Sequence record: PV037056.1
Reading direction: 5' to 3' (one strand)
Length of the DNA: 64,000 nt
Source: Staphylococcus phage Fi4S2
This document shows, one piece after another, positions 1-64,000 of this stretch. Below the pieces are notes generated by a model, which saw only the letters and a list, made by a program, of their open reading frames with translations, searched no databases and had not been told where the DNA came from. Both the position numbers and the translations under genes were made by a program. Within the stretch, counting starts at the first letter, position 1; every line of letters starts with the position of its first letter.

Positions 1-2
1 GA

Positions 3-311
3 GCCCAGCTAGGTGTTAAACTAGAGATAAGTCAAAGTAACTGGTGGCATGATGCTTGGAAATGGGTAGAAAGAAGTAAGAGAGACGGATACAGTGGAGG
101 TAGAACACCTAAGCAAGGAGCTGTAGCTGTATGGCAACGTGAAGATGCAGGAGGAAGCCCTCAGTTTGGTCACGTATCTATTGTAGAGAAGGTTCTAGAT
201 GGTGGTAAAAGAATGAAATTATCAGAGTATAATTTTGAACACCCTGAAGCCTATGGTGAACGTACAATAGATGTTGACAAGGACGTATATTTCATATATG
301 ATAAAGGGTAG
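3..311 (+). CDS. C-terminal end of a tail-associated peptidoglycan hydrolase with a CHAP-like domain; the start lies outside the window
   Basis: Frame 3 is open from the window edge to TAG at 309-311. The translation ...GAVAVWQREDAGGSPQFGHVSIVEKV... resembles the His-containing half of a CHAP domain. Its position upstream of baseplate genes matches the tail lysin of phage K-like genomes. Confidence 0.5.
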   Translation, partial: AQLGVKLEISQSNWWHDAWKWVERSKRDGYSGGRTPKQGAVAVWQREDAGGSPQFGHVSIVEKVLDGGKRMKLSEYNFEHPEAYGERTIDVDKDVYFIYDKG

Positions 312-325
312 GAGGTAATTAACAG

Positions 326-1243
326 ATGGAAGTAACAAAAAGACTAGCAACAGACACTATAAACAAATTTCTATATAACACCAATGAATACATCAGTAAT
401 AGTTTAGAAGAGCAAGCAGAAAAGGACAAAGAGTTGGATTTACTTGTAATACCCGACTTAATACAGTCAATAGCTGAAGTTAGACCTTACACTAACATTG
501 TCACAGGAATGCGTATTGTAGACTATAATATTAATTATAATAGGTTAGATAATTATAAAGTAGATGCTGATGTTGAATTAACTTCTAGAAGTGCTTTGAC
601 AACAAACACAACCAGCTCTACTAATGTGATAAAAATAAAGTTAGTTTTAGAACCTATTAATGAAAATTTATTAATTACAGAATACACTAAAGACGTAGTT
701 AATATTAGTGAGGAAGATACTTACGATGAAGACATGGCAGAGGGTATACCTATGGTTATATCCTTTACTAACTCATTACTAGAAGACAAACCTAATTTAA
801 CTAATTTATACTATGCTTATAGAGGAAGACCTTCTACAGACCCATTAGACTATATTAACGATAATCCTGTAGGCGTGGACATGTATACTATACTTTACTG
901 GATGATGAAACATCAAGAAATACCTAATGACTTTAATTATCCGTTGACATCAGAGGACTTTATAAGCTATGATGGTATATATGAGGTATACTCTAAAGGA
1001 CATAAGTATAAGTATTATCTTGATGAGATGGAAAAAGGTGACTTTGTATTCTTTGATGATAATGACACTACAGTAGGTATATACATTGGAGACAACAGAT
1101 GTATCACCATTACAGGTAAACAGCCATATGACAGAAGTGGAGGTTTAGACTTTATTGTATTAGAGGATGAATGGTGGGACAGATTTAATGGTAGGATTAT
1201 GAGATTCAAAGAGGAGGATGTAGTAAGATGGGAGCTAATGTAG
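326..1243 (+). CDS. hypothetical tail or baseplate-associated protein (305 aa)
   Basis: ORF with an RBS (aaagggtaggagg) that overlaps the next gene in an operon-like arrangement. Assigned by position in the tail module. Confidence 0.4.
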   Translation: MEVTKRLATDTINKFLYNTNEYISNSLEEQAEKDKELDLLVIPDLIQSIAEVRPYTNIVTGMRIVDYNINYNRLDNYKVDADVELTSRSALTTNTTSSTNVIKIKLVLEPINENLLITEYTKDVVNISEEDTYDEDMAEGIPMVISFTNSLLEDKPNLTNLYYAYRGRPSTDPLDYINDNPVGVDMYTILYWMMKHQEIPNDFNYPLTSEDFISYDGIYEVYSKGHKYKYYLDEMEKGDFVFFDDNDTTVGIYIGDNRCITITGKQPYDRSGGLDFIVLEDEWWDRFNGRIMRFKEEDVVRWELM

Positions 1244-4200
1244 TAAGAAGACAATCAGGACTTGGAACTACCTTTTCAGAAACAACTTCTGAAGACAATA
1301 AAATGAAGAGCTTGATTTTAGCTAGAATCATAAAAGTATACTATAAGTATCAAACTGTTGAATTAGAGGCATTATCAGGTAAGTTGTCACTAGGTAAAGG
1401 TAACAACACAGAAGGTAGATTTTCAGCTCCATATCCTAAGTCTTTCACAGGATTAACTCCTGAGAATGAAGTATATGGCTCTATACCTGTAATGTCTCCA
1501 GGCATGATAGTGCTTGTTGGTTTTATTAATGATAGCCCTAGTAATCCTATAATCATTAATAGTTATGGGCTAAATGAGCATAATAAGCAACTAGTTAGAA
1601 CACCATTATTAAGTGGTGACATGAGAGATGATAAGAACTATAAACTCAACTCAGCATCTTTTACGCTATCACCTAGTTTAACTTATCAGTTTAAAGATGG
1701 TGAAGGCAATGAAGTTAATACGTGGAATGGTTATACATTTCAATCTATAACTTCTGATGCTAATAACTTACCTGTAGCTACTGACTACATGGATGGTAGT
1801 TATTACATGGATTTATATACTAGTAAGTATGGTGACGATTCTTTAATTGAACCTAGAATTAAGCAAGCTCCTGCGATGTTCTTTAAACACCAAGGAGAAT
1901 ATACATCAGATGGTGAGTTAGATAATCATATATACATGGACTATATAGAACCTGATGGTACACATAGAACTACTTCTATGAATAGAGAAGAGCAATGGAG
2001 AACATCTGTTGAGCAAGGACATAAAGGTGACTGGAGAGTAAGATACCAAGCAGATAGTATCATATTAGATGATGCATTAGACTATATAGAATTTGGCTTA
2101 GATAGTGATAATCAACGGTTTTACATAGAAAACCCAAATCATTCTTTTGAAGTCACAGATGAGGGCATCATTGTCGATGGAAAGCCTCTATTAGCTAACA
2201 TAGATGACAGTATTGAAGAAGCCTTTAAACACCTAGATGAGATAGAAAGTCAAATGGAAGAAGTTCAGAACATACTTGAAGGCCTAGGTGAGAGAAGTTT
2301 AAGAGAACTTATAAATTCTACTAATGAAGCTATAGCTAAAACTGAACAAAATGAAACTAAGATAAGTGCGCTTAACAAGGCTATAAATGAGAACACTAAT
2401 AACATTACAGGTATGATAGAGAAGTATGATAACTTTATGGATACTGTAAGAACCTACATTCAAGATAATGATACTAATATTAACAGTATTAGAGACCGAT
2501 TGAGAGAGGTTGAAAACTCATCTGATTTAGAACCACTCAAAAAAGATTTAGAAAAATATAAATATAAAACATACAGAGACATTAGAGTGGAAGCTGATTT
2601 ACCTAGATACTTTGCTGGTTATGATGCTATACTATCGGGCTCCCAAAATACAAAGTATAACTTGCAAGCATTTGCTATGGATAGTAAATACTACTTCTTA
2701 TTGTTTAAACCTGAAGGTACAGGAGACAAAAGAAATATCTTAGTAGTTTATGATAAGTTTTTAAAAGAAATTAATAAGTATTTCTTTGGTCAAGGAGTAA
2801 TCCAAACGATAGCTATTGATGTTCCTGCAAACACTACTAATCGTTACCTCTATACTAAGCTCGATGACCAAACAATAGTTTCTTATGACTTAACAGCAAT
2901 AGATAGTAAGGATGTCTTGACATTTAATGACATTACTAGTAAAGAGCCTAGAGCATCTTATTCAGTACCTGTTCAGGATACTATACTAAAGGTTAGAGAT
3001 AACTGGATAGTTAAGACAGTAATTGACAGCTTTGGTTATGCTACTTACACGCTTTATGATAAGGATTTCTCTAACCCATCTAAGTTATACAGATTACGTA
3101 ATAATAGTAATGTTGTAGGCTCTATGATGGATGGTGGAAACTTAGCCCAAGTAATTCAAACCCAAAATACAGCAGGAGTACAGATAGTTAATTCTGACAA
3201 TAGTATTCAGGATTACACGTACAGTAACACAGAGTTAAACTCCTTTATTCAAAGTAAGATAGGAGTTTCTACTCCAACAGCTAAACAGGTAGGTGCTTTT
3301 AGTAGTTCTGATGTTTACTTATCTACTATAGTTTACAATGAGGATACAAGCTATGGAAAGACTAAGGGCATTGCGATTATAGAACATAAATCATCTAATA
3401 GGGATTACAAGTTTAGAGAGTTCTCTTTACCTGTAGACCAAAGACTTACAGTAGCCTGTATAGGTACAAAGCTATTTAACACAAATACAAACTCTGAGAT
3501 TAATAGTATAGAGGATTTACTCACTACTATGACAGACTTGAAGATGAGTTCATTTTCACTATATACAAATAATACTAATATAATTGATTTTAATTCATCT
3601 ACAAAAGTACCTACAGATGTTATTGTAACTATATCCATGTTAACGGATAAAACATTCTATGTTACCTATACATTTACTAAAAATAACCAAGAGAACAATT
3701 ACATCATAAAGAATACAAGTTCAGGTTACTCTTACGTAAGTATTGATAATGAACCTGTACTTAATAGCATAGATGTATATGCAATTAAAAATGTAGGTAA
3801 ATCATACGTAATAAATGGTACTAACCTACCTGAAGGAAGTACAGAAGGATTTGTAGAGCTAAGACAAACACCTAATGCAAGTTTGTTACTATTTATTGAT
3901 GCTACATCATTAAACCAATATGGTGCTATAAAAAAAGACACACAATGGGGAGAATGGAAACTATTATCAAAGGAGATTTTTAAACCAAAAGGAGGCGGGT
4001 CGGATAAGTATAAATCAATGACAGAGTTAATGAGTATTGTCCCTGCTGGTACACAATGGGAGATAGTAACTAAAAACCTATACTCTGATACACTAGTAAC
4101 AGCTATACATGGTGGAGGTATAGAGATAGGTACGTCAGAACTAGCAGAAGAAGTAGCAACGGAATCTAACAAGGATTACTTCTCCTTCTTAGGTAAGAAA

Positions 4201-4626
4201 TCATCAAATAACTCTGAATTACATGTTACCTCTACTAATTATGATGAGCCTACATTGTTTACTATGCTTAGACGTTCTTTATATTCCGTAGCAATACATG
4301 GAGCTAGTGGAGATGACAAAGTTATCTATATAGGAGGAGCAGACGCTACAAACAAGGCTATCATGAAATCAGAACTGATTAATGCTGGCTTTGATGCTCA
4401 AGATGCTCCTGATAACCTAGCGGGTCTAGAACCAAATAATATATCTAATCAGACCAAAAGAAAAGGGTGTGTTCAGTTAGAGTTGACTACAGCACTTAGA
4501 AAATCATTCTTTTTAAATGATGACTGGTCTAAAGCTAACAGAAGTAATAGAGATAATTGGACATCTACCTTATTTAACTTAACAACAGCTATAACAACTG
4601 CAATGAGTAAATTTGAAAATGACTAA
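1228..4626 (+). CDS. large tail/baseplate structural protein (1132 aa) with a central coiled-coil segment
   Basis: Long uninterrupted ORF. It sits between the tail lysin and the baseplate genes, as the large tail proteins do in phage K-like genomes. No catalytic motif could be confirmed by eye. Confidence 0.4.
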   Translation: MGANVVRRQSGLGTTFSETTSEDNKMKSLILARIIKVYYKYQTVELEALSGKLSLGKGNNTEGRFSAPYPKSFTGLTPENEVYGSIPVMSPGMIVLVGFINDSPSNPIIINSYGLNEHNKQLVRTPLLSGDMRDDKNYKLNSASFTLSPSLTYQFKDGEGNEVNTWNGYTFQSITSDANNLPVATDYMDGSYYMDLYTSKYGDDSLIEPRIKQAPAMFFKHQGEYTSDGELDNHIYMDYIEPDGTHRTTSMNREEQWRTSVEQGHKGDWRVRYQADSIILDDALDYIEFGLDSDNQRFYIENPNHSFEVTDEGIIVDGKPLLANIDDSIEEAFKHLDEIESQMEEVQNILEGLGERSLRELINSTNEAIAKTEQNETKISALNKAINENTNNITGMIEKYDNFMDTVRTYIQDNDTNINSIRDRLREVENSSDLEPLKKDLEKYKYKTYRDIRVEADLPRYFAGYDAILSGSQNTKYNLQAFAMDSKYYFLLFKPEGTGDKRNILVVYDKFLKEINKYFFGQGVIQTIAIDVPANTTNRYLYTKLDDQTIVSYDLTAIDSKDVLTFNDITSKEPRASYSVPVQDTILKVRDNWIVKTVIDSFGYATYTLYDKDFSNPSKLYRLRNNSNVVGSMMDGGNLAQVIQTQNTAGVQIVNSDNSIQDYTYSNTELNSFIQSKIGVSTPTAKQVGAFSSSDVYLSTIVYNEDTSYGKTKGIAIIEHKSSNRDYKFREFSLPVDQRLTVACIGTKLFNTNTNSEINSIEDLLTTMTDLKMSSFSLYTNNTNIIDFNSSTKVPTDVIVTISMLTDKTFYVTYTFTKNNQENNYIIKNTSSGYSYVSIDNEPVLNSIDVYAIKNVGKSYVINGTNLPEGSTEGFVELRQTPNASLLLFIDATSLNQYGAIKKDTQWGEWKLLSKEIFKPKGGGSDKYKSMTELMSIVPAGTQWEIVTKNLYSDTLVTAIHGGGIEIGTSELAEEVATESNKDYFSFLGKKSSNNSELHVTSTNYDEPTLFTMLRRSLYSVAIHGASGDDKVIYIGGADATNKAIMKSELINAGFDAQDAPDNLAGLEPNNISNQTKRKGCVQLELTTALRKSFFLNDDWSKANRSNRDNWTSTLFNLTTAITTAMSKFEND

Positions 4627-4628
4627 GT

Positions 4629-4657
4629 AGAAGAGGCTAACACCTCTTCTTTTTTGT
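4629..4657 (+). terminator. rho-independent terminator after the 1132-aa tail gene
   Basis: GC-containing hairpin gaagagg/cctcttc followed by a T-run. Confidence 0.5.
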
Positions 4658-4700
4658 TGTATGTTATATTAATTTTGAAGAAGACCACAAGATAAAATAC

Positions 4701-4728
4701 TTGCAATACCTTATAAGTATGGTATAAT
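4701..4728 (+). promoter_or_regulatory. sigma-A-like promoter (TTGCAA-16 bp-TATAAT)
   Basis: Near-consensus -35 and -10 hexamers with correct spacing, upstream of the 4760 ORF. Confidence 0.45.
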
Positions 4729-4759
4729 AAGTGCATAGACTATAGAAAGGAGTTATATT

Positions 4760-5554
4760 ATGCCTCAATCAGACGGTACAAATACACTAAAAAGAATTGC
4801 ATTACACTTTTCTGATGACAATGGTAGTTTTACTAACTCTACTGAAGACATTTATAGATTTGCTGTAAACCCTGAAAATTATAGACATACAATGCCACAA
4901 CGTTCTAATGTTTTAAAAACTAAGTCAAGTATAATAGTAGAAGACTATGGCAAAGACATTGAAACGATTACCTTTTCAGGTACAACAGGCTTTAGAAAGA
5001 TAAAACAAAATGGTAAGGTAATGAATGGTAAACAAAGAATGGATGAGTTAATATCTCTAGTAGACTACTACGCTCAGTCAAGTGGAGGCAGTGGTAATAG
5101 ACCTTCACATTTAAGATTTTATAATCGTACAGACGATGTTAACAAACTAGTGACATTAGCACCTGAAGGATTAACAGTTACGAGAGATAAAGAAAACCCA
5201 TTGATGTATCAGTACGAGATAACATTAGTAGTTTTAGGTTTTGCCTGGGAAGATGGGGACAATGCAAAAACAGACCCTGAGTTTGGTAACGTACAACCTA
5301 GCCCCAGCCAAGATGCTACCAATAAGTTTTTAGACCAAAATGACTATGACTATGGGTATAGAGACCAAAATAATACTGCTATGAATAATGGTGACAATAG
5401 ATTCACTGACCATATCAAAGATACTGATAACAACATACAATCTAATAATACTAGTGGTACAGTAGCTAATCCAAGAGTTAACCTTAGAGGTATGTCGAGT
5501 TCTGTATCAAATATGGCTCAAATTGTAGGCTATGGGAATGGTGGTGTAGGTTAA
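4760..5554 (+). CDS. hypothetical baseplate-region protein (264 aa)
   Basis: ORF with an RBS (aaaggag). Assigned by position in the baseplate module. Confidence 0.4.
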   Translation: MPQSDGTNTLKRIALHFSDDNGSFTNSTEDIYRFAVNPENYRHTMPQRSNVLKTKSSIIVEDYGKDIETITFSGTTGFRKIKQNGKVMNGKQRMDELISLVDYYAQSSGGSGNRPSHLRFYNRTDDVNKLVTLAPEGLTVTRDKENPLMYQYEITLVVLGFAWEDGDNAKTDPEFGNVQPSPSQDATNKFLDQNDYDYGYRDQNNTAMNNGDNRFTDHIKDTDNNIQSNNTSGTVANPRVNLRGMSSSVSNMAQIVGYGNGGVG

Positions 5555-6087
5555 TGGATTATAGAATAAGACAAACAAGTAGTTTACTAAGATTTTTAAA
5601 AACAATTGATGTCTCAGATGATACAAGAGTAGTAGCTAATAGACTAGATGGTGAGCTAACCTTTACTTCTAAGTATTATACACCTAATTTAATACTAAGT
5701 GAGCTAGCAGTAAAAGCTTTACAAGACATAAAAAGTGATGTAGTACCTTATACGGATACTGACATCAATAAAGAGAGTATAGTTAATAGCCTTAGAAAAA
5801 CAGATTTAGCTATAAGAGAGCCTGGTGTTTACCAAATACTGCAAACTATTGTATTAGAAGCTTTTGCATTAATAAACAGTGTTACTGAATCACCTACAGC
5901 CTTAAAGTATGTAACAAAGAAAGACATAGCTCTTACTAGAGATAACCTAAACTATGTATCTGATTATTTAGGTGATTACCCTGATTACATTACTGTTTTG
6001 GATAAGCTAAGGGAGCTAGACATTAGTTTTGGCTACATTGAGAACCAATTAGATTTAATGAAAGTAGGTGTTGTTGATGAGGTATAA
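5554..6087 (+). CDS. hypothetical baseplate-region protein (177 aa)
   Basis: Translationally coupled ORF (ATG overlaps the previous stop). Confidence 0.4.
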   Translation: MDYRIRQTSSLLRFLKTIDVSDDTRVVANRLDGELTFTSKYYTPNLILSELAVKALQDIKSDVVPYTDTDINKESIVNSLRKTDLAIREPGVYQILQTIVLEAFALINSVTESPTALKYVTKKDIALTRDNLNYVSDYLGDYPDYITVLDKLRELDISFGYIENQLDLMKVGVVDEV

Positions 6088-6784
6088 AAAGTATAGAATA
6101 CAATACCAAGACACCGTACAAGGTATAGCACAAAGATTTTATGGAGATGTTAGTAGTTGGTTTGAACTAGTAGAATATAATAATTTAGAGTACCCTTATA
6201 TAGTAGATACTAATGCAGAAAAACTTGAAAATTTAGAGCATTTAGTGACGATAGGTGATGAGCTTATCATACCTATAGAGGATGATTTAGCTACATATGA
6301 TGTAAGTAAAATAAATAAACATGACTCAAGTATTATGATGGATTGGTCTTTAGGCATGGATATAGACATGCTTAGTGGTGAACAGACTTTTAAGAATCAT
6401 GGTACAAGTGATGAGATTACAGAGTTAGATGCAGACCCTAGTACACATGACTTATCTTTAAGAAAAGGTGTATCTAATATGATTCAGTCCTTAACTGCTA
6501 GACTCTTAACCGCTAGAGGTAGTTTATTACTACATCCTGACTATGGCTCAGAGTTACATAACCTATTTGGTAAAGCTTTACCTGAGCAAGCATTACTTAT
6601 AGAAACAGAAATAACTAGATGTTTAATGAGTGATTCAAGAGTAAAATTAGTAACACAAGATAACTACACTATACAAGGAAATGAATACATAGGAGCCTTT
6701 ACAGTTGACCTAGAATCTGTGGAGAAATCGTTAAGATTTGTATTAGAGGCAGACCCATCAGGAATTATCGCTAGATTTGAATAG
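6068..6784 (+). CDS. baseplate wedge protein, N-terminal LysM-like plus gp25-like domain
   Basis: N-terminus YRIQYQDTVQGIAQRFYGDVSSWFELVEYNNL...GDELIIP resembles a LysM motif. The C-terminal part ...LLLHPDYGSELHNLFGK... resembles the GPW/gp25 baseplate family. Confidence 0.5.
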   Translation: MLLMRYKKYRIQYQDTVQGIAQRFYGDVSSWFELVEYNNLEYPYIVDTNAEKLENLEHLVTIGDELIIPIEDDLATYDVSKINKHDSSIMMDWSLGMDIDMLSGEQTFKNHGTSDEITELDADPSTHDLSLRKGVSNMIQSLTARLLTARGSLLLHPDYGSELHNLFGKALPEQALLIETEITRCLMSDSRVKLVTQDNYTIQGNEYIGAFTVDLESVEKSLRFVLEADPSGIIARFE

Positions 6785-6802
6785 GAAGGAAGGACAAACG
6801 AC

Positions 6803-7849
6803 ATGAAAACAAAAAAGCTATCAGAGATACTCTCTAGGCTTATAGATAAGACAATGATTTCTACAGGTAAAATAAATGATTTTACGCCAGGAAGTGTCAT
6901 ACGTTCTCTATATGAAGCTATAGCATTAGAGATAGAACAGTTCTACATGCTCACTAGACAAAATATACTATGGGGTATACAAGAAGGTGTATTACAGGCT
7001 TTTGACTTTAAGAAGAGAAAAGCTAAGAGAGCTTATGGTCAAGTGACTATAGAGTTTTATAATCCTTTGAAAGAGAGACTTACAATTTCTAGAGGTACAA
7101 CATTCACATCTAGTAAGCAAGAAATTACACAACAGTTTGAAACATTAACTGAATATTATGTTGAACCAGGAACAACATCTACAAGAGTAGAAGTTTATTG
7201 TACTTCTATAGGAGAAGTAGGAAATGTACCTGAAGAATCTATAAACATAATCAATACAAGCTCAACTCTAATAAGTAGGGTGTATAATGAAACTTCATTT
7301 AGCACGGGAACAGATGAAGAGCCTATAGAAGATGTAAAAAGAAGATTTAATTTATTTGTAGAAACTAGAGGTAGAGCAACAAATAAATCAATACGTTATG
7401 GAGCAACTCAAGTAGATGAAGTAGCAGGTGTATATGTGTATGAAGAAGTAGGTCATGTTACTGTTTTTACCCACGATAGAAACGGGGAGTTAACACCTGA
7501 GTTAAAGAGTACAGTAACACAAGCATTGGAGGATTATAGACCTAGTGGTATTATGCTAGAAGTAAAACCTGTTATAAAAACAACACAAGACATTAATGTT
7601 ACAGTAACATTATCAGATAAAAATAAAATAACAAACGATTATAAACTTCGCATTGAAAGCACTATTAGAAGTTACTTAAACAACTTTACAGTATCAAAAG
7701 ATTTAATATTATCAGACTTAACACAAGTTATAATGAACATAGATGACTATATGATTTATGATTGTAGTTACAATAATATTACAGGAAATGTTATAACAAA
7801 TCCTGAAGAAATATTGCGCCCAGGTAATATTAATGTTACACTAGTATAG
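6803..7849 (+). CDS. baseplate J-like protein (348 aa)
   Basis: Size and position after the gp25-like gene match the baseplate J protein of phage K-like genomes. There is no strong motif. Confidence 0.45.
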   Translation: MKTKKLSEILSRLIDKTMISTGKINDFTPGSVIRSLYEAIALEIEQFYMLTRQNILWGIQEGVLQAFDFKKRKAKRAYGQVTIEFYNPLKERLTISRGTTFTSSKQEITQQFETLTEYYVEPGTTSTRVEVYCTSIGEVGNVPEESINIINTSSTLISRVYNETSFSTGTDEEPIEDVKRRFNLFVETRGRATNKSIRYGATQVDEVAGVYVYEEVGHVTVFTHDRNGELTPELKSTVTQALEDYRPSGIMLEVKPVIKTTQDINVTVTLSDKNKITNDYKLRIESTIRSYLNNFTVSKDLILSDLTQVIMNIDDYMIYDCSYNNITGNVITNPEEILRPGNINVTLV

Positions 7850-7865
7850 AAAGGAGGGAATATTT

Positions 7866-10800
7866 TTGGGTAACTTTTTAAAATACATACATCCTCTACT
7901 GAAAAGAAAGAAAAGTGATAAGAATTATGAGGATGTAAACTACGCTATAATAAACGCACTAGACACTGAAATAAGTGACTTAGAGAAAGAAGCGATGGCA
8001 AGTAAAATACAATCCTCATTAAAAACAGCAAAAGGAGAATATCTAGACCTTTGGGGTGAGTGGTTTTACGTTACAAGAAGAGAGAATGAAGAAGATGACT
8101 TGTATAGAGAACGTATTATAAAGTTCTTATTATTAAAGAGAGGAACTAATAATGCTATTATTGAGGCCTTAAGAGACTTTTTAAATGACTATGATTCCTA
8201 CATCAACATATATGAGCCTTTCACAAATATATTCTATACTAATAAGTCTAAACTTGATGGTGAAGACCATCTTATGGGTGACTATTACCGATTTGCTATT
8301 ATCGACATCACATTAGGTCGTAAGTTTCCTGTAGAGATTATAGATGTTATTAATGAGTTCAAACCAGCAGGGGTTAAGTTTTATTTAACTTATGACCATG
8401 CTAGAGATGTCGAAGGTGATGGCATTATAGAGATGCCTCCAGCTAATGTAGAGATAACAGCTAGAACTCATATAAGCACATTAGGTGGCTATGGAGGTTA
8501 TATTAGAGGCCACGTTAATTTAGGAAATCTAACTTATAAATCCATTTTTGACTATGAAGATGATGGAGAGGGTAACAATAACATCTTTAGAACTGATGAC
8601 TCCCTAATCAACAGTTTAGATGTTCTAGGTGGGGAAGCAGGAGCAGGAAGTAAATATACTAATACTGCTATGTTAACATCAAAAGCTTACTACCCTACAC
8701 TTCAAGATACAGCACATACTTTTAGTGAAACAAGTGGTGTTACATTGCTAGACTCAGAGTTTAATAGAGGTACAAAGAAAATAGATAATCTAGTAGGCTC
8801 TTTAAAAACATTAGGAGGTAACAAAGAAAGTAACCTTTATATAGGTCTTGATGTCTATCGTTACTTAAATCTAAATTACCCTAGTACAGTTAAGAATTAC
8901 ACAGATACTTCAGAGCTAAAAAACAAAATTACTAAGGTAGCAAAAGACCCTAAGATAGTTTTTAAAGCTAATGCTCTAGTGTCACCTTCAGAACCCGTAT
9001 CAGCCCATACGTATATATTTAACTTTACTAACAACCAATGGGACTTTTTAGATACAGTAAATCTTGACTTAAATGGTGTTCATAATACCGCAGAGCTAGG
9101 TAACTTGTATGACAACATATCAGATACTGGAACTGTATTCTTGAAGGGTGTGGTAGACGCTACTGAAGAGCCGATACAGATAAATGTAGACTATCTAGAC
9201 CTGTCCTTTAAAGACTATGTAAAAGATTACTATACTATAATGCCTTATGAAGGTTCAGTAGAAGGTTATCATAAGATTGTAAATCTAGCTGTACAAGTTA
9301 ACGCCTATAAGACATATACAGGCTCTAACCCTGAAGTTATGTTAGATTCTTATTACAGACCAACGGGATTTTATAGGATTAAAGGTTTAGGCTCTACTAG
9401 AATATCTCATGTGTTGAAAGATGAAGATTATAATATGGGTATAGAATCTGAAGAGAACAGCTATCACTATTTACCTACAGGGCTTCTTAGTAAAGAATAT
9501 CTTAAACCCTTTACTATTACAGATGACAAAACTTATTTAACTTTGGATAATAATTTCAACTTTGCTGAATACTACACACTTAGCTTTATGCTAGATAATA
9601 GTGAGGACATTAACACCAGTGAGTATAAATTACACTTCTATCAAGAAAGAAAGTCAACAAATACTCAAGAGCTTGTAGCTACTTTTAACTTATCCGATAG
9701 CTCTAAAAGCTCAGAAGAGGTGTTTAGTCAAACTAAGCAATTCCTTAAGTTCCCGTACAAAGAAGCTATTGGTGACGATGACATTAACTTTTATGTTAAA
9801 GCTGAATATACTGGTCAGAATGCACAAGAACCTTTACAGGTTAAAGCATTTGTGTTAAAAAATTCTAGTATAGTTAAGGATGTTCCCTCAGATGCTAGCT
9901 CTATTTCTTATGGAGGTCAGAGTAATCTAAGAGATTACACAATAGAGGATACAGAAAATGGTGTGTACTTAAAATCACCTACTGATGGTATTTTTGACTT
10001 TGCCTTAAGTTTCCCTGATGCTCCTAAGACAGACAAGGAGAAACCCTATTATTACAATGAACTTATTGAAAAAGGACTTACACCGTCACTTTTAATACCG
10101 TACAAGGTTACTGATGGTACTAAAGGTAGTGGCATGGTTAGAGCATACATCAGAGACACTAATACAAGTTCTATTATTTCTAGCTTTTATATAAACAATA
10201 ACAAGGATTCAAGTTCTCCTTATGACTATATAAACATACCATTATCTAAGTTAAGTTCTTCTAGTAGCATTTACATGTCTACAAGTAGTATCACTGGGCT
10301 TAAGATTATAGGTAATATGAAAATAGCATTTTACACAGAAGACAATGCACTAACTTTATCATCAGGAATGTCTTACTTGCCTATAGTATCTAAAGAGTAC
10401 ATTGTTAAAGGTGAGATGACAGTTAGGTTTAAGATGAATAAGAAATATAGTACACAAGAACTTCAGTTGTATTATGGTACGAGTAACTCTCAGGGACTGG
10501 AAAATGTGCCTTACCCATTAGCTAATACCCAACAAGTTACTTCTACCGTTGTAGATGATACTACAAATGAGTATCTGTTTACGGTTAAAATACCTACAGC
10601 ACGTAGAGGTTATAATATAGAAGATGTTTACTCATTGTTAACTGACATGTCTAAACTTGAAGTAGAATCCAAAGATGATACGACAGAAGTTTATAATGAT
10701 TACGATGACACGTATACAATAATTAATTATAGTAACCCTATAGACGTAAGTATACCTATATATAATAGTACTGTATTTAAAGAGTATCCTGTTGTTAATA

Positions 10801-11879
10801 GCTCTGTTGATACCTATCAGTTATATTTAAGTCTGATGAGTCCTGTAGACACAACAGTTAAACTATCTACTACTGTATCAGAAGAGCAAACGTATGAGTT
10901 AGAGGCTAATAAAATATACCGACTACATATTCAAACCCCTATCTCAAATGGTCGTAATGCACCTATAAACTTGAATATTAAATCAAGCAGTACTGAGTTG
11001 ACTTATGGTTCATTTATTTATGTGAATGATGACCAAGACTTAGCTCGATTTATTAAAGAAGAAGAACCTATAAAGATAGCAGTACCTATGCAAGAAGACT
11101 CTTTACAAGTTAGAGACTTAGAAGTTACAGTACCACAGTCAGAAGATAGTGAAGATGGTGTTACTGACTCTTATCTAACGGTTACTTCAACAGACGGTAG
11201 TGAGATACCTCTATATGAGTATCGTGCGGATTCTTTAAATAAGGAGCGTAAAAACTATAGTCTTCATGGTAACTACACTAACATCAGTAAAGTTACTTAC
11301 CATTCAGACGGAATCTTGAAGAATGTTGAGATTGAGCGTTCTATTGATGGTAAAAACTGGAAGCCGATAGAAAGTATAATACCTGACCTAGCTGAAGGTG
11401 AGACATCAGTTATTAATAATGAGTTGATTGGTAAATATGGTATTGATGTCTTTAGTTTAGATACCATTAATGCAATGTCTAAAGTTCTTCTTAGAAGTAT
11501 ATGGGAGACAAAAATAGAAGAGTTTGAAAATGGTAGTGACATAGATGTCAATAGTGTCTCTGATGATTTCTTTAATACTACCTTTACTAACATTGTACAT
11601 ATGGCTGAATTAAAAGAGAATAAAATCACAGTCATTACTGATGTACGAGGCGGTAATATGGATAACTCATCAGGAGAGGTAATTAGTATGAGTGGCTCAG
11701 ACCCTATGTCAAGAGCTGTAATCCATATGAATTCAGAGACCGATACTAGATACAATCTACCATTATTAGCAGGTTCTTACGTAGCATTAGAAGAACTAGG
11801 TGACAAGACTTATAACGATACTGAGTATGAAGTTAATGAGGACTATAAAGCCTATTCTTATAGAAAAGAAAATAGTTAA
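7866..11879 (+). CDS. large tail morphogenetic/baseplate protein (1337 aa)
   Basis: Long ORF inside the baseplate-to-fibre module. Confidence 0.4.
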   Translation: MGNFLKYIHPLLKRKKSDKNYEDVNYAIINALDTEISDLEKEAMASKIQSSLKTAKGEYLDLWGEWFYVTRRENEEDDLYRERIIKFLLLKRGTNNAIIEALRDFLNDYDSYINIYEPFTNIFYTNKSKLDGEDHLMGDYYRFAIIDITLGRKFPVEIIDVINEFKPAGVKFYLTYDHARDVEGDGIIEMPPANVEITARTHISTLGGYGGYIRGHVNLGNLTYKSIFDYEDDGEGNNNIFRTDDSLINSLDVLGGEAGAGSKYTNTAMLTSKAYYPTLQDTAHTFSETSGVTLLDSEFNRGTKKIDNLVGSLKTLGGNKESNLYIGLDVYRYLNLNYPSTVKNYTDTSELKNKITKVAKDPKIVFKANALVSPSEPVSAHTYIFNFTNNQWDFLDTVNLDLNGVHNTAELGNLYDNISDTGTVFLKGVVDATEEPIQINVDYLDLSFKDYVKDYYTIMPYEGSVEGYHKIVNLAVQVNAYKTYTGSNPEVMLDSYYRPTGFYRIKGLGSTRISHVLKDEDYNMGIESEENSYHYLPTGLLSKEYLKPFTITDDKTYLTLDNNFNFAEYYTLSFMLDNSEDINTSEYKLHFYQERKSTNTQELVATFNLSDSSKSSEEVFSQTKQFLKFPYKEAIGDDDINFYVKAEYTGQNAQEPLQVKAFVLKNSSIVKDVPSDASSISYGGQSNLRDYTIEDTENGVYLKSPTDGIFDFALSFPDAPKTDKEKPYYYNELIEKGLTPSLLIPYKVTDGTKGSGMVRAYIRDTNTSSIISSFYINNNKDSSSPYDYINIPLSKLSSSSSIYMSTSSITGLKIIGNMKIAFYTEDNALTLSSGMSYLPIVSKEYIVKGEMTVRFKMNKKYSTQELQLYYGTSNSQGLENVPYPLANTQQVTSTVVDDTTNEYLFTVKIPTARRGYNIEDVYSLLTDMSKLEVESKDDTTEVYNDYDDTYTIINYSNPIDVSIPIYNSTVFKEYPVVNSSVDTYQLYLSLMSPVDTTVKLSTTVSEEQTYELEANKIYRLHIQTPISNGRNAPINLNIKSSSTELTYGSFIYVNDDQDLARFIKEEEPIKIAVPMQEDSLQVRDLEVTVPQSEDSEDGVTDSYLTVTSTDGSEIPLYEYRADSLNKERKNYSLHGNYTNISKVTYHSDGILKNVEIERSIDGKNWKPIESIIPDLAEGETSVINNELIGKYGIDVFSLDTINAMSKVLLRSIWETKIEEFENGSDIDVNSVSDDFFNTTFTNIVHMAELKENKITVITDVRGGNMDNSSGEVISMSGSDPMSRAVIHMNSETDTRYNLPLLAGSYVALEELGDKTYNDTEYEVNEDYKAYSYRKENS

Positions 11880-11888
11880 AAATAATGC

Positions 11889-11917
11889 TTGCATACTACT
11901 TGTAGGTGTGTTATACT
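11889..11917 (+). promoter_or_regulatory. sigma-A-like promoter (TTGCAT-17 bp-TATACT)
   Basis: Consensus-like hexamers embedded in an imperfect inverted repeat (gcttgcatactact / agtagtagcaagc). Confidence 0.4.
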
Positions 11918-11991
11918 ATAGTAGTAGCAAGCATATACATGATTTATAGCTTTTGTATGTTATATTACTAAAAAAGAGGAGAGATTTAAAG

Positions 11992-12513
11992 ATGGCAGTA
12001 GCTACTTATAACTCACATGTTGAGTCAGCAAAATACTTTTTAGACAAAAACGCATCAACATATTTAGCAATAGGAAAGACATCTACATGGTCTGATGAGG
12101 AAAACCCACCTCAAGACGACCCTAATGCAACAAAATTAGAAGAAGTAATAGGTTATAAAAAAGCTGATAAGGTTTCATTATGTAGACCTTTAGTTAGTGG
12201 AGAAGAGACTACATTTACAAAAATTGTTTATGGGAATAAAACTTGGGTCTTAGTACCTAAAGACCAAGCTACAGAAGAAGGAGCTAAGTGGCTATACGCA
12301 CATGCTACTATTGAAGCTGATGACTTACCATTAGGTATGTACCGACAAGTTGGTATCCACGTAGACTTAACACCTGGTAGTGGAATCTCTAAATTAAATC
12401 TTTTACCATCTGAAGTAAGTAATTTAGGTACTTTAATGGCTATTGATAATAGAGAGCATCAAAACCGTATTGCTTCAAGTTCTGTAGAAGAAGCTTTTAT
12501 CTTAGCATTTTAA
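11992..12513 (+). CDS. hypothetical tail protein (174 aa from the RBS-supported start)
   Basis: The ATG at 11992 is preceded by aagaggagag. The upstream in-frame Met at 11953 lacks an RBS. Confidence 0.4.
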   Translation: MAVATYNSHVESAKYFLDKNASTYLAIGKTSTWSDEENPPQDDPNATKLEEVIGYKKADKVSLCRPLVSGEETTFTKIVYGNKTWVLVPKDQATEEGAKWLYAHATIEADDLPLGMYRQVGIHVDLTPGSGISKLNLLPSEVSNLGTLMAIDNREHQNRIASSSVEEAFILAF

Positions 12514-12534
12514 TAAGGAAGGAGAACAACACTA

Positions 12535-15500
12535 ATGGCTTATGATTTTTCAAGCAGACCATATTATGATAGATTTAACCAAAGCAAGAATATAACAAGA
12601 GTTCTATTTAAACCCGATGTTCCCTTACAAAACTCAGAATTGAATGAGATGGCATCAATCCAATCTAGTTCACTTCAACTATTAGGAGATTCTATCTTTA
12701 AAGATGGAGACATGCAATCGGGATTGAACTATACGATAGATGGAAATAATGTATTAACAGTTAACCCTGGTTATCTGTATATACAAGGCAAGATGAGATA
12801 CTATGATTCTAACGATAGTGTTAAACTAACAGGAGTAGGTAAAGAGCAAGTTGGTATTAAAGTTGTTGGCTCTATTGTAACTAGTGATGATGACAATAGC
12901 TTATTAGACCCTGCTACAGGAGCTCCAAGTTATTTCTCTGAAGGTGCAGACCGTTTTAAAGAGGAATTAAAATTAACATTAAACGACCCAACATCTGCTA
13001 CTATCTATACATTCCAAAATGGAGACTTATTTACCAAACCGAGTGACCCTCAATTTGATAAAGTAGTTAAAGTTATGGAGCAACGTACTTTTGAGGAATC
13101 AGGTTCTTACAAAGTACAAGGCCTTACAATCTTCTCAGCGGAAGAGCAAGATGAAGAAAGTGGTTTTGTTAATATTGTAGTAGATACAGGAGTAGCTTAT
13201 GTAAAAGGTAGACGTATTGAAAAACCTACTTCTACACATATTGCTCTAGACTCAGCTACTGATTTAGAGAATGCACAGAATGAGAGTACTATTTATAACA
13301 AATCTACTGATAGAATTAGATTAGCTAATACACCTGTAAAAGACATTAATCGTGTATCAGCATCTGTTGCAATCACTAAAGAACGTAAAACAAGAGATGC
13401 TATTGGAGACTCTCAAGACTATTTATCTAATAATACAGCTTATAAGATTACTAGAGTTTGGACTGAGAACTCAAGTGGTGATGTAACTAAAGAATATAAA
13501 CAAGGAGAAGACTACAACCTGATTGATGGTCAAGCAGTAGATTGGTCTCCTGGAGGTCAAGAACCTTCATCAGGAGCATCTTACTATGTAGCATATGAGT
13601 ACACTAAAAGATTAGAAAAGGGTGTAGACTTTGTTGTAGAGACTGAAGGTGAAGGACAATTTAAACGTTGGTTCCTTAACTTCTCTAAAGCAACAGGTGT
13701 TAAGCCTATTGACCAATCATTAGTTCAAGTAGACTATACTTTCTACTTAGCTAGACAAGATTTACTTAGTTTAAATGTAGATGGTGAAGTAGTTGTACTT
13801 AAAGGTAAACCTAACTTAATGAGATTAGTTAACCCACCAATCCAGGAAGACCCTGAGACATTACAACTAGGTTATGTTACGGTCTTACCTAACTCTACAG
13901 AAACAGACTGTGTTACTGATGCTATAACTAACTTATCTATGGAGCAATTACAAAAAGTTAAAACACGAGTAGATAACTTAGAAATTAACCAAGCTATTAA
14001 TGCATTAGATGATGGGGCTATGGAAGGTCAGAACCCATTGAACTTACGTTCAGTATTCAGTGAAGGCTTTATTAGTTTAGATAAGGCTGACGTTTCTCAC
14101 CCTGACTTTGGTGTAGCATTTAGTTTTGATGATGCAGAGATTACGTTACAGTTTACAGAAGAAGTACAATCACCAATTGTTTCTGAACTTACAACTAATG
14201 CTCATGTATGGGGACGTATTATATCCGCTCCTTTTACAGAAGAACTTTCTATCTATCAACCATTAGCTTCTGAACCATTAAACGTTAACCCTTATAATAT
14301 ACCTAACAAACAAGGGGTTATGAAGTTAACACCATCTGAAGATAACTGGATTGATGAAGAACGTGTTACTATTACAGAACAGAAAACTAAGACGATTACT
14401 ATGAACCGTTGGTGGAGACACCCTGGTCGTGATTTTGGTTCTAAACAAGATTACTACCAAAGTAATATCCAACTTGATAAAGGCCAAGTGTGGGAAGGTA
14501 AGTCTTATGCTTATGATAAAAAGCATGGACGTACAGGTACACTACTAGAGTCAGGTGGTCATAGAACGTTAGAAGAAATGATTGAATTTATTAGACAAAG
14601 ACAAGTTAAGATTGATGTCAAAGGATTAAATCCTAATGATAATGACTTATACTTACTGTTTGATGGCATCCGTTGTGCCTTAACTCCTGCATCAGGATTT
14701 AGAAAAGGTAGTGAGCCTGGTACAGTCATGTCTGATGAGAAGGGTAGAGTTAAAGCAACATTTGAAATACCAGCAGGTGTACGTTGTGGTAACAGAGAGG
14801 TTACATTGAAAAATGCTAACTCTACAAGTGCAACGACTTACTCAGCTCATGGACGTAAGAAGATTACACAAGACATTATCTTAAAAACACGTGTTACAAT
14901 TAACTTAGTTGACCCATTAGCGCAATCATTCCAATATGAGGAGAACCGTATTATATCATCACTGGGTCTATACTTCGCATCTAAAGGAGACGCTAACTCT
15001 AATGTTACAGTACAGATTAGAGGAATGGGAGACCAAGGTTTCCCTAACAAAACTGTCTATGCAGAAACTGTGTTGAATGCTGATGAGATTAAAGTATCTA
15101 AGAATGCTAGTGCAGAAACTAGAGTATACTTTGATGACCCTATGATGGCAGAAGCAGGAAGAGAGTATGCTATTGTTATTATGACAGAAAATAGTGACTA
15201 CACTATGTGGGTTGGTACAAGAACACAACCACGTATTGACAAACCTAGTGAGAACATCTCAGGTAATCCATATGTACAAGGTGTACTATTTAGTTCATCA
15301 AACGCATCTACATGGACTCCACATCAAAACTCTGACCTTAAATTTGGTATCTATACACCAGTATTTGAGAAAGAGGCAGTAATAGAGTTTGACTCTATGA
15401 AGAATGTTAAAGCTGATAGACTTGTATTAATGTCTACATACTTAACACCTGAAAACACAGGATGTGCTTGGGAAGCTAAGATTCTGAGAGAAGACATGGA

Positions 15501-15996
15501 TTCTAGTGTAACGATTGACTCACTTCCATGGCAACCAATAGCTAACTACCAAGATTTAGAACTTATAGAGATTGCTAAAGAAGTAAAATTAAAAGCAACT
15601 TTTGATTCTAATAAATACATTTCTCCACTATTATCTGTTAGTGACTTGACATTCACATCATTCTTGACTGAATTAACAGGAAGTTATGTAGGTAGAGCTA
15701 TAGACATGGCTGAAGCTCCTTACAATACGATTAGATTCAGTTATGAAGGCTTCTTACCAAAAGGTACAAAGATTATCCCTAGATACTCTACTGACAATGG
15801 TGAGACTTGGAAGACTCTAAGTAGTTCTCCAACAACACAAAAAGCCAATAATGAGTTTACACGTTATGTATATGATGAAAAAGTTACTACTGGAGCTAAG
15901 TTTACAAAACTACAAGTTAGGCTAGACCTTTCTACTGAAAATAGTTTCTTAAGACCACGTTGTAGAAGATTGATGGTCACTACAAGAGATGAGTAA
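12535..15996 (+). CDS. adsorption-associated tail protein (1153 aa)
   Basis: Size and position match the ~1150-aa adsorption-associated tail protein of phage K-like myophages. It lies immediately upstream of the receptor-binding proteins. Confidence 0.45.
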   Translation: MAYDFSSRPYYDRFNQSKNITRVLFKPDVPLQNSELNEMASIQSSSLQLLGDSIFKDGDMQSGLNYTIDGNNVLTVNPGYLYIQGKMRYYDSNDSVKLTGVGKEQVGIKVVGSIVTSDDDNSLLDPATGAPSYFSEGADRFKEELKLTLNDPTSATIYTFQNGDLFTKPSDPQFDKVVKVMEQRTFEESGSYKVQGLTIFSAEEQDEESGFVNIVVDTGVAYVKGRRIEKPTSTHIALDSATDLENAQNESTIYNKSTDRIRLANTPVKDINRVSASVAITKERKTRDAIGDSQDYLSNNTAYKITRVWTENSSGDVTKEYKQGEDYNLIDGQAVDWSPGGQEPSSGASYYVAYEYTKRLEKGVDFVVETEGEGQFKRWFLNFSKATGVKPIDQSLVQVDYTFYLARQDLLSLNVDGEVVVLKGKPNLMRLVNPPIQEDPETLQLGYVTVLPNSTETDCVTDAITNLSMEQLQKVKTRVDNLEINQAINALDDGAMEGQNPLNLRSVFSEGFISLDKADVSHPDFGVAFSFDDAEITLQFTEEVQSPIVSELTTNAHVWGRIISAPFTEELSIYQPLASEPLNVNPYNIPNKQGVMKLTPSEDNWIDEERVTITEQKTKTITMNRWWRHPGRDFGSKQDYYQSNIQLDKGQVWEGKSYAYDKKHGRTGTLLESGGHRTLEEMIEFIRQRQVKIDVKGLNPNDNDLYLLFDGIRCALTPASGFRKGSEPGTVMSDEKGRVKATFEIPAGVRCGNREVTLKNANSTSATTYSAHGRKKITQDIILKTRVTINLVDPLAQSFQYEENRIISSLGLYFASKGDANSNVTVQIRGMGDQGFPNKTVYAETVLNADEIKVSKNASAETRVYFDDPMMAEAGREYAIVIMTENSDYTMWVGTRTQPRIDKPSENISGNPYVQGVLFSSSNASTWTPHQNSDLKFGIYTPVFEKEAVIEFDSMKNVKADRLVLMSTYLTPENTGCAWEAKILREDMDSSVTIDSLPWQPIANYQDLELIEIAKEVKLKATFDSNKYISPLLSVSDLTFTSFLTELTGSYVGRAIDMAEAPYNTIRFSYEGFLPKGTKIIPRYSTDNGETWKTLSSSPTTQKANNEFTRYVYDEKVTTGAKFTKLQVRLDLSTENSFLRPRCRRLMVTTRDE

Positions 15997-16007
15997 TAAG
16001 TAATTAG

Positions 16008-16037
16008 GGAGGCTAGGTTAATTCCTAGCCTTTTCTT
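16008..16037 (+). terminator. rho-independent terminator
   Basis: ggctagg-ttaatt-cctagcc hairpin followed by a T-run. Confidence 0.55.
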
Positions 16038-16051
16038 ATATATAAAATATA

Positions 16052-16080
16052 TTGACGTACTATATTAACTATGGTATACT
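16052..16080 (+). promoter_or_regulatory. sigma-A-like promoter (TTGACG-17 bp-TATACT)
   Basis: Hexamers with 17-bp spacing, directly upstream of the 61-aa ORF and the receptor-binding protein gene. Confidence 0.45.
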
Positions 16081-16107
16081 TGTTAAGTAACAAGGAGATG
16101 ATACATT

Positions 16108-16293
16108 ATGGCTAGAGACTACAGAGACCCTTATTCCAAGGCTTTAGTTTTTATACCAACAAAAGAAGACAAAGATAGACTAGAAGAACAAAAAGAGATG
16201 CAAAGAAAGAGTAAATTACTTGATGACAAACTGAGTCAAGCTGATGAACTAATAGCTAAATTAAATGCTCAATTAGAAAGGAAGGAACAATAG
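16108..16293 (+). CDS. small coiled-coil protein (61 aa)
   Basis: ORF with an RBS (aaggagatg). Charged heptad-like sequence. Confidence 0.35.
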   Translation: MARDYRDPYSKALVFIPTKEDKDRLEEQKEMQRKSKLLDDKLSQADELIAKLNAQLERKEQ

Positions 16294-18249
16294 ATGGCTT
16301 TTAAGTACACTAAAGTTCAAGATACAGACTATGTAAGAGAAATATCTCATACACTAAATAGTGTAGGGGATTACCTCCAAACTATGTCTAATGAACGTGA
16401 CACACTACCATATATATCTCAACTATTAGTTACAGATTCTGCTAATATTTTACAGACAAATGTTGTATATTATTTAACAAACATACAAGGGTTTCCCCAA
16501 AGATTTGGGGCTAGTGCTAATGGGTATGGTATGTTATTGAGACGTAACCCATCAGTAACCTATTACACATTTGTATTTTTACCTTACAATAGCTCAGTAA
16601 TATACTATAGAGTTTTCAACGGAGCGTGGCAAGATTGGCAGAGTACTCTAACTACAGAAAACACTACTAATTATCAGAAGTATGCTTTTACAGATGAACA
16701 AGGTCAAGTAAGTAATAATAAATCTATAGACATTAAGAATACTACGGGCTACAGTAAGAGTAAAGGTACTCTAGTTGATGCGCCAACTGAAGACTCTAAA
16801 GGATGGATAGACTATTCTGATACACAGGGTGGGGAAGCATCACAAACACTATTTAACCCTACAGAAAGTACATCGTTATTTACAAAACAGAAGAAACAAG
16901 CAATTGTAAAACAAAATCCAAATATTATTCAAGATTCCTTATTTACAAATCATGTACCTTATACTTATATATTCCAAAATGATACAAACTATTGGGGAAC
17001 AAGTAAAGGAGTAGGTAGGGTAATAAGAACAGATAAAAAATTTAAAGGGCAGAATATAGTAGAATTAAATGACACTAAAGGTTCCTACGTAACGTTTAGA
17101 GGGAAAGCACTTACTGTAGGTGAAGGTAAAGACTTACAAGTAGGTAAAACTTATACTCTCTCAGCCTATGTTATGACACCTGATGTAAGTAAACTAAAAG
17201 AAAATTACCCTTATATAGAGGTGTCTTATCCAACATCACTAGACACTCAATCAAACCCGACTATAGATAGTCAGTTAGACATAACAGGGCTAGAGAATAA
17301 TCAATGGAAAAGAGTATCTGTAACTTTCACTGTACCTAGTAATGTTACTTACGCTAGACCAAATTTAAGGTTTAACATTTCTAAATCAGGAACTAATAAT
17401 GGAGGTCTTGTATACTATGCACTACCAAAATTAGAGGAAGGTTCTGAAGCTACACCTTTTATTACTAATTCTAACGATTCAAAACAGTTTGATGAACTTT
17501 GGTCTAACTGGAATGAATATATTTCTAAAGAAAAATTAGCAGAAACTGCTCCTACAGACATACTAGGAAAGGTAGGCTACTTTAAGTACCCTCTAACTAA
17601 AGAGTTCTTAGATAACTTAGGTATGGACTTTTACACTTATGTTGGTGACTTACCACAAGGATTCCATACTTTCTATATGCAAAATGGTGCACCAGGTAAT
17701 GTCTTTAATGATTCTGTCAGAGGTACTATCATGCTTGATTACTCTCAAGGTGACGAGATGTCTACTAATAAACGGTATGCAATAGTAGAGTGTGTAAATA
17801 ATAAAGGGGTTCATTATAGTGCTTTCTTTGACTGGGGTAATGAGCCTAGACAAATAGTTAGACAATCTGAAATGCAAACACTTCTATGGGAAGACCCTGA
17901 TACTTTTGACTTAGCAACAGGTGGGACGATAACTTTAAATGATGATTACACTAACTATAATGCATTAGACTTTGTAATATACTTCGGAGCATCTTCTACC
18001 TATAGAACTATAAGAGCATACCCGTCTTCATCTACTATAGCCTTTAGAGACCTTAACTTATCTAACAATAGTACGAGTGGTGGATTAGATACATTTGAAG
18101 GTAACATAAGCTTTGCAGATAGTAAAACAGTGAAGGCAGACTTTGCTAAACAAGTGTTGCTGAAGGTAGGGTCAGGTACTGAAACAATATCTTGGAATCA
18201 AACAAATACGGTTAAAATATACAAAATAATAGGTGTTCACACAGTATAA
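16294..18249 (+). CDS. putative receptor-binding protein / tail fibre (651 aa)
   Basis: Position and size correspond to the ~640-aa receptor-binding protein of phage K-like phages. Confidence 0.45.
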   Translation: MAFKYTKVQDTDYVREISHTLNSVGDYLQTMSNERDTLPYISQLLVTDSANILQTNVVYYLTNIQGFPQRFGASANGYGMLLRRNPSVTYYTFVFLPYNSSVIYYRVFNGAWQDWQSTLTTENTTNYQKYAFTDEQGQVSNNKSIDIKNTTGYSKSKGTLVDAPTEDSKGWIDYSDTQGGEASQTLFNPTESTSLFTKQKKQAIVKQNPNIIQDSLFTNHVPYTYIFQNDTNYWGTSKGVGRVIRTDKKFKGQNIVELNDTKGSYVTFRGKALTVGEGKDLQVGKTYTLSAYVMTPDVSKLKENYPYIEVSYPTSLDTQSNPTIDSQLDITGLENNQWKRVSVTFTVPSNVTYARPNLRFNISKSGTNNGGLVYYALPKLEEGSEATPFITNSNDSKQFDELWSNWNEYISKEKLAETAPTDILGKVGYFKYPLTKEFLDNLGMDFYTYVGDLPQGFHTFYMQNGAPGNVFNDSVRGTIMLDYSQGDEMSTNKRYAIVECVNNKGVHYSAFFDWGNEPRQIVRQSEMQTLLWEDPDTFDLATGGTITLNDDYTNYNALDFVIYFGASSTYRTIRAYPSSSTIAFRDLNLSNNSTSGGLDTFEGNISFADSKTVKADFAKQVLLKVGSGTETISWNQTNTVKIYKIIGVHTV

Positions 18250-18265
18250 GAGGGGGAATTTATAA

Positions 18266-18589
18266 ATGGCATGGGTTTACAATAATGTAGAAGCATCAGG
18301 AATGTGTTTACTAACAATAGATGAGATAGACCATAAGACCTTAGTTATGGACTTTATGACAGAGGGTTGGTATGACGACACTGACCCTAACTTAGTTCTC
18401 AAACCAAAAAGAATATGTCCTTATGTTTGGTTTGAAGGATTTGAAACTGACTATTGGTTCTTTGCTCCAATGAGGTTCATGATTTTAAGTGCACGAGAAG
18501 AAATAATAGAAGATACAGATTGGAAATATTACTACACAGGTAAAGATTCTATACCAACTCCAGGAAGAGGTGAGCCATACCCATGGTAA
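18266..18589 (+). CDS. hypothetical protein (107 aa)
   Basis: ORF with an RBS (agagggggaa). Confidence 0.35.
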   Translation: MAWVYNNVEASGMCLLTIDEIDHKTLVMDFMTEGWYDDTDPNLVLKPKRICPYVWFEGFETDYWFFAPMRFMILSAREEIIEDTDWKYYYTGKDSIPTPGRGEPYPW

Positions 18590-19959
18590 TACAATTTTCA
18601 CCATTAACAAAAGACAATACCGTAAAAGACCTTTCAGAAACAGTTAATAGTATTGGGGCTGAGCTAACTAAGAGTAATAACATCTTTACTCAGGTTGATT
18701 CTATGTCTAAGACTTTGCAAAATGTCCAACAATTCTCATTAACTAATAAGGATGGCTATTCTAAAGTACCAGGTTCTTTAAAAAGTATCAGAGACTTGAG
18801 AGAGGCAGGTTATTACTATATATCTGCTTCTACTCTTGCTACTTTAGCAGATGCCCCACCAGTTAACTCTGATGTTGTAATTACTGTAATGCCCTCTTCA
18901 ACAAAAGATTATTGCATACAGTATTTACATACACTAAGAGCATCTATCAATCCTAGAGCATTGTTTAGGTACGCTACACCATCAATGTCTACAGAGTGGT
19001 TATCCGTAGTTACAACACCATTAACTATGAATACTACCATCAGTGATAAAGACTTAAACAAAGACATTATAGACGTAGGAACTTATTATTTCTATAATCT
19101 TAAAGGTGTTCCAACAGGGATAACACGAGGATTTTTAGATGTAAGAAAAGGCCAAAATGATTTAGCTATCTATGAGGTAACTAATGCTTCTACAGCTTTG
19201 AAATACACATCAATATTTTCACCTGACACAGGCCTTTCTAGCTGGGTAGAGGAAACTACATTAGATAATATAAATGCTTATACTATAGCATCTAAGACAG
19301 ACTCTTATACGTACCCTAGATTTGGTTTATATATTTATAAATCAGATAATATTTCTTTTGGGGATGCTATACAGAAGAAGTTAAGAGAAACTAACCAAGG
19401 GTCTTTCACCTTCTACTGTCAAGGAGGGGTAACAAATGCTCCTAGCTCCCATTCAACACGAGGATTATTTATATCTGACACACCTAAAGACTCAGGAGCT
19501 TCAACTAACCATGGTGTATATTATGCTATTGAGACTAGCGGTAAGTTAGTAACGGGAGCTTTATCTAGTGATAAATGGACTACTCCGAAGAAGGCTCCAT
19601 CTATAGATACCTTATGGACAGGCAATAAGTTATTTACAGATACAAGTAAAACAGAGAAACTATCAGCTCCTATCACAGAATATGATTATGTAGAGATTTT
19701 TATTAAACCTAGATTAACAACTAACTCATCAGGAGATGTATGGGACGTAGTAAATAATGAAGGTCGTAAGTTCTATATAGGTAATGATGACTTCTTCATT
19801 GTCTCTGGTACTATCGTAGACTCTAAAGCCAGTACTATAGGTGTTGACCATTATAGAGTGGACATCAGATTCGATGGAGATACTTTTAAAGTAGACGGTT
19901 CTGCTACTATCAACAAAAAAGCACACTATGTAACTAGAATAGTTGGTCATAGAGTTTAG
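18583..19959 (+). CDS. putative receptor-binding protein (458 aa)
   Basis: It is 458 aa, the same size and position as the 458-aa receptor-binding protein of phage K-like phages. Confidence 0.45.
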   Translation: MVIQFSPLTKDNTVKDLSETVNSIGAELTKSNNIFTQVDSMSKTLQNVQQFSLTNKDGYSKVPGSLKSIRDLREAGYYYISASTLATLADAPPVNSDVVITVMPSSTKDYCIQYLHTLRASINPRALFRYATPSMSTEWLSVVTTPLTMNTTISDKDLNKDIIDVGTYYFYNLKGVPTGITRGFLDVRKGQNDLAIYEVTNASTALKYTSIFSPDTGLSSWVEETTLDNINAYTIASKTDSYTYPRFGLYIYKSDNISFGDAIQKKLRETNQGSFTFYCQGGVTNAPSSHSTRGLFISDTPKDSGASTNHGVYYAIETSGKLVTGALSSDKWTTPKKAPSIDTLWTGNKLFTDTSKTEKLSAPITEYDYVEIFIKPRLTTNSSGDVWDVVNNEGRKFYIGNDDFFIVSGTIVDSKASTIGVDHYRVDIRFDGDTFKVDGSATINKKAHYVTRIVGHRV

Positions 19960-19967
19960 AATTTAAG

Positions 19968-19996
19968 TACAGGATATTTCCTGTGCTTTTTTTTTT
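19968..19996 (+). terminator. rho-independent terminator
   Basis: acagga-tatt-tcctgt hairpin followed by 10 T. Confidence 0.55.
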
Positions 19997-19997
19997 G

Positions 19998-20026
19998 TTG
20001 CAAAATAAGTGAAAGTGTGATATACT
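19998..20026 (+). promoter_or_regulatory. sigma-A-like promoter (TTGCAA-17 bp-TATACT)
   Basis: Consensus-like hexamers upstream of the helicase gene. Confidence 0.45.
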
Positions 20027-20057
20027 AGTAAAAGACCATAGAATAGGAGGATTTATA

Positions 20058-22622
20058 GTGAAGATTATTGTAGACATTATAGACAGCAAGATAGAGTTTG
20101 AACCTGAAGATGAGCATTTAAAACCCGCTATTATCAACAGAGCACATACAGATTTAGGTGCTAGAGACCCAAACTTTTTGCATGATAGAAGGTATAAGTT
20201 AGGTATATGGGATGGGATGATAGACTTTTACGATGCAAAAAACCACTCATTCCCTACAGGACTTCTAGAAAAAGTTATGATTATGCTAGGGGACATGCAG
20301 TCACAGTATGGGTTTACATACTCTGTAGAGGACTTCAGACCTGACACATTTTTAGATGTTGATGAGATGGATGAGGAGATAGTTTTAAAGGATGAAGAGT
20401 TAGGCTCCATAACGCTCAGAGACTATCAACACGATGCAGTAAAAGGTATCATAGAACATATGAATGGTATTGTTAACCTAAGCACTAATGCAGGTAAATG
20501 TATCAATAAGAATACAAGAATACTTACAGCTCAAGGTTATAAAACACTGGAGGACATCTTTACAGAACAAGGTATAAGTTTAGATGGTGATGAAGAAGTT
20601 ATACCATTAAAGTATACGCTTATTAATCGTTATGGAAAGAGAGAGCAAACAAGTCATTTTACAAAGAATGGTATTAAGCCTACTAAAGTAATAACTACAC
20701 ACAGAGGAACAACATTGAATACAACCTATAATCATCCATTGTTAGTAGATAGAGAGGGCATACCTGAGTGGGTTAAAGCAGAGGACTTAAAAGCAGGAGA
20801 CAAACTATATGCTAGAGCTGGAGATAATGTATTTGGTACAGATAAAACAGTTAGGTCTGAGAGTGAAGCTTATAGAAGAGGTGCTTTACAAACTGCAACA
20901 ACACCTCTACCAAAGTATATTCATCAAGCCCCAAGAAAAATACAATTAGCATTTCTTACTGGGTTTTTAAATCTAAGAGAAGGTATTGATTTACTAAAAA
21001 CATTACATACTTATAATGAACGTATTGTAATAGAAAGTCCATGTAAAGAGCTTTTAGAGGACTTACAGCTAGTTCTATCTAACCTAGGTATCCTATCTTC
21101 CCTGAAAGATACAGAAAAATCATCTTTTACATATTACGGTTTATTGAACGTGTATGAAGGACAAGAAGAGCTTAACATAGAAACTCAAACCTATTTACAA
21201 GAAGTTGTATCTATAGAAGAAGGGGAAGAGATTCCTACATTTGATGTTAGTATGCCTGAGACAAACTCATTCATAGGACAAGGAATTATAAATCATAATA
21301 CGGAAGTAGCTAGTGGAATCATTCAGCAGTTACTCCCTCAGTTAGAAAGAGGAGAACGTATTGCTTTCTTCACTAATAACTCATCTATCTTTTACCAGTC
21401 AGCTAAACGTATAGGAGATAGATTAGGTATTAAAGTAGGGTTATATGGTGGAGGTAAAAAAGACATCCAACAAGTTACATGTGTAATGTTACCTACGATA
21501 CATGCTGGGTTGACAGACCCTGAAAAAAATGTTAAACTAACTGAGAAAGAAAGACTATTTAAACGTATAGCCAAGGAAGTACTACCTCAGTTTGAATCAG
21601 GGGTAAACCAACGTTATCTACTGAAGCTATTTATTGACCGTTTTGAGCCTAAGACTAAAGTTGACTTAAAGTTTAAGCATGAACTTGAAGAGGTCTTACA
21701 TAGAAGTGGTTCTGATAGTGAAGTATTGATGAACTTAACAAAGTATGCTAAGCTATATAGAGAAACAATACAGAAGAAAAATAATAAAGTATATAAGAAA
21801 AATAAAGAAGTGGTAGACTTCTTAGAGAGTGTTTCTGTTATGATTTGTGATGAAGCACATCATACGTCAGCAGATACTTGGTACTACTCACTCAGACGAT
21901 GCATCAATGCTCAATACAGAGTAGCCCTTACAGGTTCAATAGAAGAGAGCAATGAACTACTTGTAATGAGGATGAAATCGGTATTTGGAGAGATAGTAGC
22001 TAAAGTAAGAAATAAACAAATGATTGAAAGAGGTTTTTCTGCTAAACCTATTATAAAAGTTTTTCCTGTAACTCAACCTAAAGACATATCGGGACTAAAA
22101 GAGTTCCAAGAAATATACAGGAAAGGTATAGTTGAGAATGAGTATAGAAACCTGTTGATGGCTAAACTAACTAAAACATTAAACACACAAGGTAAAACAA
22201 CATTGTTAATAGTAAACCATACAAAACATGGAGAGGCGTTAGTAGAGTTATTAGAGCAACTAGAAATAGACCATAGATTCATTCACGGTCAATTGTCTAC
22301 AGAGTATAGAGAAGAGTCATTACAATTAGTGAGAGACGGGAAACTAAGTGTCCTTATAGCCACATCTATTGTAGATGAGGGTGTAGACATCTCAGCTATT
22401 GACGCTTTAATACTTTGTGCAGGAGGTAAATCTCTACGACAAACCCTTCAGCGTATAGGTAGAACATTAAGAAAGAAAAAAGGTGACAATACCTGCCAAG
22501 TATTTGATTTCACTGATTACACACATGACATTTTACTTTCACACTCTAAGAAGAGAAGAAAAATATATGTAGAAGAAGAGTTTGAGATAGTTGACATACA
22601 GCCAAAAGCAAAACAAGGGTAA
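20058..22622 (+). CDS. SF2 DNA helicase (DEAH) precursor containing an intein; the mature helicase is ~587 aa
   Basis: Walker A is split: STNAGK | C...HN | TEVASG. A DEAH box (CDEAHH) and a helicase C-terminal domain follow. GTG start with an RBS (ataggagga). Confidence 0.7.
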   Translation: MKIIVDIIDSKIEFEPEDEHLKPAIINRAHTDLGARDPNFLHDRRYKLGIWDGMIDFYDAKNHSFPTGLLEKVMIMLGDMQSQYGFTYSVEDFRPDTFLDVDEMDEEIVLKDEELGSITLRDYQHDAVKGIIEHMNGIVNLSTNAGKCINKNTRILTAQGYKTLEDIFTEQGISLDGDEEVIPLKYTLINRYGKREQTSHFTKNGIKPTKVITTHRGTTLNTTYNHPLLVDREGIPEWVKAEDLKAGDKLYARAGDNVFGTDKTVRSESEAYRRGALQTATTPLPKYIHQAPRKIQLAFLTGFLNLREGIDLLKTLHTYNERIVIESPCKELLEDLQLVLSNLGILSSLKDTEKSSFTYYGLLNVYEGQEELNIETQTYLQEVVSIEEGEEIPTFDVSMPETNSFIGQGIINHNTEVASGIIQQLLPQLERGERIAFFTNNSSIFYQSAKRIGDRLGIKVGLYGGGKKDIQQVTCVMLPTIHAGLTDPEKNVKLTEKERLFKRIAKEVLPQFESGVNQRYLLKLFIDRFEPKTKVDLKFKHELEEVLHRSGSDSEVLMNLTKYAKLYRETIQKKNNKVYKKNKEVVDFLESVSVMICDEAHHTSADTWYYSLRRCINAQYRVALTGSIEESNELLVMRMKSVFGEIVAKVRNKQMIERGFSAKPIIKVFPVTQPKDISGLKEFQEIYRKGIVENEYRNLLMAKLTKTLNTQGKTTLLIVNHTKHGEALVELLEQLEIDHRFIHGQLSTEYREESLQLVRDGKLSVLIATSIVDEGVDISAIDALILCAGGKSLRQTLQRIGRTLRKKKGDNTCQVFDFTDYTHDILLSHSKKRRKIYVEEEFEIVDIQPKAKQG
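20499..21299 (+). mobile_element. intein (267 aa) with a LAGLIDADG-type homing endonuclease domain, inserted in the helicase P-loop
   Basis: N-terminal Cys (CINKNTRILTAQG). A block-B TxxH motif (KVITTHRG). LAGLIDADG-like motifs (LAFLTGFLNLREG; LLEDLQLVLSNLGI). C-terminal HN followed by a +1 Thr that restores GK-T of Walker A. Confidence 0.75.
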
Positions 22623-22641
22623 CAAGAGGAGAGGAGAGCAT

Positions 22642-24285
22642 ATGCAACAGCTTAGAGAAGAAGATAATCAAGTAGTATTAACTAAGTCTACTGAACATTT
22701 TTTAGACTTTCTAAAAGACCAAGTTAATGAAGATGGGACATATGCTATAGGAACTAGGAAACAGCTAGAAGAATCCTATGGCAAGTCCCGTTCTGTTATT
22801 GACCGTAAGTTAAAAGAACTAACAGAAAAAGAAATTATTACTTGCGTTACAAAAAGAGGTAAGAATGGTGGTACTATCATTACTCTAAACTACTACAAAC
22901 CTAGTGACTTTAATGCTTGGGTTAAGAAAGATGATAGTGTTATTACTTCTAATGAAAAGTATGCAAGAGATTTACGGAAAAAGGTATTTCCTAAATATAA
23001 AAGACCTTTAGGCCAAGGAAGACCTAGACGTACAAAAGAAGAGATGAGAGCTTATAAGCTAGCTAGAACTGAATTTGAAAAGTTAATGGTAACAATGAAT
23101 CAGAGTACAAGTAACTTATACCCTTCTAAAGAAGTTTTTAATATGGCTCCTGACCCTGAAGGTTACTATAAAGCATATACTATGGCTAGACTATATGATG
23201 TTATGTGTTATGAATACATGAAGCAAGCATGGATAGACCATAAAAATATCAAAAATCCTACAGAAAAAGAGAAGAGTGCTGTAGACTTCTACTATACTAA
23301 GATGCTATACTATAGAAACAGTAACATATTAGGTAAAGACTTTTTTGGTACTAAACTATTTAATACCTTCTATAATGCCTACAATAAGCTAAAAGAGAGT
23401 AAGCTAATGATGAGTATAGAAGAGTATATGCATTCAGTATTCAAAAATTATGTTACTCACTTTGAATATTATAGAGGAACAAAGTATGGCTTAAAGAGTC
23501 CAGTACCTTACCCTAACTACTTACACAGTGAGACAGCATTCAAGAATTTCTACCAGCATAGAGACTACCTAAGAAAGAACAAATGTAACTTCGATAGTTA
23601 CTTACCTATAGGTAACTATGTTAGTATAATAGGTATAGCAAATCCAGTATACAAAGCTATATCAAGGTTATTTAATTCCGACTTCAACACCAAAGAAGAG
23701 CATAATATCATAGAGGATAAATTTAATGTGGTTATGAAGACACGAGGATTATATAGCCCTATTACAGATTCCTTATATACATCTGATGAGCTATCGGAAG
23801 AACCTGAGCTACAAGATACATTGAGCTACTTCAAGAAATATAAAGAAACAATTGATGAGGTTAAAGCAGTTATAGAGGATGAGAAGGAGTATAAACTAAT
23901 TGACTTATTCTTAAAACAACTATATATGATAAAAGTAGACCCTATGAAGTTAACTATATTTGATAGAATGACTATGTATCCTGTACAACAACGTTACTAC
24001 TTTGAAATGCTAGATTTCTCAGGAAGACTTAGAAAGGACAGAGAAGAGTCTTACGCTTGTATAGGTGCTGTAGGCCAACCTATAAAACAAGAACAGTTTG
24101 AGGATTTTGCTAGAGCAGGAGAAGAGTACTCTAATATCGCTAATGGAGGAGCTATGTATCAAATTATTAATATGTATATGGGTTACAATAGCACTGCCTT
24201 AAATGTACATGAAGTACATAATGTAATAAATAAATATAAATTAAATCACATTATAAAGCTTGACAAAAATGGTTTATTAGTATAA
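22642..24285 (+). CDS. replication-associated protein with an N-terminal winged-HTH-like region (~547 aa)
   Basis: The ATG at 22642 has a strong RBS (ggagaggagagcat). The segment GTRKQLEESYGKSRSVIDRKLKELTEKEII looks like an HTH. The function is uncertain. Confidence 0.3.
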   Translation: MQQLREEDNQVVLTKSTEHFLDFLKDQVNEDGTYAIGTRKQLEESYGKSRSVIDRKLKELTEKEIITCVTKRGKNGGTIITLNYYKPSDFNAWVKKDDSVITSNEKYARDLRKKVFPKYKRPLGQGRPRRTKEEMRAYKLARTEFEKLMVTMNQSTSNLYPSKEVFNMAPDPEGYYKAYTMARLYDVMCYEYMKQAWIDHKNIKNPTEKEKSAVDFYYTKMLYYRNSNILGKDFFGTKLFNTFYNAYNKLKESKLMMSIEEYMHSVFKNYVTHFEYYRGTKYGLKSPVPYPNYLHSETAFKNFYQHRDYLRKNKCNFDSYLPIGNYVSIIGIANPVYKAISRLFNSDFNTKEEHNIIEDKFNVVMKTRGLYSPITDSLYTSDELSEEPELQDTLSYFKKYKETIDEVKAVIEDEKEYKLIDLFLKQLYMIKVDPMKLTIFDRMTMYPVQQRYYFEMLDFSGRLRKDREESYACIGAVGQPIKQEQFEDFARAGEEYSNIANGGAMYQIINMYMGYNSTALNVHEVHNVINKYKLNHIIKLDKNGLLV

Positions 24286-24317
24286 GATGAATATATAATA
24301 TTTTAGGAGGCACTTGT

Positions 24318-25757
24318 ATGAGTAGAAAAATGAAAGAGCTAGTAATTACACGTTCTTTAAAAGACTTAGAATTTGCAAGAGGGGCTTTATTAAAGCTCCC
24401 TGCAACAGTCTTTGAAGATGATAAGTCTTTACAAACTATTTACACAGTTTTAAAGAGACAGTTAATGAGCTCTCAAAATAGACCGAGCCAAGAAGTAATG
24501 ACATTAAAAATTGAAGACCTTTTAACAAAACAGGGTAAAGATGATGAAGTTATAGATACTGCCATATCTACACTTAACTCTTTATATGAAGTAGAGAAGG
24601 ATAAGAAGTTAGAAGATGAATCAATCAATACAGAAGTAGATAACTACGTTAAAGCTGAAATGACTAAGGATGCTATTATTAAAGCTGTTAGAAAAAATGA
24701 ATTAGAAGACGTAGATAAGATAGGCAAACTAGGTGAAGAGATTACAAAGATTGCAGTTCAGAATCTTTCAGGAGGTTCAGGAGACTTTTTAGACTTCTTC
24801 AATGACATAGACAAGAAAAAAGAATTGCTATCTAATATCTATTCTCATAAATATCCAACAGGATTTAAAACTTTAGATGGTATTATTGAAGGTGGATTAT
24901 CTAGAGGAGAAGTTGGTGTTATCTCAGGTATTACAGGTGGTGGTAAATCACTTACTATTACTAACCTTATTGCCAACTATGTCCGTAGTGGCTTGAATGT
25001 ATTGCTTGTATCACTAGAGGAGAACATGGAACGTATTGTATTACGTTCTGAGCAACAGATGTTTGGTATTAAAAAGAGTAGTATCTTAAATACAGACTAC
25101 ACATTAAATGAAGCTTCATATGAAGCTATTCAAAAGCTATACCAACAAAAAGGTAAAACGTTTGGGAACTACTTCATTTCTAAACACAAACCTCAAGAGG
25201 TAAGTCCTTCAAAACTAGAGCAAATAATTGTTAATACAACAGTGAGAGAAGATACAAATATTGATGTAGTCATTATTGACTATCCTGAGCTTATGATTAA
25301 TCCATATAATAATGCTAGTGAGTCAGAAGCTGGTTCTTTAATCTATGAACATATCCGTAAACTATCACAAGAGTATGACTTCTTATGTTGGACTATATCT
25401 CAGGTAAACCGTAATGCATCTCAAAATAGTGAAGTAATAACTAAGTCTCATATTGAGGGTTCTAAACGTAAACTGAACGCAGTAGAGCTTCACTTAACAT
25501 TAAACCAAACATCAGAAGAGTTTGAGGCAGGTTACTTAAGATTTTACTTAGATAAGGTACGTAACAACTCAGGTAGAGTATCTAGTAAAATCATACCTAT
25601 GAGAGTAGAGCCTGAAACTATGACAGTTAGAGATTGCTTACCTGAAGAAATACAAGAGCACTCAGAAGTAATGAACTCTAGAGATAGTCAAGTGTTTAAC
25701 AAACCTAAACAAGAGTCACCTACTTCAAGAGCTAAAAGTTTTGATAATGGATTTTAG
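24318..25757 (+). CDS. DnaB-like replicative helicase (RecA-fold C-terminal domain)
   Basis: GFKTLDGIIEGGLSRGEVGVISGITGGGKS (DnaB H1/Walker A). ...VVIIDYPELM (Walker B-like). WTISQVNRNASQN (DnaB ISQLNR motif). Confidence 0.6.
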   Translation: MSRKMKELVITRSLKDLEFARGALLKLPATVFEDDKSLQTIYTVLKRQLMSSQNRPSQEVMTLKIEDLLTKQGKDDEVIDTAISTLNSLYEVEKDKKLEDESINTEVDNYVKAEMTKDAIIKAVRKNELEDVDKIGKLGEEITKIAVQNLSGGSGDFLDFFNDIDKKKELLSNIYSHKYPTGFKTLDGIIEGGLSRGEVGVISGITGGGKSLTITNLIANYVRSGLNVLLVSLEENMERIVLRSEQQMFGIKKSSILNTDYTLNEASYEAIQKLYQQKGKTFGNYFISKHKPQEVSPSKLEQIIVNTTVREDTNIDVVIIDYPELMINPYNNASESEAGSLIYEHIRKLSQEYDFLCWTISQVNRNASQNSEVITKSHIEGSKRKLNAVELHLTLNQTSEEFEAGYLRFYLDKVRNNSGRVSSKIIPMRVEPETMTVRDCLPEEIQEHSEVMNSRDSQVFNKPKQESPTSRAKSFDNGF

Positions 25758-25768
25758 GAGGAAGATTA

Positions 25769-26350
25769 ATGAAATTTATATTTTTCACAGACAGTCATTT
25801 TCACTTATTCACAGACTTTAGTAAACCTGATGAGTTTTATCGTAATGACAGATTTAGAGAACAGATAGAAACTTTAAATCATGTTTTTACTCTTGCTAGA
25901 GAAAAGGAAGCTACAATTATTTTTGGTGGTGATTTATTTCATAAACGTAATGCTGTAGATACAGTAGTATATAATGAGGTATTTAAGGTATTTGCTAGAA
26001 ATAAAGATGTAGCTGTCTTATTACTCAGAGGCAACCATGATGCTACAACCAATTCAGTGTATACTGACTCAAGTATAGACACGTTTGAATACTTACCTAA
26101 TGTAAGTGTATTTCAATCTTTTGGAACTATAGAGGTAGGTAATGCAAACTTAGTATTTACAGCTTATGGTGATGAGACTGAAGAGATAAAGGACTACATT
26201 GAAGATAACTACAATACAGATAAGGTTAACATCCTTGTAGGACACTTAGGTGTAGAAGGGTCTTTAACAGGTAAAGGTTCACACAGATTAGAAGGAGCTT
26301 TTGGGTACCAAGACCTTTTACCTGATAAGTATGATTTTATTCTTTTAGGG
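25769..26350 (+). CDS. sbcD: Mre11/SbcD-like nuclease, exon 1 (194 aa)
   Basis: Calcineurin-like phosphoesterase motifs DSHFH, GGDLFH, GNHD. The exon ends ...DKYDFILLG immediately before the expected GHxH motif. Confidence 0.75.
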
Positions 26351-26750
26351 TAGATGCCCTGCTTATTCGTAAAGAGTAAGTACCGAGTGTTAAATGCTAT
26401 GAATCCGTAAAGCTAACTAAACTGAAACAGAAGAGGAAACTCTAGATGGAAAAGTTGTGAAAACAGAAAAAATTAGTTAGATGTACTAAGGTTAAATCCT
26501 AAGGTATACACAATCGGTCTATAGCAGGGAAAGACCTAAGTTCAAATGAATAAGGGAGACCCTCAACGACTATTCCGTATAGGTGACGGAAGTAAAACCC
26601 TAAACGACTGAGGGAAGAAAAATACTCCTACCTTAACTAAGGTAGAACAAATAGTCTCCACCCGTACCGAAAGGTAGGGCTATAGATGAACTATAGGATT
26701 ACAAAGTGGTGTTTGTAATCAAAGAATGTTAAATAAATTATAACTTCCTA

Positions 26751-26779
26751 TTGACATTACTTCCCTAACATGTTATAGT
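26751..26779 (+). promoter_or_regulatory. internal sigma-A-like promoter (TTGACA-17 bp-TATAGT) driving tnpB within the intron
   Basis: Perfect -35, 17-bp spacer, near-consensus -10, 22 nt upstream of the tnpB RBS (aaggaggtg). Confidence 0.5.
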
Positions 26780-26801
26780 ACATGTATAAGGAGGTGTAAT
26801 A

Positions 26802-28076
26802 ATGTCAGAAAGTACAACGTACAGAAAAATTAAAATAAGGTTAGTACCAACAAAAGAACAGGAAGAGTTAATGTGGAAGCATGTTCATGCTAGTAGATTT
26901 ATTTACAATTGGGGTCTTGAAAGGTGGTATAGTAATTTAGATAATGGAATAAAGAATACTACAAGTAATAAGTTATCTAAAGAACTAAAAACAGTGAAAG
27001 AAGAAAACCCATGGTTAAAAGAGGTATCTAATAAAACTTTAGTAAAATCATTACAAGTTCTAGAGTTTAATATGAAGAGGTTTTTTAAAAAACAAACTAA
27101 AAGACCTAAATTTAAGAGCTCTAAAAGCAGTATACCTTCTTTTAAAACACGAACAGAAACTAAGTGGGGTAATAAACATTTACCTAACATTGAAGGAGAT
27201 AGGATACGGTTAGAAAAACTAAAATTAGTTAAATTATCTTCTAAGATAACTAAATCTATGAAAGAAAAGAACATAAACCCTGTATTTTATTCTAGTACAA
27301 TCTATTATGATGGTAAATATTGGTATATTTCATTAGCATATAAAGTCGAGAACCAAGACAAAAAAGAACTCACCAATGAAACCATAGGTATAGACTTAGG
27401 AATAAAATCATTAGCTACTTGTTCAAATGGTAAATCTTATAAAAATATTAATAAAAGTTCTAAAGTTAAAAAACTAGAGAAAAGACTAACTAGATTACAA
27501 AGACAACTATCACGTAAGTATGAAATGAATAAAGATAAAATACGAGTAGGACTACTTAATACAGATGGAACACCTAAGATAGATAAGCAAGGTAGACACA
27601 TGTATAAGTATTCTAAAACTAAGAACATTATTAAGTTAGAAAAAGAGATAAAACTCTTACACAGAAAACTTAAAAATATTAGAAATAATCATGTTCATAC
27701 TATGACTAAAGAAATAGTAGAATTATTACCACAAGAAATAGTAATAGAAGATTTAAAAGTAAGTAATATGTTAAAGAATAAACATTTATCTAAACATATA
27801 AGTAAAGCTAATTGGTATGAAATACGTAGACAATTAACTTATAAATGTGAGGATAGAGGAATTCTTCTTACAATAGCAAATACTTATTACCCTTCAAGTC
27901 AAACCTGTAGTCATTGTGGTAATCGTTTAACCAAACAAGACAAACTTAGTCTTAAAGAGAGAACTTACAAATGTAAGAAATGTAATTCTAGTTTAGATAG
28001 GGACTTAAATGCTAGTATTAACTTAATGAACTATAGATACTCCAAATGGTGTCAAAATAATATAATTTCACAATAA
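26802..28076 (+). CDS. tnpB: TnpB (IS200/IS605-family OrfB) RNA-guided nuclease homolog, apparently intact (424 aa)
   Basis: Typical OrfB N-terminus (YRKIKIRLVPTKEQEELMWKHVHASRFIYNWG). RuvC-I GIDLGIKS, RuvC-II VIEDLKVSN. Zn finger CSHCGN...CKKCNSS. RuvC-III DRDLNASINL. Confidence 0.85.
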   Translation: MSESTTYRKIKIRLVPTKEQEELMWKHVHASRFIYNWGLERWYSNLDNGIKNTTSNKLSKELKTVKEENPWLKEVSNKTLVKSLQVLEFNMKRFFKKQTKRPKFKSSKSSIPSFKTRTETKWGNKHLPNIEGDRIRLEKLKLVKLSSKITKSMKEKNINPVFYSSTIYYDGKYWYISLAYKVENQDKKELTNETIGIDLGIKSLATCSNGKSYKNINKSSKVKKLEKRLTRLQRQLSRKYEMNKDKIRVGLLNTDGTPKIDKQGRHMYKYSKTKNIIKLEKEIKLLHRKLKNIRNNHVHTMTKEIVELLPQEIVIEDLKVSNMLKNKHLSKHISKANWYEIRRQLTYKCEDRGILLTIANTYYPSSQTCSHCGNRLTKQDKLSLKERTYKCKKCNSSLDRDLNASINLMNYRYSKWCQNNIISQ

Positions 28077-28233
28077 AAGAAATATATTATATGTAGGATT
28101 CCGTAAATCCGAATTTACGCCTTTGGAGTATCATACAAACCTTAGTAGAGTAATAAGAAGTAATTCTTTACAGAATGAAATACTCAAAAAGGGATACGTT
28201 GAAGAAGGAAGTTATAAATTAATTAACATACGG

Positions 28234-28677
28234 CATTATCATAGAAGACAGTATTTCCAAAACCCAAATCACTTTTATGGTGGTTCTTTAATGCAACAAT
28301 CGTTCTCAGATGAGCAAGAAGCTAATGGTGTTCACTTAATAGATACTGATACTATTACAACGGAATTTATACCTCTAGATACACGTAGGTTTATTACAGT
28401 AAGAGGAGATGATGTTCCTGAAGACCTAGACCAACTTATAGAGTATGGTCACTTCATTAGATTTGTAGGTAGTACTAACCAAGCTAAAGCGATAGAGTTA
28501 GCATCTACAGATGAGACTAATAACATACGAGTAGAGTTACAAAAAGATTATACGGTAGAAAAACGTATAGATAGTGAAGTCACTGACTCACCATTATCTA
28601 TAGCATCAAGCTATTCAGATAAGTACTATCCTGAAGCTAAAAAAGAAATACTAGAATGTCTACAGGAGGTGTTATAG
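28234..28677 (+). CDS. sbcD: Mre11/SbcD-like nuclease, exon 2 (147 aa)
   Basis: Begins HYHRRQYF... and completes the GHxH motif when joined to exon 1. The track ORF start at 28123 (MEYHTNL...) is probably intron 3' tail read-through, not coding. Confidence 0.7.
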   Translation, partial: HYHRRQYFQNPNHFYGGSLMQQSFSDEQEANGVHLIDTDTITTEFIPLDTRRFITVRGDDVPEDLDQLIEYGHFIRFVGSTNQAKAIELASTDETNNIRVELQKDYTVEKRIDSEVTDSPLSIASSYSDKYYPEAKKEILECLQEVL

Positions 28678-29057
28678 TGAGTGATTACATTACTAAGTTT
28701 AATGAGGTTAAACAAGGGAAGAAATCAGGAAAGAGTATAGCTGAGTTTGTAGATGACTTTATGAGAGATGTAGACCCTGACATCTTTAAACCTAAAATCA
28801 CTTTCCTTGACATTTCTAGTGTAGTAGGAGATAATGTAGTAGACACTAAACCAATATTACAATTTAGAGATTGGGATGGTGTTGAGGAGAATATATGTAA
28901 TGTTATTGACTTAGATGATGGTTTAAATAAAGTTAGACAAATATTAAAAGATAGTAATTATGAATTTCATTATATGAGAACTTATAAACCTAATAACGTT
29001 TGGGTTATAGACTATGGCTCTCATAGTACATCTTTTTTAGTTAAGGAGGCAAAATAG
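28656..29057 (+). CDS. hypothetical protein (133 aa) between sbcD and sbcC
   Basis: ORF overlapping both neighbours. The start is uncertain (ATG 28656 or GTG 28677 after caggagg). Confidence 0.35.
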   Translation: MSTGGVIVSDYITKFNEVKQGKKSGKSIAEFVDDFMRDVDPDIFKPKITFLDISSVVGDNVVDTKPILQFRDWDGVEENICNVIDLDDGLNKVRQILKDSNYEFHYMRTYKPNNVWVIDYGSHSTSFLVKEAK

Positions 29058-37222: not shown

Positions 37223-39052
37223 TTAGGCTTGTAATGTTTGTTGCTTGTAAACCAAGCTAACAGTAATTTTCTTGAAGCTTCTGATTGGGTAAACTGTCAT
37301 AGCAATTTGAGCTTGATTTCCAATTACACTAACTTGGATGTCTTCAGCATCAAATCCTTGGATTTCTTGGTCTGCAACTTTCTCATTCAAGTATCCGATT
37401 AAGAAGTCTTTGATAAGTGAAGCACTTGTTGCAAATGTTCTTGTACCAATGAATCTATTATCTAGTCTAACTTTAAGTTCAGATACTAAGAAGTCATTAG
37501 CTTCTCCGACTGACATCTCTTGTTTAACAGGGTCTGATTTGTCATTGTAAGTAGTGATGTCATTGACAATACGGAAGAATGTCTCAGTACGACTACGTAC
37601 AAATTCAATAGGTACAATACCATTATCATTCAATTGGTCTAATCCTGTACCATCTAAAACAATGTCTAGGTTGTTCAAGAATAAACGTTTGAATGTAATA
37701 GATTCACCAATGTCTAACCCTGTAGCTAGTCCACCGATAGCAGAAGCCATCAAGTAAGCTGGTACATGTAAAGCACGACCATCTTGCATTGAGAACTCAC
37801 CACTAGAAGCAATAAGCATTACACGTGGGTTAGATTTTAATCCTGATACACGAGCTAAGAGTTTTTCTTTAGATTCTTTGAATCCTCCACCTACAATAGC
37901 TCTCATAGGTTCACCAATGTCAGAACGCTCTTTAACAAAGTGTCCTGCCTCAGCATGTACAGATTCTTTATCAGTTAATGGTACTAGGTAGTAACCACCT
38001 TCATTAGCAAACTTAGCAAATTTGTCTGACCAAGTAGTAACAGGGTCTCCGTTAGAACCACCTGATAAAGCTACCTCATCAAATGCTTCGATTTGCTCAC
38101 CTTGAACTTCTTCAAAAGCTACAAGGTCACTGTACTCTGTTTGAAGTTTGATGTCACCAAAAATAGCTTTAAGGTAAACAAAGTCTTCTTTAACACTTAC
38201 GTTAGTTGCCTCATCTAAAGTTGTAGTATCAACATTCTTATCACCAAATGGAGAAACTTTCACTTCAAAGTCAGGTAAGTTATTAATGTCAGAGATAAGT
38301 GAGTTAGCATCTGTATATGTTTTAGCTAAGTCGTAAATTTTAGCAATTCTTCCAGTACCTTCAGAAGTTGATTGTGTAGCTGTAACATTAGCGCTCTCTT
38401 CTCCTGCTTCAACCTCTACATTTTCAGGGTCTTCTGCTTGAGTAGCTCCTAAAACAACATTACCTTTCTTAGCTTCTTCAGCATCAATCTTGCTTCCTAC
38501 TGATAAAACTAATTTAGTTGATTTATGAGTTTCAGGGTCTTTAACAACACTATAAAATGCTGAACCTTCATCACCTGTATAATGGATTTGGAAGATGTTA
38601 CCTAAGTTGTCGTATACTTCAAATCTGTTATCATCAGGGAAATTAACTTTTAAACGTTTTGAGTCTGAGATTGTGTTATCCTCTAATGCTACAGAGATAT
38701 TGTTAGATACACTACCGTAAACCTTAGAAAGTACTTTCATTCCAGTTGTTGTTAACTGAGATGCTTCTGCATTCTCTAAACGCATAGCAAGAATTGTTCC
38801 TGCTGTTGCATCAGGAGAGCCTGTCCAAGCTAACTCAATTGCATCCATCAGTTCACCTGAACGGAAAATGCTTCTTGCAAATGTAATATTTTTTATTTCA
38901 TAGACTGTATTAGGTTTTCCTCCCTCTGCCTTACCGATAAGGCAAAGAACTTTCTCACTGTCACTTGCAGTACCACTTAAATTACTTGTGTCTGTTTTAA
39001 TGACTGTGTGAGGTCTACTAATGTCATAACGTGGGTATTGTATTTCTGCCAT
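37223..39052 (-). CDS. tail sheath protein (609 aa)
   Basis: Size, the N-terminus MAEIQYPRYDISRP..., and position after the head-tail genes are typical of myovirus sheath proteins in SPO1/Twort-like phages. Confidence 0.75.
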   Translation of the reverse strand: MAEIQYPRYDISRPHTVIKTDTSNLSGTASDSEKVLCLIGKAEGGKPNTVYEIKNITFARSIFRSGELMDAIELAWTGSPDATAGTILAMRLENAEASQLTTTGMKVLSKVYGSVSNNISVALEDNTISDSKRLKVNFPDDNRFEVYDNLGNIFQIHYTGDEGSAFYSVVKDPETHKSTKLVLSVGSKIDAEEAKKGNVVLGATQAEDPENVEVEAGEESANVTATQSTSEGTGRIAKIYDLAKTYTDANSLISDINNLPDFEVKVSPFGDKNVDTTTLDEATNVSVKEDFVYLKAIFGDIKLQTEYSDLVAFEEVQGEQIEAFDEVALSGGSNGDPVTTWSDKFAKFANEGGYYLVPLTDKESVHAEAGHFVKERSDIGEPMRAIVGGGFKESKEKLLARVSGLKSNPRVMLIASSGEFSMQDGRALHVPAYLMASAIGGLATGLDIGESITFKRLFLNNLDIVLDGTGLDQLNDNGIVPIEFVRSRTETFFRIVNDITTYNDKSDPVKQEMSVGEANDFLVSELKVRLDNRFIGTRTFATSASLIKDFLIGYLNEKVADQEIQGFDAEDIQVSVIGNQAQIAMTVYPIRSFKKITVSLVYKQQTLQA

Positions 39053-39073
39053 TTTTTAGTCACCTTTCAATAT

Positions 39074-39301
39074 TTATTTTAATTTCTTACCTAAATACTG
39101 CTCTAAGTAAGGGATAAAATCCTGTTCTGCATGTTGGTAATATTTACCTTGCATGAATGCTTTAAATCCTTCTACTTGACCTGCTGTGAGACCAAAGTAG
39201 TTCTCAGCAGTATCTAAGAAAGTAAAGATGTCTGCATAGGGTTTAGACGTTTTAACTGTCTTAACTGTTTGTTTCTTCTTTGCCATCTGTGTAACCTCCA
39301 C
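39074..39301 (-). CDS. hypothetical protein (75 aa)
   Basis: ORF in the head-tail joining region. Confidence 0.35.
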   Translation of the reverse strand: MEVTQMAKKKQTVKTVKTSKPYADIFTFLDTAENYFGLTAGQVEGFKAFMQGKYYQHAEQDFIPYLEQYLGKKLK

Positions 39302-40121
39302 GTGTTTTAAATAATAGTTCTGTTATTTCTCTAGCTATTGTGTAATCAATAGAATGTGTTACTTGGTATCTAATTGTTACAGGTCTACCATGTATTGGTC
39401 TTTCACCATCATCGTATACAGGAGCCATGTCACCAAAAGTAAGATTTTGCAACTTCATAACATTTTGCTCTTCTAGGTTCTCTCTTGACATTATTAGTAT
39501 CATTTTAAGAACAGCATCCAAGCATCTTGCTGTATCAATTGAGTTACTTAGTGGTATAACAACTACCGATTCATCGGCCTCGAACCCTTTCACACTACCT
39601 TTACTATCTCCTCTATATTCAATATAAAAGAATGTATAGTAATTACCAACTAAATGTTCATTACCATCCTTTCTCATCTTTAAGAGGTTTTTATCTAAAG
39701 TTACATTATCATAATCTGAGAATTGAAGGTCAGTAGATATTGGCATAGAAGCTAGTTCAGTAGGGAACTCGAAGAATAAGTAATCTTCAGCTTCTTGTAT
39801 TTCTAGCTGTACAGAGTTCTCATCCCCCTCTTCTCCTTCATAAGAACCTAAGATATTCCCTAGTGATGAACCATTCTCATTGCTGTTTCCCAGTTGCACA
39901 ACATAACTTGCTGTAGCTTCTAATGGGCTCTGTGGAAATGTATAGGAAATATTAACGTCTAACTTAGGATTCTCACCACAAAAATCTTGTAGGAAATTGT
40001 CCCTCACCTCACTATCAAAGTCTTTTAAAACTTCCTTCATAATATAGCACTTTGATAGTAATGCTTTTGTTTTCTCTTTTAATAATTGTGAAATATATGT
40101 ATCAGGGCTTACTATTGCCAA
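39261..40121 (-). CDS. hypothetical virion protein (286 aa)
   Basis: ORF between the capsid and sheath genes. Confidence 0.4.
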   Translation of the reverse strand: MAIVSPDTYISQLLKEKTKALLSKCYIMKEVLKDFDSEVRDNFLQDFCGENPKLDVNISYTFPQSPLEATASYVVQLGNSNENGSSLGNILGSYEGEEGDENSVQLEIQEAEDYLFFEFPTELASMPISTDLQFSDYDNVTLDKNLLKMRKDGNEHLVGNYYTFFYIEYRGDSKGSVKGFEADESVVVIPLSNSIDTARCLDAVLKMILIMSRENLEEQNVMKLQNLTFGDMAPVYDDGERPIHGRPVTIRYQVTHSIDYTIAREITELLFKTRGGYTDGKEETNS

Positions 40122-40136
40122 ATTGGTTCCTCCAAT

Positions 40137-40745
40137 CTACTTTCCTAGATTCTTAGCTTGCCATTGTACAAGCCTTCTAAGGTTTTCTGAGAATGTTTTA
40201 GATTTTTTATCTCTACCGTTACTAAACCAACTACCTGCTGGTGATTTGTCCGATACTGTACGGAACATGACATAAGTAGAATTACGTTTACCTTTTGGTT
40301 TAACTCTAGTGATATTATTCTTAGAGCCTTGTGTAATAGGTATGTCATTTTTATAACCATTAGAATTCTGTAAAATGTCTGCTAGGTTAGCATTATTGAA
40401 TTTACGATTTGTTGGTATTTTATTTACTTGGTAGTACATGCTCCTACTCATTTTAGATGTTTTTAGTCTCATAGGTACAATTAAGTACCATCCACCATTT
40501 TTCTTCATCTTTCTCTTAGGAGACCTTGCAAAAGATTGCTTTAAATCCACATAACCATTCTTATTCTTTTGCTTCTCTGTTACTTCTAAGTACCTAGGCA
40601 TTTGTTTAACATTTACATTTTCACCTGAGTTATCTATAGCGTATCTAAATTGATTTATTACTTCATTTTCTACTGCATTTGTGACATTGTTAATATGTTT
40701 GGATGGATGATTAAAAACGTCAGGTCTTTTACTGCTATACCTCAT
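40137..40745 (-). CDS. hypothetical virion protein (202 aa), basic
   Basis: ORF, Lys/Arg-rich. Confidence 0.4.
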   Translation of the reverse strand: MRYSSKRPDVFNHPSKHINNVTNAVENEVINQFRYAIDNSGENVNVKQMPRYLEVTEKQKNKNGYVDLKQSFARSPKRKMKKNGGWYLIVPMRLKTSKMSRSMYYQVNKIPTNRKFNNANLADILQNSNGYKNDIPITQGSKNNITRVKPKGKRNSTYVMFRTVSDKSPAGSWFSNGRDKKSKTFSENLRRLVQWQAKNLGK

Positions 40746-41662
40746 TATAGCATACTTCCAAAGAATCCATCTCTGTTTTGCACAGTACCCTCAGGGTTAG
40801 AAGGTGTTGTTGAGGATGGCTTCATAAAGTTATTTATTTTAGCTTCTGCTTCTCTACGTTCTTTATCATCATCCATGTTATCTAGTATAAATGGCTCAGG
40901 TGGTACAACAGTATCTTCACGTTTTAACAGAATCTTTTGTGGGAAGTTTTCAAATGTTGGTTCTACTCGACCATTTTCAGTATATTGGTATCTACTCTCT
41001 TTCAGTAAATCCATAACAATATAACGCAGTGTCATAAATATATTTATAGCTATATTTTGATTTTGGAACTCTTCTGTTACAAACAGTTTTCCATCTTCAA
41101 TATAGTAGTCATTTTCTGTCAAGTCTCTTGTCTCTCCAGTAATAAACTCTACCTCTCTTACATCATACTTTAATCGTACACCTTTACGTTGTCTCTCAGG
41201 AGTTATATGGTAAATCATACTCTGAGGTATAACGACATCAGGTATTGTGATTCTGTCTCTAAATCCCATTCTAGTTTCAAATCTTGTAGTAAATATAGCT
41301 GTACCTGAGTCTACAAGACCTAAGTCTATGTTACTTGCACCCTTCATTTGAGACTGAATCATACCAAATGTATGCTGTGCAGGTTTATAAGCTACTCCTG
41401 TACCATGACACCTAGGGCATGTAGCTCTAGGTGATTGTGTTGTCTTACTTATACAGGTACATATATAACCTCTTTCCCATAATACTTTAATAGAACGGTC
41501 TTGAACATGTTTTTTAAAGTTTTCAGAAGTAAACTCAGTCCTAGAGCCTACACCTGTTTTCTCAGGTACAGAGTTATTATTAAATTGGTTACTAAGAGGT
41601 TGCTCTTTTGGTTCTTGTGATTGGTATGTACTTGGTTTACTTAAATTTACAGGTTCTTTCAA
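40745..41662 (-). CDS. hypothetical head-tail connector-region protein (305 aa)
   Basis: ORF. Contains CxxC...CxxC (CPRCHGTG...C..C). Confidence 0.4.
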   Translation of the reverse strand: MKEPVNLSKPSTYQSQEPKEQPLSNQFNNNSVPEKTGVGSRTEFTSENFKKHVQDRSIKVLWERGYICTCISKTTQSPRATCPRCHGTGVAYKPAQHTFGMIQSQMKGASNIDLGLVDSGTAIFTTRFETRMGFRDRITIPDVVIPQSMIYHITPERQRKGVRLKYDVREVEFITGETRDLTENDYYIEDGKLFVTEEFQNQNIAINIFMTLRYIVMDLLKESRYQYTENGRVEPTFENFPQKILLKREDTVVPPEPFILDNMDDDKERREAEAKINNFMKPSSTTPSNPEGTVQNRDGFFGSML

Positions 41663-41674
41663 TTACTAAACCTC

Positions 41675-42577
41675 CTATAGTGCAGTCATGTTTGTTCCGA
41701 AGTAAGAACGCAGTTTACTGACTAAATCTTTTATGTCTGCATCAATTTGTAAGATGTCTGCTGAATAACCACCATACATAGCTGATTGAGTAGTTACTAC
41801 AGATTCTGTTACATCATCCATAGATAATGAACGTGAAGCAATACCTGCACCAATAATTAAACGTCCTCCAACTTTAAACAGTTCTTTCATAGCATATTGT
41901 ATTACTAGTTTATGTAAGTTAGCTGGAAGCTCATACTCTCTAGTTACACCTTCACGTTTTCTTGGTAATAAACCTGCTACATATTCTATCTTAATCATCT
42001 GAGGTGCAAATGTTCTATTATAACCTGTAGCTGTAGCTCCATTTAAGTTAGGGTATCCTAGGAAAGCATTTGTATTATAGCCATCTCCTCCTGTTTGCAT
42101 TAGTGTAGTAGGGAAGATTTCTATATGACCTGGTAGACTATATACTTTCCACCAGTCACTTGGATAATCATAAATAGGCTTACCATTAAACTGAAGACCT
42201 AAACGTTCCACCTGAATGATAGGTTTCTTTCTAACATGAGTAAACATGAAACTTTGGAACTCTTGTTCATTATAATCATGTATCTCAGTTTCTAGTCTAG
42301 GTAAGATAACTATGTCTAGTTCTTGTTCTGCTTCAGCAATTGCAGATTCAAATAGATAGTTATAAAAGTGTTCATCTAAAATATTACCATTCTCATCCTT
42401 AATGTCAATACCAAACATGAAATAGTTTTTTATTACATCAGGTGTCCACCCATAATCTTCTAGAGTAATGTCATCTATGTCTTTTACGTCTACACGTTTA
42501 GGATTTGATGGGTCTCTATGTGGGTCTTTGTTAAAGTTTGTTAAATGTGATGTAAAGGAGCTATTGTTGCCATACAT
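41675..42577 (-). CDS. hypothetical head-tail connector-region protein (300 aa)
   Basis: ORF with an RBS. Confidence 0.4.
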   Translation of the reverse strand: MYGNNSSFTSHLTNFNKDPHRDPSNPKRVDVKDIDDITLEDYGWTPDVIKNYFMFGIDIKDENGNILDEHFYNYLFESAIAEAEQELDIVILPRLETEIHDYNEQEFQSFMFTHVRKKPIIQVERLGLQFNGKPIYDYPSDWWKVYSLPGHIEIFPTTLMQTGGDGYNTNAFLGYPNLNGATATGYNRTFAPQMIKIEYVAGLLPRKREGVTREYELPANLHKLVIQYAMKELFKVGGRLIIGAGIASRSLSMDDVTESVVTTQSAMYGGYSADILQIDADIKDLVSKLRSYFGTNMTAL

Positions 42578-42589
42578 GTAAAGCCCTCC

Positions 42590-42868
42590 TTACTCTTCAG
42601 TTTTCTTAGTAGTAGTTTTACGTGTTGTCGTTTTTTTAGGTGTAGATTTTGATGTGCTCTTAGATGCTGTGCTAGATTTAGTTGTACTTGATTTTGATGC
42701 TGTCTTCTTAGGTGCTACTTCAGGTTCTTCATAGCGGAAACCTTGTAGTTTACCCATTGCTTGTTCTTGAGCTTTTGTAAGACCTTCAATTACTCCATCT
42801 TCTCCAACTTCTAAGTCTCCATAATGTGTTGCTAATGTTTTACCTTTATAGTCAAAATTATATAACAT
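42590..42868 (-). CDS. small protein with a Ser/Thr/Lys-rich low-complexity C-terminus (92 aa)
   Basis: ORF directly after the capsid gene. The tail is ...KKTASKSSTTKSSTASKSTSKSTPKKTTTRKTTTKK. Confidence 0.4.
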   Translation of the reverse strand: MLYNFDYKGKTLATHYGDLEVGEDGVIEGLTKAQEQAMGKLQGFRYEEPEVAPKKTASKSSTTKSSTASKSTSKSTPKKTTTRKTTTKKTEE

Positions 42869-42894
42869 AGTTTAGTCTCCTCTGTTTGTTTTAT

Positions 42895-42930
42895 TAAATA
42901 AAAAAATAGTGGATATTAGATACCCACTAT
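42895..42930 (-). terminator. rho-independent terminator downstream of the major capsid gene
   Basis: On the minus strand, the hairpin atagtgg...ccactat is followed by a U-run. Confidence 0.45.
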
Positions 42931-42971
42931 TTAATTTTATTGCTATTTAGTTGTTATTAGGTTGTATTATC

Positions 42972-44360
42972 TTAACGGTAAGAAGCTAAGTAACCAACGT
43001 TTTTGATGCGTACCCAACGTTTAGGAGCACGTAGAGCTAAGGCACCATACCATAATACTGCGAACTGTTTAGCTGATGTTACTTGAGCTAAGTCTAAACG
43101 CATCATTGGTAACAACTCGAATAAGTGGATTACGTCAGGGTGTAACTCACCTACGAACACGTCTGCTGTACCTGGAATTGTTTGGTTTTTGTCTACAAAT
43201 GTGATGATACCATCTTCATCTGCTTCAGAAACTGAAATACGTTCTAATAAGTAGTATTGACGTACTCCATCATTTGCTTTACGGTATACAGATACAGATA
43301 CTGGACGGTTTTGGTATAATGAAGTCATTTGAATTTTTAATTCTACACCGTCATCTTTGTTAGCTACAACTGCTGTAACTTCTTCAGATGGTAATGATTT
43401 AGAGCTAGCTGAGTTAACAACTACTTTATATGAATGAGTAGCTAAGTCTACATCAGCAAATTCACCTTTTTGACCAGTTTTAACTGTAGCAGTAACTTTA
43501 GCTTGTTGTGGAGCTAAACCGTTACGAGGAACATAGTTTTCATCTAAGATGTTGTCTAAGTCCATTACAGTAGAACCGTGTAAGTTAATCAAACCACGAG
43601 CTGAGAAGAATTGAGTTACTGCATAACCAGTAGCAACGTTACCGTTATTGTCACGTACTAATTGACGTTGACGGTCTAATAAGTTATTGTTGAATGAAGC
43701 TTGTACACCGATAGGCATGTAAGCATCAGTTGGTTGACCATAGCCAGTACCGATAATTGTGGCCGCCTGGTTTAAGTCACGTTCTTCTAAGTCACGTCCA
43801 CGTAAGTCCATTACGTTACGTTCAGGGATTAATGTAGCTAATCCATCAAATTCATAACCTTCTTCACCTTCAGGAGCTAATGAAGCGTCACCATAGAATG
43901 AAGCCCATTCAATTGATTTTGCAACTGTTACGATACCTGCGTTTAATTCTACACGCTCAGGGTCAGCGATATTAGTTACTACTTGTGAAGCGATAGATAA
44001 TCTACGAGTATCAGATACGAACTTCATAGATACTGTTTTTTGACGTAATGCTGGGTCATTTTCAGGAGCTAATCCAATCTCAGGAGTGAATCGGCTTGAA
44101 CCAACTTCACCGTAGCTGTCAAATACAACGTACTTTTGTACAGTTGATTCTGCTGGACGTGTAGTTTGTACTAAGTCTTTCCATAAAGTTAAATCTTTAC
44201 GGTCATAAGTTAATGTCGTGATTTCAGAGTCTAATGCTTCTCTACGTAGCGCACCTGCATCTACTTGTGTATCAGGGCTAACTCCGTATCCTGTTTGGAA
44301 AGCTTTTAAAGCTTGTTCTTGAGCTGAAGATAATTGTTTTTCGATATTATTGTCTGCCAT
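42972..44360 (-). CDS. major capsid protein (462 aa)
   Basis: Length, position downstream of the protease and scaffold-like genes, GC and codon usage visibly higher than neighbours (high expression), and a terminator after it. Confidence 0.75.
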   Translation of the reverse strand: MADNNIEKQLSSAQEQALKAFQTGYGVSPDTQVDAGALRREALDSEITTLTYDRKDLTLWKDLVQTTRPAESTVQKYVVFDSYGEVGSSRFTPEIGLAPENDPALRQKTVSMKFVSDTRRLSIASQVVTNIADPERVELNAGIVTVAKSIEWASFYGDASLAPEGEEGYEFDGLATLIPERNVMDLRGRDLEERDLNQAATIIGTGYGQPTDAYMPIGVQASFNNNLLDRQRQLVRDNNGNVATGYAVTQFFSARGLINLHGSTVMDLDNILDENYVPRNGLAPQQAKVTATVKTGQKGEFADVDLATHSYKVVVNSASSKSLPSEEVTAVVANKDDGVELKIQMTSLYQNRPVSVSVYRKANDGVRQYYLLERISVSEADEDGIITFVDKNQTIPGTADVFVGELHPDVIHLFELLPMMRLDLAQVTSAKQFAVLWYGALALRAPKRWVRIKNVGYLASYR

Positions 44361-44460
44361 TTATTAAATCACCTTTCGTATGGGTTTTAGTTTATGTATT
44401 TTATTTGTCTAACTAGGTATGCTTATAATATAGCACACCTTAGTTACTTTATTTCATAAA

Positions 44461-45339
44461 TTACTTCAAGAAGGATTTGATTATGTTTTTATCTTGCTCA
44501 GAACCTCTACCTGTACCAATTCTGTACCAAGCATTTTTAGCTACATCAAGGTCTCTAAACTGTCTGTTGTCAGTTTTAGTTTTGTACGCTTGGATGTAAG
44601 CATCTTTGTTTTTCTTAACAAAATCAAAATCAGTTTCTTCCTCTTCTTGTTCTTCAGTAGATTTAGCTGTTTCTTCAGTTTCTTCTTCAGCAGAAGAGAA
44701 TGATTTTTCTACAGCATCTCCATTACCTTCTTCTTTAGAAGTTACAGATTTTTCTACTTGTTGCTCTTCAGGGTGCTCTTCTTTTTCTTCAGGTTGTTCA
44801 GGTTGTTCTTCATTTACTTCTTGTTCTTCTACAATCTTGTCTTCAATAGATTTAGCTGTTTCTTCTTTGTTCTCTTTTTCTTGATTTAAAACAGCATCTA
44901 GTTTGTCTTCAAGTGATTTAACAGTTGTTGTAAATGTCTCTAAAGCTTTAGCTAAAGTCTCTTCAGTAGTTAAAGATTTTTCAGTTTTGTCTTCTTTCTT
45001 CTTGTCTTTATCTTTTACTTCTTTAGAGTTCTTATCTTTATCAGATTCTTCCTCTTCTTCTTTAGAGTCTGTTTCTTCTTTATCTTTTGAGTCATCAGTA
45101 GACTTTTCAGCTTCCTTGTCTTCATCTTCCTCATCTTTATCTTTTTTATCTTTACGTTTCTTGTTGTCTTTATCTTCTGTGTTAGTATCTGTATGGTCTA
45201 CAGGGTCATTAGATTCTTTAGCTGATTTCTCAACTTCCTCTTCTTTACCTGCTTCTTGTTCTTGCTCTACTACTTCTTGCTCTTTGTTTTCTTCTACAGA
45301 TTTTTCTGTTTCTTCAAATTTATCTAAGAAATTACCCAT
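44461..45339 (-). CDS. highly acidic Glu/Lys/Asp-rich protein (292 aa), probably a scaffolding protein
   Basis: Low-complexity charged helical sequence between the prohead protease and capsid genes. Confidence 0.5.
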   Translation of the reverse strand: MGNFLDKFEETEKSVEENKEQEVVEQEQEAGKEEEVEKSAKESNDPVDHTDTNTEDKDNKKRKDKKDKDEEDEDKEAEKSTDDSKDKEETDSKEEEEESDKDKNSKEVKDKDKKKEDKTEKSLTTEETLAKALETFTTTVKSLEDKLDAVLNQEKENKEETAKSIEDKIVEEQEVNEEQPEQPEEKEEHPEEQQVEKSVTSKEEGNGDAVEKSFSSAEEETEETAKSTEEQEEEETDFDFVKKNKDAYIQAYKTKTDNRQFRDLDVAKNAWYRIGTGRGSEQDKNIIKSFLK

Positions 45340-46183
45340 TCCTCAATTGCTCCTCTCTCATGTTTAATACAGCTCTTTCTGCTTCTACTCTTGAAAGTCC
45401 TTTTACAACTTGAAGAGTAAGAACTGCTGTATTATAATCTAGTTTATTCTCACTTTCTAAACAATCAACTACAGACTTCCATGTGTCTCTAATTGCTTGT
45501 GCGTTATCTAAGGAGTACACATCTGATAGTCTTGTAATACTTTGTGCTAAGGATTCTCTTCTCACAGCTCCACCATCTACTTGAGTTTCAGGTGAAGTAC
45601 CATGACCTGTTTCAAAAGCTTTAGATGTTAAACTCTTCCTGAATACATCCCATGTAGCTGTTGGATTAGCAGGAGATTTTGTGATAGCAACATTAGTAAT
45701 CATAACTTCCTCTATAATACGACTGTCATTCTCATTACGTTGTTTAATTACACCTTCTATAGAGAAACCTAATTTGCGTTCAACACCTGTTTTAGTTAAG
45801 GTATCAGCTAAGGTTATAATGGTTTGTGCATAAGGATTTTCATCAAAAAGTTTAGCTTCTACAAATAATCCTTTATTCACATCTACGCTACAGTTCTCTG
45901 TAGGTACACCAATAACATACTCAGCATCTTGTTGGTGCTCATAGTTTATCCAACCATGTTCTTTAAAATAAGAAATGTCAATACCTGTTGGATTTACTAT
46001 CTCATTTTGTAAGTCTAAAGTGTCATTAGAAGCCCATCCTTGTACATAGACTGTTTTCTTTTCTGCCTCAGTATCAACAGATTTAACAGTGTCTATGGGA
46101 AGGAAAATACTCATTGACTTTGTTTCTACATTATTCACAAGGATATTCACTCCTCTTTTTGGATTTCCTTCATAATATAGCAC
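45332..46183 (-). CDS. prohead protease (283 aa)
   Basis: Position between the portal and scaffold/capsid genes. N-terminal sequence with the spacing expected of an HK97-type (S78/U35) protease. Not motif-verified. Confidence 0.6.
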   Translation of the reverse strand: MLYYEGNPKRGVNILVNNVETKSMSIFLPIDTVKSVDTEAEKKTVYVQGWASNDTLDLQNEIVNPTGIDISYFKEHGWINYEHQQDAEYVIGVPTENCSVDVNKGLFVEAKLFDENPYAQTIITLADTLTKTGVERKLGFSIEGVIKQRNENDSRIIEEVMITNVAITKSPANPTATWDVFRKSLTSKAFETGHGTSPETQVDGGAVRRESLAQSITRLSDVYSLDNAQAIRDTWKSVVDCLESENKLDYNTAVLTLQVVKGLSRVEAERAVLNMREEQLRNG

Positions 46184-46263
46184 TTTTAACTACCTATAGT
46201 TATAGTATCATATTATTGCTATTTTTTATTATAAAAAGCATAGGGGGTGTACCCCTACACTTA

Positions 46264-47937
46264 TTATTGTTTAGGCATTTTTATGTTTCCTGATGCGTTG
46301 TCTCTGTCATTAGAATGGTCTTTCATCTGACCTTTAACATCTGAATTAGATTGCTCCTCTTCAGGCTGTTCTTGCTCATTGCCATTAGCATCTTGTTGTT
46401 CTTGTTGTTCTTGTTCTTTAGCATCTTCTTTCTTATCTCTTTCTTGTTTATAAGCAAACTCTTTCTCTTGCATCAATTGAATTTGTCTTTGGACTGCTAC
46501 ACCATTTAGGATTGTATCTCCACCTGGTACAGTACCTTCAGCGCCTTGTTCAACACGTGCTTCATCAGGAGTTTTAAATAGTTCCATTTGTTTCTCAAGA
46601 ATTGCAAGTTTTTCAAGTTCTGTTTTATTATCTCCACCACTAAATTCAAATGTATATTTATCATTAAACTCAGGGATAATATATTTATTTATCATGTTTT
46701 CGATAAACTTCAGTAAAGGCTCTAAACCTTTAGTTTTTGAATCTCTGTGTTTTTCAGAAGAATTACCTTCATTCAAGGAGTTTGATTTTGAACCTGTTGC
46801 TCCACCTCTGTTAGGGAAGTTAATTTCAGATGGGTCAATACCATATACAGAACAGATAACATTGATAAGATAGTTTAACCATTTCTCAAATTGCATGTCA
46901 TTAGCAGTAGGTGTCATGTTAATGAACTTGACATCTTCAGCATTGATTACAGGTATTTGCCATGAACCGTTAATACCTGAAAGACTTGATTTCCATTCAC
47001 GTTTAAAGTTCTCTAAAGCATATGTAGTAGATTGTTGCTCTTGCTTAATTAATAATACCCCTCTAGTAGTACCACCATGCGAGAAGAATCTATCATTAAA
47101 AGCTTCTGTATTTTCGTGAGCTATAATCTGCTTTAATGCTACTTCTAATTCTGAGTACCCATAACCACTAGAAGCTATGTCTGTTCTAGGTCTTCTTACT
47201 CCCATAGCCATCTCTCTTGCAGTGTACTCATTAACAACTTTATCATCTATAACTTGTACAAACTTTGGTAACTTTTCTTTATTCCTTACAATTTTACTAT
47301 CTCTAGTTTTGTAAAATATAGTCGTAGGGTCAACAGCTAAGAAAGACAATAACTCTCCTGTATTCTTATCTATATTTTTCTCAAAGTTTACTTGGTCATA
47401 TAATAACGTGTCTCTTATTATTTTCTTACAAAAGTCATAAAAAGAATCTCTCTCTGTATCTACTTTTTTAGATGTATTAATTAAGAAATCTTCTATCTCT
47501 TTCATTTCTTTTTTCTCAGAGTCTGTAGCCTCTGCTGTAACATCTTTCAATCTTACTTCAAACCCCATACCTTTTTTAGAGTATCTAGTAGGTTGACAGT
47601 ATAAAGATACTTGGTCAGAACGTGTATTAATAATAGCATTTACAATAATGTTATTACCAAAACGCTTAAGAACTTCTTGAACTCTATGCATACTCTTAGT
47701 ATAGTTATTCTTTTCCCTATAGTCAGGGTTAACACTCATCATACCTAGTAAAGGTTCTTGTTGTGCAGTATCTTCTTGGCCTATAGCTTTTTCAACATAC
47801 CCCTTTTTAAGTAAGTCTTCATAGCTTTTGATACTACTAGTGAGTTGTTCAGCATCAACTTGACTAGCTAGTGTATTTGGTTGCTGAGTATTATTTTGTT
47901 GTGTACCTGAAAGTGCTAATTTCTCAAAAAAACCCAC
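46264..47937 (-). CDS. portal protein (557 aa)
   Basis: Size and position upstream of the protease match portal proteins of Twort-like phages. Acidic C-terminus. Confidence 0.7.
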   Translation of the reverse strand: MGFFEKLALSGTQQNNTQQPNTLASQVDAEQLTSSIKSYEDLLKKGYVEKAIGQEDTAQQEPLLGMMSVNPDYREKNNYTKSMHRVQEVLKRFGNNIIVNAIINTRSDQVSLYCQPTRYSKKGMGFEVRLKDVTAEATDSEKKEMKEIEDFLINTSKKVDTERDSFYDFCKKIIRDTLLYDQVNFEKNIDKNTGELLSFLAVDPTTIFYKTRDSKIVRNKEKLPKFVQVIDDKVVNEYTAREMAMGVRRPRTDIASSGYGYSELEVALKQIIAHENTEAFNDRFFSHGGTTRGVLLIKQEQQSTTYALENFKREWKSSLSGINGSWQIPVINAEDVKFINMTPTANDMQFEKWLNYLINVICSVYGIDPSEINFPNRGGATGSKSNSLNEGNSSEKHRDSKTKGLEPLLKFIENMINKYIIPEFNDKYTFEFSGGDNKTELEKLAILEKQMELFKTPDEARVEQGAEGTVPGGDTILNGVAVQRQIQLMQEKEFAYKQERDKKEDAKEQEQQEQQDANGNEQEQPEEEQSNSDVKGQMKDHSNDRDNASGNIKMPKQ

Positions 47938-47951
47938 GTTGTTAGCCCTCC

Positions 47952-48317
47952 TTATTTACTTAATGTTAATTTATCTGTTGTATTATATAATACTTTACTT
48001 ATCTCAGGCTCTATTTCTACTTCCTGATGTGTTGGATGTTCTATGTAATAAAATGTTTTTCTGCTTTCCATAACAAGATTATAATCCATTAGGTGTATAG
48101 TATCGTTAGCATCTATTAAAACAACTTTGTTATCAGTTGTAGCTTCTAAAATTCTATACTGCACTCTATCTATAGCTACAAATACAGCTACATGCTTTCC
48201 TCCTATTTGTCGGTAGTAGTCTACAACTTCTATCCAATTACCATCTTGTCCTTGCTCTCTAATAAAGTCTTTTGCTTCTTTCCATTTCTCATCCTGAGAA
48301 AATACCAAGTTTATCAC
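47952..48317 (-). CDS. hypothetical protein (121 aa)
   Basis: ORF. Confidence 0.35.
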   Translation of the reverse strand: MINLVFSQDEKWKEAKDFIREQGQDGNWIEVVDYYRQIGGKHVAVFVAIDRVQYRILEATTDNKVVLIDANDTIHLMDYNLVMESRKTFYYIEHPTHQEVEIEPEISKVLYNTTDKLTLSK

Positions 48318-48324
48318 TACCTAT

Positions 48325-48684
48325 TCACTTGAATCTATGTCGTTTCACGTATTTTGTTATTATCCATGCTATTACCCCTATAACAACTCCAGTTAATACA
48401 AGTTCAACTACAACATACGGTTCAGTAAAACTATTAAATCTATTTGCAGATTCCGTGTTGTTCAATATGTCTGTCTTTATTAAACTAGAAGTTCGGGAAA
48501 AAGCCACAGCTAAAATATATGTGCCTAATATTAGTATACCATACAATACCGTGTTCTGTAGTATGTTTTTCTTCTTGTTTATTCCTAAGTAGACAACTAA
48601 TAGTAATAAAGAGATAGATAGTAGGATAACGGATAGTGTAGATATAGTTAAAACCTTGTCAAAAGTCAAAGAAAAACACCTCAC
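48325..48684 (-). CDS. membrane protein (119 aa, 3 predicted TM segments)
   Basis: Hydrophobic segments visible in the translation. Confidence 0.4.
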   Translation of the reverse strand: MRCFSLTFDKVLTISTLSVILLSISLLLLVVYLGINKKKNILQNTVLYGILILGTYILAVAFSRTSSLIKTDILNNTESANRFNSFTEPYVVVELVLTGVVIGVIAWIITKYVKRHRFK

Positions 48685-48736
48685 TCAATTTAATTTCTAC
48701 TTTATTAATATAGCATCAAAAAGGACAGTAGATGGT

Positions 48737-50035
48737 CTACTGTCCTAATTGAGGGTCTGTGGGTTCTAATGTTTGTTCTTCTTGAGCATTTTCTGTCTCA
48801 TTATCAGGTGTCTCTTCTCCAGTTTCTATAGTCTCTTCAGGATTCTCAGAGTTACCTACATCTTCTTCCATATTAGTTTCTTCTTCTTCAGGAGGAGAAG
48901 GATTAGTTACTTCTTCTTCTGTATTATCTCGCCCTTCTTCAGGAGGTGTAGGGTTGACTGTCTCTTCTCCATTACTGTTTTCATTGTTGTTTTCTGCTGG
49001 AGGTACTTCAGGTTCAGGAGCCTCTTCTCCATTACCACCATCTGTATCGACATTATCAGAAGGCTCTTCAGGATTAGTAACTTCCCCGTTACCACCATCT
49101 GTATTACCTCCTCCAATACCTCCAGGCGTATTAGGGTCAGGATTAGGATTAATATTAACGTCAGGGTCTTCAGGTACAGTAGGGTCTGTAGGCTCAGGTT
49201 CTACAGGTTGTGTAGGCTCTACAGGTGTAATGTTTCCATCTCCACCATTATTACTATCCCCGTTGTTAGTACCTGTATTACCTCCTCCTATTCCCCCAGG
49301 AGTGTTAGGGTCAGGGTTAGGATTTACATTAACGTCAGGGTCTTCAGGGTTATCAGTAGGTGGAGAAGGCTGTGTTACTCCATTGTCAACACCCTCTGCA
49401 TTGTTGTCATCTCCTCCTCCTATTCCTCCAGGAGTGTTAGGGTCAGGGTTAGGATTAACATTAACGTCAGGGTCTATTATACTTCCATATTCTTGACCAA
49501 TAACGGGCGGAGAGGAGCTATTTATATTTGGTGAAGTATTGTAAGGGTTGTTAACTAATGAGTCATCCTGAGATGGTACAGGTGCTTGTGCGCTTCTAGC
49601 TCTATCTAAAGACTCTTTATCACCTGCTTTGTAACCCTCACTTTCATTAGCTCTTACTTCTTTATTAGAGCTATCCTTCATTGCAGTATCGTCACTAATG
49701 ACTTCTTTAATAGATTTATCTTTGTTAGCTTCTTTATCTATTGTTTCTTTCATTTTTTCTGCGTCTTCTATTTTTTCTTGTTTACTCTTCTTGTTGTAAT
49801 CTTTATAGTCAGATTCCTTTTTTATTTTTATTATTTGCTTTTGAGCTTCATCTAGTTTACTCTTACTATCTTCTGAACGCTCTTTGTAAAGCTCCACCTT
49901 ATCTTCTAGATTCTCTGCATCAGAAGATAACTTTCTATTATTTACATACAAGAAAATAAGACCTAAAATGACTACGATACCTATAGCAATTACTAATACA
50001 TCACTTATAAGCTTATTTTGTTTTCCACTCTTCAC
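48737..50035 (-). CDS. membrane-anchored repeat protein (432 aa): N-terminal TM, coiled coil, then 3x PDVNVNPNPDPNTPGGIGGG repeats
   Basis: GTG start with an RBS (aaaggaggt). N-terminal hydrophobic helix. The repeats are visible at both DNA and protein level. Preceded by a promoter-like TTGACA. Confidence 0.45.
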   Translation of the reverse strand: MKSGKQNKLISDVLVIAIGIVVILGLIFLYVNNRKLSSDAENLEDKVELYKERSEDSKSKLDEAQKQIIKIKKESDYKDYNKKSKQEKIEDAEKMKETIDKEANKDKSIKEVISDDTAMKDSSNKEVRANESEGYKAGDKESLDRARSAQAPVPSQDDSLVNNPYNTSPNINSSSPPVIGQEYGSIIDPDVNVNPNPDPNTPGGIGGGDDNNAEGVDNGVTQPSPPTDNPEDPDVNVNPNPDPNTPGGIGGGNTGTNNGDSNNGGDGNITPVEPTQPVEPEPTDPTVPEDPDVNINPNPDPNTPGGIGGGNTDGGNGEVTNPEEPSDNVDTDGGNGEEAPEPEVPPAENNNENSNGEETVNPTPPEEGRDNTEEEVTNPSPPEEEETNMEEDVGNSENPEETIETGEETPDNETENAQEEQTLEPTDPQLGQ

Positions 50036-50133
50036 TTTTATACCTCCTTTTACTTTACTTTCAGTAATATAATAATGCTACTATATTGTCAACAAAAAAA
50101 AGAGAGCTAAGTTAATAGCTCTCTAGTTTTAGT

Positions 50134-50829
50134 TTATTTCCACTTAATTTTTCCCCAATATTTCTCACTCTTGATTCTTTCTTTCTTATCTGTGATTCTA
50201 CATACTGCTAAGTAGAAATAACCTGCTGAAGGGTTTGTTGGGTATTTAAACTTAATCCACCAGTAACCGTCTTTTTTAGTTACAGATACAAAGTCTACCC
50301 ATTGGTTAGCGTATAGCCAAGAGCCTTTGCCTACAACAGAACCTTTTAACCCAGCACTACGTCTAACTTTGATAGTAGCATTAGCTGTAAAGCGTCCTTT
50401 CCAAGCCCATGTAATTTTCTTAGAAGGTTTAGGTACAGGTAGTTTCTTGAATTTAGGTCTAACAAAAATCATGTTAGGGTCATAGTTGTGTACACGTTTT
50501 GTTACTGTTTCCCAACCTGTACCTCCCATTTCTCCACCTGATGTCCAGCCTCCTCCAAGCCAATTCTGCTCTAGGAGAGTTAAGCTGTTTAACGTTGCAG
50601 ATAGTACCCATGCAACATGTCCAGCTCCATTACCATATGTACCAGGGAATATACACATATCTCCTGGTTTAGCTAAAAAGCTAGGTGTATTTTTATAGAT
50701 AGTAGCTGTGTTTTTGAATATAGCTTTGTTATCTCCTGCGATATTTTTTGCATATGCTCCTGAAAGCATCTTACCAGGGAATAACTTTAGCCATCCTGCG
50801 TTTGCATAGTCATAACATTGAACTTTATA
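50134..50829 (-). CDS. endolysin B (CHAP + SH3b-like), exon 2
   Basis: In-frame continuation [13 protein letters not shown]... (CHAP Cys), then ...[10 protein letters not shown] (CHAP His), then an SH3b-like C-terminus. A stop codon sits immediately upstream of YKVQC, so the N-terminus must come from exon 1. Confidence 0.65.
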
Positions 50830-51713
50830 TTACGTATCTACCTTTCCTTTATACCATTTCTAGTATAAGATGTCTAGTAGGTACTCTTATAGTTTCCCAT
50901 AAGAATAGACTATCTCATTAATTGACAAATTCTTCAAATTTTAACTTTGTTCCATTTTTTAAGTTGTAATTAAGAATGAAATCTTTCCGTCCGTTAACTG
51001 CCTCTTGTAGTGTTTTAAAAGTACCTATATGCTTAGGTCTCCTATTTATACATACATTAACTTCATATTGGTCTTTAGACTCTCTATAGAAAACTCCTGT
51101 ATAACCTGTTTTATTGTTATACTTTTTCCTATTATTGGAATTCTCTTTAGGTGTCACCCAATGACAGTTATCAGGTCTGTAGTTTCTATTATTATCTATT
51201 CTATCTAGCTGATGGTTCTTACTTGGTGCGTCTCCCATGTCCTCATAAAAGTTAATAAATGATTCATCCCATCTACTACAAACTTTTATTCCTCTACCAC
51301 CGTATCTGTGATATGAGTGATAGTTAGAGTTGTTACACCTAGTCTTCATGTTCTTCCATGCTCTATACTCTTTAGGGTATTTTTTAGAACCACCATGAAT
51401 AGTTTTACTTTCTGATATTTTCATTCTTGTTTCTTTGTTTTGAAGTTTTTTAACCATCTATGTCTCCTCCTTTAGAGGTATCATAGCATAATTAAAGTTT
51501 GTTGTCAACTACCCTCCGCTGTCCGTCAATTGACGATGCTTAGTCGTTGGAGTTTCTACCTCTATTACCAAGGTAGCTTACCTGCTGATTGCCCATTGTA
51601 CATACTTATTATTTTTAAACATTCAAGCTTGCAATTACTTGCTACTTTGTAGTTAATAAGTCTTTAGGGGTTCCCAGTCAATTCAAAGGGTTTTACTTGG
51701 GCTATAATGTTAA
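50830..51713 (-). mobile_element. group I intron in the endolysin B gene, carrying an HNH endonuclease
   Basis: An R-like element on the minus strand (ccaacgactaag, reverse complement of 51538-51549). An ORF lies between the lysin exons. This is analogous to the lysK intron of phage K. Confidence 0.6.
50918..51457 (-). CDS. intron-encoded HNH endonuclease with an AP2-like DNA-binding domain (179 aa)
   Basis: HQLDRIDNNRNYRPDNCHWVTPKENSNN (HNH). TGYTGVFYRESKDQYEVNVCINRRPKHIGTFKTLQEAVNGR (AP2-like). Confidence 0.7.
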   Translation of the reverse strand: MVKKLQNKETRMKISESKTIHGGSKKYPKEYRAWKNMKTRCNNSNYHSYHRYGGRGIKVCSRWDESFINFYEDMGDAPSKNHQLDRIDNNRNYRPDNCHWVTPKENSNNRKKYNNKTGYTGVFYRESKDQYEVNVCINRRPKHIGTFKTLQEAVNGRKDFILNYNLKNGTKLKFEEFVN

Positions 51714-51803
51714 CCCAAACCAACCATCTGCATCATAACGTTTACCAATAGACTGCTTCATCCATGCTATAAACTCTTTTTGTGTCAACTTTGCTGTTGC
51801 CAT
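51714..51803 (-). CDS. endolysin B, exon 1 (~30 aa: MATAKLTQKEFIAWMKQSIGKRYDADGWFG)
   Basis: RBS aaaggatg. The sequence resembles the CHAP N-terminus of LysK-type lysins (..DADGYYHAQC..). A stop follows 3 codons later unless it is spliced to exon 2. Confidence 0.55.
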
Positions 51804-51868
51804 TCTATTACATCCTTTCTAATATAAATAAGGGGCTAGAATCATCTAGCCTCTTTTGTCTTATATGC

Positions 51869-52792
51869 TTACGACCATTTAATAGTTCCCCAGTAACGTT
51901 CATTCTTAATCTTTTCTTTCTTGTCAGTTATTTTAGTAACTGCACAATAGAAATAGTTTTTGCTTGAACCTGGTGCTTGATACTTAAATCTAATCCACCA
52001 ATAACCATTAGCTTTAATAACTTGGTCAAATTTTACCCAGTCATTTTTATCGTATAGCCAAGAGCCTTTGTCTACAATAGCTCCACTAAGACTAGGGGAC
52101 TTACGAACCTTAATAGTTGTATTTGGATAGAAAGTACCTTTCCAATTCCATTTAGTTCTAGGAGCTGGTTTAGAAGGTTTAGCCTTCTCTGCTGTAGTGT
52201 CTTTAGAAGGAGCTACATCTTTCTTGTAGTATTTAGCTACAATTTTGTCTAAGTTAGAAGTTGCTCTTCCGTATCCTGAAGCTTGTAATACGTTACCAGG
52301 GTCTTGTTTACCAGCTTGGATGTCCTGATGCCCTGGCATATTAGTTTTATAGTTAATACCCCAATACTCAGCTAAGTAAGCTAAAACTTTTGCTCCATTT
52401 TCTAATGATTTCTTAGAGCGTGCTTTATCTGAGAAGTAAGATATTTCTACACCAATAGCACCATCATTAGCATCTACACCATACCAAGCATTATCTTGTT
52501 GTGCATCATATAATACATGCCAGGCTTTTTCTGTAGTAGGTATACAAACAATAGCCTCTTTGTCATCAACAAAGATGTGAGCTGATGCTACAAAGTCCCA
52601 AGAGATGTTATAACTATTTCTGTAATAGTCTACATTATTTTGAGCTGTAGTATTAATGTTTCCTGTATCGTGAGCCACAATAAATTTTGGCTTACCTGTT
52701 GTTAACTTTTGACCTGAACGTCTAGTACCGATTGGTAATAAGTCTGTTTTGACTTTTACACCTTTCCACGTCTCTGCCATTAACTTCACCAT
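51869..52792 (-). CDS. endolysin A: N-acetylmuramoyl-L-alanine amidase (amidase_2) + SH3b-like cell-wall-binding domain (307 aa)
   Basis: KFIVAHDTGNINTTAQNNVDYY... matches amidase_2/PGRP. The C-terminal ~90 aa are paralogous to the C-terminus of endolysin B. Confidence 0.75.
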   Translation of the reverse strand: MVKLMAETWKGVKVKTDLLPIGTRRSGQKLTTGKPKFIVAHDTGNINTTAQNNVDYYRNSYNISWDFVASAHIFVDDKEAIVCIPTTEKAWHVLYDAQQDNAWYGVDANDGAIGVEISYFSDKARSKKSLENGAKVLAYLAEYWGINYKTNMPGHQDIQAGKQDPGNVLQASGYGRATSNLDKIVAKYYKKDVAPSKDTTAEKAKPSKPAPRTKWNWKGTFYPNTTIKVRKSPSLSGAIVDKGSWLYDKNDWVKFDQVIKANGYWWIRFKYQAPGSSKNYFYCAVTKITDKKEKIKNERYWGTIKWS

Positions 52793-52833
52793 TCTTTCTT
52801 TATATTTTCCTTGCTTAAATAATATAGCAAGTA

Positions 52834-53040
52834 CTAATCTTCTTGAATAGTTAAAAGAGACTTAATAATCTGACTAGCGTATTTACCATCTAGTGTTTTT
52901 AAATCTACATCAGGGAGTAAATCCATTTTATCCCACAGTTCTTCTTTTGTTTGAACTTTATTATTGATAAATGCTTTACCAATTAAACTTTGAATATAAT
53001 TAAATTGTTTTGAACTCATTGGTTGAGAAGTATTATTCAT
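52834..53040 (-). CDS. hypothetical protein (68 aa)
   Basis: ORF with an RBS. Confidence 0.35.
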   Translation of the reverse strand: MNNTSQPMSSKQFNYIQSLIGKAFINNKVQTKEELWDKMDLLPDVDLKTLDGKYASQIIKSLLTIQED

Positions 53041-53214
53041 AATATACCGCCTTTAATTTTGTTTATATGTATTTGAAGAGGAGGTAAAAGGAGCCACCCT
53101 AATACCTCTTTGATTTAACAGCTTAGAGTATAGTCAAAATAAGTAGTAGATTACCTTGACTATAAATACATTATAACACAGAGTAGTTATATTTTTTTAT
53201 CTTTTACATATAGT

Positions 53215-53570
53215 TATTTAATCTTGAATGTGGGAGTTCTTACCTTTATTTATGTTGTATAAAACTTATTATGACACATTTAGGAATTTAACGATGTTTA
53301 TTAGTATATATACTTTAATAACCTTTATTAGTACTTTAGTAATTATAATAATAATAGTTATATATAAAGATTGATAAATGTTCTAAATGTGTCACTTTAT
53401 GTTGTATACTATCTATTATGACGTATTTAGGAATTTATTAACCTTTATTAGTAATTATAGTTATAATACTAGTAATTATAATTAAAGATATATAAAGTAT
53501 ATAGTTATATATAAAGATTAATAAAATCTTAAATGTGTCACTTTCTGTATTACACAATATAATAAAAAAA
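53215..53570. repeat. AT-rich tandem direct repeats (~150-165 bp unit, ~2.3 copies) in an intergenic region
   Basis: Recurring blocks aaatgtgtcactttatgttgtata, ttatgac(a/g)(c/t)atttaggaattt, aacctttattagta and agttatatataaagatt(g/a)ataaa, in the same order. Confidence 0.8.
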
Positions 53571-53607
53571 GAGAACTAAACTAATAGCTCTCTTCAAGAT
53601 ATATTTA

Positions 53608-53826
53608 TTAAACTTTACCTTCTACAGATATAATTAAGTTAGCATTAATAAAGATTTGTTTAGAATCTACACTATCTTCAGTATTAGCTAAGAATAAACT
53701 ATGTCCACCTTTACCAATAGACTGAGAAACATGAGTTACAGGTATTACCCCAGCCTCTCCTTCAGGGAAAGCAAAGAATTTACTACCGTCAATCATTGTT
53801 ATTTCTAGTTTTTTAAAGTTATACAT
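53608..53826 (-). CDS. hypothetical protein (72 aa)
   Basis: ORF followed by a terminator-like hairpin (agagagcta...tagctctct type). Confidence 0.35.
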   Translation of the reverse strand: MYNFKKLEITMIDGSKFFAFPEGEAGVIPVTHVSQSIGKGGHSLFLANTEDSVDSKQIFINANLIISVEGKV

Positions 53827-53843
53827 TTACAACTTCCTCTCTT

Positions 53844-54182
53844 TTAATTTAAAAATTTACCAAGTATATAAGGTATAGCAACACCAATAGCACCTAGTAT
53901 AGCCTTCTCAGCAAAAGCTTTTCTGTTATCACTACGGTCTTGGTCACTATCTTGTAAAGCTTTTAGTTGTTGAGATAGCTCATTGACAGTATCAAACAGT
54001 TGTTGGTTTTTTATCTTATCTATTTCATAATTTCTATCTAGGCTGTTTAGCTTAGCTTCTAAGTCTTCTAGAGACTGAATTAATGCTTTGAAATCTTCAG
54101 TTTTAACATATTTACCTGCTATTAAATCTTGCTCTATGCTTCTTAATCTATCCAATACATCTGAAAGATTGCTAGTGTCCAA
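53844..54182 (-). CDS. XhlA-like coiled-coil protein with a C-terminal TM helix (112 aa), lysis-associated
   Basis: N-terminal coiled coil and C-terminal hydrophobic AILGAIGVAIPYILGKF. This architecture resembles XhlA-family lysis accessory proteins. Confidence 0.4.
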   Translation of the reverse strand: MDTSNLSDVLDRLRSIEQDLIAGKYVKTEDFKALIQSLEDLEAKLNSLDRNYEIDKIKNQQLFDTVNELSQQLKALQDSDQDRSDNRKAFAEKAILGAIGVAIPYILGKFLN

Positions 54183-54216
54183 GACCTTACCCTCCCATCA
54201 AAACTTTTACTGCACT

Positions 54217-54492
54217 TTATGTTGATTTTTCTTTAAAGTATGTTATAATATAGTTAATCAGTGATAGAGTAGTAGCTATTACTGTAATAAAGGTTATTGG
54301 CAGTGACCTAGTAGCAAGACCTAGCAAGTTTAATATGAGCAAGCATATCAAAACTATAACTGAAATAGCACTATAACATTTATCAATACCATTGCGGTAG
54401 TATAGATTATGAGAAAGCCTTTTTGTACTATGTTCAAGAAGGAAGATGTACCACAAGCTAGACGCAAAATAAAGTGCAAAAAATAACCACAT
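54217..54492 (-). CDS. small membrane protein (91 aa, 2-3 TM), candidate holin
   Basis: Hydrophobic helices. First gene of the minus-strand lysis-region operon. Confidence 0.35.
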   Translation of the reverse strand: MWLFFALYFASSLWYIFLLEHSTKRLSHNLYYRNGIDKCYSAISVIVLICLLILNLLGLATRSLPITFITVIATTLSLINYIITYFKEKST

Positions 54493-54607
54493 AAGTCTTC
54501 ACCTCTCAAAAAAATAATATAACACAATGGTTTGGCAGGCAGTTGTGTTAAATTAATAGTATATAGGCTGTAATTTTAGCCTAAGAAAAGTAGAGGTGTG
54601 ATAAGCT

Positions 54608-55033
54608 TTGTTTTCAAACTTAAAAGACGTTATTCTTAAAGCTTTTTTAGTGGTATTTGTGTCCATGCTAGCACTAGCAGTAGTAAATCATTTAGCATTT
54701 ATGTTAGGTCTTAGACCGACATCTATAATAATTTATATACTATTTGGTGTGGTGCTGACTAATACCGTACTCAATTGGTATGATAGAATAGCTAATAATT
54801 ATGAAGACCCTTTACCTAAATACGTAATAGATAAATTAGAGCGTAAAGATAAAGAACTACAAATTATAAAAGAAGCTATTAACAACATAGAAGGAATTAA
54901 TTTAACACGTTCAGAGATTGAAGTCTTAGCAGAAAAACACCTCCAAGACCAAAAGTCAGGTGGTGATAAGTCAGATGACTCTGCAAGAACTGAAGAAGAA
55001 AAGGTTATCAGTATCAAAAAAACAAATAAGTAA
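54608..55033 (+). CDS. membrane protein (141 aa) with an N-terminal 2-TM region and a charged C-terminus
   Basis: ORF. GTG/TTG-type start in the track. Confidence 0.35.
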   Translation: MFSNLKDVILKAFLVVFVSMLALAVVNHLAFMLGLRPTSIIIYILFGVVLTNTVLNWYDRIANNYEDPLPKYVIDKLERKDKELQIIKEAINNIEGINLTRSEIEVLAEKHLQDQKSGGDKSDDSARTEEEKVISIKKTNK

Positions 55034-55271
55034 TAAAAACATCGTACATTTTAGAAGGTATGATAAAAGACCTACAGACTCTACAAGAGTGTGTTGTGTT
55101 TGCGGAAGACCTCTAACTAAGGTAAATCTAGCTACTGGTCAAGTTATAACAGACGTTGAACATAAACAGATAACTGTAGGCTATGGACTGAAAGTTCATG
55201 TATGTTACTACATAAAAAGCTGTAAGACTTATCTACGGTGGAAAGGAGACCTTGAGGAAAGTGAGAGCTGA
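54960..55271 (+). CDS. hypothetical zinc-ribbon protein (103 aa)
   Basis: CCVCGRP...C..C motifs. Confidence 0.3.
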   Translation: MVISQMTLQELKKKRLSVSKKQISNKNIVHFRRYDKRPTDSTRVCCVCGRPLTKVNLATGQVITDVEHKQITVGYGLKVHVCYYIKSCKTYLRWKGDLEESES

Positions 55272-55677
55272 CCAAATTAGAGACCGTATGCAACAAAAGA
55301 AAGCATCTTTAGAGGACACAAAAAAAGAAACTATTAGTAACTTTAATAATACTGCTCAAACCTTAACAAAAGCTTTTTTCCAAAAAGTTCAAAATGGTGA
55401 GGTAGAGATAACAGATGTAAATGAATTCCAAAGAATATTTGCTATGTTCCTTCAGATTAATGAACTAGAGAACGGTACAGATGGCACTGGTATGCTACCT
55501 CAATTGTCCGTTTCTCAAAATAGAGCGTTAGACCAAAACATAGAATTTGAGTCTGATGATGAAGGTGAGCAGTATGTAGTGGAATCATCAATTGAAGACA
55601 TGACAGAAGAAGATTTAATGAAGATGATAGCACAAAAAGAAGAAGCAATGAATGAAGACAACTATAGACAATTTTAG
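55252..55677 (+). CDS. hypothetical acidic protein (141 aa), upstream of terL
   Basis: ORF. Could be a small terminase subunit by position, but there is no supporting motif. Confidence 0.3.
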   Translation: MRKVRADQIRDRMQQKKASLEDTKKETISNFNNTAQTLTKAFFQKVQNGEVEITDVNEFQRIFAMFLQINELENGTDGTGMLPQLSVSQNRALDQNIEFESDDEGEQYVVESSIEDMTEEDLMKMIAQKEEAMNEDNYRQF

Positions 55678-55696
55678 ATAAAGAAGGTATATACAT

Positions 55697-56040
55697 ATGG
55701 ATGGTAAAGAACTTTTAAAGATTACCAAAGAGACATTCAAGACGGATAATCCTACAAAGGAGCAACTTGATTATGTGTTAACAACGTCTAGGCCTTCGAG
55801 TTATATTCTAAAACATAGTAAAGTAAAAGGGCATCCGTTGACTTTCTCTATACCAAATAGAGACTCTGCGAATGCCCATTCTCATAGGCCATGGCAAACT
55901 CAAATCGTAAACGACCAGCATCCAAATAAAGCTATAATAAAGGCAAGACAATTGGGGCTCAGTGAGATGGGAGTATGGGAAATGATGTGGTTTGCAGACA
56001 TGCATAGCTATGCATCTGCTAAGTGTTTGTATACTTTCCC
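55697..56040 (+). CDS. terL: terminase large subunit, exon 1 (~110 aa; 3' boundary approximate)
   Basis: Deviant Walker A of the terminase type (KARQLGLSEMG). The ORF stops shortly after, and intron sequence follows. Confidence 0.6.
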
Positions 56041-57335
56041 TAAATAATTGGGGCTATAGTAAGTAATTACTATAGAAAACTCTACTAAAAGGGCAAAGCT
56101 GAATAATGAATAAGCTGATAAGAGAGCCTAAGTCCTAAAAGGATAGTGGTAATCCCTTCCTAAATTCTTGACATCATAGATTCACTATGCTATGATTAAA
56201 TCAAGATAAATGGCTAACGACTAAATTTACTGGTATCTATTCAAAAGGGAATAAGTAGAACAGTATAAGAAAACTTGTCAATTTAGCTAAAATAGGAGAA
56301 TTGAAAATGACTAAAAGAAAAACCCATGATGAATTTGTAAAAGATGTTTATAATCTAACAGGTGATGAATACACTGTAGTAGGAACCTATACACTAACAA
56401 AAAACAAATTAGAGATGAAACATAATGTTTGTGGTAACACATATGAAGTAAAAGCAAATAACTTTATATGTGGTAAACGATGTCCTGTATGTATGAAAAA
56501 GAAAAAATACAATACCTCTGAAGATATAAAACAGAGGATAGATGATAAATATCAGGGTCGTTTAGTTATGGTAGGTGACTATGTAGACTTACAGACAAAA
56601 ACATCTTTTAAATGTACTATCCACAATACTTATATAGATAGAGCTCCTGGAGTAGTTTTGTCTACTAATACTAACGTATGTAAAGAATGTATAGCAGAAG
56701 CTTCTAGTAAACGACAATTGAGTAATTCCAAGTACATTCAGGATAAGTTAGATAAGTTACACAATGGAGCTATCATAATTATAGGTGATTATAAAGGTAA
56801 TCATACAAAAACTCTTTTTAAGTGCTTAGACTGTACCAAAGAGTTTGATGCAGAGCCTAATTCTGTTACTAGAATAAGTGGATGTCCAAGATGCAAATTA
56901 TCAAAAGGTGAAAAAGAAATATCTTCAATTCTTAACTCTTTAAATGTGTCATATATACCTCAAAAGACTTTTGATGATTGCATATACAAAAGAAAGTTAC
57001 CTTTTGATTTTTATATAGAGAGTGCAAATTTACTAATTGAATATGATGGTTTACAACATAGTAAGCCTATAGAGTACTTCGGTGGAGAAGAAGCCTATAA
57101 AAAGCAAGTTATTAAGGATTCTATAAAAACCAAGTATGCTACTGATAATAATATCAAGTTAGTGAGATTTAATTACAATACTCCTAAGACAGAAATGAAG
57201 AAAACTATTGTAAAACTTATTGACAAGAAGTAATGTAGAGAATCCTTAACCTAAACTAAGGATTATGAGATAGTCTAGTCCCACTCTTAAATGAGTGTTA
57301 AAGTATCACGAAAGTGAGGGTATAATCGACAAATA
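56041..57335 (+). mobile_element. group I intron in terL carrying a 310-aa endonuclease ORF (boundaries approximate)
   Basis: R-like aaatggctaacgactaaattt at ~56203-56223 and S-like gagatagtctagtcc at ~57268-57282, able to pair as P7. The ORF sits between them. Confidence 0.6.
56301..57233 (+). CDS. intron-encoded endonuclease: three ~60-aa zinc-finger-like repeats + C-terminal Vsr/DUF559-like (PD-(D/E)xK-type) nuclease motif
   Basis: Repeats of ..(V/I)GDY....TK..FKC....(x)n..C..C. The C-terminus reads FDFYIESANLLIEYDGLQHSKPIEYFGG. Confidence 0.55.
   Translation: MKMTKRKTHDEFVKDVYNLTGDEYTVVGTYTLTKNKLEMKHNVCGNTYEVKANNFICGKRCPVCMKKKKYNTSEDIKQRIDDKYQGRLVMVGDYVDLQTKTSFKCTIHNTYIDRAPGVVLSTNTNVCKECIAEASSKRQLSNSKYIQDKLDKLHNGAIIIIGDYKGNHTKTLFKCLDCTKEFDAEPNSVTRISGCPRCKLSKGEKEISSILNSLNVSYIPQKTFDDCIYKRKLPFDFYIESANLLIEYDGLQHSKPIEYFGGEEAYKKQVIKDSIKTKYATDNNIKLVRFNYNTPKTEMKKTIVKLIDKK

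Positions 57336-64000: not shown

Follow-up and report, generated by a model that had tools for sequence, protein, structure and literature searches.

The Walker A motif, or P-loop, is a well-documented hot-spot for inteins in ATPases (PMC4760082). The P-loop inteins found at site b of DnaB and at site a of MCM and RFC-S, as well as those of RadA, RecA and VMA, lie within this motif in ATPases that serve replication, recombination or repair; their hosts are SF4, SF6, AAA+ or RecA-like proteins. In phages, helicase inteins of Twort and of Sepunavirus members have been mentioned in the literature (PMC6597688, PMC5526547), and several sequence records declare them; the annotation of S25-3 and S25-4 reads 'putative helicase with intein', the records of Twillingate, Quidividi and Terranova read 'intein-containing DNA helicase precursor', and those of Twillingate and Quidividi also carry an 'intein' mat_peptide feature. 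The helicase inteins of these Twort-like phages are 418-420 aa long and possess the catalytic acids as well as two intact LAGLIDADG motifs. According to Goddard and Burt and to Gogarten and Hilario, the homing cycle reportedly proceeds through invasion, fixation, endonuclease decay and loss.

Here we describe an intein encoded by Staphylococcus phage Fi4S2 (PV037056.1), from which a stretch of 64,000 nucleotides (the window) was analyzed. Like the P-loop inteins of the ATPases listed first it is placed in a Walker A motif, but its host is a UvsW-like helicase of SF2. It is highly probable that this element is a self-excising class 1 intein with a decayed endonuclease, descended from the inteins of roughly 420 aa. 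The features of the locus are collected in Table 1.

Table 1. Features of the intein-containing helicase locus (positions in the window)
Feature	Position	Strand	Evidence
Terminator-like hairpin, 10-pair stem and T-run, ends the upstream tail-fibre gene	19965..19996	+	1 site found, 0.1 expected from shuffles
Predicted sigma-70-like promoter of the helicase gene: TTGCAA, 17-nt spacer, TG-extended TATACT	19998..20026	+	Consensus scan only
RBS of the helicase gene, AGGAGG	20045-20050		
Precursor ORF, intein-containing UvsW-like SF2 DNA helicase, 854 aa, 97.6 kDa	20058..22622	+	Helicase_C 67.4 bits, ResIII 35.7 bits, T4 UvsW 2oca best PDB relative
N-extein, 147 aa, ends ...NLSTNAGK (first part of Walker A / motif I)	20058..20498	+	Translation, alignments
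Class 1 intein, 267 aa, 30.2 kDa, Cys1 ... His266-Asn267	20499..21299	+	HMMs, alignment, AF2/Foldseek
N-terminal splicing (HINT) subdomain, residues 1-118; block A (Cys1), block B T76-Y-N-H79 (20724-20735)	20499..20852	+	TIGR01445; pLDDT 96-98
Degenerate LAGLIDADG homing-endonuclease remnant, residues 119-230, one half-domain kept	20853..21188	+	Alignments, LAGLIDADG_3, AF2
LAGLIDADG motif 1 (block C) remnant, EAYRRGAL, ends before the catalytic Asp; ~70-aa deletion follows	20865..20888	+	
LAGLIDADG motif 2 (block E) remnant, LAFLTGFLNLRE, Asn and Arg at the acidic positions instead of Glu and Glu	20946..20981	+	
C-terminal splicing subdomain, residues 231-267	21189..21299	+	TIGR01443, alignment
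Block F, PTFDVSMPETNSF, with Asp249; His to Asn at residue 256 (21264-21266)	21234-21272	+	
Block G, GIINHN	21282-21299	+	
C-extein, 440 aa and stop, starts with Thr+1 (ACG, 21300-21302) completing ...GK|T of Walker A	21300..22622	+	Translation; T415 conservation

The ORF begins with a GTG codon, and the promoter-like element that precedes it is also kept in phage Golestan-100 and in the contig of the relative P0005. In PDB, the spliced extein matches T4 UvsW best (2oca, E = 6e-19), while the score of the UvsW_N profile, 16.9 bits, falls short of the 25.3-bit cut-off. A DnaB_C match was absent from the host protein in the profile search; the DnaB-like replicative helicase (DnaB_C) is encoded by a separate gene at 24318-25757. 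The host gene is a UvsW-like SF2 helicase; of the SF2 replication helicase proposed in a preliminary description of this DNA, the superfamily stands and the replicative role does not, given that its best solved relative is T4 UvsW and that the DnaB-like helicase is located elsewhere. Regarding other interrupting elements, Rfam gave no group I intron match in the TnpB-containing insertion of the window, nor for the split helicase of Silviavirus Remus.

The preliminary description had reported a 267-aa in-frame insert, CINKN...GIINHN, between NLSTNAGK and TEVASGII, and the translation of 20499-21299 is identical to it; the junction codons are TGT for Cys1 (20499-20501), AAT for Asn267 and ACG for Thr+1. 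The insert is a genuine class 1 intein of LAGLIDADG ancestry, as had been proposed, and its resemblance to inteins goes well past what chance would give. It scores above the cut-offs of the Pfam profile Intein_splicing (PF14890; 51.7 bits, cut-off 35.8, E = 1e-13), of TIGR01445 intein_Nterm (29.5 bits, cut-off 24.5) and of TIGR01443 intein_Cterm (16.3 bits, cut-off 15.6). The expected Cys1, the TxxH block B, the terminal His-Asn and the +1 Thr were all found, and C1, T76, H79, D249, H266 and N267 are invariant among 44 homologous inteins. A phmmer comparison of the intein with PDB sequences gave only marginal matches (E about 1e-3), and the fold comparison was decisive instead: the AF2 (AlphaFold) model of the insert (pLDDT 92.9, pTM 0.89) retrieved with Foldseek 50 PDB matches with E <= 1e-3, all 50 of them inteins (best E = 1.7e-13). 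TliVMA and PhoVMA lead (E about 1e-13), followed by GyrA, PI-PfuI and PI-SceI. The best structural matches, TliVMA and PhoVMA (7qss/7qst/7qsu), PI-PfuI (1dq3) and PI-SceI (1vde), combine a HINT domain with a LAGLIDADG-type insertion (Foldseek E 1e-13 to 1e-6); nonetheless, they share only 9-18% sequence identity with the window intein, reside in other host proteins and, unlike it, have complete endonucleases with two half-domains. The TMq values of 0.6-0.7 against TMt values of 0.4-0.55 with these solved inteins are due to the parts missing in the window intein.

The intein splits the Walker A motif (motif I) between Lys147 and Thr, i.e. STNAGK|T. In the alignments, the 12 intein-free homologues have without exception a clean gap exactly at GK|T, as the preliminary description had anticipated; Kayvirus IME-SA1 and Listeria phage LMSP-25 are among these relatives. 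At the N-extein side, T143 and N144 are invariant in a 9-sequence alignment, and the conservation of T143, G146 and K147 reaches 90% or more among 58 homologues; at the other side T415, which is Thr+1, is invariant in the 58 helicase homologues. Removal of the intein does restore a P-loop motif, although not the canonical one that had been claimed: S-T-N-A-G-K-T is one residue shorter than the textbook form [AG]xxxxGK[ST] and represents the family's own helicase motif I, which in the homologues reads ATNGGKT.

When the intein alone was used as the query against a database of 5.8 billion proteins, only three partial matches were obtained because this search relies on shared 5-mers; the relatives were recovered by searching with the whole precursor instead. 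Homologous inteins of 418-438 aa are present at the same site in Twort, S25-3/S25-4, the Sepunavirus members Twillingate, Terranova and Quidividi, and in Listeria, Enterococcus and Bacillus phages; PSU6 also has a homologous intein at this helicase site. The inteins of Twort (ORF006), S25-3/S25-4 and Twillingate/Terranova/Quidividi share with the window intein the host protein, the GK|T insertion point and the Cys1/TxxH/HN/Thr+1 chemistry, with about 50-53% identity over the shared parts (tblastn E down to 3e-40). The window intein, in contrast to these, has 267 aa, two deletions, a truncated motif 1, E to N and E to R replacements in motif 2, and Asn in place of the block F His. It belongs to a known family and is not a new allele; the suggestion that such inteins are not a standard annotation has to be abandoned, since inteins with about 50% identity occupy the same site in Twort-like phages and several of them are annotated.

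Four sizes of insert are found at this single helicase site: 0 aa, 155-180 aa, 250-305 aa and 418-438 aa. The deletion boundaries of the short forms differ from one another, which indicates independent decay. The metagenomic mini-inteins P0065, P0100, P0116, P0117 and P0123 (155-180 aa) have the same site and splicing blocks as the window intein and represent the end-point of the same process of endonuclease loss; in them the whole endonuclease domain is gone, whereas the window intein retains a folded half-domain of about 110 aa. It is an intermediate between the full-length inteins and the mini-inteins. The four states of the homing-cycle model (empty, full-length, decayed and mini) are thus represented at one site, with decay having been independent in several lineages; however, the model predicts neutral endonuclease decay, and the half-domain that remains in the window intein is still constrained.

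The two LAGLIDADG-like motifs noticed previously are real, but they are remnants, the first truncated and the second devoid of acidic residues, and the intact endonuclease that they seemed to imply is not there: about 150 aa of the domain are missing with respect to the full-length relatives, along with the catalytic acids. Comparison with 34 full-length relatives revealed two internal deletions, of about 70 aa in the first half-domain and of about 90 aa in the C-terminal DNA-binding region. The motif 1 acid, D or E in 34/34 of these relatives, is missing in the window intein; the motif 2 acids, Glu in 34/34 and 33/34 of them, are replaced by N and R in the window intein and in those of P0004 and P0005; speaking against inactivation, a Glu is found one position past the usual catalytic site (LNLRE). 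The match to Pfam LAGLIDADG_3 (PF14528) is borderline and partial (22.8 bits, cut-off 22.5; profile positions 22-64 of 82), and the AF2 model contains only one half-domain, a well-folded helix-strand unit with pLDDT mostly >90. Both the catalytic acids and one of the two half-domains of a two-motif monomeric LAGLIDADG enzyme are lacking. From these sequence changes, the endonuclease appears to be disabled in the lineage formed by the window, Golestan-100, P0004 and P0005, and the window intein most probably cannot move by itself and is passed on vertically.

Block F of class 1 inteins has an Asp and a His that are conserved, though not strictly defining. The Asp (Asp249 in the window intein) is present in 45/45 aligned inteins, and the His in 41/45; the window, P0004 and P0005 have Asn256 instead, and the full-length relative P0073 also has Asn at this position. 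The block F His assists Asn cyclisation and C-terminal cleavage; hence, with Asn256, splicing could be slow or conditional.

The intein and its exteins are under strong purifying selection, as judged from the substitution patterns. The omega values rest mainly on the comparison with Golestan-100 and on small counts; that of both exteins is 0.01-0.04 (0.01-0.02 against Golestan-100), that of the intein is 0.048 against Golestan-100, and that of the endonuclease remnant is about 0.08-0.1 (0.079 against Golestan-100; 16 synonymous and 5 non-synonymous changes). Against P0005, dS is at saturation and has no defined value in the N-terminal splicing domain, so that only the pN and pS proportions are usable: pS is saturated (about 0.6-0.8), and pN amounts to 0.03-0.05 for the exteins and to 0.14-0.16 for the intein, with 0.164 in the remnant (pS about 0.70) and 0.144 in the N-terminal splicing domain. 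The core of the remnant is nearly unchanged (PLPKYIHQAP..IQLAFLTGFLNLREGIDLLKTLHTY.ERIVIESPCKELLE), and three diverged lineages have preserved the reading frame to either side of the intein. Intact splicing blocks together with strong purifying selection on intein and exteins suggest that the window intein still splices; the viability of Golestan-100, which has the same allele, points the same way.

In the mechanism that we propose, transcription of the helicase gene would start at a promoter of its own, and the translation product would be a precursor of 97.6 kDa. The intein would then excise itself in the four standard steps: Cys1, helped by Thr76 and His79 of block B, would undergo an N-S acyl shift, to be followed by trans-esterification onto Thr+1, by cyclisation of Asn267 with the assistance of His266, and by an O-N shift. 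The products would be a helicase of 67.4 kDa, its P-loop now continuous, and a free intein of 30.2 kDa; these computed masses agree with the ~67 kDa and ~30 kDa estimated previously. The ancestor would be an intein of roughly 420 aa with a LAGLIDADG endonuclease, such as those found at the same site in the Twort, Sepunavirus, Listeria, Enterococcus and Bacillus myophages; the two internal deletions, the loss of the motif 1 Asp and the E/E to N/R replacement in motif 2 would have disabled the endonuclease, leaving the window intein at an intermediate stage of the homing cycle.

Other readings of the insert were weighed against this one. That it could be an ordinary lineage-specific helicase domain, or a Hint or BIL domain other than an intein, is extremely improbable: the Pfam profile PT-HINT (pretoxin Hint) does score 30.8 bits over a cut-off of 27.7, but Intein_splicing scores higher, all the structural neighbours are inteins, and Cys1, the terminal HN and the +1 nucleophile are present. 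A BIL or pretoxin-Hint domain was rejected because PT-HINT scores lower, a +1 nucleophile is present and the insert lies within a catalytic motif; a helicase domain was rejected by the clean gap within an invariant motif and by the absence of the segment from most of the ~790 phage homologues. A class 3 intein was discarded on account of Cys1 and of the block F position, which is Asp rather than Cys. An assembly artefact was also rejected, given that an independent GenBank genome, as well as two Logan assemblies, has this 267-aa form too. It is likewise very improbable that the insert is a relic no longer capable of splicing, with the helicase as a permanently interrupted, non-functional (pseudo)gene tolerated by the phage. 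The Asn that replaces the block F His would fit this idea, and so would the fact that UvsW-type helicases are accessory in some phages, such as T4; nevertheless, C1, T76, H79, D249, H266, N267 and T+1 are all intact, the full-length intein of P0073 shares the block F Asn, and with a P-loop that stayed split there would be no point in an omega of 0.01-0.04 in the exteins, which holds over three lineages whose synonymous divergence is saturated.

A different question is whether the remnant has been retained for a function, either as a single-motif LAGLIDADG module that binds or cuts DNA as a dimer, in the manner of I-CreI-type enzymes, or as a module with a DNA-binding or regulatory role, through which splicing and with it the UvsW helicase activity would become conditional during infection. 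Its purifying selection and nearly unchanged core, not expected of pure junk, and its well-folded half-domain in the AF2 model would favour such a role, and it has been argued that P-loop inteins can act as post-translational sensors (PMC4760082). We consider this unlikely, however: both motifs lack the catalytic acids and the partner half-domain is deleted; the pN of the remnant is not below that of the N-terminal splicing domain and is 3-5 times that of the exteins; same-site mini-inteins do without such a domain, so that it is dispensable for splicing in principle; and some constraint is expected anyway because an embedded domain that misfolds would keep the helicase from maturing. The related proposal that both the remnant and the block F Asn are kept by selection, in a domesticated intein acting as a DNA-sensing or condition-dependent switch that times the UvsW-like helicase during infection, is quite unlikely as well; if true, the intein would serve the phage rather than being a decaying parasite.

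Considered as a self-excising intein with a decayed endonuclease, the window intein is a tidy but ordinary example that leaves current understanding unchanged. The site itself offers an unusually complete natural series, from empty and full-length forms to several independently decayed intermediates and minis, which could be used to study how a homing endonuclease is lost while splicing is preserved, and compact phage inteins suited to a +1 Thr at GK|T could also be drawn from it. Unrecognised inteins distort the clustering of core genes and the phylogenies of Herelleviridae (PMC7409376). Golestan-100, an isolated and propagated phage, is the closest GenBank relative and has the same allele; its gene is labelled just 'uvsW DNA helicase', with the intein unannotated, and should be annotated as an intein-containing precursor.

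A single long open reading frame (854 aa, GTG start) spans the region, and its translation exactly reproduces the 267-aa segment CINKN...GIINHN that had been noted, with its flanks ...NLSTNAGK and TEVASGII.... The preliminary description interpreted this insert as an intein of LAGLIDADG ancestry that interrupts Walker A of an SF2 helicase. The core of that interpretation is correct, and profile HMMs, comparative anatomy, catalytic blocks and structure, four lines independent of one another, establish that the insert is an intein. The insert matches the Pfam profile Intein_splicing (51.7 bits, cut-off 35.8) and the NCBIfam profiles intein_Nterm (29.5, cut-off 24.5) and intein_Cterm (16.3, cut-off 15.6), and more weakly the models of intein-containing GyrA, RFC and DnaB. 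In alignments of 9 and 58 sequences, 12 homologues, among them those of Kayvirus, Listeria A511/LMSP-25, Enterococcus and Bacillus phages, lack the insert and are continuous across the split point GK|T (...ATNGGK|TEIASG...); the insert position is always K|T. Cys1, T76 and H79 (TxxH of block B), D249 (block F), H266-N267 (block G) and Thr+1 are invariant over 44 homologous inteins. The AlphaFold2 model obtained from the homologue alignment (mean pLDDT 92.9, pTM 0.89) retrieved only inteins from the PDB with Foldseek at E <=1e-3, the endonuclease-associated TliVMA and PhoVMA inteins at the top (E ~1e-13), followed by GyrA, PI-PfuI and PI-SceI. ATPase P-loops are well-documented preferred sites for inteins (PMC4760082).

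The host protein, previously labelled a replication helicase, is a UvsW-like SF2 helicase and not the replicative one, given that the spliced extein carries Helicase_C and ResIII domains, its closest solved relative is T4 UvsW (2oca, E = 6e-19), and the gene is labelled uvsW in Staphylococcus saprophyticus phage vB_SsapH-Golestan-100; a DnaB_C protein is encoded by a separate gene (see the table). In some Kayvirus annotations the UvsW-like helicase is named 'DNA helicase A'. Removal of the insert leaves STNAGKT, the form of motif I found in the UvsW-like family, which has one residue fewer than the textbook [AG]x4GK[ST]. The expression signals of the gene are kept in 2 related genomes, and the precursor (97.6 kDa) is predicted to yield a helicase of 67.4 kDa and an intein of 30.2 kDa.

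The insert had also been proposed as a possibly new or unannotated allele, a claim that does not hold for the family: tblastn of the insert revealed homologous inteins in the same gene of 120 phage records. Several are annotated, in S25-3/S25-4 ('putative helicase with intein'), in Twillingate, Terranova and Quidividi ('intein-containing DNA helicase precursor' in all three, plus a mat_peptide 'intein' in Twillingate and Quidividi), in PSU6 (note 'helicase with intein') and in Bacillus BSP phages; those of Twort ORF006, Listeria LMTA-148 and Enterococcus phages are not. The Hint domain of the Twort helicase and the Sepunavirus helicase intein are mentioned in PMC5526547 and PMC6597688, respectively. 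Golestan-100 (Twortvirinae), ~95% identical to the window, has the same 267-aa insert (97.4% identical at the amino-acid level), for which the annotation says no more than 'DNA helicase'. The insert is a new, shortened, endonuclease-degenerate member of a known phage helicase intein family, and its main value lies in annotation and in a neat natural decay series.

The insert is 267 aa long, in contrast to 418-438 aa in the inteins of its relatives, and the changes were mapped from intein-only alignments. The N-terminal splicing subdomain is kept, and blocks F and G are intact save for the block F histidine described below. Only the first half of LAGLIDADG motif 1 (EAYRRGAL) is present, ending before the catalytic position that is D/E in 34/34 full-length relatives; ~70 aa of the first alpha/beta half-domain and ~90 aa of the C-terminal helical region are deleted. 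The second half-domain is kept, with motif 2 reading FLTGFLNLRE instead of FLSGYLECES, so that two acids (Glu in 34/34 and 33/34 relatives) are replaced by Asn and Arg. The match to LAGLIDADG_3 is borderline and partial (22.8 bits, cut-off 22.5; profile positions 22-64 of 82), and AlphaFold2 predicts the remnant as one folded half-domain (helices 121-130, 146-161 and 183-195; strands 176-180, 200-208 and 211-218). An active monomeric LAGLIDADG enzyme requires two half-domains and two acidic residues; neither pair was found in the window intein, and the endonuclease is very probably dead because a second half-domain and the acidic residues are missing. The LAGLIDADG ancestry stands, but the state of the endonuclease had been overstated. 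In addition, the block F histidine (His in 41/45 inteins) is Asn256 in the window, in the homologous helicases P0004 and P0005, and in the full-length P0073. In inteins generally, this histidine assists Asn cyclisation and is not among the essential nucleophiles; its loss may slow C-terminal cleavage.

In the comparison with Golestan-100 (108 nucleotide differences), omega was 0.012 for the N-extein (18 synonymous/1 non-synonymous), 0.021 for the C-extein (36/3), 0.048 for the whole intein (40/8) and 0.079 for the endonuclease remnant (16/5). Against the P0005 contig, where synonymous sites are saturated (pS 0.6-0.8), pN was 0.03-0.05 for the exteins, 0.144 for the N-terminal splicing domain, 0.164 for the remnant and 0.039 for the C-terminal splicing domain. 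The constraint on the exteins points to function in both helicase parts that flank the insert, which would require splicing. Although its rate of evolution is 3-5 times that of its host, the intein is constrained, the remnant and the splicing domain about equally. The constraint on the remnant could mean that it is kept for a function of its own, which we consider unlikely; the simplest reading is that the precursor can mature only if any domain embedded in it still folds.

Searching a large protein collection with the whole precursor recovered a complete size series at GK|T that represents a textbook homing cycle: the 12 empty sites (0 aa), 5 mini-inteins (155-180 aa), intermediates of 250-305 aa (the window, P0004, 99% identical, P0005, 89%, P0055, P0058 and P0069) and 34 full-length inteins (418-438 aa), as counted in the alignment. 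Since deletion boundaries vary among the intermediates in the intein-only alignment, the endonuclease decayed several times, independently. The 267-aa form is rare (1/50,697 phage records; two clusters in the protein collection). The 895-aa P0069, from a bacterial-genome record under the name Collinsella aerofaciens and presumably a prophage, has at GK|T a 305-aa intein that was shortened independently and keeps its motif 2 acids.

Helicases >1,270 aa with a probable double intein also came up in the precursor search, outside the alignment. In some Bacillus phage orthologues of 1,270-1,390 aa (P0089 from BSP18, 1391 aa; P0090; P0093; BSP9, MG000860, 2395-6552) the extein matches in three pieces, and each probably contains two inteins. 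In PSU6 (OP913464, 2569-5580) and P0044 (81 member sequences) the intein also interrupts the P-loop, but three residues further upstream (ATN|C...QHN|SGKT) and with +1 Ser in place of Gly; this is a second insertion point, separate from GK|T, within motif I of the same protein. The annotation of Silviavirus remus (MW546076, 480-2475) divides the helicase into two CDS; the frame of the first is interrupted directly behind ...QATNAGK, at the GK|T point used by the intein, ahead of a non-coding gap of 226 nt. An Rfam search of this split gene gave no match; the gap is probably a small intron, since the Romulus and Remus helicase is mentioned in papers as split or intron-containing.

The window helicase is 2 residues longer than that of Golestan-100, where Gln853 is a stop (22614-22622 versus 8557-8565). 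In Golestan-100, ~2 kb (3888-5888) separate the tail-fibre terminator from the helicase promoter and hold four genes on the minus strand ('topoisomerase' and three hypotheticals); this stretch is missing at window 19996/19997 and from the P0005 contig. The window's 'recombination exonuclease A' gene is interrupted by a 1.88-kb insertion that Golestan-100 lacks; ~450 nt ahead of the insertion's TnpB are non-coding, and no group I intron was matched in it with Rfam. The insertion may be a TnpB-bearing, IStron-like intron, or an inserted IS.

Features of the helicase region and other elements in the window
Feature	Position	Strand	Remarks
Terminator-like hairpin	19965-19996		end of tail-fibre gene
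Promoter-like site	19998-20026		TTGCAA-17-(TG)TATACT, helicase gene
Ribosome-binding site	20045-20050		AGGAGG, helicase gene
Helicase precursor ORF	20058-22622	+	
Intein	20499-21299	+	
DnaB_C protein	24318-25757		
Recombination exonuclease A gene	25769-28677		Metallophos (SbcD/Mre11-like)
Insertion	26351-28228		
IS605 OrfB/TnpB	26802-28076		424 aa, Cas12f1-like TNB domain
RAGATH-18 RNA	28120-28210		directly after TnpB; 65.8 bits
DUF3800-I RNA motif	61680-61818	+	45.5 bits, barely above gathering score 44.2; E = 0.001

What the first reader, a model, noticed from the sequence alone, without database searches (positions are those of the whole stretch)
26351..28233. IStron-like element (group I intron + intact TnpB RNA-guided nuclease) splitting the phage mre11/sbcD gene at the GHxH motif
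Exon 1 ends ...DFILLG and exon 2 begins HYHRRQ. Joined, they give the universally conserved Mre11/SbcD motif IV (LGHxHRxQ) and a ~341-aa protein of normal size. The 1.88-kb insert starts with ~450 nt of non-coding RNA carrying group I R/S-like elements (caacgactatt / aaatagtctcc, P7 gacta:tagtc). It then encodes a TnpB with all RuvC-I/II/III and zinc-finger residues, driven by its own consensus promoter, and ends in G just before the exon. A group I ribozyme at the 5' end, an IS200/605-type tnpB at the 3' end, and no tnpA is the IStron architecture known from Clostridia and Bacillus. Finding it inside an essential recombination nuclease gene of a lytic myophage is unusual. Every other intron in this window carries a classical protein-only homing endonuclease (GIY-YIG, HNH, PD-(D/E)xK). 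Here TnpB plus its guide RNA may play the homing-endonuclease role, i.e. RNA-guided intron homing between co-infecting phages.
Basis: partly seen in the sequence, partly recalled or inferred. Interest (0 to 1): 0.9.

Follow-up and report, generated by a model that had tools for sequence, protein, structure and literature searches.

The report
IStron splitting a phage nuclease gene
[quoted passage not shown] This kind of element is already known, but I found no description of it in such phages, and here it offers a natural test of RNA-guided intron homing.

Summary
A 1,883-bp insert (26351-28233) splits the phage sbcD/mre11 gene. A near-identical phage (Golestan-100) carries the uninterrupted gene, reading ...TTAGGG|CATTATCAT... 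(LLG|HYHRRQ).

The insert is a TnpB-only group B (IS607-type) IStron, and it meets every sequence feature of that class:
- It is inserted after AGGG and ends in ACGG.
- Its first base is a U whose U·G pair lies one base pair beyond the splice site.
- It has an IA2 ribozyme: 97% of cells paired and 57 of 95 pairs compensatory across 11 Staphylococcus phage copies.
- A 24-bp AU-rich inverted-repeat stem encloses the ORF.
- The tnpB is intact (D198/E316/D401, two CxxC motifs).
- A RAGATH-18 guide-RNA scaffold follows, and its last five bases form a covarying pseudoknot.

No tnpA is present in the window.

Two corrections: the element is IS607-type, not IS200/605-type, and such elements are common, though undescribed in the papers searched, in Staphylococcus Twortvirinae.

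New evidence for mobility: the IStron is 92-94% identical to the copy at the same site in phage PSU6 (tnpB dS 0.16), while the flanking genes are only 65-74% identical (sbcD dS 1.9).

Splicing and TnpB-guided homing are inferred, not shown. Verdict: new member of a known kind, moderate interest.

The parts
25769..26350 (+). sbcD/mre11 exon 1 (194 codons, ends ...DFILLG)
   Evidence: ORF list and Pfam Metallophos match. It is collinear with the uninterrupted Golestan-100 gene.
26347..26350 (+). AGGG: the last four exon bases. They act as the GG-ending target site, the inferred TAM, and the 5' strand of P1.
   Evidence: Pairs with CCCU 26357-26360, read directly from the sequence. Group B IStrons insert after AGGG, TGGG or GAGG (PMC4227781), and the CboTnpB TAM is TGGG (10.1101/2023.11.20.567912). 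All related Staphylococcus phage copies whose 5' junction could be read (all but DELF3) have GG|U at this junction, with a matching guide sequence in the intron.
26351..28233 (+). Complete IStron (1,883 bp)
   Evidence: Absent from the otherwise near-identical Golestan-100 allele. Present at the same site in phage PSU6.
26351..26725 (+). Group I (IA2-like) ribozyme: P1-P2-P3-P4-P5(extended)-P6-P7-P7.1-P7.2-P8-P9-P9.1-P9.2. U26351·G26356 is the wobble pair, shifted one base pair beyond the splice site. The internal guide sequence is 26356-26360. 26353-26356 can pair with CAUU of exon 2 (P10).
   Evidence: Rfam Intron_gpI over the full model, 31.7 bits, E = 2e-6 in the local search. RNAalifold and pair counts on 11 copies: 97.1% of cells paired and 57 of 95 pairs with compensatory changes, against 7-16 in the shifted controls.
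26568..26572 (+). P7 5' strand (GACUA), within the R-like block
   Evidence: Invariant in all 11 copies and complementary to 26652-26656 (helix 15).
26652..26656 (+). P7 3' strand (UAGUC), within the S-like block
   Evidence: helix 15.
26726..26749 (+). 5' arm of the AU-rich inverted-repeat stem that encloses the ORF
   Evidence: 24 nt, 92% complementary to 28206-28229. The two arms change together between element subfamilies.
26751..26779 (+). Promoter-like site TTGACA-17-TATAGT with an upstream TG; RBS AAGGAGGTG at 26788-26796
   Evidence: Best consensus match in the region, 11 of 12. The Romulus record annotates a promoter at the equivalent place. Function was not tested.
26802..28076 (+). 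tnpB (424 aa), an RNA-guided nuclease with RuvC D198/E316/D401 and CxxC motifs at 369 and 391
   Evidence: Pfam and NCBIfam matches. The best solved relative is the IS607 ISFba1 TnpB, 8iaz, E = 4e-51. dN/dS is 0.29 against the PSU6 copy.
28077..28233 (+). Guide-RNA (omega/reRNA) scaffold: 5' flanking hairpin 28096-28110, RAGATH-18 core 28120-28210, 3' tail 28211-28233
   Evidence: Rfam RAGATH-18 at 65.8 bits, gathering score 44.9. RAGATH-18 is the reRNA of IS607 TnpBs (PMC11061315). The same family is found in four related copies and in Clostridium phage D-1873.
28101..28105 (+). Pseudoknot strand 1 (CCGUA), the loop of the 5' flanking hairpin
   Evidence: Complementary to the last 5 nt of the element. 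The pairing covaries across copies: CCGUA/UACGG, CCGUAA/UUACGG, CCAUGA/UCAUGG, CCAUA/UAUGG.
28206..28229 (+). 3' arm of the inverted-repeat stem
28229..28233 (+). UACGG: pseudoknot strand 2, the element's right end, the terminal G and the 3' splice site
   Evidence: Group B IStrons end in CGG (PMC4227781) and the Cbo omega-RNA scaffold ends UCGG (10.1101/2023.11.20.567912).
28234..28253 (+). First 20 nt of exon 2 (CATTATCATAGAAGACAGTA), the inferred guide segment and target
   Evidence: Inferred from the IS607 TnpB architecture, in which the guide starts right after the right end (PMC11061315; 10.1101/2023.11.20.567912). AGGG plus this sequence is intact in the empty Golestan-100 allele.
28234..28677 (+). 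sbcD/mre11 exon 2 (147 codons, begins HYHRRQ)
   Evidence: The exons are under purifying selection, dN/dS 0.07-0.11.

Best explanation
The insert is a non-autonomous, TnpB-only group B (IS607-family) IStron living in the sbcD/mre11 gene of a virulent Staphylococcus Twortvirinae phage.

Inferred from sequence and comparison:
- The 5' 375 nt fold into an IA2 group I ribozyme.
- The ribozyme recognises exon 1 by pairing AGGG with its internal guide CCCU. It cuts after G26350, with the usual U·G pair shifted one position into the intron.
- A 24-bp AU-rich stem brings the distant 3' end (...ACGG, G28233) next to the core, and exon 1 is ligated to exon 2. This restores LLG|HYHRRQ and a working nuclease.

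Inferred by homology to the CboIStron and ISFba1 systems:
- From its own promoter inside the stem-loop, the element makes TnpB.
- Unspliced transcripts supply a guide RNA. Its scaffold is 28077-28233 (RAGATH-18 core plus a pseudoknot that uses the last five bases) and its guide is the first ~16-20 nt of exon 2.
- TnpB with this RNA should cut any sbcD allele that reads AGGG + CATTATCAT..., i.e. an empty site. It should spare the occupied site, where ACGG replaces the TAM.
- During co-infection, repair of that break from the IStron-bearing genome copies the element in (homing). After any excision, the same cut would restore the element.
- Because the pseudoknot and the 3' splice site use the same bases, guide-RNA formation and splicing compete.
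For: - **Empty site and exact junction:**
- **Group B hallmarks, all present:** AGGG target, first base U with a shifted U·G pair followed by a loop, ACGG terminus (defined in PMC4227781 and PMC13565253); a 24-bp AU-rich inverted-repeat stem, 83% A+T.
- **Ribozyme:** Intron_gpI full-length match; 57 of 95 pairs compensatory and 97% of cells paired, against 35-46% in shifted controls. The internal guide sequence changes with the exon end at other insertion sites: GCCCU with AGGG or GGGG, GCCGU with GCGG, GCCUUG with CAAGG.
- **TnpB:** intact and under purifying selection.
- **Guide RNA:** RAGATH-18 hit and a covarying pseudoknot reaching the last base of the element.
- **Self/non-self logic:** ACGG versus AGGG mirrors UCGG versus TGGG in CboIStron.
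- **Mobility:** the IStron is 92-94.5% identical to the PSU6 copy at the same site (tnpB dS 0.16). The sbcD exons are 73-74% identical (dS 1.93) and neighbouring genes 65-70%.
- **A near-isogenic empty allele exists:** flanks are mostly 94-100% identical outside a divergent patch in exon 1, and the TAM plus 41 nt downstream are identical.
Against: - No RNA or biochemical data exist. Splicing, TnpB activity, the TAM and the guide length are all inferred.
- Rfam Intron_gpI is below its gathering score (31.7 against 50).
- NCBIfam's specific IS607_TnpB model scores below its cut-off (164 against 350), and lower than the IS200_TnpB model (264 against 425). The IS607 assignment therefore rests on the termini, the RAGATH-18 hit and the best solved relative.
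- The scaffold tail after RAGATH-18 is only 23 nt, against 64 nt in the structurally solved ISFba1 reRNA.
- The 3' region alone folds no better than shuffled sequence, z = 0.01.
- PSU6's exon 2 differs from the window's at 5 of the first 16 guide positions. The two copies cannot have exchanged the element directly with their present guides.
- Related elements sit at several different gene sites, which needs transposition, not homing.
Confidence: 0.85

Rival explanations
1. The element is a passenger IS607-type transposon that moves only when a serine-recombinase TnpA is supplied in trans by a co-infecting phage or the host. In this reading, TnpB serves only to restore the element after excision. 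It does not drive spread between phages.
For: - Related IStrons sit at many different GG-ending sites: a second sbcD site, sbcC, the portal gene, the tail lysin gene.
- IS607 TnpA homologues (56% identical to ISCbt4 TnpA) occur in 28 Staphylococcus phage records, for example KSAP7.
- That KSAP7 element also ends in ACGG.
Against: - IS607 TnpA needs only a GG core. It would not be expected to hit the same codon of sbcD twice in phages whose flanks are saturated at synonymous sites.
- The window itself has no tnpA.
- The KSAP7 TnpB is only 28% identical to the window's.
Confidence: 0.3
2. TnpB is no longer a nuclease here. It has been kept as a splicing regulator or RNA chaperone, or is simply decaying, and the intron spreads only by ordinary recombination between phages.
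For: - dN/dS of 0.29 is higher than for the flanking phage genes.
- The guide-RNA 3' tail is short compared with ISFba1.
- TnpB is known to repress splicing in CboIStron.
Against: - The full RuvC triad and both CxxC motifs are retained.
- The RAGATH-18 core and the terminal pseudoknot are conserved, with compensatory changes.
- The ORF is intact in both the window and PSU6.
Confidence: 0.1
3. It is a plain insertion sequence that has inactivated sbcD, with no splicing. The phage would manage without SbcD or use two separate polypeptides.
For: Rfam's group I model does not reach its gathering score, and was missed altogether in the larger scans.
Against: - The ribozyme is supported by strong covariation.
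- Both exons keep their frames and are under strong purifying selection in two diverged IStron-bearing phages, dN/dS 0.07-0.11.
- Exon 2 has no start codon or ribosome-binding site of its own at the junction.
- The active-site GHxH motif would be split between the two pieces.
Confidence: 0.03

Closest known systems
CboIStron (IS607-family IStron of Clostridium botulinum; Zedaveinyte et al., bioRxiv 10.1101/2023.11.20.567912)
   Same: - IA2 ribozyme at the left end, with tnpB and its guide RNA at the right end.
- G-rich TAM/target (TGGG there, AGGG here).
- Scaffold ending NCGG.
- A pseudoknot that overlaps the 3' splice site, so splicing and guide-RNA formation compete.
   Different: - CboIStron encodes its own serine-recombinase TnpA and lives in a bacterial genome. 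This element has no tnpA and sits in an essential gene of a virulent phage.
- Protein identity to clostridial phage relatives is only about 35%.
BcISt1 and other group B IStrons, including CbISt3/CbISt4 of C. botulinum phages c-st and D-1873 and the ORF-B-only CsISt1 (Tourasse et al. 2014, PMC4227781)
   Same: - Insertion after AGGG, TGGG or GAGG and a CGG terminus.
- The 5' exon ends in G, with the U·G pair shifted by one and followed by a loop.
- A long AU-rich inverted-repeat stem around the ORF.
- ORF A is often missing while ORF B stays intact.
   Different: - New host range: Staphylococcus Twortvirinae, not listed in the 2014 survey.
- The ribozyme belongs to the resident Twort-like intron family of these phages (72-82% identical to other Staphylococcus phage introns).
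ISFba1 TnpB with its RAGATH-18-derived reRNA (Ren et al. 2024, PMC11061315; PDB 8iaz)
   Same: - Best solved relative of the protein (E = 4e-51).
- Same RuvC triad positions.
- Same RAGATH-18 RNA core directly downstream of tnpB.
   Different: - ISFba1 is an intron-less IS607 with TAM AGGAG and a 64-nt 3' flanking motif. Here the tail is 23 nt and doubles as an intron stem arm.
- The window's TnpB has an insertion of about 20 aa (residues ~253-272).
Classical phage group I introns carrying protein homing endonucleases (T4 td/I-TevI; the Twort and phage K introns)
   Same: - The same ribozyme class, in essential DNA-metabolism genes of virulent phages.
- Expected spread by double-strand-break repair during co-infection.
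   Different: - The endonuclease here is RNA-guided, and its target specificity comes from the flanking exon rather than from protein-DNA contacts.
- The 5' splice site follows G, not U.

Membership tests
Group B (IS607-type) IStron | A group I (IA2) ribozyme at the 5' end of the element | tested here: met
   Full-length Intron_gpI alignment at 31.7 bits, below the gathering score. P7.1 and P7.2 are present. 57 of 95 pairs show compensatory changes and 97% of cells are paired.
Group B (IS607-type) IStron | Inserted after a GG-ending site (AGGG/TGGG/GAGG), with no target duplication | tested here: met
   The empty site reads TTAGGG|CATTAT and the occupied site reads TTAGGG|TAGATG...ACGG|CATTAT.
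Group B (IS607-type) IStron | The 3' terminus is CGG | tested here: met
   ...AACATACGG|. Related copies end in ACGG or ATGG.
Group B (IS607-type) IStron | The 5' exon ends in G. The first intron base is a U that forms a U·G pair one position beyond the splice site, next to a loop. | tested here: met
   G26350-C26357, U26351·G26356, then the loop AGAU. The U is absent from the empty allele.
Group B (IS607-type) IStron | A long (15-34 bp), >80% AU inverted-repeat stem enclosing the ORF region | tested here: met
   26726-26749 with 28206-28229: 24 nt, 92% complementary, 20 of 24 positions A/T. The arms covary between subfamilies.
Group B (IS607-type) IStron | ORF B (TnpB) present; ORF A, when present, is an IS607-type serine recombinase | tested here: inconclusive
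   TnpB is present and intact. ORF A is absent, so the IS607 assignment rests on the termini, RAGATH-18 and the best solved relative. NCBIfam IS607_TnpB is below its cut-off. Loss of ORF A is common in this group (PMC4227781).
Group B (IS607-type) IStron | Self-splicing that ligates the exons exactly | not testable with these tools
   Needs RT-PCR, RNA-seq or in vitro splicing. It is supported only indirectly, by intact and selected exons.
IS607 TnpB / RAGATH-18 reRNA RNA-guided nuclease | A RAGATH-18 RNA immediately downstream of tnpB | tested here: met
   28120-28210, 65.8 bits against a gathering score of 44.9, starting 43 nt after the stop codon.
IS607 TnpB / RAGATH-18 reRNA RNA-guided nuclease | RuvC D-E-D triad and a zinc-finger/TNB domain | tested here: met
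   D198, E316 and D401 align with ISFba1 D194, E290 and D371. CxxC motifs at 369 and 391.
IS607 TnpB / RAGATH-18 reRNA RNA-guided nuclease | Full reRNA scaffold (5' flank + RAGATH-18 + ~64-nt 3' flank) with pseudoknots | tested here: inconclusive
   The 5' flanking hairpin and a covarying terminal pseudoknot are present. The 3' flank is only 23 nt, against 64 nt in ISFba1.
IS607 TnpB / RAGATH-18 reRNA RNA-guided nuclease | TAM-dependent, guide-dependent cleavage of double-stranded DNA | not testable with these tools
   Needs a biochemical or plasmid-interference assay.
Group A (IS200/IS605-type) IStron (CdISt1-like) | Inserted after TTGAT/ATTAT/TTTAT, ends in TCAG, 5' exon ends in U, short balanced inverted-repeat stem | tested here: not met
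   The target is AGGG, the end is ACGG, the exon ends in G, and the stem is 24 bp and AU-rich.

The most novel reading that the evidence does not exclude
In virulent Staphylococcus Twortvirinae phages, TnpB-only IStrons act as RNA-guided homing introns. TnpB, programmed by the exon that follows its own intron, cuts intron-less alleles of co-infecting phages and so drives the element into the same site across phage lineages. This would be the first natural case in which an RNA-guided nuclease plays the role of an intron homing endonuclease. The same-site copy in PSU6 (tnpB dS 0.16 against 1.9 for the host gene) would be its footprint.
Probability: 0.45. Interest if true: 0.75.

Novelty: new member of a known kind. 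Interest (0 to 1): 0.5.

Why it matters
IStrons and the trade-off between TnpB guide RNA and splicing are established in Clostridia and Bacillus. Whether TnpA-less IStrons spread by TnpB-driven intron homing is still an explicit open question; a 2026 review (PMC13565253) calls it 'awaiting experimental validation'.

Virulent phages are the classic system for measuring intron homing, because it can be done by mixed infection. This window, together with Golestan-100, provides a natural near-isogenic occupied/empty pair with an intact TAM and target. That makes the question directly testable.

It also shows that many 'transposase' genes annotated inside split genes of therapeutic Staphylococcus phages (Silviavirus and relatives) are parts of IStrons that encode programmable nucleases. 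This is relevant to phage-therapy genome annotation and to phage-phage competition.

Tried and rejected
- **Standard splice site after U26351.** This is what the Rfam alignment implies. I rejected it because the empty allele has no T between GGG and CAT and the frame would break. The shifted U·G pair is the documented group B pattern.
- **Rfam scans of the 64-kb window and of 2.2 kb.** Neither found Intron_gpI. Only the ~400-nt search did, so the absence of Rfam hits elsewhere in the window says little.
- **Thermodynamic folding of the 3' region.** z-score 0.01, no signal. Support comes from the covariance-model match and covariation instead.
- **Junction pattern AACATACGGCAYTAYCAY in IMG/VR.** The five hits are all chance, with no similarity to the element.
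- **TnpB relatives in representative bacterial genomes.** None were confirmed. In IMG/VR only 31-43% identical relatives were found. No bacterial source was identified.
- **Co-conversion tract.** Exon 1 has a patch (-550 to -51 from the junction) that is only 79-94% identical to Golestan-100, against mostly 94-100% elsewhere. The patch is no closer to PSU6 and no donor is in the database, so this stays only suggestive.
- **Clostridium phage D-1873 element as a reference for the 3' end.** Its right end could not be placed with confidence.
- **DELF3 sbcC copy.** Its 5' junction does not show the expected GG|U pairing. Left unresolved.
- **Literature searches.** Searches for IStron or TnpB with Staphylococcus phage, Herelleviridae or Twortvirinae found no description of these elements as IStrons. 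Subscription-only papers, such as Lavigne & Vandersteegen 2013, could not be searched.
Full report
**1. What is in the sequence**

The window comes from a Staphylococcus phage of the Twortvirinae (Herelleviridae); all close database matches are such phages.

An ORF of 194 codons (25769-26350, Pfam Metallophos) ends ...DFILLG. A reading frame starting at 28234 continues HYHRRQ... to 28677. Joined, they give a 341-aa SbcD/Mre11-type nuclease.

Phage Golestan-100 carries the same gene uninterrupted (341 aa). Its DNA reads ...TTTATTCTTTTAGGGCATTATCATAGAAGAC... across the point. The insert is therefore real, 1,883 bp long, and placed to within a 0-2 nt ambiguity, because exon 1 ends GGG and the insert ends CGG. 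Phage PSU6 has the same insert at the same codon.

**2. The 5' part is a group I ribozyme**

- Rfam's Intron_gpI model aligns over its whole length to 26342-26679. It scores only 31.7 bits (gathering score 50; E = 2e-6 in a 401-nt search). It was missed when 2.2 kb or 64 kb were scanned.
- The ribozyme block is 72-82% identical to group I introns at other sites in many Staphylococcus phages.
- I aligned 11 copies from different genes and phages. RNAalifold predicted P2, P3, P4, an extended P5, P6, P7.1, P7.2, P8, P9 and P9.2.
- On that structure plus P7, 97.1% of cells pair, against 35-46% when partners are shifted. 57 of 95 pairs have changes on both sides, against 7-16 in the shifted controls. 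No shuffle out of 500 reached the observed values.
- P7 (GACUA/UAGUC) is invariant.

**3. It is the IS607-type 'group B' IStron, which explains the odd splice site**

The Rfam alignment puts the usual U·G pair at U26351·G26356. That would make U26351 the last exon base, but the empty allele has no T there. This is exactly what Tourasse et al. described and verified experimentally for BcISt1, and it is summarised in a 2026 review. Group B IStrons have these features:
- They insert after AGGG, TGGG or GAGG.
- They end in CGG.
- They splice after a G that pairs with a C.
- They carry the U·G pair one step further in, next to a loop.
- They have a long AU-rich inverted-repeat stem around the ORF.

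All of these are present here: AGGG|U, G26350-C26357, the loop AGAU...ACGG|, and a 24-nt, 92% complementary, 83% A+T stem (26726-26749 with 28206-28229).

For the C. botulinum IStron, the TAM is TGGG and the guide-RNA scaffold ends UCGG. The AGGG/ACGG pair here is directly analogous.

Across the other Staphylococcus phage copies whose 5' junction could be read (all but DELF3), the exon always ends GG followed by intron U. The internal guide changes to match the exon: GCCCU with AGGG or GGGG, GCCGU with GCGG, GCCUUG with CAAGG. All right ends finish in GG, and the two stem arms change together between subfamilies.

**4. The 3' part is a TnpB with its guide RNA**

- The 424-aa ORF matches Pfam HTH_OrfB_IS605, OrfB_IS605 and Cas12f1-like_TNB, and NCBIfam guided_TnpB at 287 bits (cut-off 100). 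The narrower IS607_TnpB and IS200_TnpB models stay below their cut-offs.
- Its best solved relative is 8iaz (E = 4e-51), the IS607 ISFba1 TnpB. That protein's catalytic D194, E290 and D371 align with D198, E316 and D401 here. Two CxxC motifs are present.
- Forty-three nucleotides after the stop codon, Rfam finds RAGATH-18 (28120-28210, 65.8 bits). Ren et al. showed this RNA to be the guide-RNA core of IS607 TnpBs. The same family is found in four related phage copies and in Clostridium phage D-1873.
- The loop of a small hairpin upstream of RAGATH-18 (CCGUA, 28101-28105) is complementary to the last five bases of the element (UACGG). This pairing covaries across copies: CCGUAA/UUACGG, CCAUGA/UCAUGG, CCAUA/UAUGG. 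The guide-RNA scaffold therefore runs to the very last base, and the guide must be the start of exon 2.
- The same bases include the terminal G and the 3' splice site. This reproduces the splicing-versus-guide-RNA conflict shown for CboIStron.
- A strong promoter-like site and a ribosome-binding site precede tnpB, inside the stem-loop.
- No tnpA and no second tnpB are in the window.

**5. Evidence that the element moves**

| Comparison, window vs PSU6 | Nucleotide identity |
|---|---|
| Ribozyme | 92.2% |
| tnpB | 94.5% |
| 3' RNA region | 88.5% |
| sbcD exons | 73-74% |
| Neighbouring genes | 65-70% |

- Synonymous divergence is 0.16 for tnpB and 1.93 for sbcD. The tnpB dN/dS is 0.29. The element therefore entered the same codon of sbcD in two long-separated phage lineages, much more recently than those lineages split.
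- Golestan-100 is mostly 94-100% identical to the window in the ±2 kb flanks, apart from the exon 1 patch noted below, but lacks the element. It keeps AGGG plus 41 identical downstream bases, so it is a ready target.
- A patch of lower identity in exon 1 (79-94%) could be a co-conversion tract. No donor could be identified.
- Related elements also occupy other sites: a second sbcD site inside the GDLFH motif, sbcC, the portal gene and the tail lysin gene.
- IS607-type TnpA genes exist in 28 Staphylococcus phage records, for example in an intron-less IS607 of KSAP7. Transposition in trans has therefore also played a part in the family's history.

**6. Mechanism and what remains inferred**

- Read from the sequence and comparisons: the anatomy, the junction, the RNA structures, the intact nuclease and recent horizontal transfer to the same site.
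- Inferred by homology to BcISt1, CboIStron and ISFba1: exact self-splicing after G26350, TnpB cleavage of AGGG + exon 2 targets about 16-22 bp into exon 2, sparing of the occupied site, and homing by break repair.
- Uncertainties: the sub-threshold Rfam score; the short 23-nt scaffold tail compared with 64 nt in ISFba1; no thermodynamic signal in the 3' region; and 5 mismatches in 16 nt between the window and PSU6 guides, so they did not exchange the element directly.

**7. Comparison with what is known, and novelty**

This is a member of a described class, group B IStrons. The 2014 survey already lists two in C. botulinum phages. The idea that TnpB-only IStrons home like introns has been stated as an untested hypothesis.

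I found no paper describing IStrons in Staphylococcus phages or in Herelleviridae. One Silviavirus paper lists group I introns, RAGATH-18 and an 'ISBth15 transposase' as separate features without connecting them. Yet TnpB homologues occur in 96 Staphylococcus phage records and the ribozyme family in 98.

So this is a new member of a known kind. It is not rare, but it is useful: it is a natural system for testing RNA-guided intron homing by mixed infection. Interest is moderate (0.5).

Noticed in passing
window ~36360-36760: The gene order breaks here. A truncated nrdE (34496-35662, barrel domain cut at 213 of 523 profile positions) and a GIY-YIG homing endonuclease (35774-36355) on the + strand are followed directly by structural genes on the - strand: tail sheath/tube, major capsid, portal. 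Window 36757-38000 matches Golestan-100 at 22.4-23.9 kb in reverse, while sbcD matches at 59 kb forward. This suggests an inversion or an assembly misjoin inside the nrdE intron region.
   Followed up: partly
window 20058-22622: The helicase ORF (854 aa) contains an intein: Intein_splicing, PT-HINT and LAGLIDADG_3 domains at roughly residues 155-414.
   Followed up: no
window 34496-36355: nrdE exon 1 is followed by an I-TevI-like GIY-YIG endonuclease ORF, a classical intron/HEG arrangement. Related phages annotate the same. Rfam found no Intron_gpI here at gathering threshold, but the same scan also missed the sbcD ribozyme.
   Followed up: partly
window 33455-34075: A free-standing or intron-borne PD-(D/E)xK endonuclease ORF (Pfam PDDEXK_15, E = 1e-62).
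   Followed up: no
window 61680-61818: Rfam DUF3800-I RNA match just above its gathering score (45.5 against 44.2 bits), ending in a terminator-like hairpin and a run of U.
   Followed up: no
window 25800-26300 (sbcD exon 1): A patch only 79-94% identical to Golestan-100, where surrounding DNA is mostly 94-100% identical. sbcD dS is 0.38 against 0.14 for the neighbouring helicase. It may be a co-conversion or recombination tract next to the IStron. The donor is unknown.
   Followed up: partly
L004 (phage SPJ2) 1497-3425: A related IStron (about 80% identical in the 3' half) sits at a different site of the same gene, splitting the GG|DLFH metal-binding motif after TTTGGGGG. It has a ~25-nt longer P1 loop.
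   Followed up: partly
L003 (phage DELF3) ~3263-5181: An IStron in the sbcC/rad50-like gene. Its right end is a normal ...TTACGG|CAGGGA, but its 5' junction (ATGTATG|AATGATTGCCCC) lacks the expected GG|U and does not pair with the internal guide. It may be a degenerate copy or a sequencing error.
   Followed up: no
L013 (phage KSAP7) 2995-4760: An intron-less IS607 element with a serine-recombinase TnpA plus a TnpB only 28% identical to the window's, lying downstream of DNA polymerase I. It ends ...AAATACGG. IS607 TnpA homologues are present in 28 Staphylococcus phage records.
   Followed up: partly
L010 and L011 (phages PG-2021_27, BE06): Introns of the same ribozyme family for which no tnpB was seen here also have a GG followed by U at the 5' junction, with a matching internal guide. 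Without empty alleles, it cannot be told whether they splice after the G or after the U.
   Followed up: no

Follow-up and report, generated by a model that had tools for sequence, protein, structure and literature searches.

The window analysed here, a stretch of 64,000 nucleotides from Staphylococcus phage Fi4S2 (PV037056.1), contains an interrupted mre11/sbcD gene, and all features described below lie on its plus strand. Exon 1 (25769..26350), delimited by comparison of the junction with intron-less alleles, encodes a metallophosphoesterase (Pfam Metallophos, E 1.7e-13) and ends in TAGGG (26346-26350), the putative TAM and 5' strand of the ribozyme helix P1. The interrupting element, an intron with IS607-type cargo, occupies 26351..28233, starting with U and ending in CGG, and exon 2 follows at 28234..28677, as placed by alignment of the spliced ORF. 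The boundary is ambiguous by the GG common to both ends (26349-50 and 28232-33). When 26350 is joined to 28234 in silico, a 1026-nt ORF is obtained that aligns end to end and without gaps with the uninterrupted gene of phage Golestan-100. This exact, in-frame restoration of the exons bears out the 3' splice site that the original prediction had placed at 28233, about 100 nt beyond its proposed stem. At least 80% of the spliced junction was covered in one place in 345 phage records. Self-splicing that rejoins the mre11 exons is predicted from this junction comparison.

The intron and its tnpB cargo

Group B IStrons are characterized by insertion after AGGG, TGGG or GAGG, a 5' exon ending in G and an intron starting with U (PMC4227781, PMC13565253), and their CGG end is required (PMC13521648). 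The same features are found here: G closes exon 1, U opens the intron (...TTAGGG/TAGATGCCC), and the 3' terminus carries the CGG (...ACATACGG/CATTAT). A sigma-70-like promoter (TTGACA-17-TATAGT with TG, 26751..26779, 11 of 12 positions matching) and an AAGGAGG, which by its sequence is a ribosome-binding site, precede tnpB (26802..28076). The 424-aa product matches Pfam OrfB_IS605, Cas12f1-like_TNB and HTH_OrfB, and its RuvC residues D198/E316/D399-401 are intact. The nearest solved structure is that of the ISFba1 TnpB (8IAZ, E 4e-51), and the ISDra2 TnpB is a weaker match (E 1e-34). The relatives are annotated as adjoining IS607 transposases, in agreement with an IS607-type ORF B. The T-rich TAM and the subterminal hairpins for an HUH TnpA that characterize IS200/IS605 elements were not found at this locus, which has a G-rich flank and a CGG end. 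A tnpA gene is absent, as a search of 26351-28233 on the element's strand for ORFs of 40 aa or more yields tnpB alone, and the same tnpB-only arrangement occurs in PSU6, SPJ2 and SapYZU04. However, TnpA (the serine-recombinase ORF A) does not define these elements, as CsISt1 and ORF A-deleted copies exist without it (PMC4227781). With tnpA missing, TnpB has no excision to counteract. The locus is very probably the right end of an IS607-type ("group B") IStron that has no TnpA and interrupts mre11/sbcD of a Staphylococcus Twortvirinae phage. The element type is already known, and its phage setting is little described.

The group I ribozyme core (P1-P9) lies at 26342..26679. Its full-length match to Rfam Intron_gpI (31.7 bits, E 1.9e-6) remains below the gathering score of 50 and emerged only from a search restricted to the 391-nt core, one of 3.5 kb having given no group I match. 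P7 R/S-like elements were found in the core. The IGS (26353-26360) can pair through GAUG with CAUU of exon 2 (P10) and through CCCU with AGGG of exon 1 (P1), and in other IStron copies it covaries with five different exon ends. The ribozyme core is wholly 5', and the notion that the 3' end of the element serves as a ribozyme 3' domain had to be abandoned; what the intron and the scaffold have in common there is limited to the AU-rich tail and the terminal bases. An AU-rich inverted-repeat (IR) stem, of a kind known from group B IStrons (PMC4227781), connects both regions by pairing 26726..26744 with 28211-28229 (RNAduplex -12.2 kcal/mol), and equivalent stems of 18-30 bp, different in sequence, are present in five relatives (L005, L006, L007, L046 and L052). 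This stem may carry the 3' splice site to the ribozyme, where the terminal G of the intron would have to occupy the G-binding site during splicing.

The predicted guide-RNA scaffold at the 3' end of tnpB

A candidate omega-RNA had been proposed at the 3' end of tnpB, with a covariance-model search as its decisive check. This search returned RAGATH-18 (RF03064) at 28120..28210, 43 nt past the tnpB stop codon and on the same strand, with 65.8 bits against a gathering score of 44.9 (E 4e-12, model positions 1-71). This RNA family forms the core of the reRNA by which IS607-type TnpB is guided (PMC11061315), and the match, along with the related TnpB and the likeness to CboIStron described below, upholds the proposal. 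Judged from sequence, what the flagged stretch encodes is very probably a guide-RNA scaffold, belonging to a self-splicing intron with a tnpB gene (an IS607-type "IStron") in a Staphylococcus phage mre11. The predicted scaffold would comprise about 177 nt (28057-28233), with high probability built of a stem-loop SL1, a nexus hairpin, the RAGATH-18 k-turn module and a short AU-rich tail, and the RNA most likely runs on into mre11 exon 2.

SL1 (28057..28090; stem 28057-67/28080-90) holds the tnpB stop codon in its loop, and covariation supports it, the hairpin still forming in L046, L047 and L057 despite wholly different arm sequences. The SL2 or nexus hairpin (GGAUU-CCGUA-AAUCC, 28096..28110) covaries as well, with CG and GC states swapped 8:8 at two pairs and AU, GC and GU found at a third. 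Its loop (PK-1, 28101-28105) forms a pseudoknot, CCGUA with UACGG, with the last five intron bases (PK-2, 28229..28233), which also contain the CGG that terminates the transposon and the final G of the intron. The pseudoknot is kept in all 21 of 21 sequences in four covarying states, as counted by a per-sequence table; the MAFFT column-wise count is too low because the intron-free family pairs one register over. RAGATH-18 comprises P1 (28120-24/28204-08), the k-turn bulge (28125-27) and P2 (28128-32/28193-97), and 97.5-100% of its cells are paired in relatives. Thermodynamic folding gave a P2 probability near zero (0-0.49) in most copies that are free of the competing helix discussed below, but such folding is uninformative on RAGATH-18, since a k-turn RNA needs protein. 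The AU-rich tail (28211..28228) supplies the 3' arm of the IR stem, and in this subfamily the 5' arm of the terminal hairpin SL5 is missing from it; the loss appears as a 13-nt gap (columns 201-213 of alignment A1) in the window, PSU6 and SPJ2. In the search for relatives, a protein-seeded locus scan of IMG/VR gave only four loci, the same scan of genome_contigs gave none, its peptide patterns being too specific, and a 16-mer scan of IMG/VR gave mostly chance matches, among which local BLAST recognized about five true relatives.

Selection on tnpB is in keeping with the guide-module reading (dN/dS 0.29-0.58) and also points to a nucleotide-level signal. The last 21 codons (404-424) vary least at synonymous positions, with 0.96-1.0 of codons identical against 0.71 gene-wide, and this segment ranks 1 of about 258 windows for synonymous suppression. 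The block of strongest constraint (28011-28073) lies inside the ORF, which argues for an overlapping constraint at the nucleotide level. A promoter for the omega-RNA sought in 28011-28056 reached a best match of 9/12.

Two further candidates were considered in this region. The local hairpin included in the original prediction is present as 7 bp (CGTAAAT/ATTTACG), but its outer C-C is not a pair and it is not conserved: relatives have A.A mismatches, 75% of cells are paired, and it is no better than shuffles on three of five measures. It was rejected as a conserved element in favour of the overlapping nexus hairpin. Because similarity between copies often ends at 28210, the segment 28211-28233 was also considered as a possible guide, belonging to a TnpB element that lies within an older intron. 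This reading was rejected, since SPJ2 has the same tail at another mre11 site and every copy ends in a pseudoknot-forming motif.

The long-range helix and the scaffold

The feature that first drew attention to the locus is an 11-bp perfect repeat, GATACTCCAAA (28036..28046) with TTTGGAGTATC. The repeat itself was confirmed, as was the bracketing of the tnpB stop codon (TAA, 28074-28076) by its arms; the 3' arm, however, lies at 28122-28132, one base lower than first given. The 5' arm covers tnpB codons 412-415 within the constrained block, and the long-range helix (LRH) can be extended by pairing 28048-52 with 28117-21. When 27950-28300 was subjected to 3000 dinucleotide shuffles, 60 of them contained a perfect inverted repeat of at least 11 nt with a gap of at most 100 nt, and a shuffled window of 64 kb would be expected to hold about 4.5 such repeats. 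The repeat is thus unusual locally (~2%) and unremarkable for a 64-kb scan.

The original prediction implied that this helix contributes structurally to the mature omega-RNA scaffold. The helix does sit where IS605-type omega-RNAs overlap tnpB, the synonymous constraint begins upstream of it, and of 13 related phage IStron copies 12 retain it with 10-11 bp. However, its 3' arm doubles as the 5' part of RAGATH-18, taking three of five P1 pairs, the k-turn bulge and the whole P2 5' strand, and the two folds exclude each other; it is RAGATH-18 that is the TnpB-bound fold in 8IAZ. Moreover, the helix is absent from the intron-free staphylococcal elements, L001-L003 and CboIStron, all of which share the scaffold, the ISFba1 reRNA begins downstream of the stop codon, and no compensatory changes were found in the helix among relatives. 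A structural role in the scaffold is therefore very improbable. The LRH is instead a third, competing pairing, which traps the 5' strand of RAGATH-18 and lies outside the TnpB-bound scaffold. In naked RNA the predicted fold reaches -41.7 kcal/mol (z -3.07) with the LRH 5' arm and -28.4 kcal/mol (z -1.16) without it, and in thermodynamic models the LRH dominates over the RAGATH-18 fold.

The complementarity of the arms may also have no function of its own, each arm being conserved separately, the 3' arm as part of RAGATH-18 and the 5' arm because it is coding, a site of TnpB processing, or both. Such an explanation, whose chances we put slightly short of even, agrees with the frequency of chance repeats given above, with the lack of covariation, including an uncompensated C.A mismatch in L007, and with the conservation of the NYRYSKW motif at the protein level. 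It is less easily reconciled with the location of the 5' arm in the segment of strongest synonymous suppression in tnpB, with the invariance of the GC-ending codons TAC and TCC, with the free divergence of SL1 in between, and with the confinement of the helix to the intron-borne clade. On the other hand, the LRH could be an anti-scaffold switch specific to phage IStrons, which we regard as a rather improbable proposal. In nascent or untranslated RNA, the LRH would trap the RAGATH-18 5' strand before the strand's own partner is transcribed, and splicing of the essential phage mRNA would be the default. Either ribosomes completing tnpB or processing by TnpB upstream of SL1 would open or eliminate the LRH 5' arm, leaving RAGATH-18 and the pseudoknot free to form and tying guide-RNA output to TnpB synthesis.

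Putative guide, mobility and known systems

The position of the scaffold suggests that the guide corresponds to the first 20 nt of mre11 exon 2 (CATTATCATAGAAGACAGTA, 28234..28253), which encode the GHYH motif. Guide supply by exon 2 against intron-less mre11 alleles, as originally proposed, agrees with the sequences, as exon 2 begins where the scaffold ends and the intron-less allele of Golestan-100 matches both the TAM and the target perfectly; the other sequenced intron-less alleles inspected differ at guide positions 9-11 or in the TAM. TAGGG at the end of exon 1 stands where a TAM would be expected and appears to fit the G-rich TAMs of the family, the corresponding flanks in other copies being TGGGG, ATGGG, TGAGG and GGCGG. 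By analogy, TnpB made from the internal promoter would bind the scaffold RNA, with the first 16-20 nt of exon 2 as guide, and would cut intron-less mre11 (TAGGG followed by CATTATCA...), for instance in a co-infecting phage, after which recombinational repair would copy the element in. TnpB binding, guide use, cleavage and repair copying are probable by homology with the C. botulinum and ISFba1 systems. Since the same 3' bases are needed for splicing, a single transcript either splices or becomes a guide; the conflict between splicing and guide production raised at the outset is indeed the published IStron model (10.1101/2023.11.20.567912; PMC13521648).

The nuclease side may nevertheless be a relic, so that the element is a self-splicing intron only and TnpB and its omega-RNA no longer cut DNA. 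We consider this unlikely, and equally so its corollary that the 3' region is retained for the IR stem and 3' splice-site recognition. The absence of tnpA is in line with decay, and so is the guide-proximal tail, which measures 23 nt where ISFba1 has about 50-64 nt and is devoid of the SL5 5' arm; deletion of SL5 abolishes DNA cleavage in CboIStron (PMC13521648). The dN/dS of tnpB (0.29-0.58) indicates moderate constraint only, and sister copies show graded decay, RAGATH-18 being undetected in the Stau2 and EW15 copies, and its core deleted in L001 and L003, while the SA11 copy has lost tnpB and the VL10 copy retains only a small remnant ORF of it. On the other side stand the 424-aa ORF with its catalytic triad, intact in 8/8 copies examined, and the high score of RAGATH-18. 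The pseudoknot, moreover, is maintained by compensatory change despite being dispensable for CboIStron splicing (PMC13521648). The SL5-less variant was also found at two different mre11 sites, which indicates either that it was mobile after the deletion or that it spread via recombination.

A functional element would have consequences beyond this locus. One RNA end would be transposon end, splice acceptor and guide scaffold at once, which is the logic of characterized IStrons, here in transposase-free form and set in essential genes of virulent staphylococcal phages. If this reading is true, TnpB is an RNA-guided intron-homing nuclease acting between co-infecting phages, and the natural perfect target in a sequenced relative offers a tractable test system for RNA-guided homing. 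The graded decayed copies and the clade-specific competing helix represent natural variants for studying the choice between splicing and guide production. The matter is also relevant to therapeutic phages, which are often annotated with "transposases".

Among known systems, the CboIStron of C. botulinum BKT015925 plasmid p1 (Zedaveinyte et al., 10.1101/2023.11.20.567912; Mortman & Sternberg, PMC13521648) also has an IS607-type TnpB (42% identical), a comparable RAGATH-18 (64.1 bits against 65.8 here), SL1 followed by a nexus hairpin whose loop is pseudoknotted to the 3' terminus, an AU-rich terminal region, a CGG end (CAACGG in Cbo), insertion after xGGG, a 5' group I ribozyme and splice sites that coincide with the transposon ends. 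It differs in having TnpA, a CGUUG:CAACG instead of a CCGUA:UACGG pseudoknot, and a tail of about 44 nt with a 9-bp SL5 in place of the shortened tail found here. In the phage element, the tnpB ORF extends into SL1, a competing 11-bp helix is present that Cbo does not have, and the interrupted gene is essential to a virulent phage. ISFba1 (8IAZ; PMC11061315) provides the best structural relative of the protein, and its reRNA likewise has two stem-loops preceding RAGATH-18 and a guide 3' of the scaffold; its TAM is G-rich (AGGAG/GAGGG), as the putative TAM here (TAGGG) appears to be. Its reRNA, however, is not intron-borne and lies fully downstream of the ORF, from 13 nt after the stop. Such independence from coding sequence was not found here, where the stop codon lies within the SL1 loop and constraint begins at about 28011. 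The ISFba1-type flank (about 50-64 nt), with a loop pairing to the RNA 5' end (PK2), is missing as well; its place is taken by the 23-nt tail and the pseudoknot between nexus loop and 3' terminus.

The group B IStrons BcISt1, CbISt1-4 and CsISt1 (Tourasse et al., 2014; PMC4227781) share the AGGG/TGGG/GAGG insertion sites, the G-ending 5' exon, the U start and CGG end, an AU-rich IR stem enclosing the ORF and an IS607-type ORF B, with ORF-A-less members among them. The published ones reside in bacterial chromosomes, plasmids and C. botulinum prophage-like phages, whereas several of the copies found here are located in virulent staphylococcal myoviruses, within genes for structural and recombination functions. 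Homing-endonuclease group I introns of Twort-like phages similarly occupy essential phage genes at highly conserved motifs, and their expected spread is by cleavage of intron-less alleles in co-infection. Here, in contrast, recognition would use an RNA guide and a TAM rather than a protein, and splicing itself would sever guide from scaffold. Finally, IS200/IS605 omega-RNAs of the ISDra2 type have a right-end scaffold, a guide from flanking DNA and a nexus-type pseudoknot, as is predicted for the phage element, but are set apart by a T-rich TAM (TTGAT), hairpin ends for an HUH transposase and a scaffold built without RAGATH-18.

The split mre11 gene and its insert

The window comes from a phage of the Staphylococcus Herelleviridae (Twortvirinae), and its closest record, vB_SurM-PSU6, shares 92% identity across the intron. 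After a DnaB-like helicase gene comes an mre11/sbcD metallophosphoesterase gene in two pieces, exon 1 (25769-26350; protein end ...DFILLG) and exon 2 (28234-28677; protein start HYHRRQ...). Joining 26350 to 28234 in silico gave a 1026-nt ORF, which matched the uninterrupted "recombination exonuclease A" gene of Golestan-100 end to end and without gaps (91.8% nucleotide identity; 325 of 342 translated positions identical). The spliced junction was covered by at least 80% at one single place in 345 phage records, and all three intron-less alleles inspected were contiguous over it. With GG at both ends (...TTAGGG/TAG... and ...ACGG/CAT...), the exact insert boundary is uncertain by two bases, the hallmark of a crossover site for an IS607-type serine recombinase. 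Compared with the Golestan-100 allele in 60-nt blocks, exon 2 is 93-100% identical, whereas parts of exon 1 drop to 72-80%, perhaps a co-conversion tract left by homing.

The 1883-nt insert (26351-28233, + strand) has three main parts. A group I ribozyme core occupies its 5' end (26342-26679; full-length Rfam Intron_gpI match, E 1.9e-6, obtained when 26330-26720 was searched alone, at 31.7 bits, below the 50-bit gathering score). A sigma-70-like promoter and ribosome-binding site (26751-26779) and an intact tnpB of 424 aa (26802-28076) are also found. The TnpB protein carries the Pfam domains OrfB_IS605, Cas12f1-like TNB and HTH_OrfB and the RuvC residues D198, E316 and D399/401, and among solved structures it is closest to 8IAZ (E 4e-51), the ISFba1 IS607 TnpB-reRNA-DNA complex. 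No tnpA was found within the insert. In group B IStrons, AGGG, TGGG or GAGG stands upstream, the last exon base is G, the first intron base is U, the 3' end is CGG, and the ORF is enclosed by an AU-rich IR stem (PMC4227781; PMC13565253). The insert follows these rules, with junctions TTAGGG/U...CGG/ and an AU-rich IR stem of 26726-26744 with 28211-28229; equivalent pairing, built from other sequences, occurs in five relatives. The internal guide sequence fits its own exon end in each copy (CCCU:AGGG, CCGU:GCGG, CCUU:GAGG), and a P10 is possible in the window between GAUG (26353-56) and the exon 2 start CAUU. Romulus has a homologous group I core (locus L058, 1476-1975) where its annotated tail-lysin CDS ends (...AAAAAAGG/TAAC). 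This core has no tnpB, only an annotated ORF of 144 nt, and its internal guide CCUU fits AAGG.

Elsewhere in the window, a near-perfect palindrome of ~150 nt (36409-36578; centre CCCATGGG at ~36490-36497) is located between the convergent ORFs 35774-36355 (+) and 36752-37150 (-); it may act as a bidirectional terminator or an origin-like element, or be an artefact of assembly. A DUF3800-I RNA (61680-61818, +) is barely over its Rfam gathering score (45.5 vs 44.2 bits).

The omega-RNA scaffold and its relatives

The original prediction of an omega-RNA at the tnpB 3' end, for which a covariance-model fit had been proposed as a check, passed it with a RAGATH-18 (RF03064) match at 28120-28210 above the gathering score (65.8 vs 44.9 bits, E 4e-12, model positions 1-71). 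IS607-type TnpB is guided by an reRNA with RAGATH-18 as its conserved core, and its TAMs are AGGAG or GAGGG (PMC11061315). From staphylococcal phages and IMG/VR contigs, 21 right ends were collected, 16 of which were aligned (alignment A1). They form two groups: family A is intron-borne with a long TnpB ending ...NYRYSKW..., and family B is free-standing, of Romulus/Twort type, with a 369-aa TnpB and intergenic positions.

The SL1 hairpin (28057-67 / 28080-90), with the stop codon in its loop, persists across copies despite wholly different arm sequences. The nexus stem, SL2 (28096-28100 / 28106-28110), covaries, with CG and GC exchanged 8:8 at two pairs and AU, GC or GU at a third. A pseudoknot between the nexus loop and the last bases of the element is present in 21 of 21 sequences in four sequence states (CCGUA:UACGG in the window, UCGUUGU:ACAACGG, CCAUG:CAUGG and CCAUA:UAUGG), and the RAGATH-18 helices P1, P2, P2b and P3 are paired in 97.5-100% of cells. 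Taken as a whole, the structure exceeded all 500 shuffles in paired fraction and in three of four covariation measures and 498 of 500 in the fifth measure, and it was above every slid control in all measures. In most copies RAGATH-18 is followed by an AU-rich hairpin, SL5, and then by the pseudoknot bases; the SL5 5' arm is missing in the window, PSU6 and SPJ2, leaving a 23-nt tail. Sequence and comparison show an omega-RNA scaffold of RAGATH-18 type encoded at the right end, adjoining exon 2, and a G-rich motif at the end of exon 1 that fits the TAM type of the family. They also show that UACGG at the terminus is common to the pseudoknot and the intron/transposon end, and that the tail can pair in two alternative ways, in the IR stem or, in other copies, in SL5.

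Homologous elements occupy a second mre11 site (GGDLFH) in SPJ2, rad50 in SapYZU04, KSAP7 and LJLAME001, the tail lysin gene in MRSA32, the portal gene in Stau2, EW15 and MR003, and an unannotated gene in DH2. A portal-gene derivative in SA11 (locus L053, 2033-2700), locus L024 and VL10 (L057, 2140-2740) keeps the group I core, SL1, nexus and RAGATH-18, with the tnpB promoter joined straight to SL1 and an altered 3' end (...TTACG/AAGTCC); SA11 has no tnpB ORF, and VL10 has a 138-nt remnant of it, annotated as transposase. MR003 has the identical portal site and retains at least the tnpB 3' end. In the portal-gene IStron of EW15 (L049) and Stau2 (L052), at ~2534-2754, RAGATH-18 P2 contains a mismatch and is undetected by Rfam; the competing helix with the tnpB 3' end still has all of its 10 bp. 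The IStron copies L001 and L003 (4159-4284) have an intact tnpB and a RAGATH-18 cut to P1 only (k-turn, P2 and P3 deleted), and their nexus-to-3'-end pseudoknot still covaries (CCAUA:UAUGG). The 369-aa TnpB elements of L050 (Romulus, 1266-2740), L048, L054 and L056 are free-standing and without intron, one of them adjoining a tRNA-Ser gene, and in nexus hairpin and pseudoknot bases they match CboIStron, the C. botulinum IStron, exactly.

The local hairpin and the 11-bp helix

The predicted local hairpin exists in the window (7 bp, 28102-08 / 28113-19), but A.A mismatches interrupt it in relatives, and on three of five measures it is not superior to shuffles. The overlapping nexus hairpin is the one that is conserved. 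The predicted 11-bp helix is real (28036-46 with 28122-32), with the 3' arm corrected by one base, and can be extended by 28048-52 with 28117-21. Of RAGATH-18, this arm overlaps three of the P1 pairs, the k-turn bulge and the entire P2 5' strand, so the helix and the TnpB-bound fold are mutually incompatible. Family B, L001-L003 and CboIStron lack the helix although all have the scaffold in common, and it was therefore rejected as a scaffold part.

The helix is not obviously noise. It has 10-11 bp in 12 of 13 family A copies (one pairs via G.U), an uncompensated C.A occurs in SapYZU04 only, and partition-function folding gave a probability of ~1.0 in nine of ten copies. The 5' arm sits in the tnpB stretch of strongest synonymous suppression (codons 404-424; identical-codon fraction 0.96-1.0 vs 0.71 gene-wide; rank 1 of ~258 windows), and SL1, which adjoins this block, has diverged freely. 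Covariation cannot show because RAGATH-18 freezes the 3' arm. An 11-bp repeat arises by chance in ~2% of cases locally, and ~4.5 are expected per shuffled 64 kb. That it is a regulatory anti-scaffold element is quite unlikely. There is a nearly even chance that each arm is conserved for a separate reason of its own.

Predicted guide and target, and comparison with known IStrons

By analogy with CboIStron and ISFba1, TnpB would bind the window RNA, take its guide from exon 2 (~16-20 nt; CATTATCATAGAAGACAGTA) and cut intron-less alleles flanked by TAGGG. Splicing would cut the guide off the scaffold, and the two fates would therefore be mutually exclusive. Since TnpA is absent, intron homing between co-infecting phages is the plausible role, one foreseen for TnpA-less IStrons in an OMEGA review (PMC13565253). 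Golestan-100 is a perfect natural target (100% identity across the 43-nt junction). The DELF3 allele differs at guide positions 9-11 and that of phage G1 has TAGGT and five mismatches, and ISFba1 mismatch data (PMC11061315) suggest that both would be resistant. Alternatively, the nuclease side may no longer function, leaving only a self-splicing intron: RNA or gene has decayed in sister copies, and purifying selection on tnpB is only moderate (dN/dS 0.29-0.58). However, the ORF is intact in 8 of 8 copies examined, and such a relic is unlikely.

The architecture of a guide-encoding intron and the splicing-versus-guide conflict are already published. The phage genome papers searchable here treat group I introns, RAGATH-18 and "transposases" as separate features and draw no link, and the IStron papers, including PMC4227781, do not cover staphylococcal phages. 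Two local peculiarities of the window element merit experiment, namely the tail without the SL5 5' arm and the competing helix confined to one clade.

The sequence of CboIStron (NC_015417), which has been characterised by experiment, encodes a TnpB with 42% identity to that of the window. Its right end has RAGATH-18 (64.1 bits) and the nexus hairpin CCAUUCGUUGUAUGG and finishes in CAACGG, which makes the phage module homologous to an omega-RNA of shown function. In CboIStron, DNA cleavage was lost when SL5 was deleted, and the stability of SL5 decides between splicing and guide (PMC13521648), whereas the window element has no SL5 5' arm. Its tail predicts a lean towards splicing, and its nuclease competence is uncertain. 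The window pseudoknot corresponds to PK-1/PK-2 of CboIStron, in which PK-2 overlaps bases required for excision and splicing (PMC13521648).
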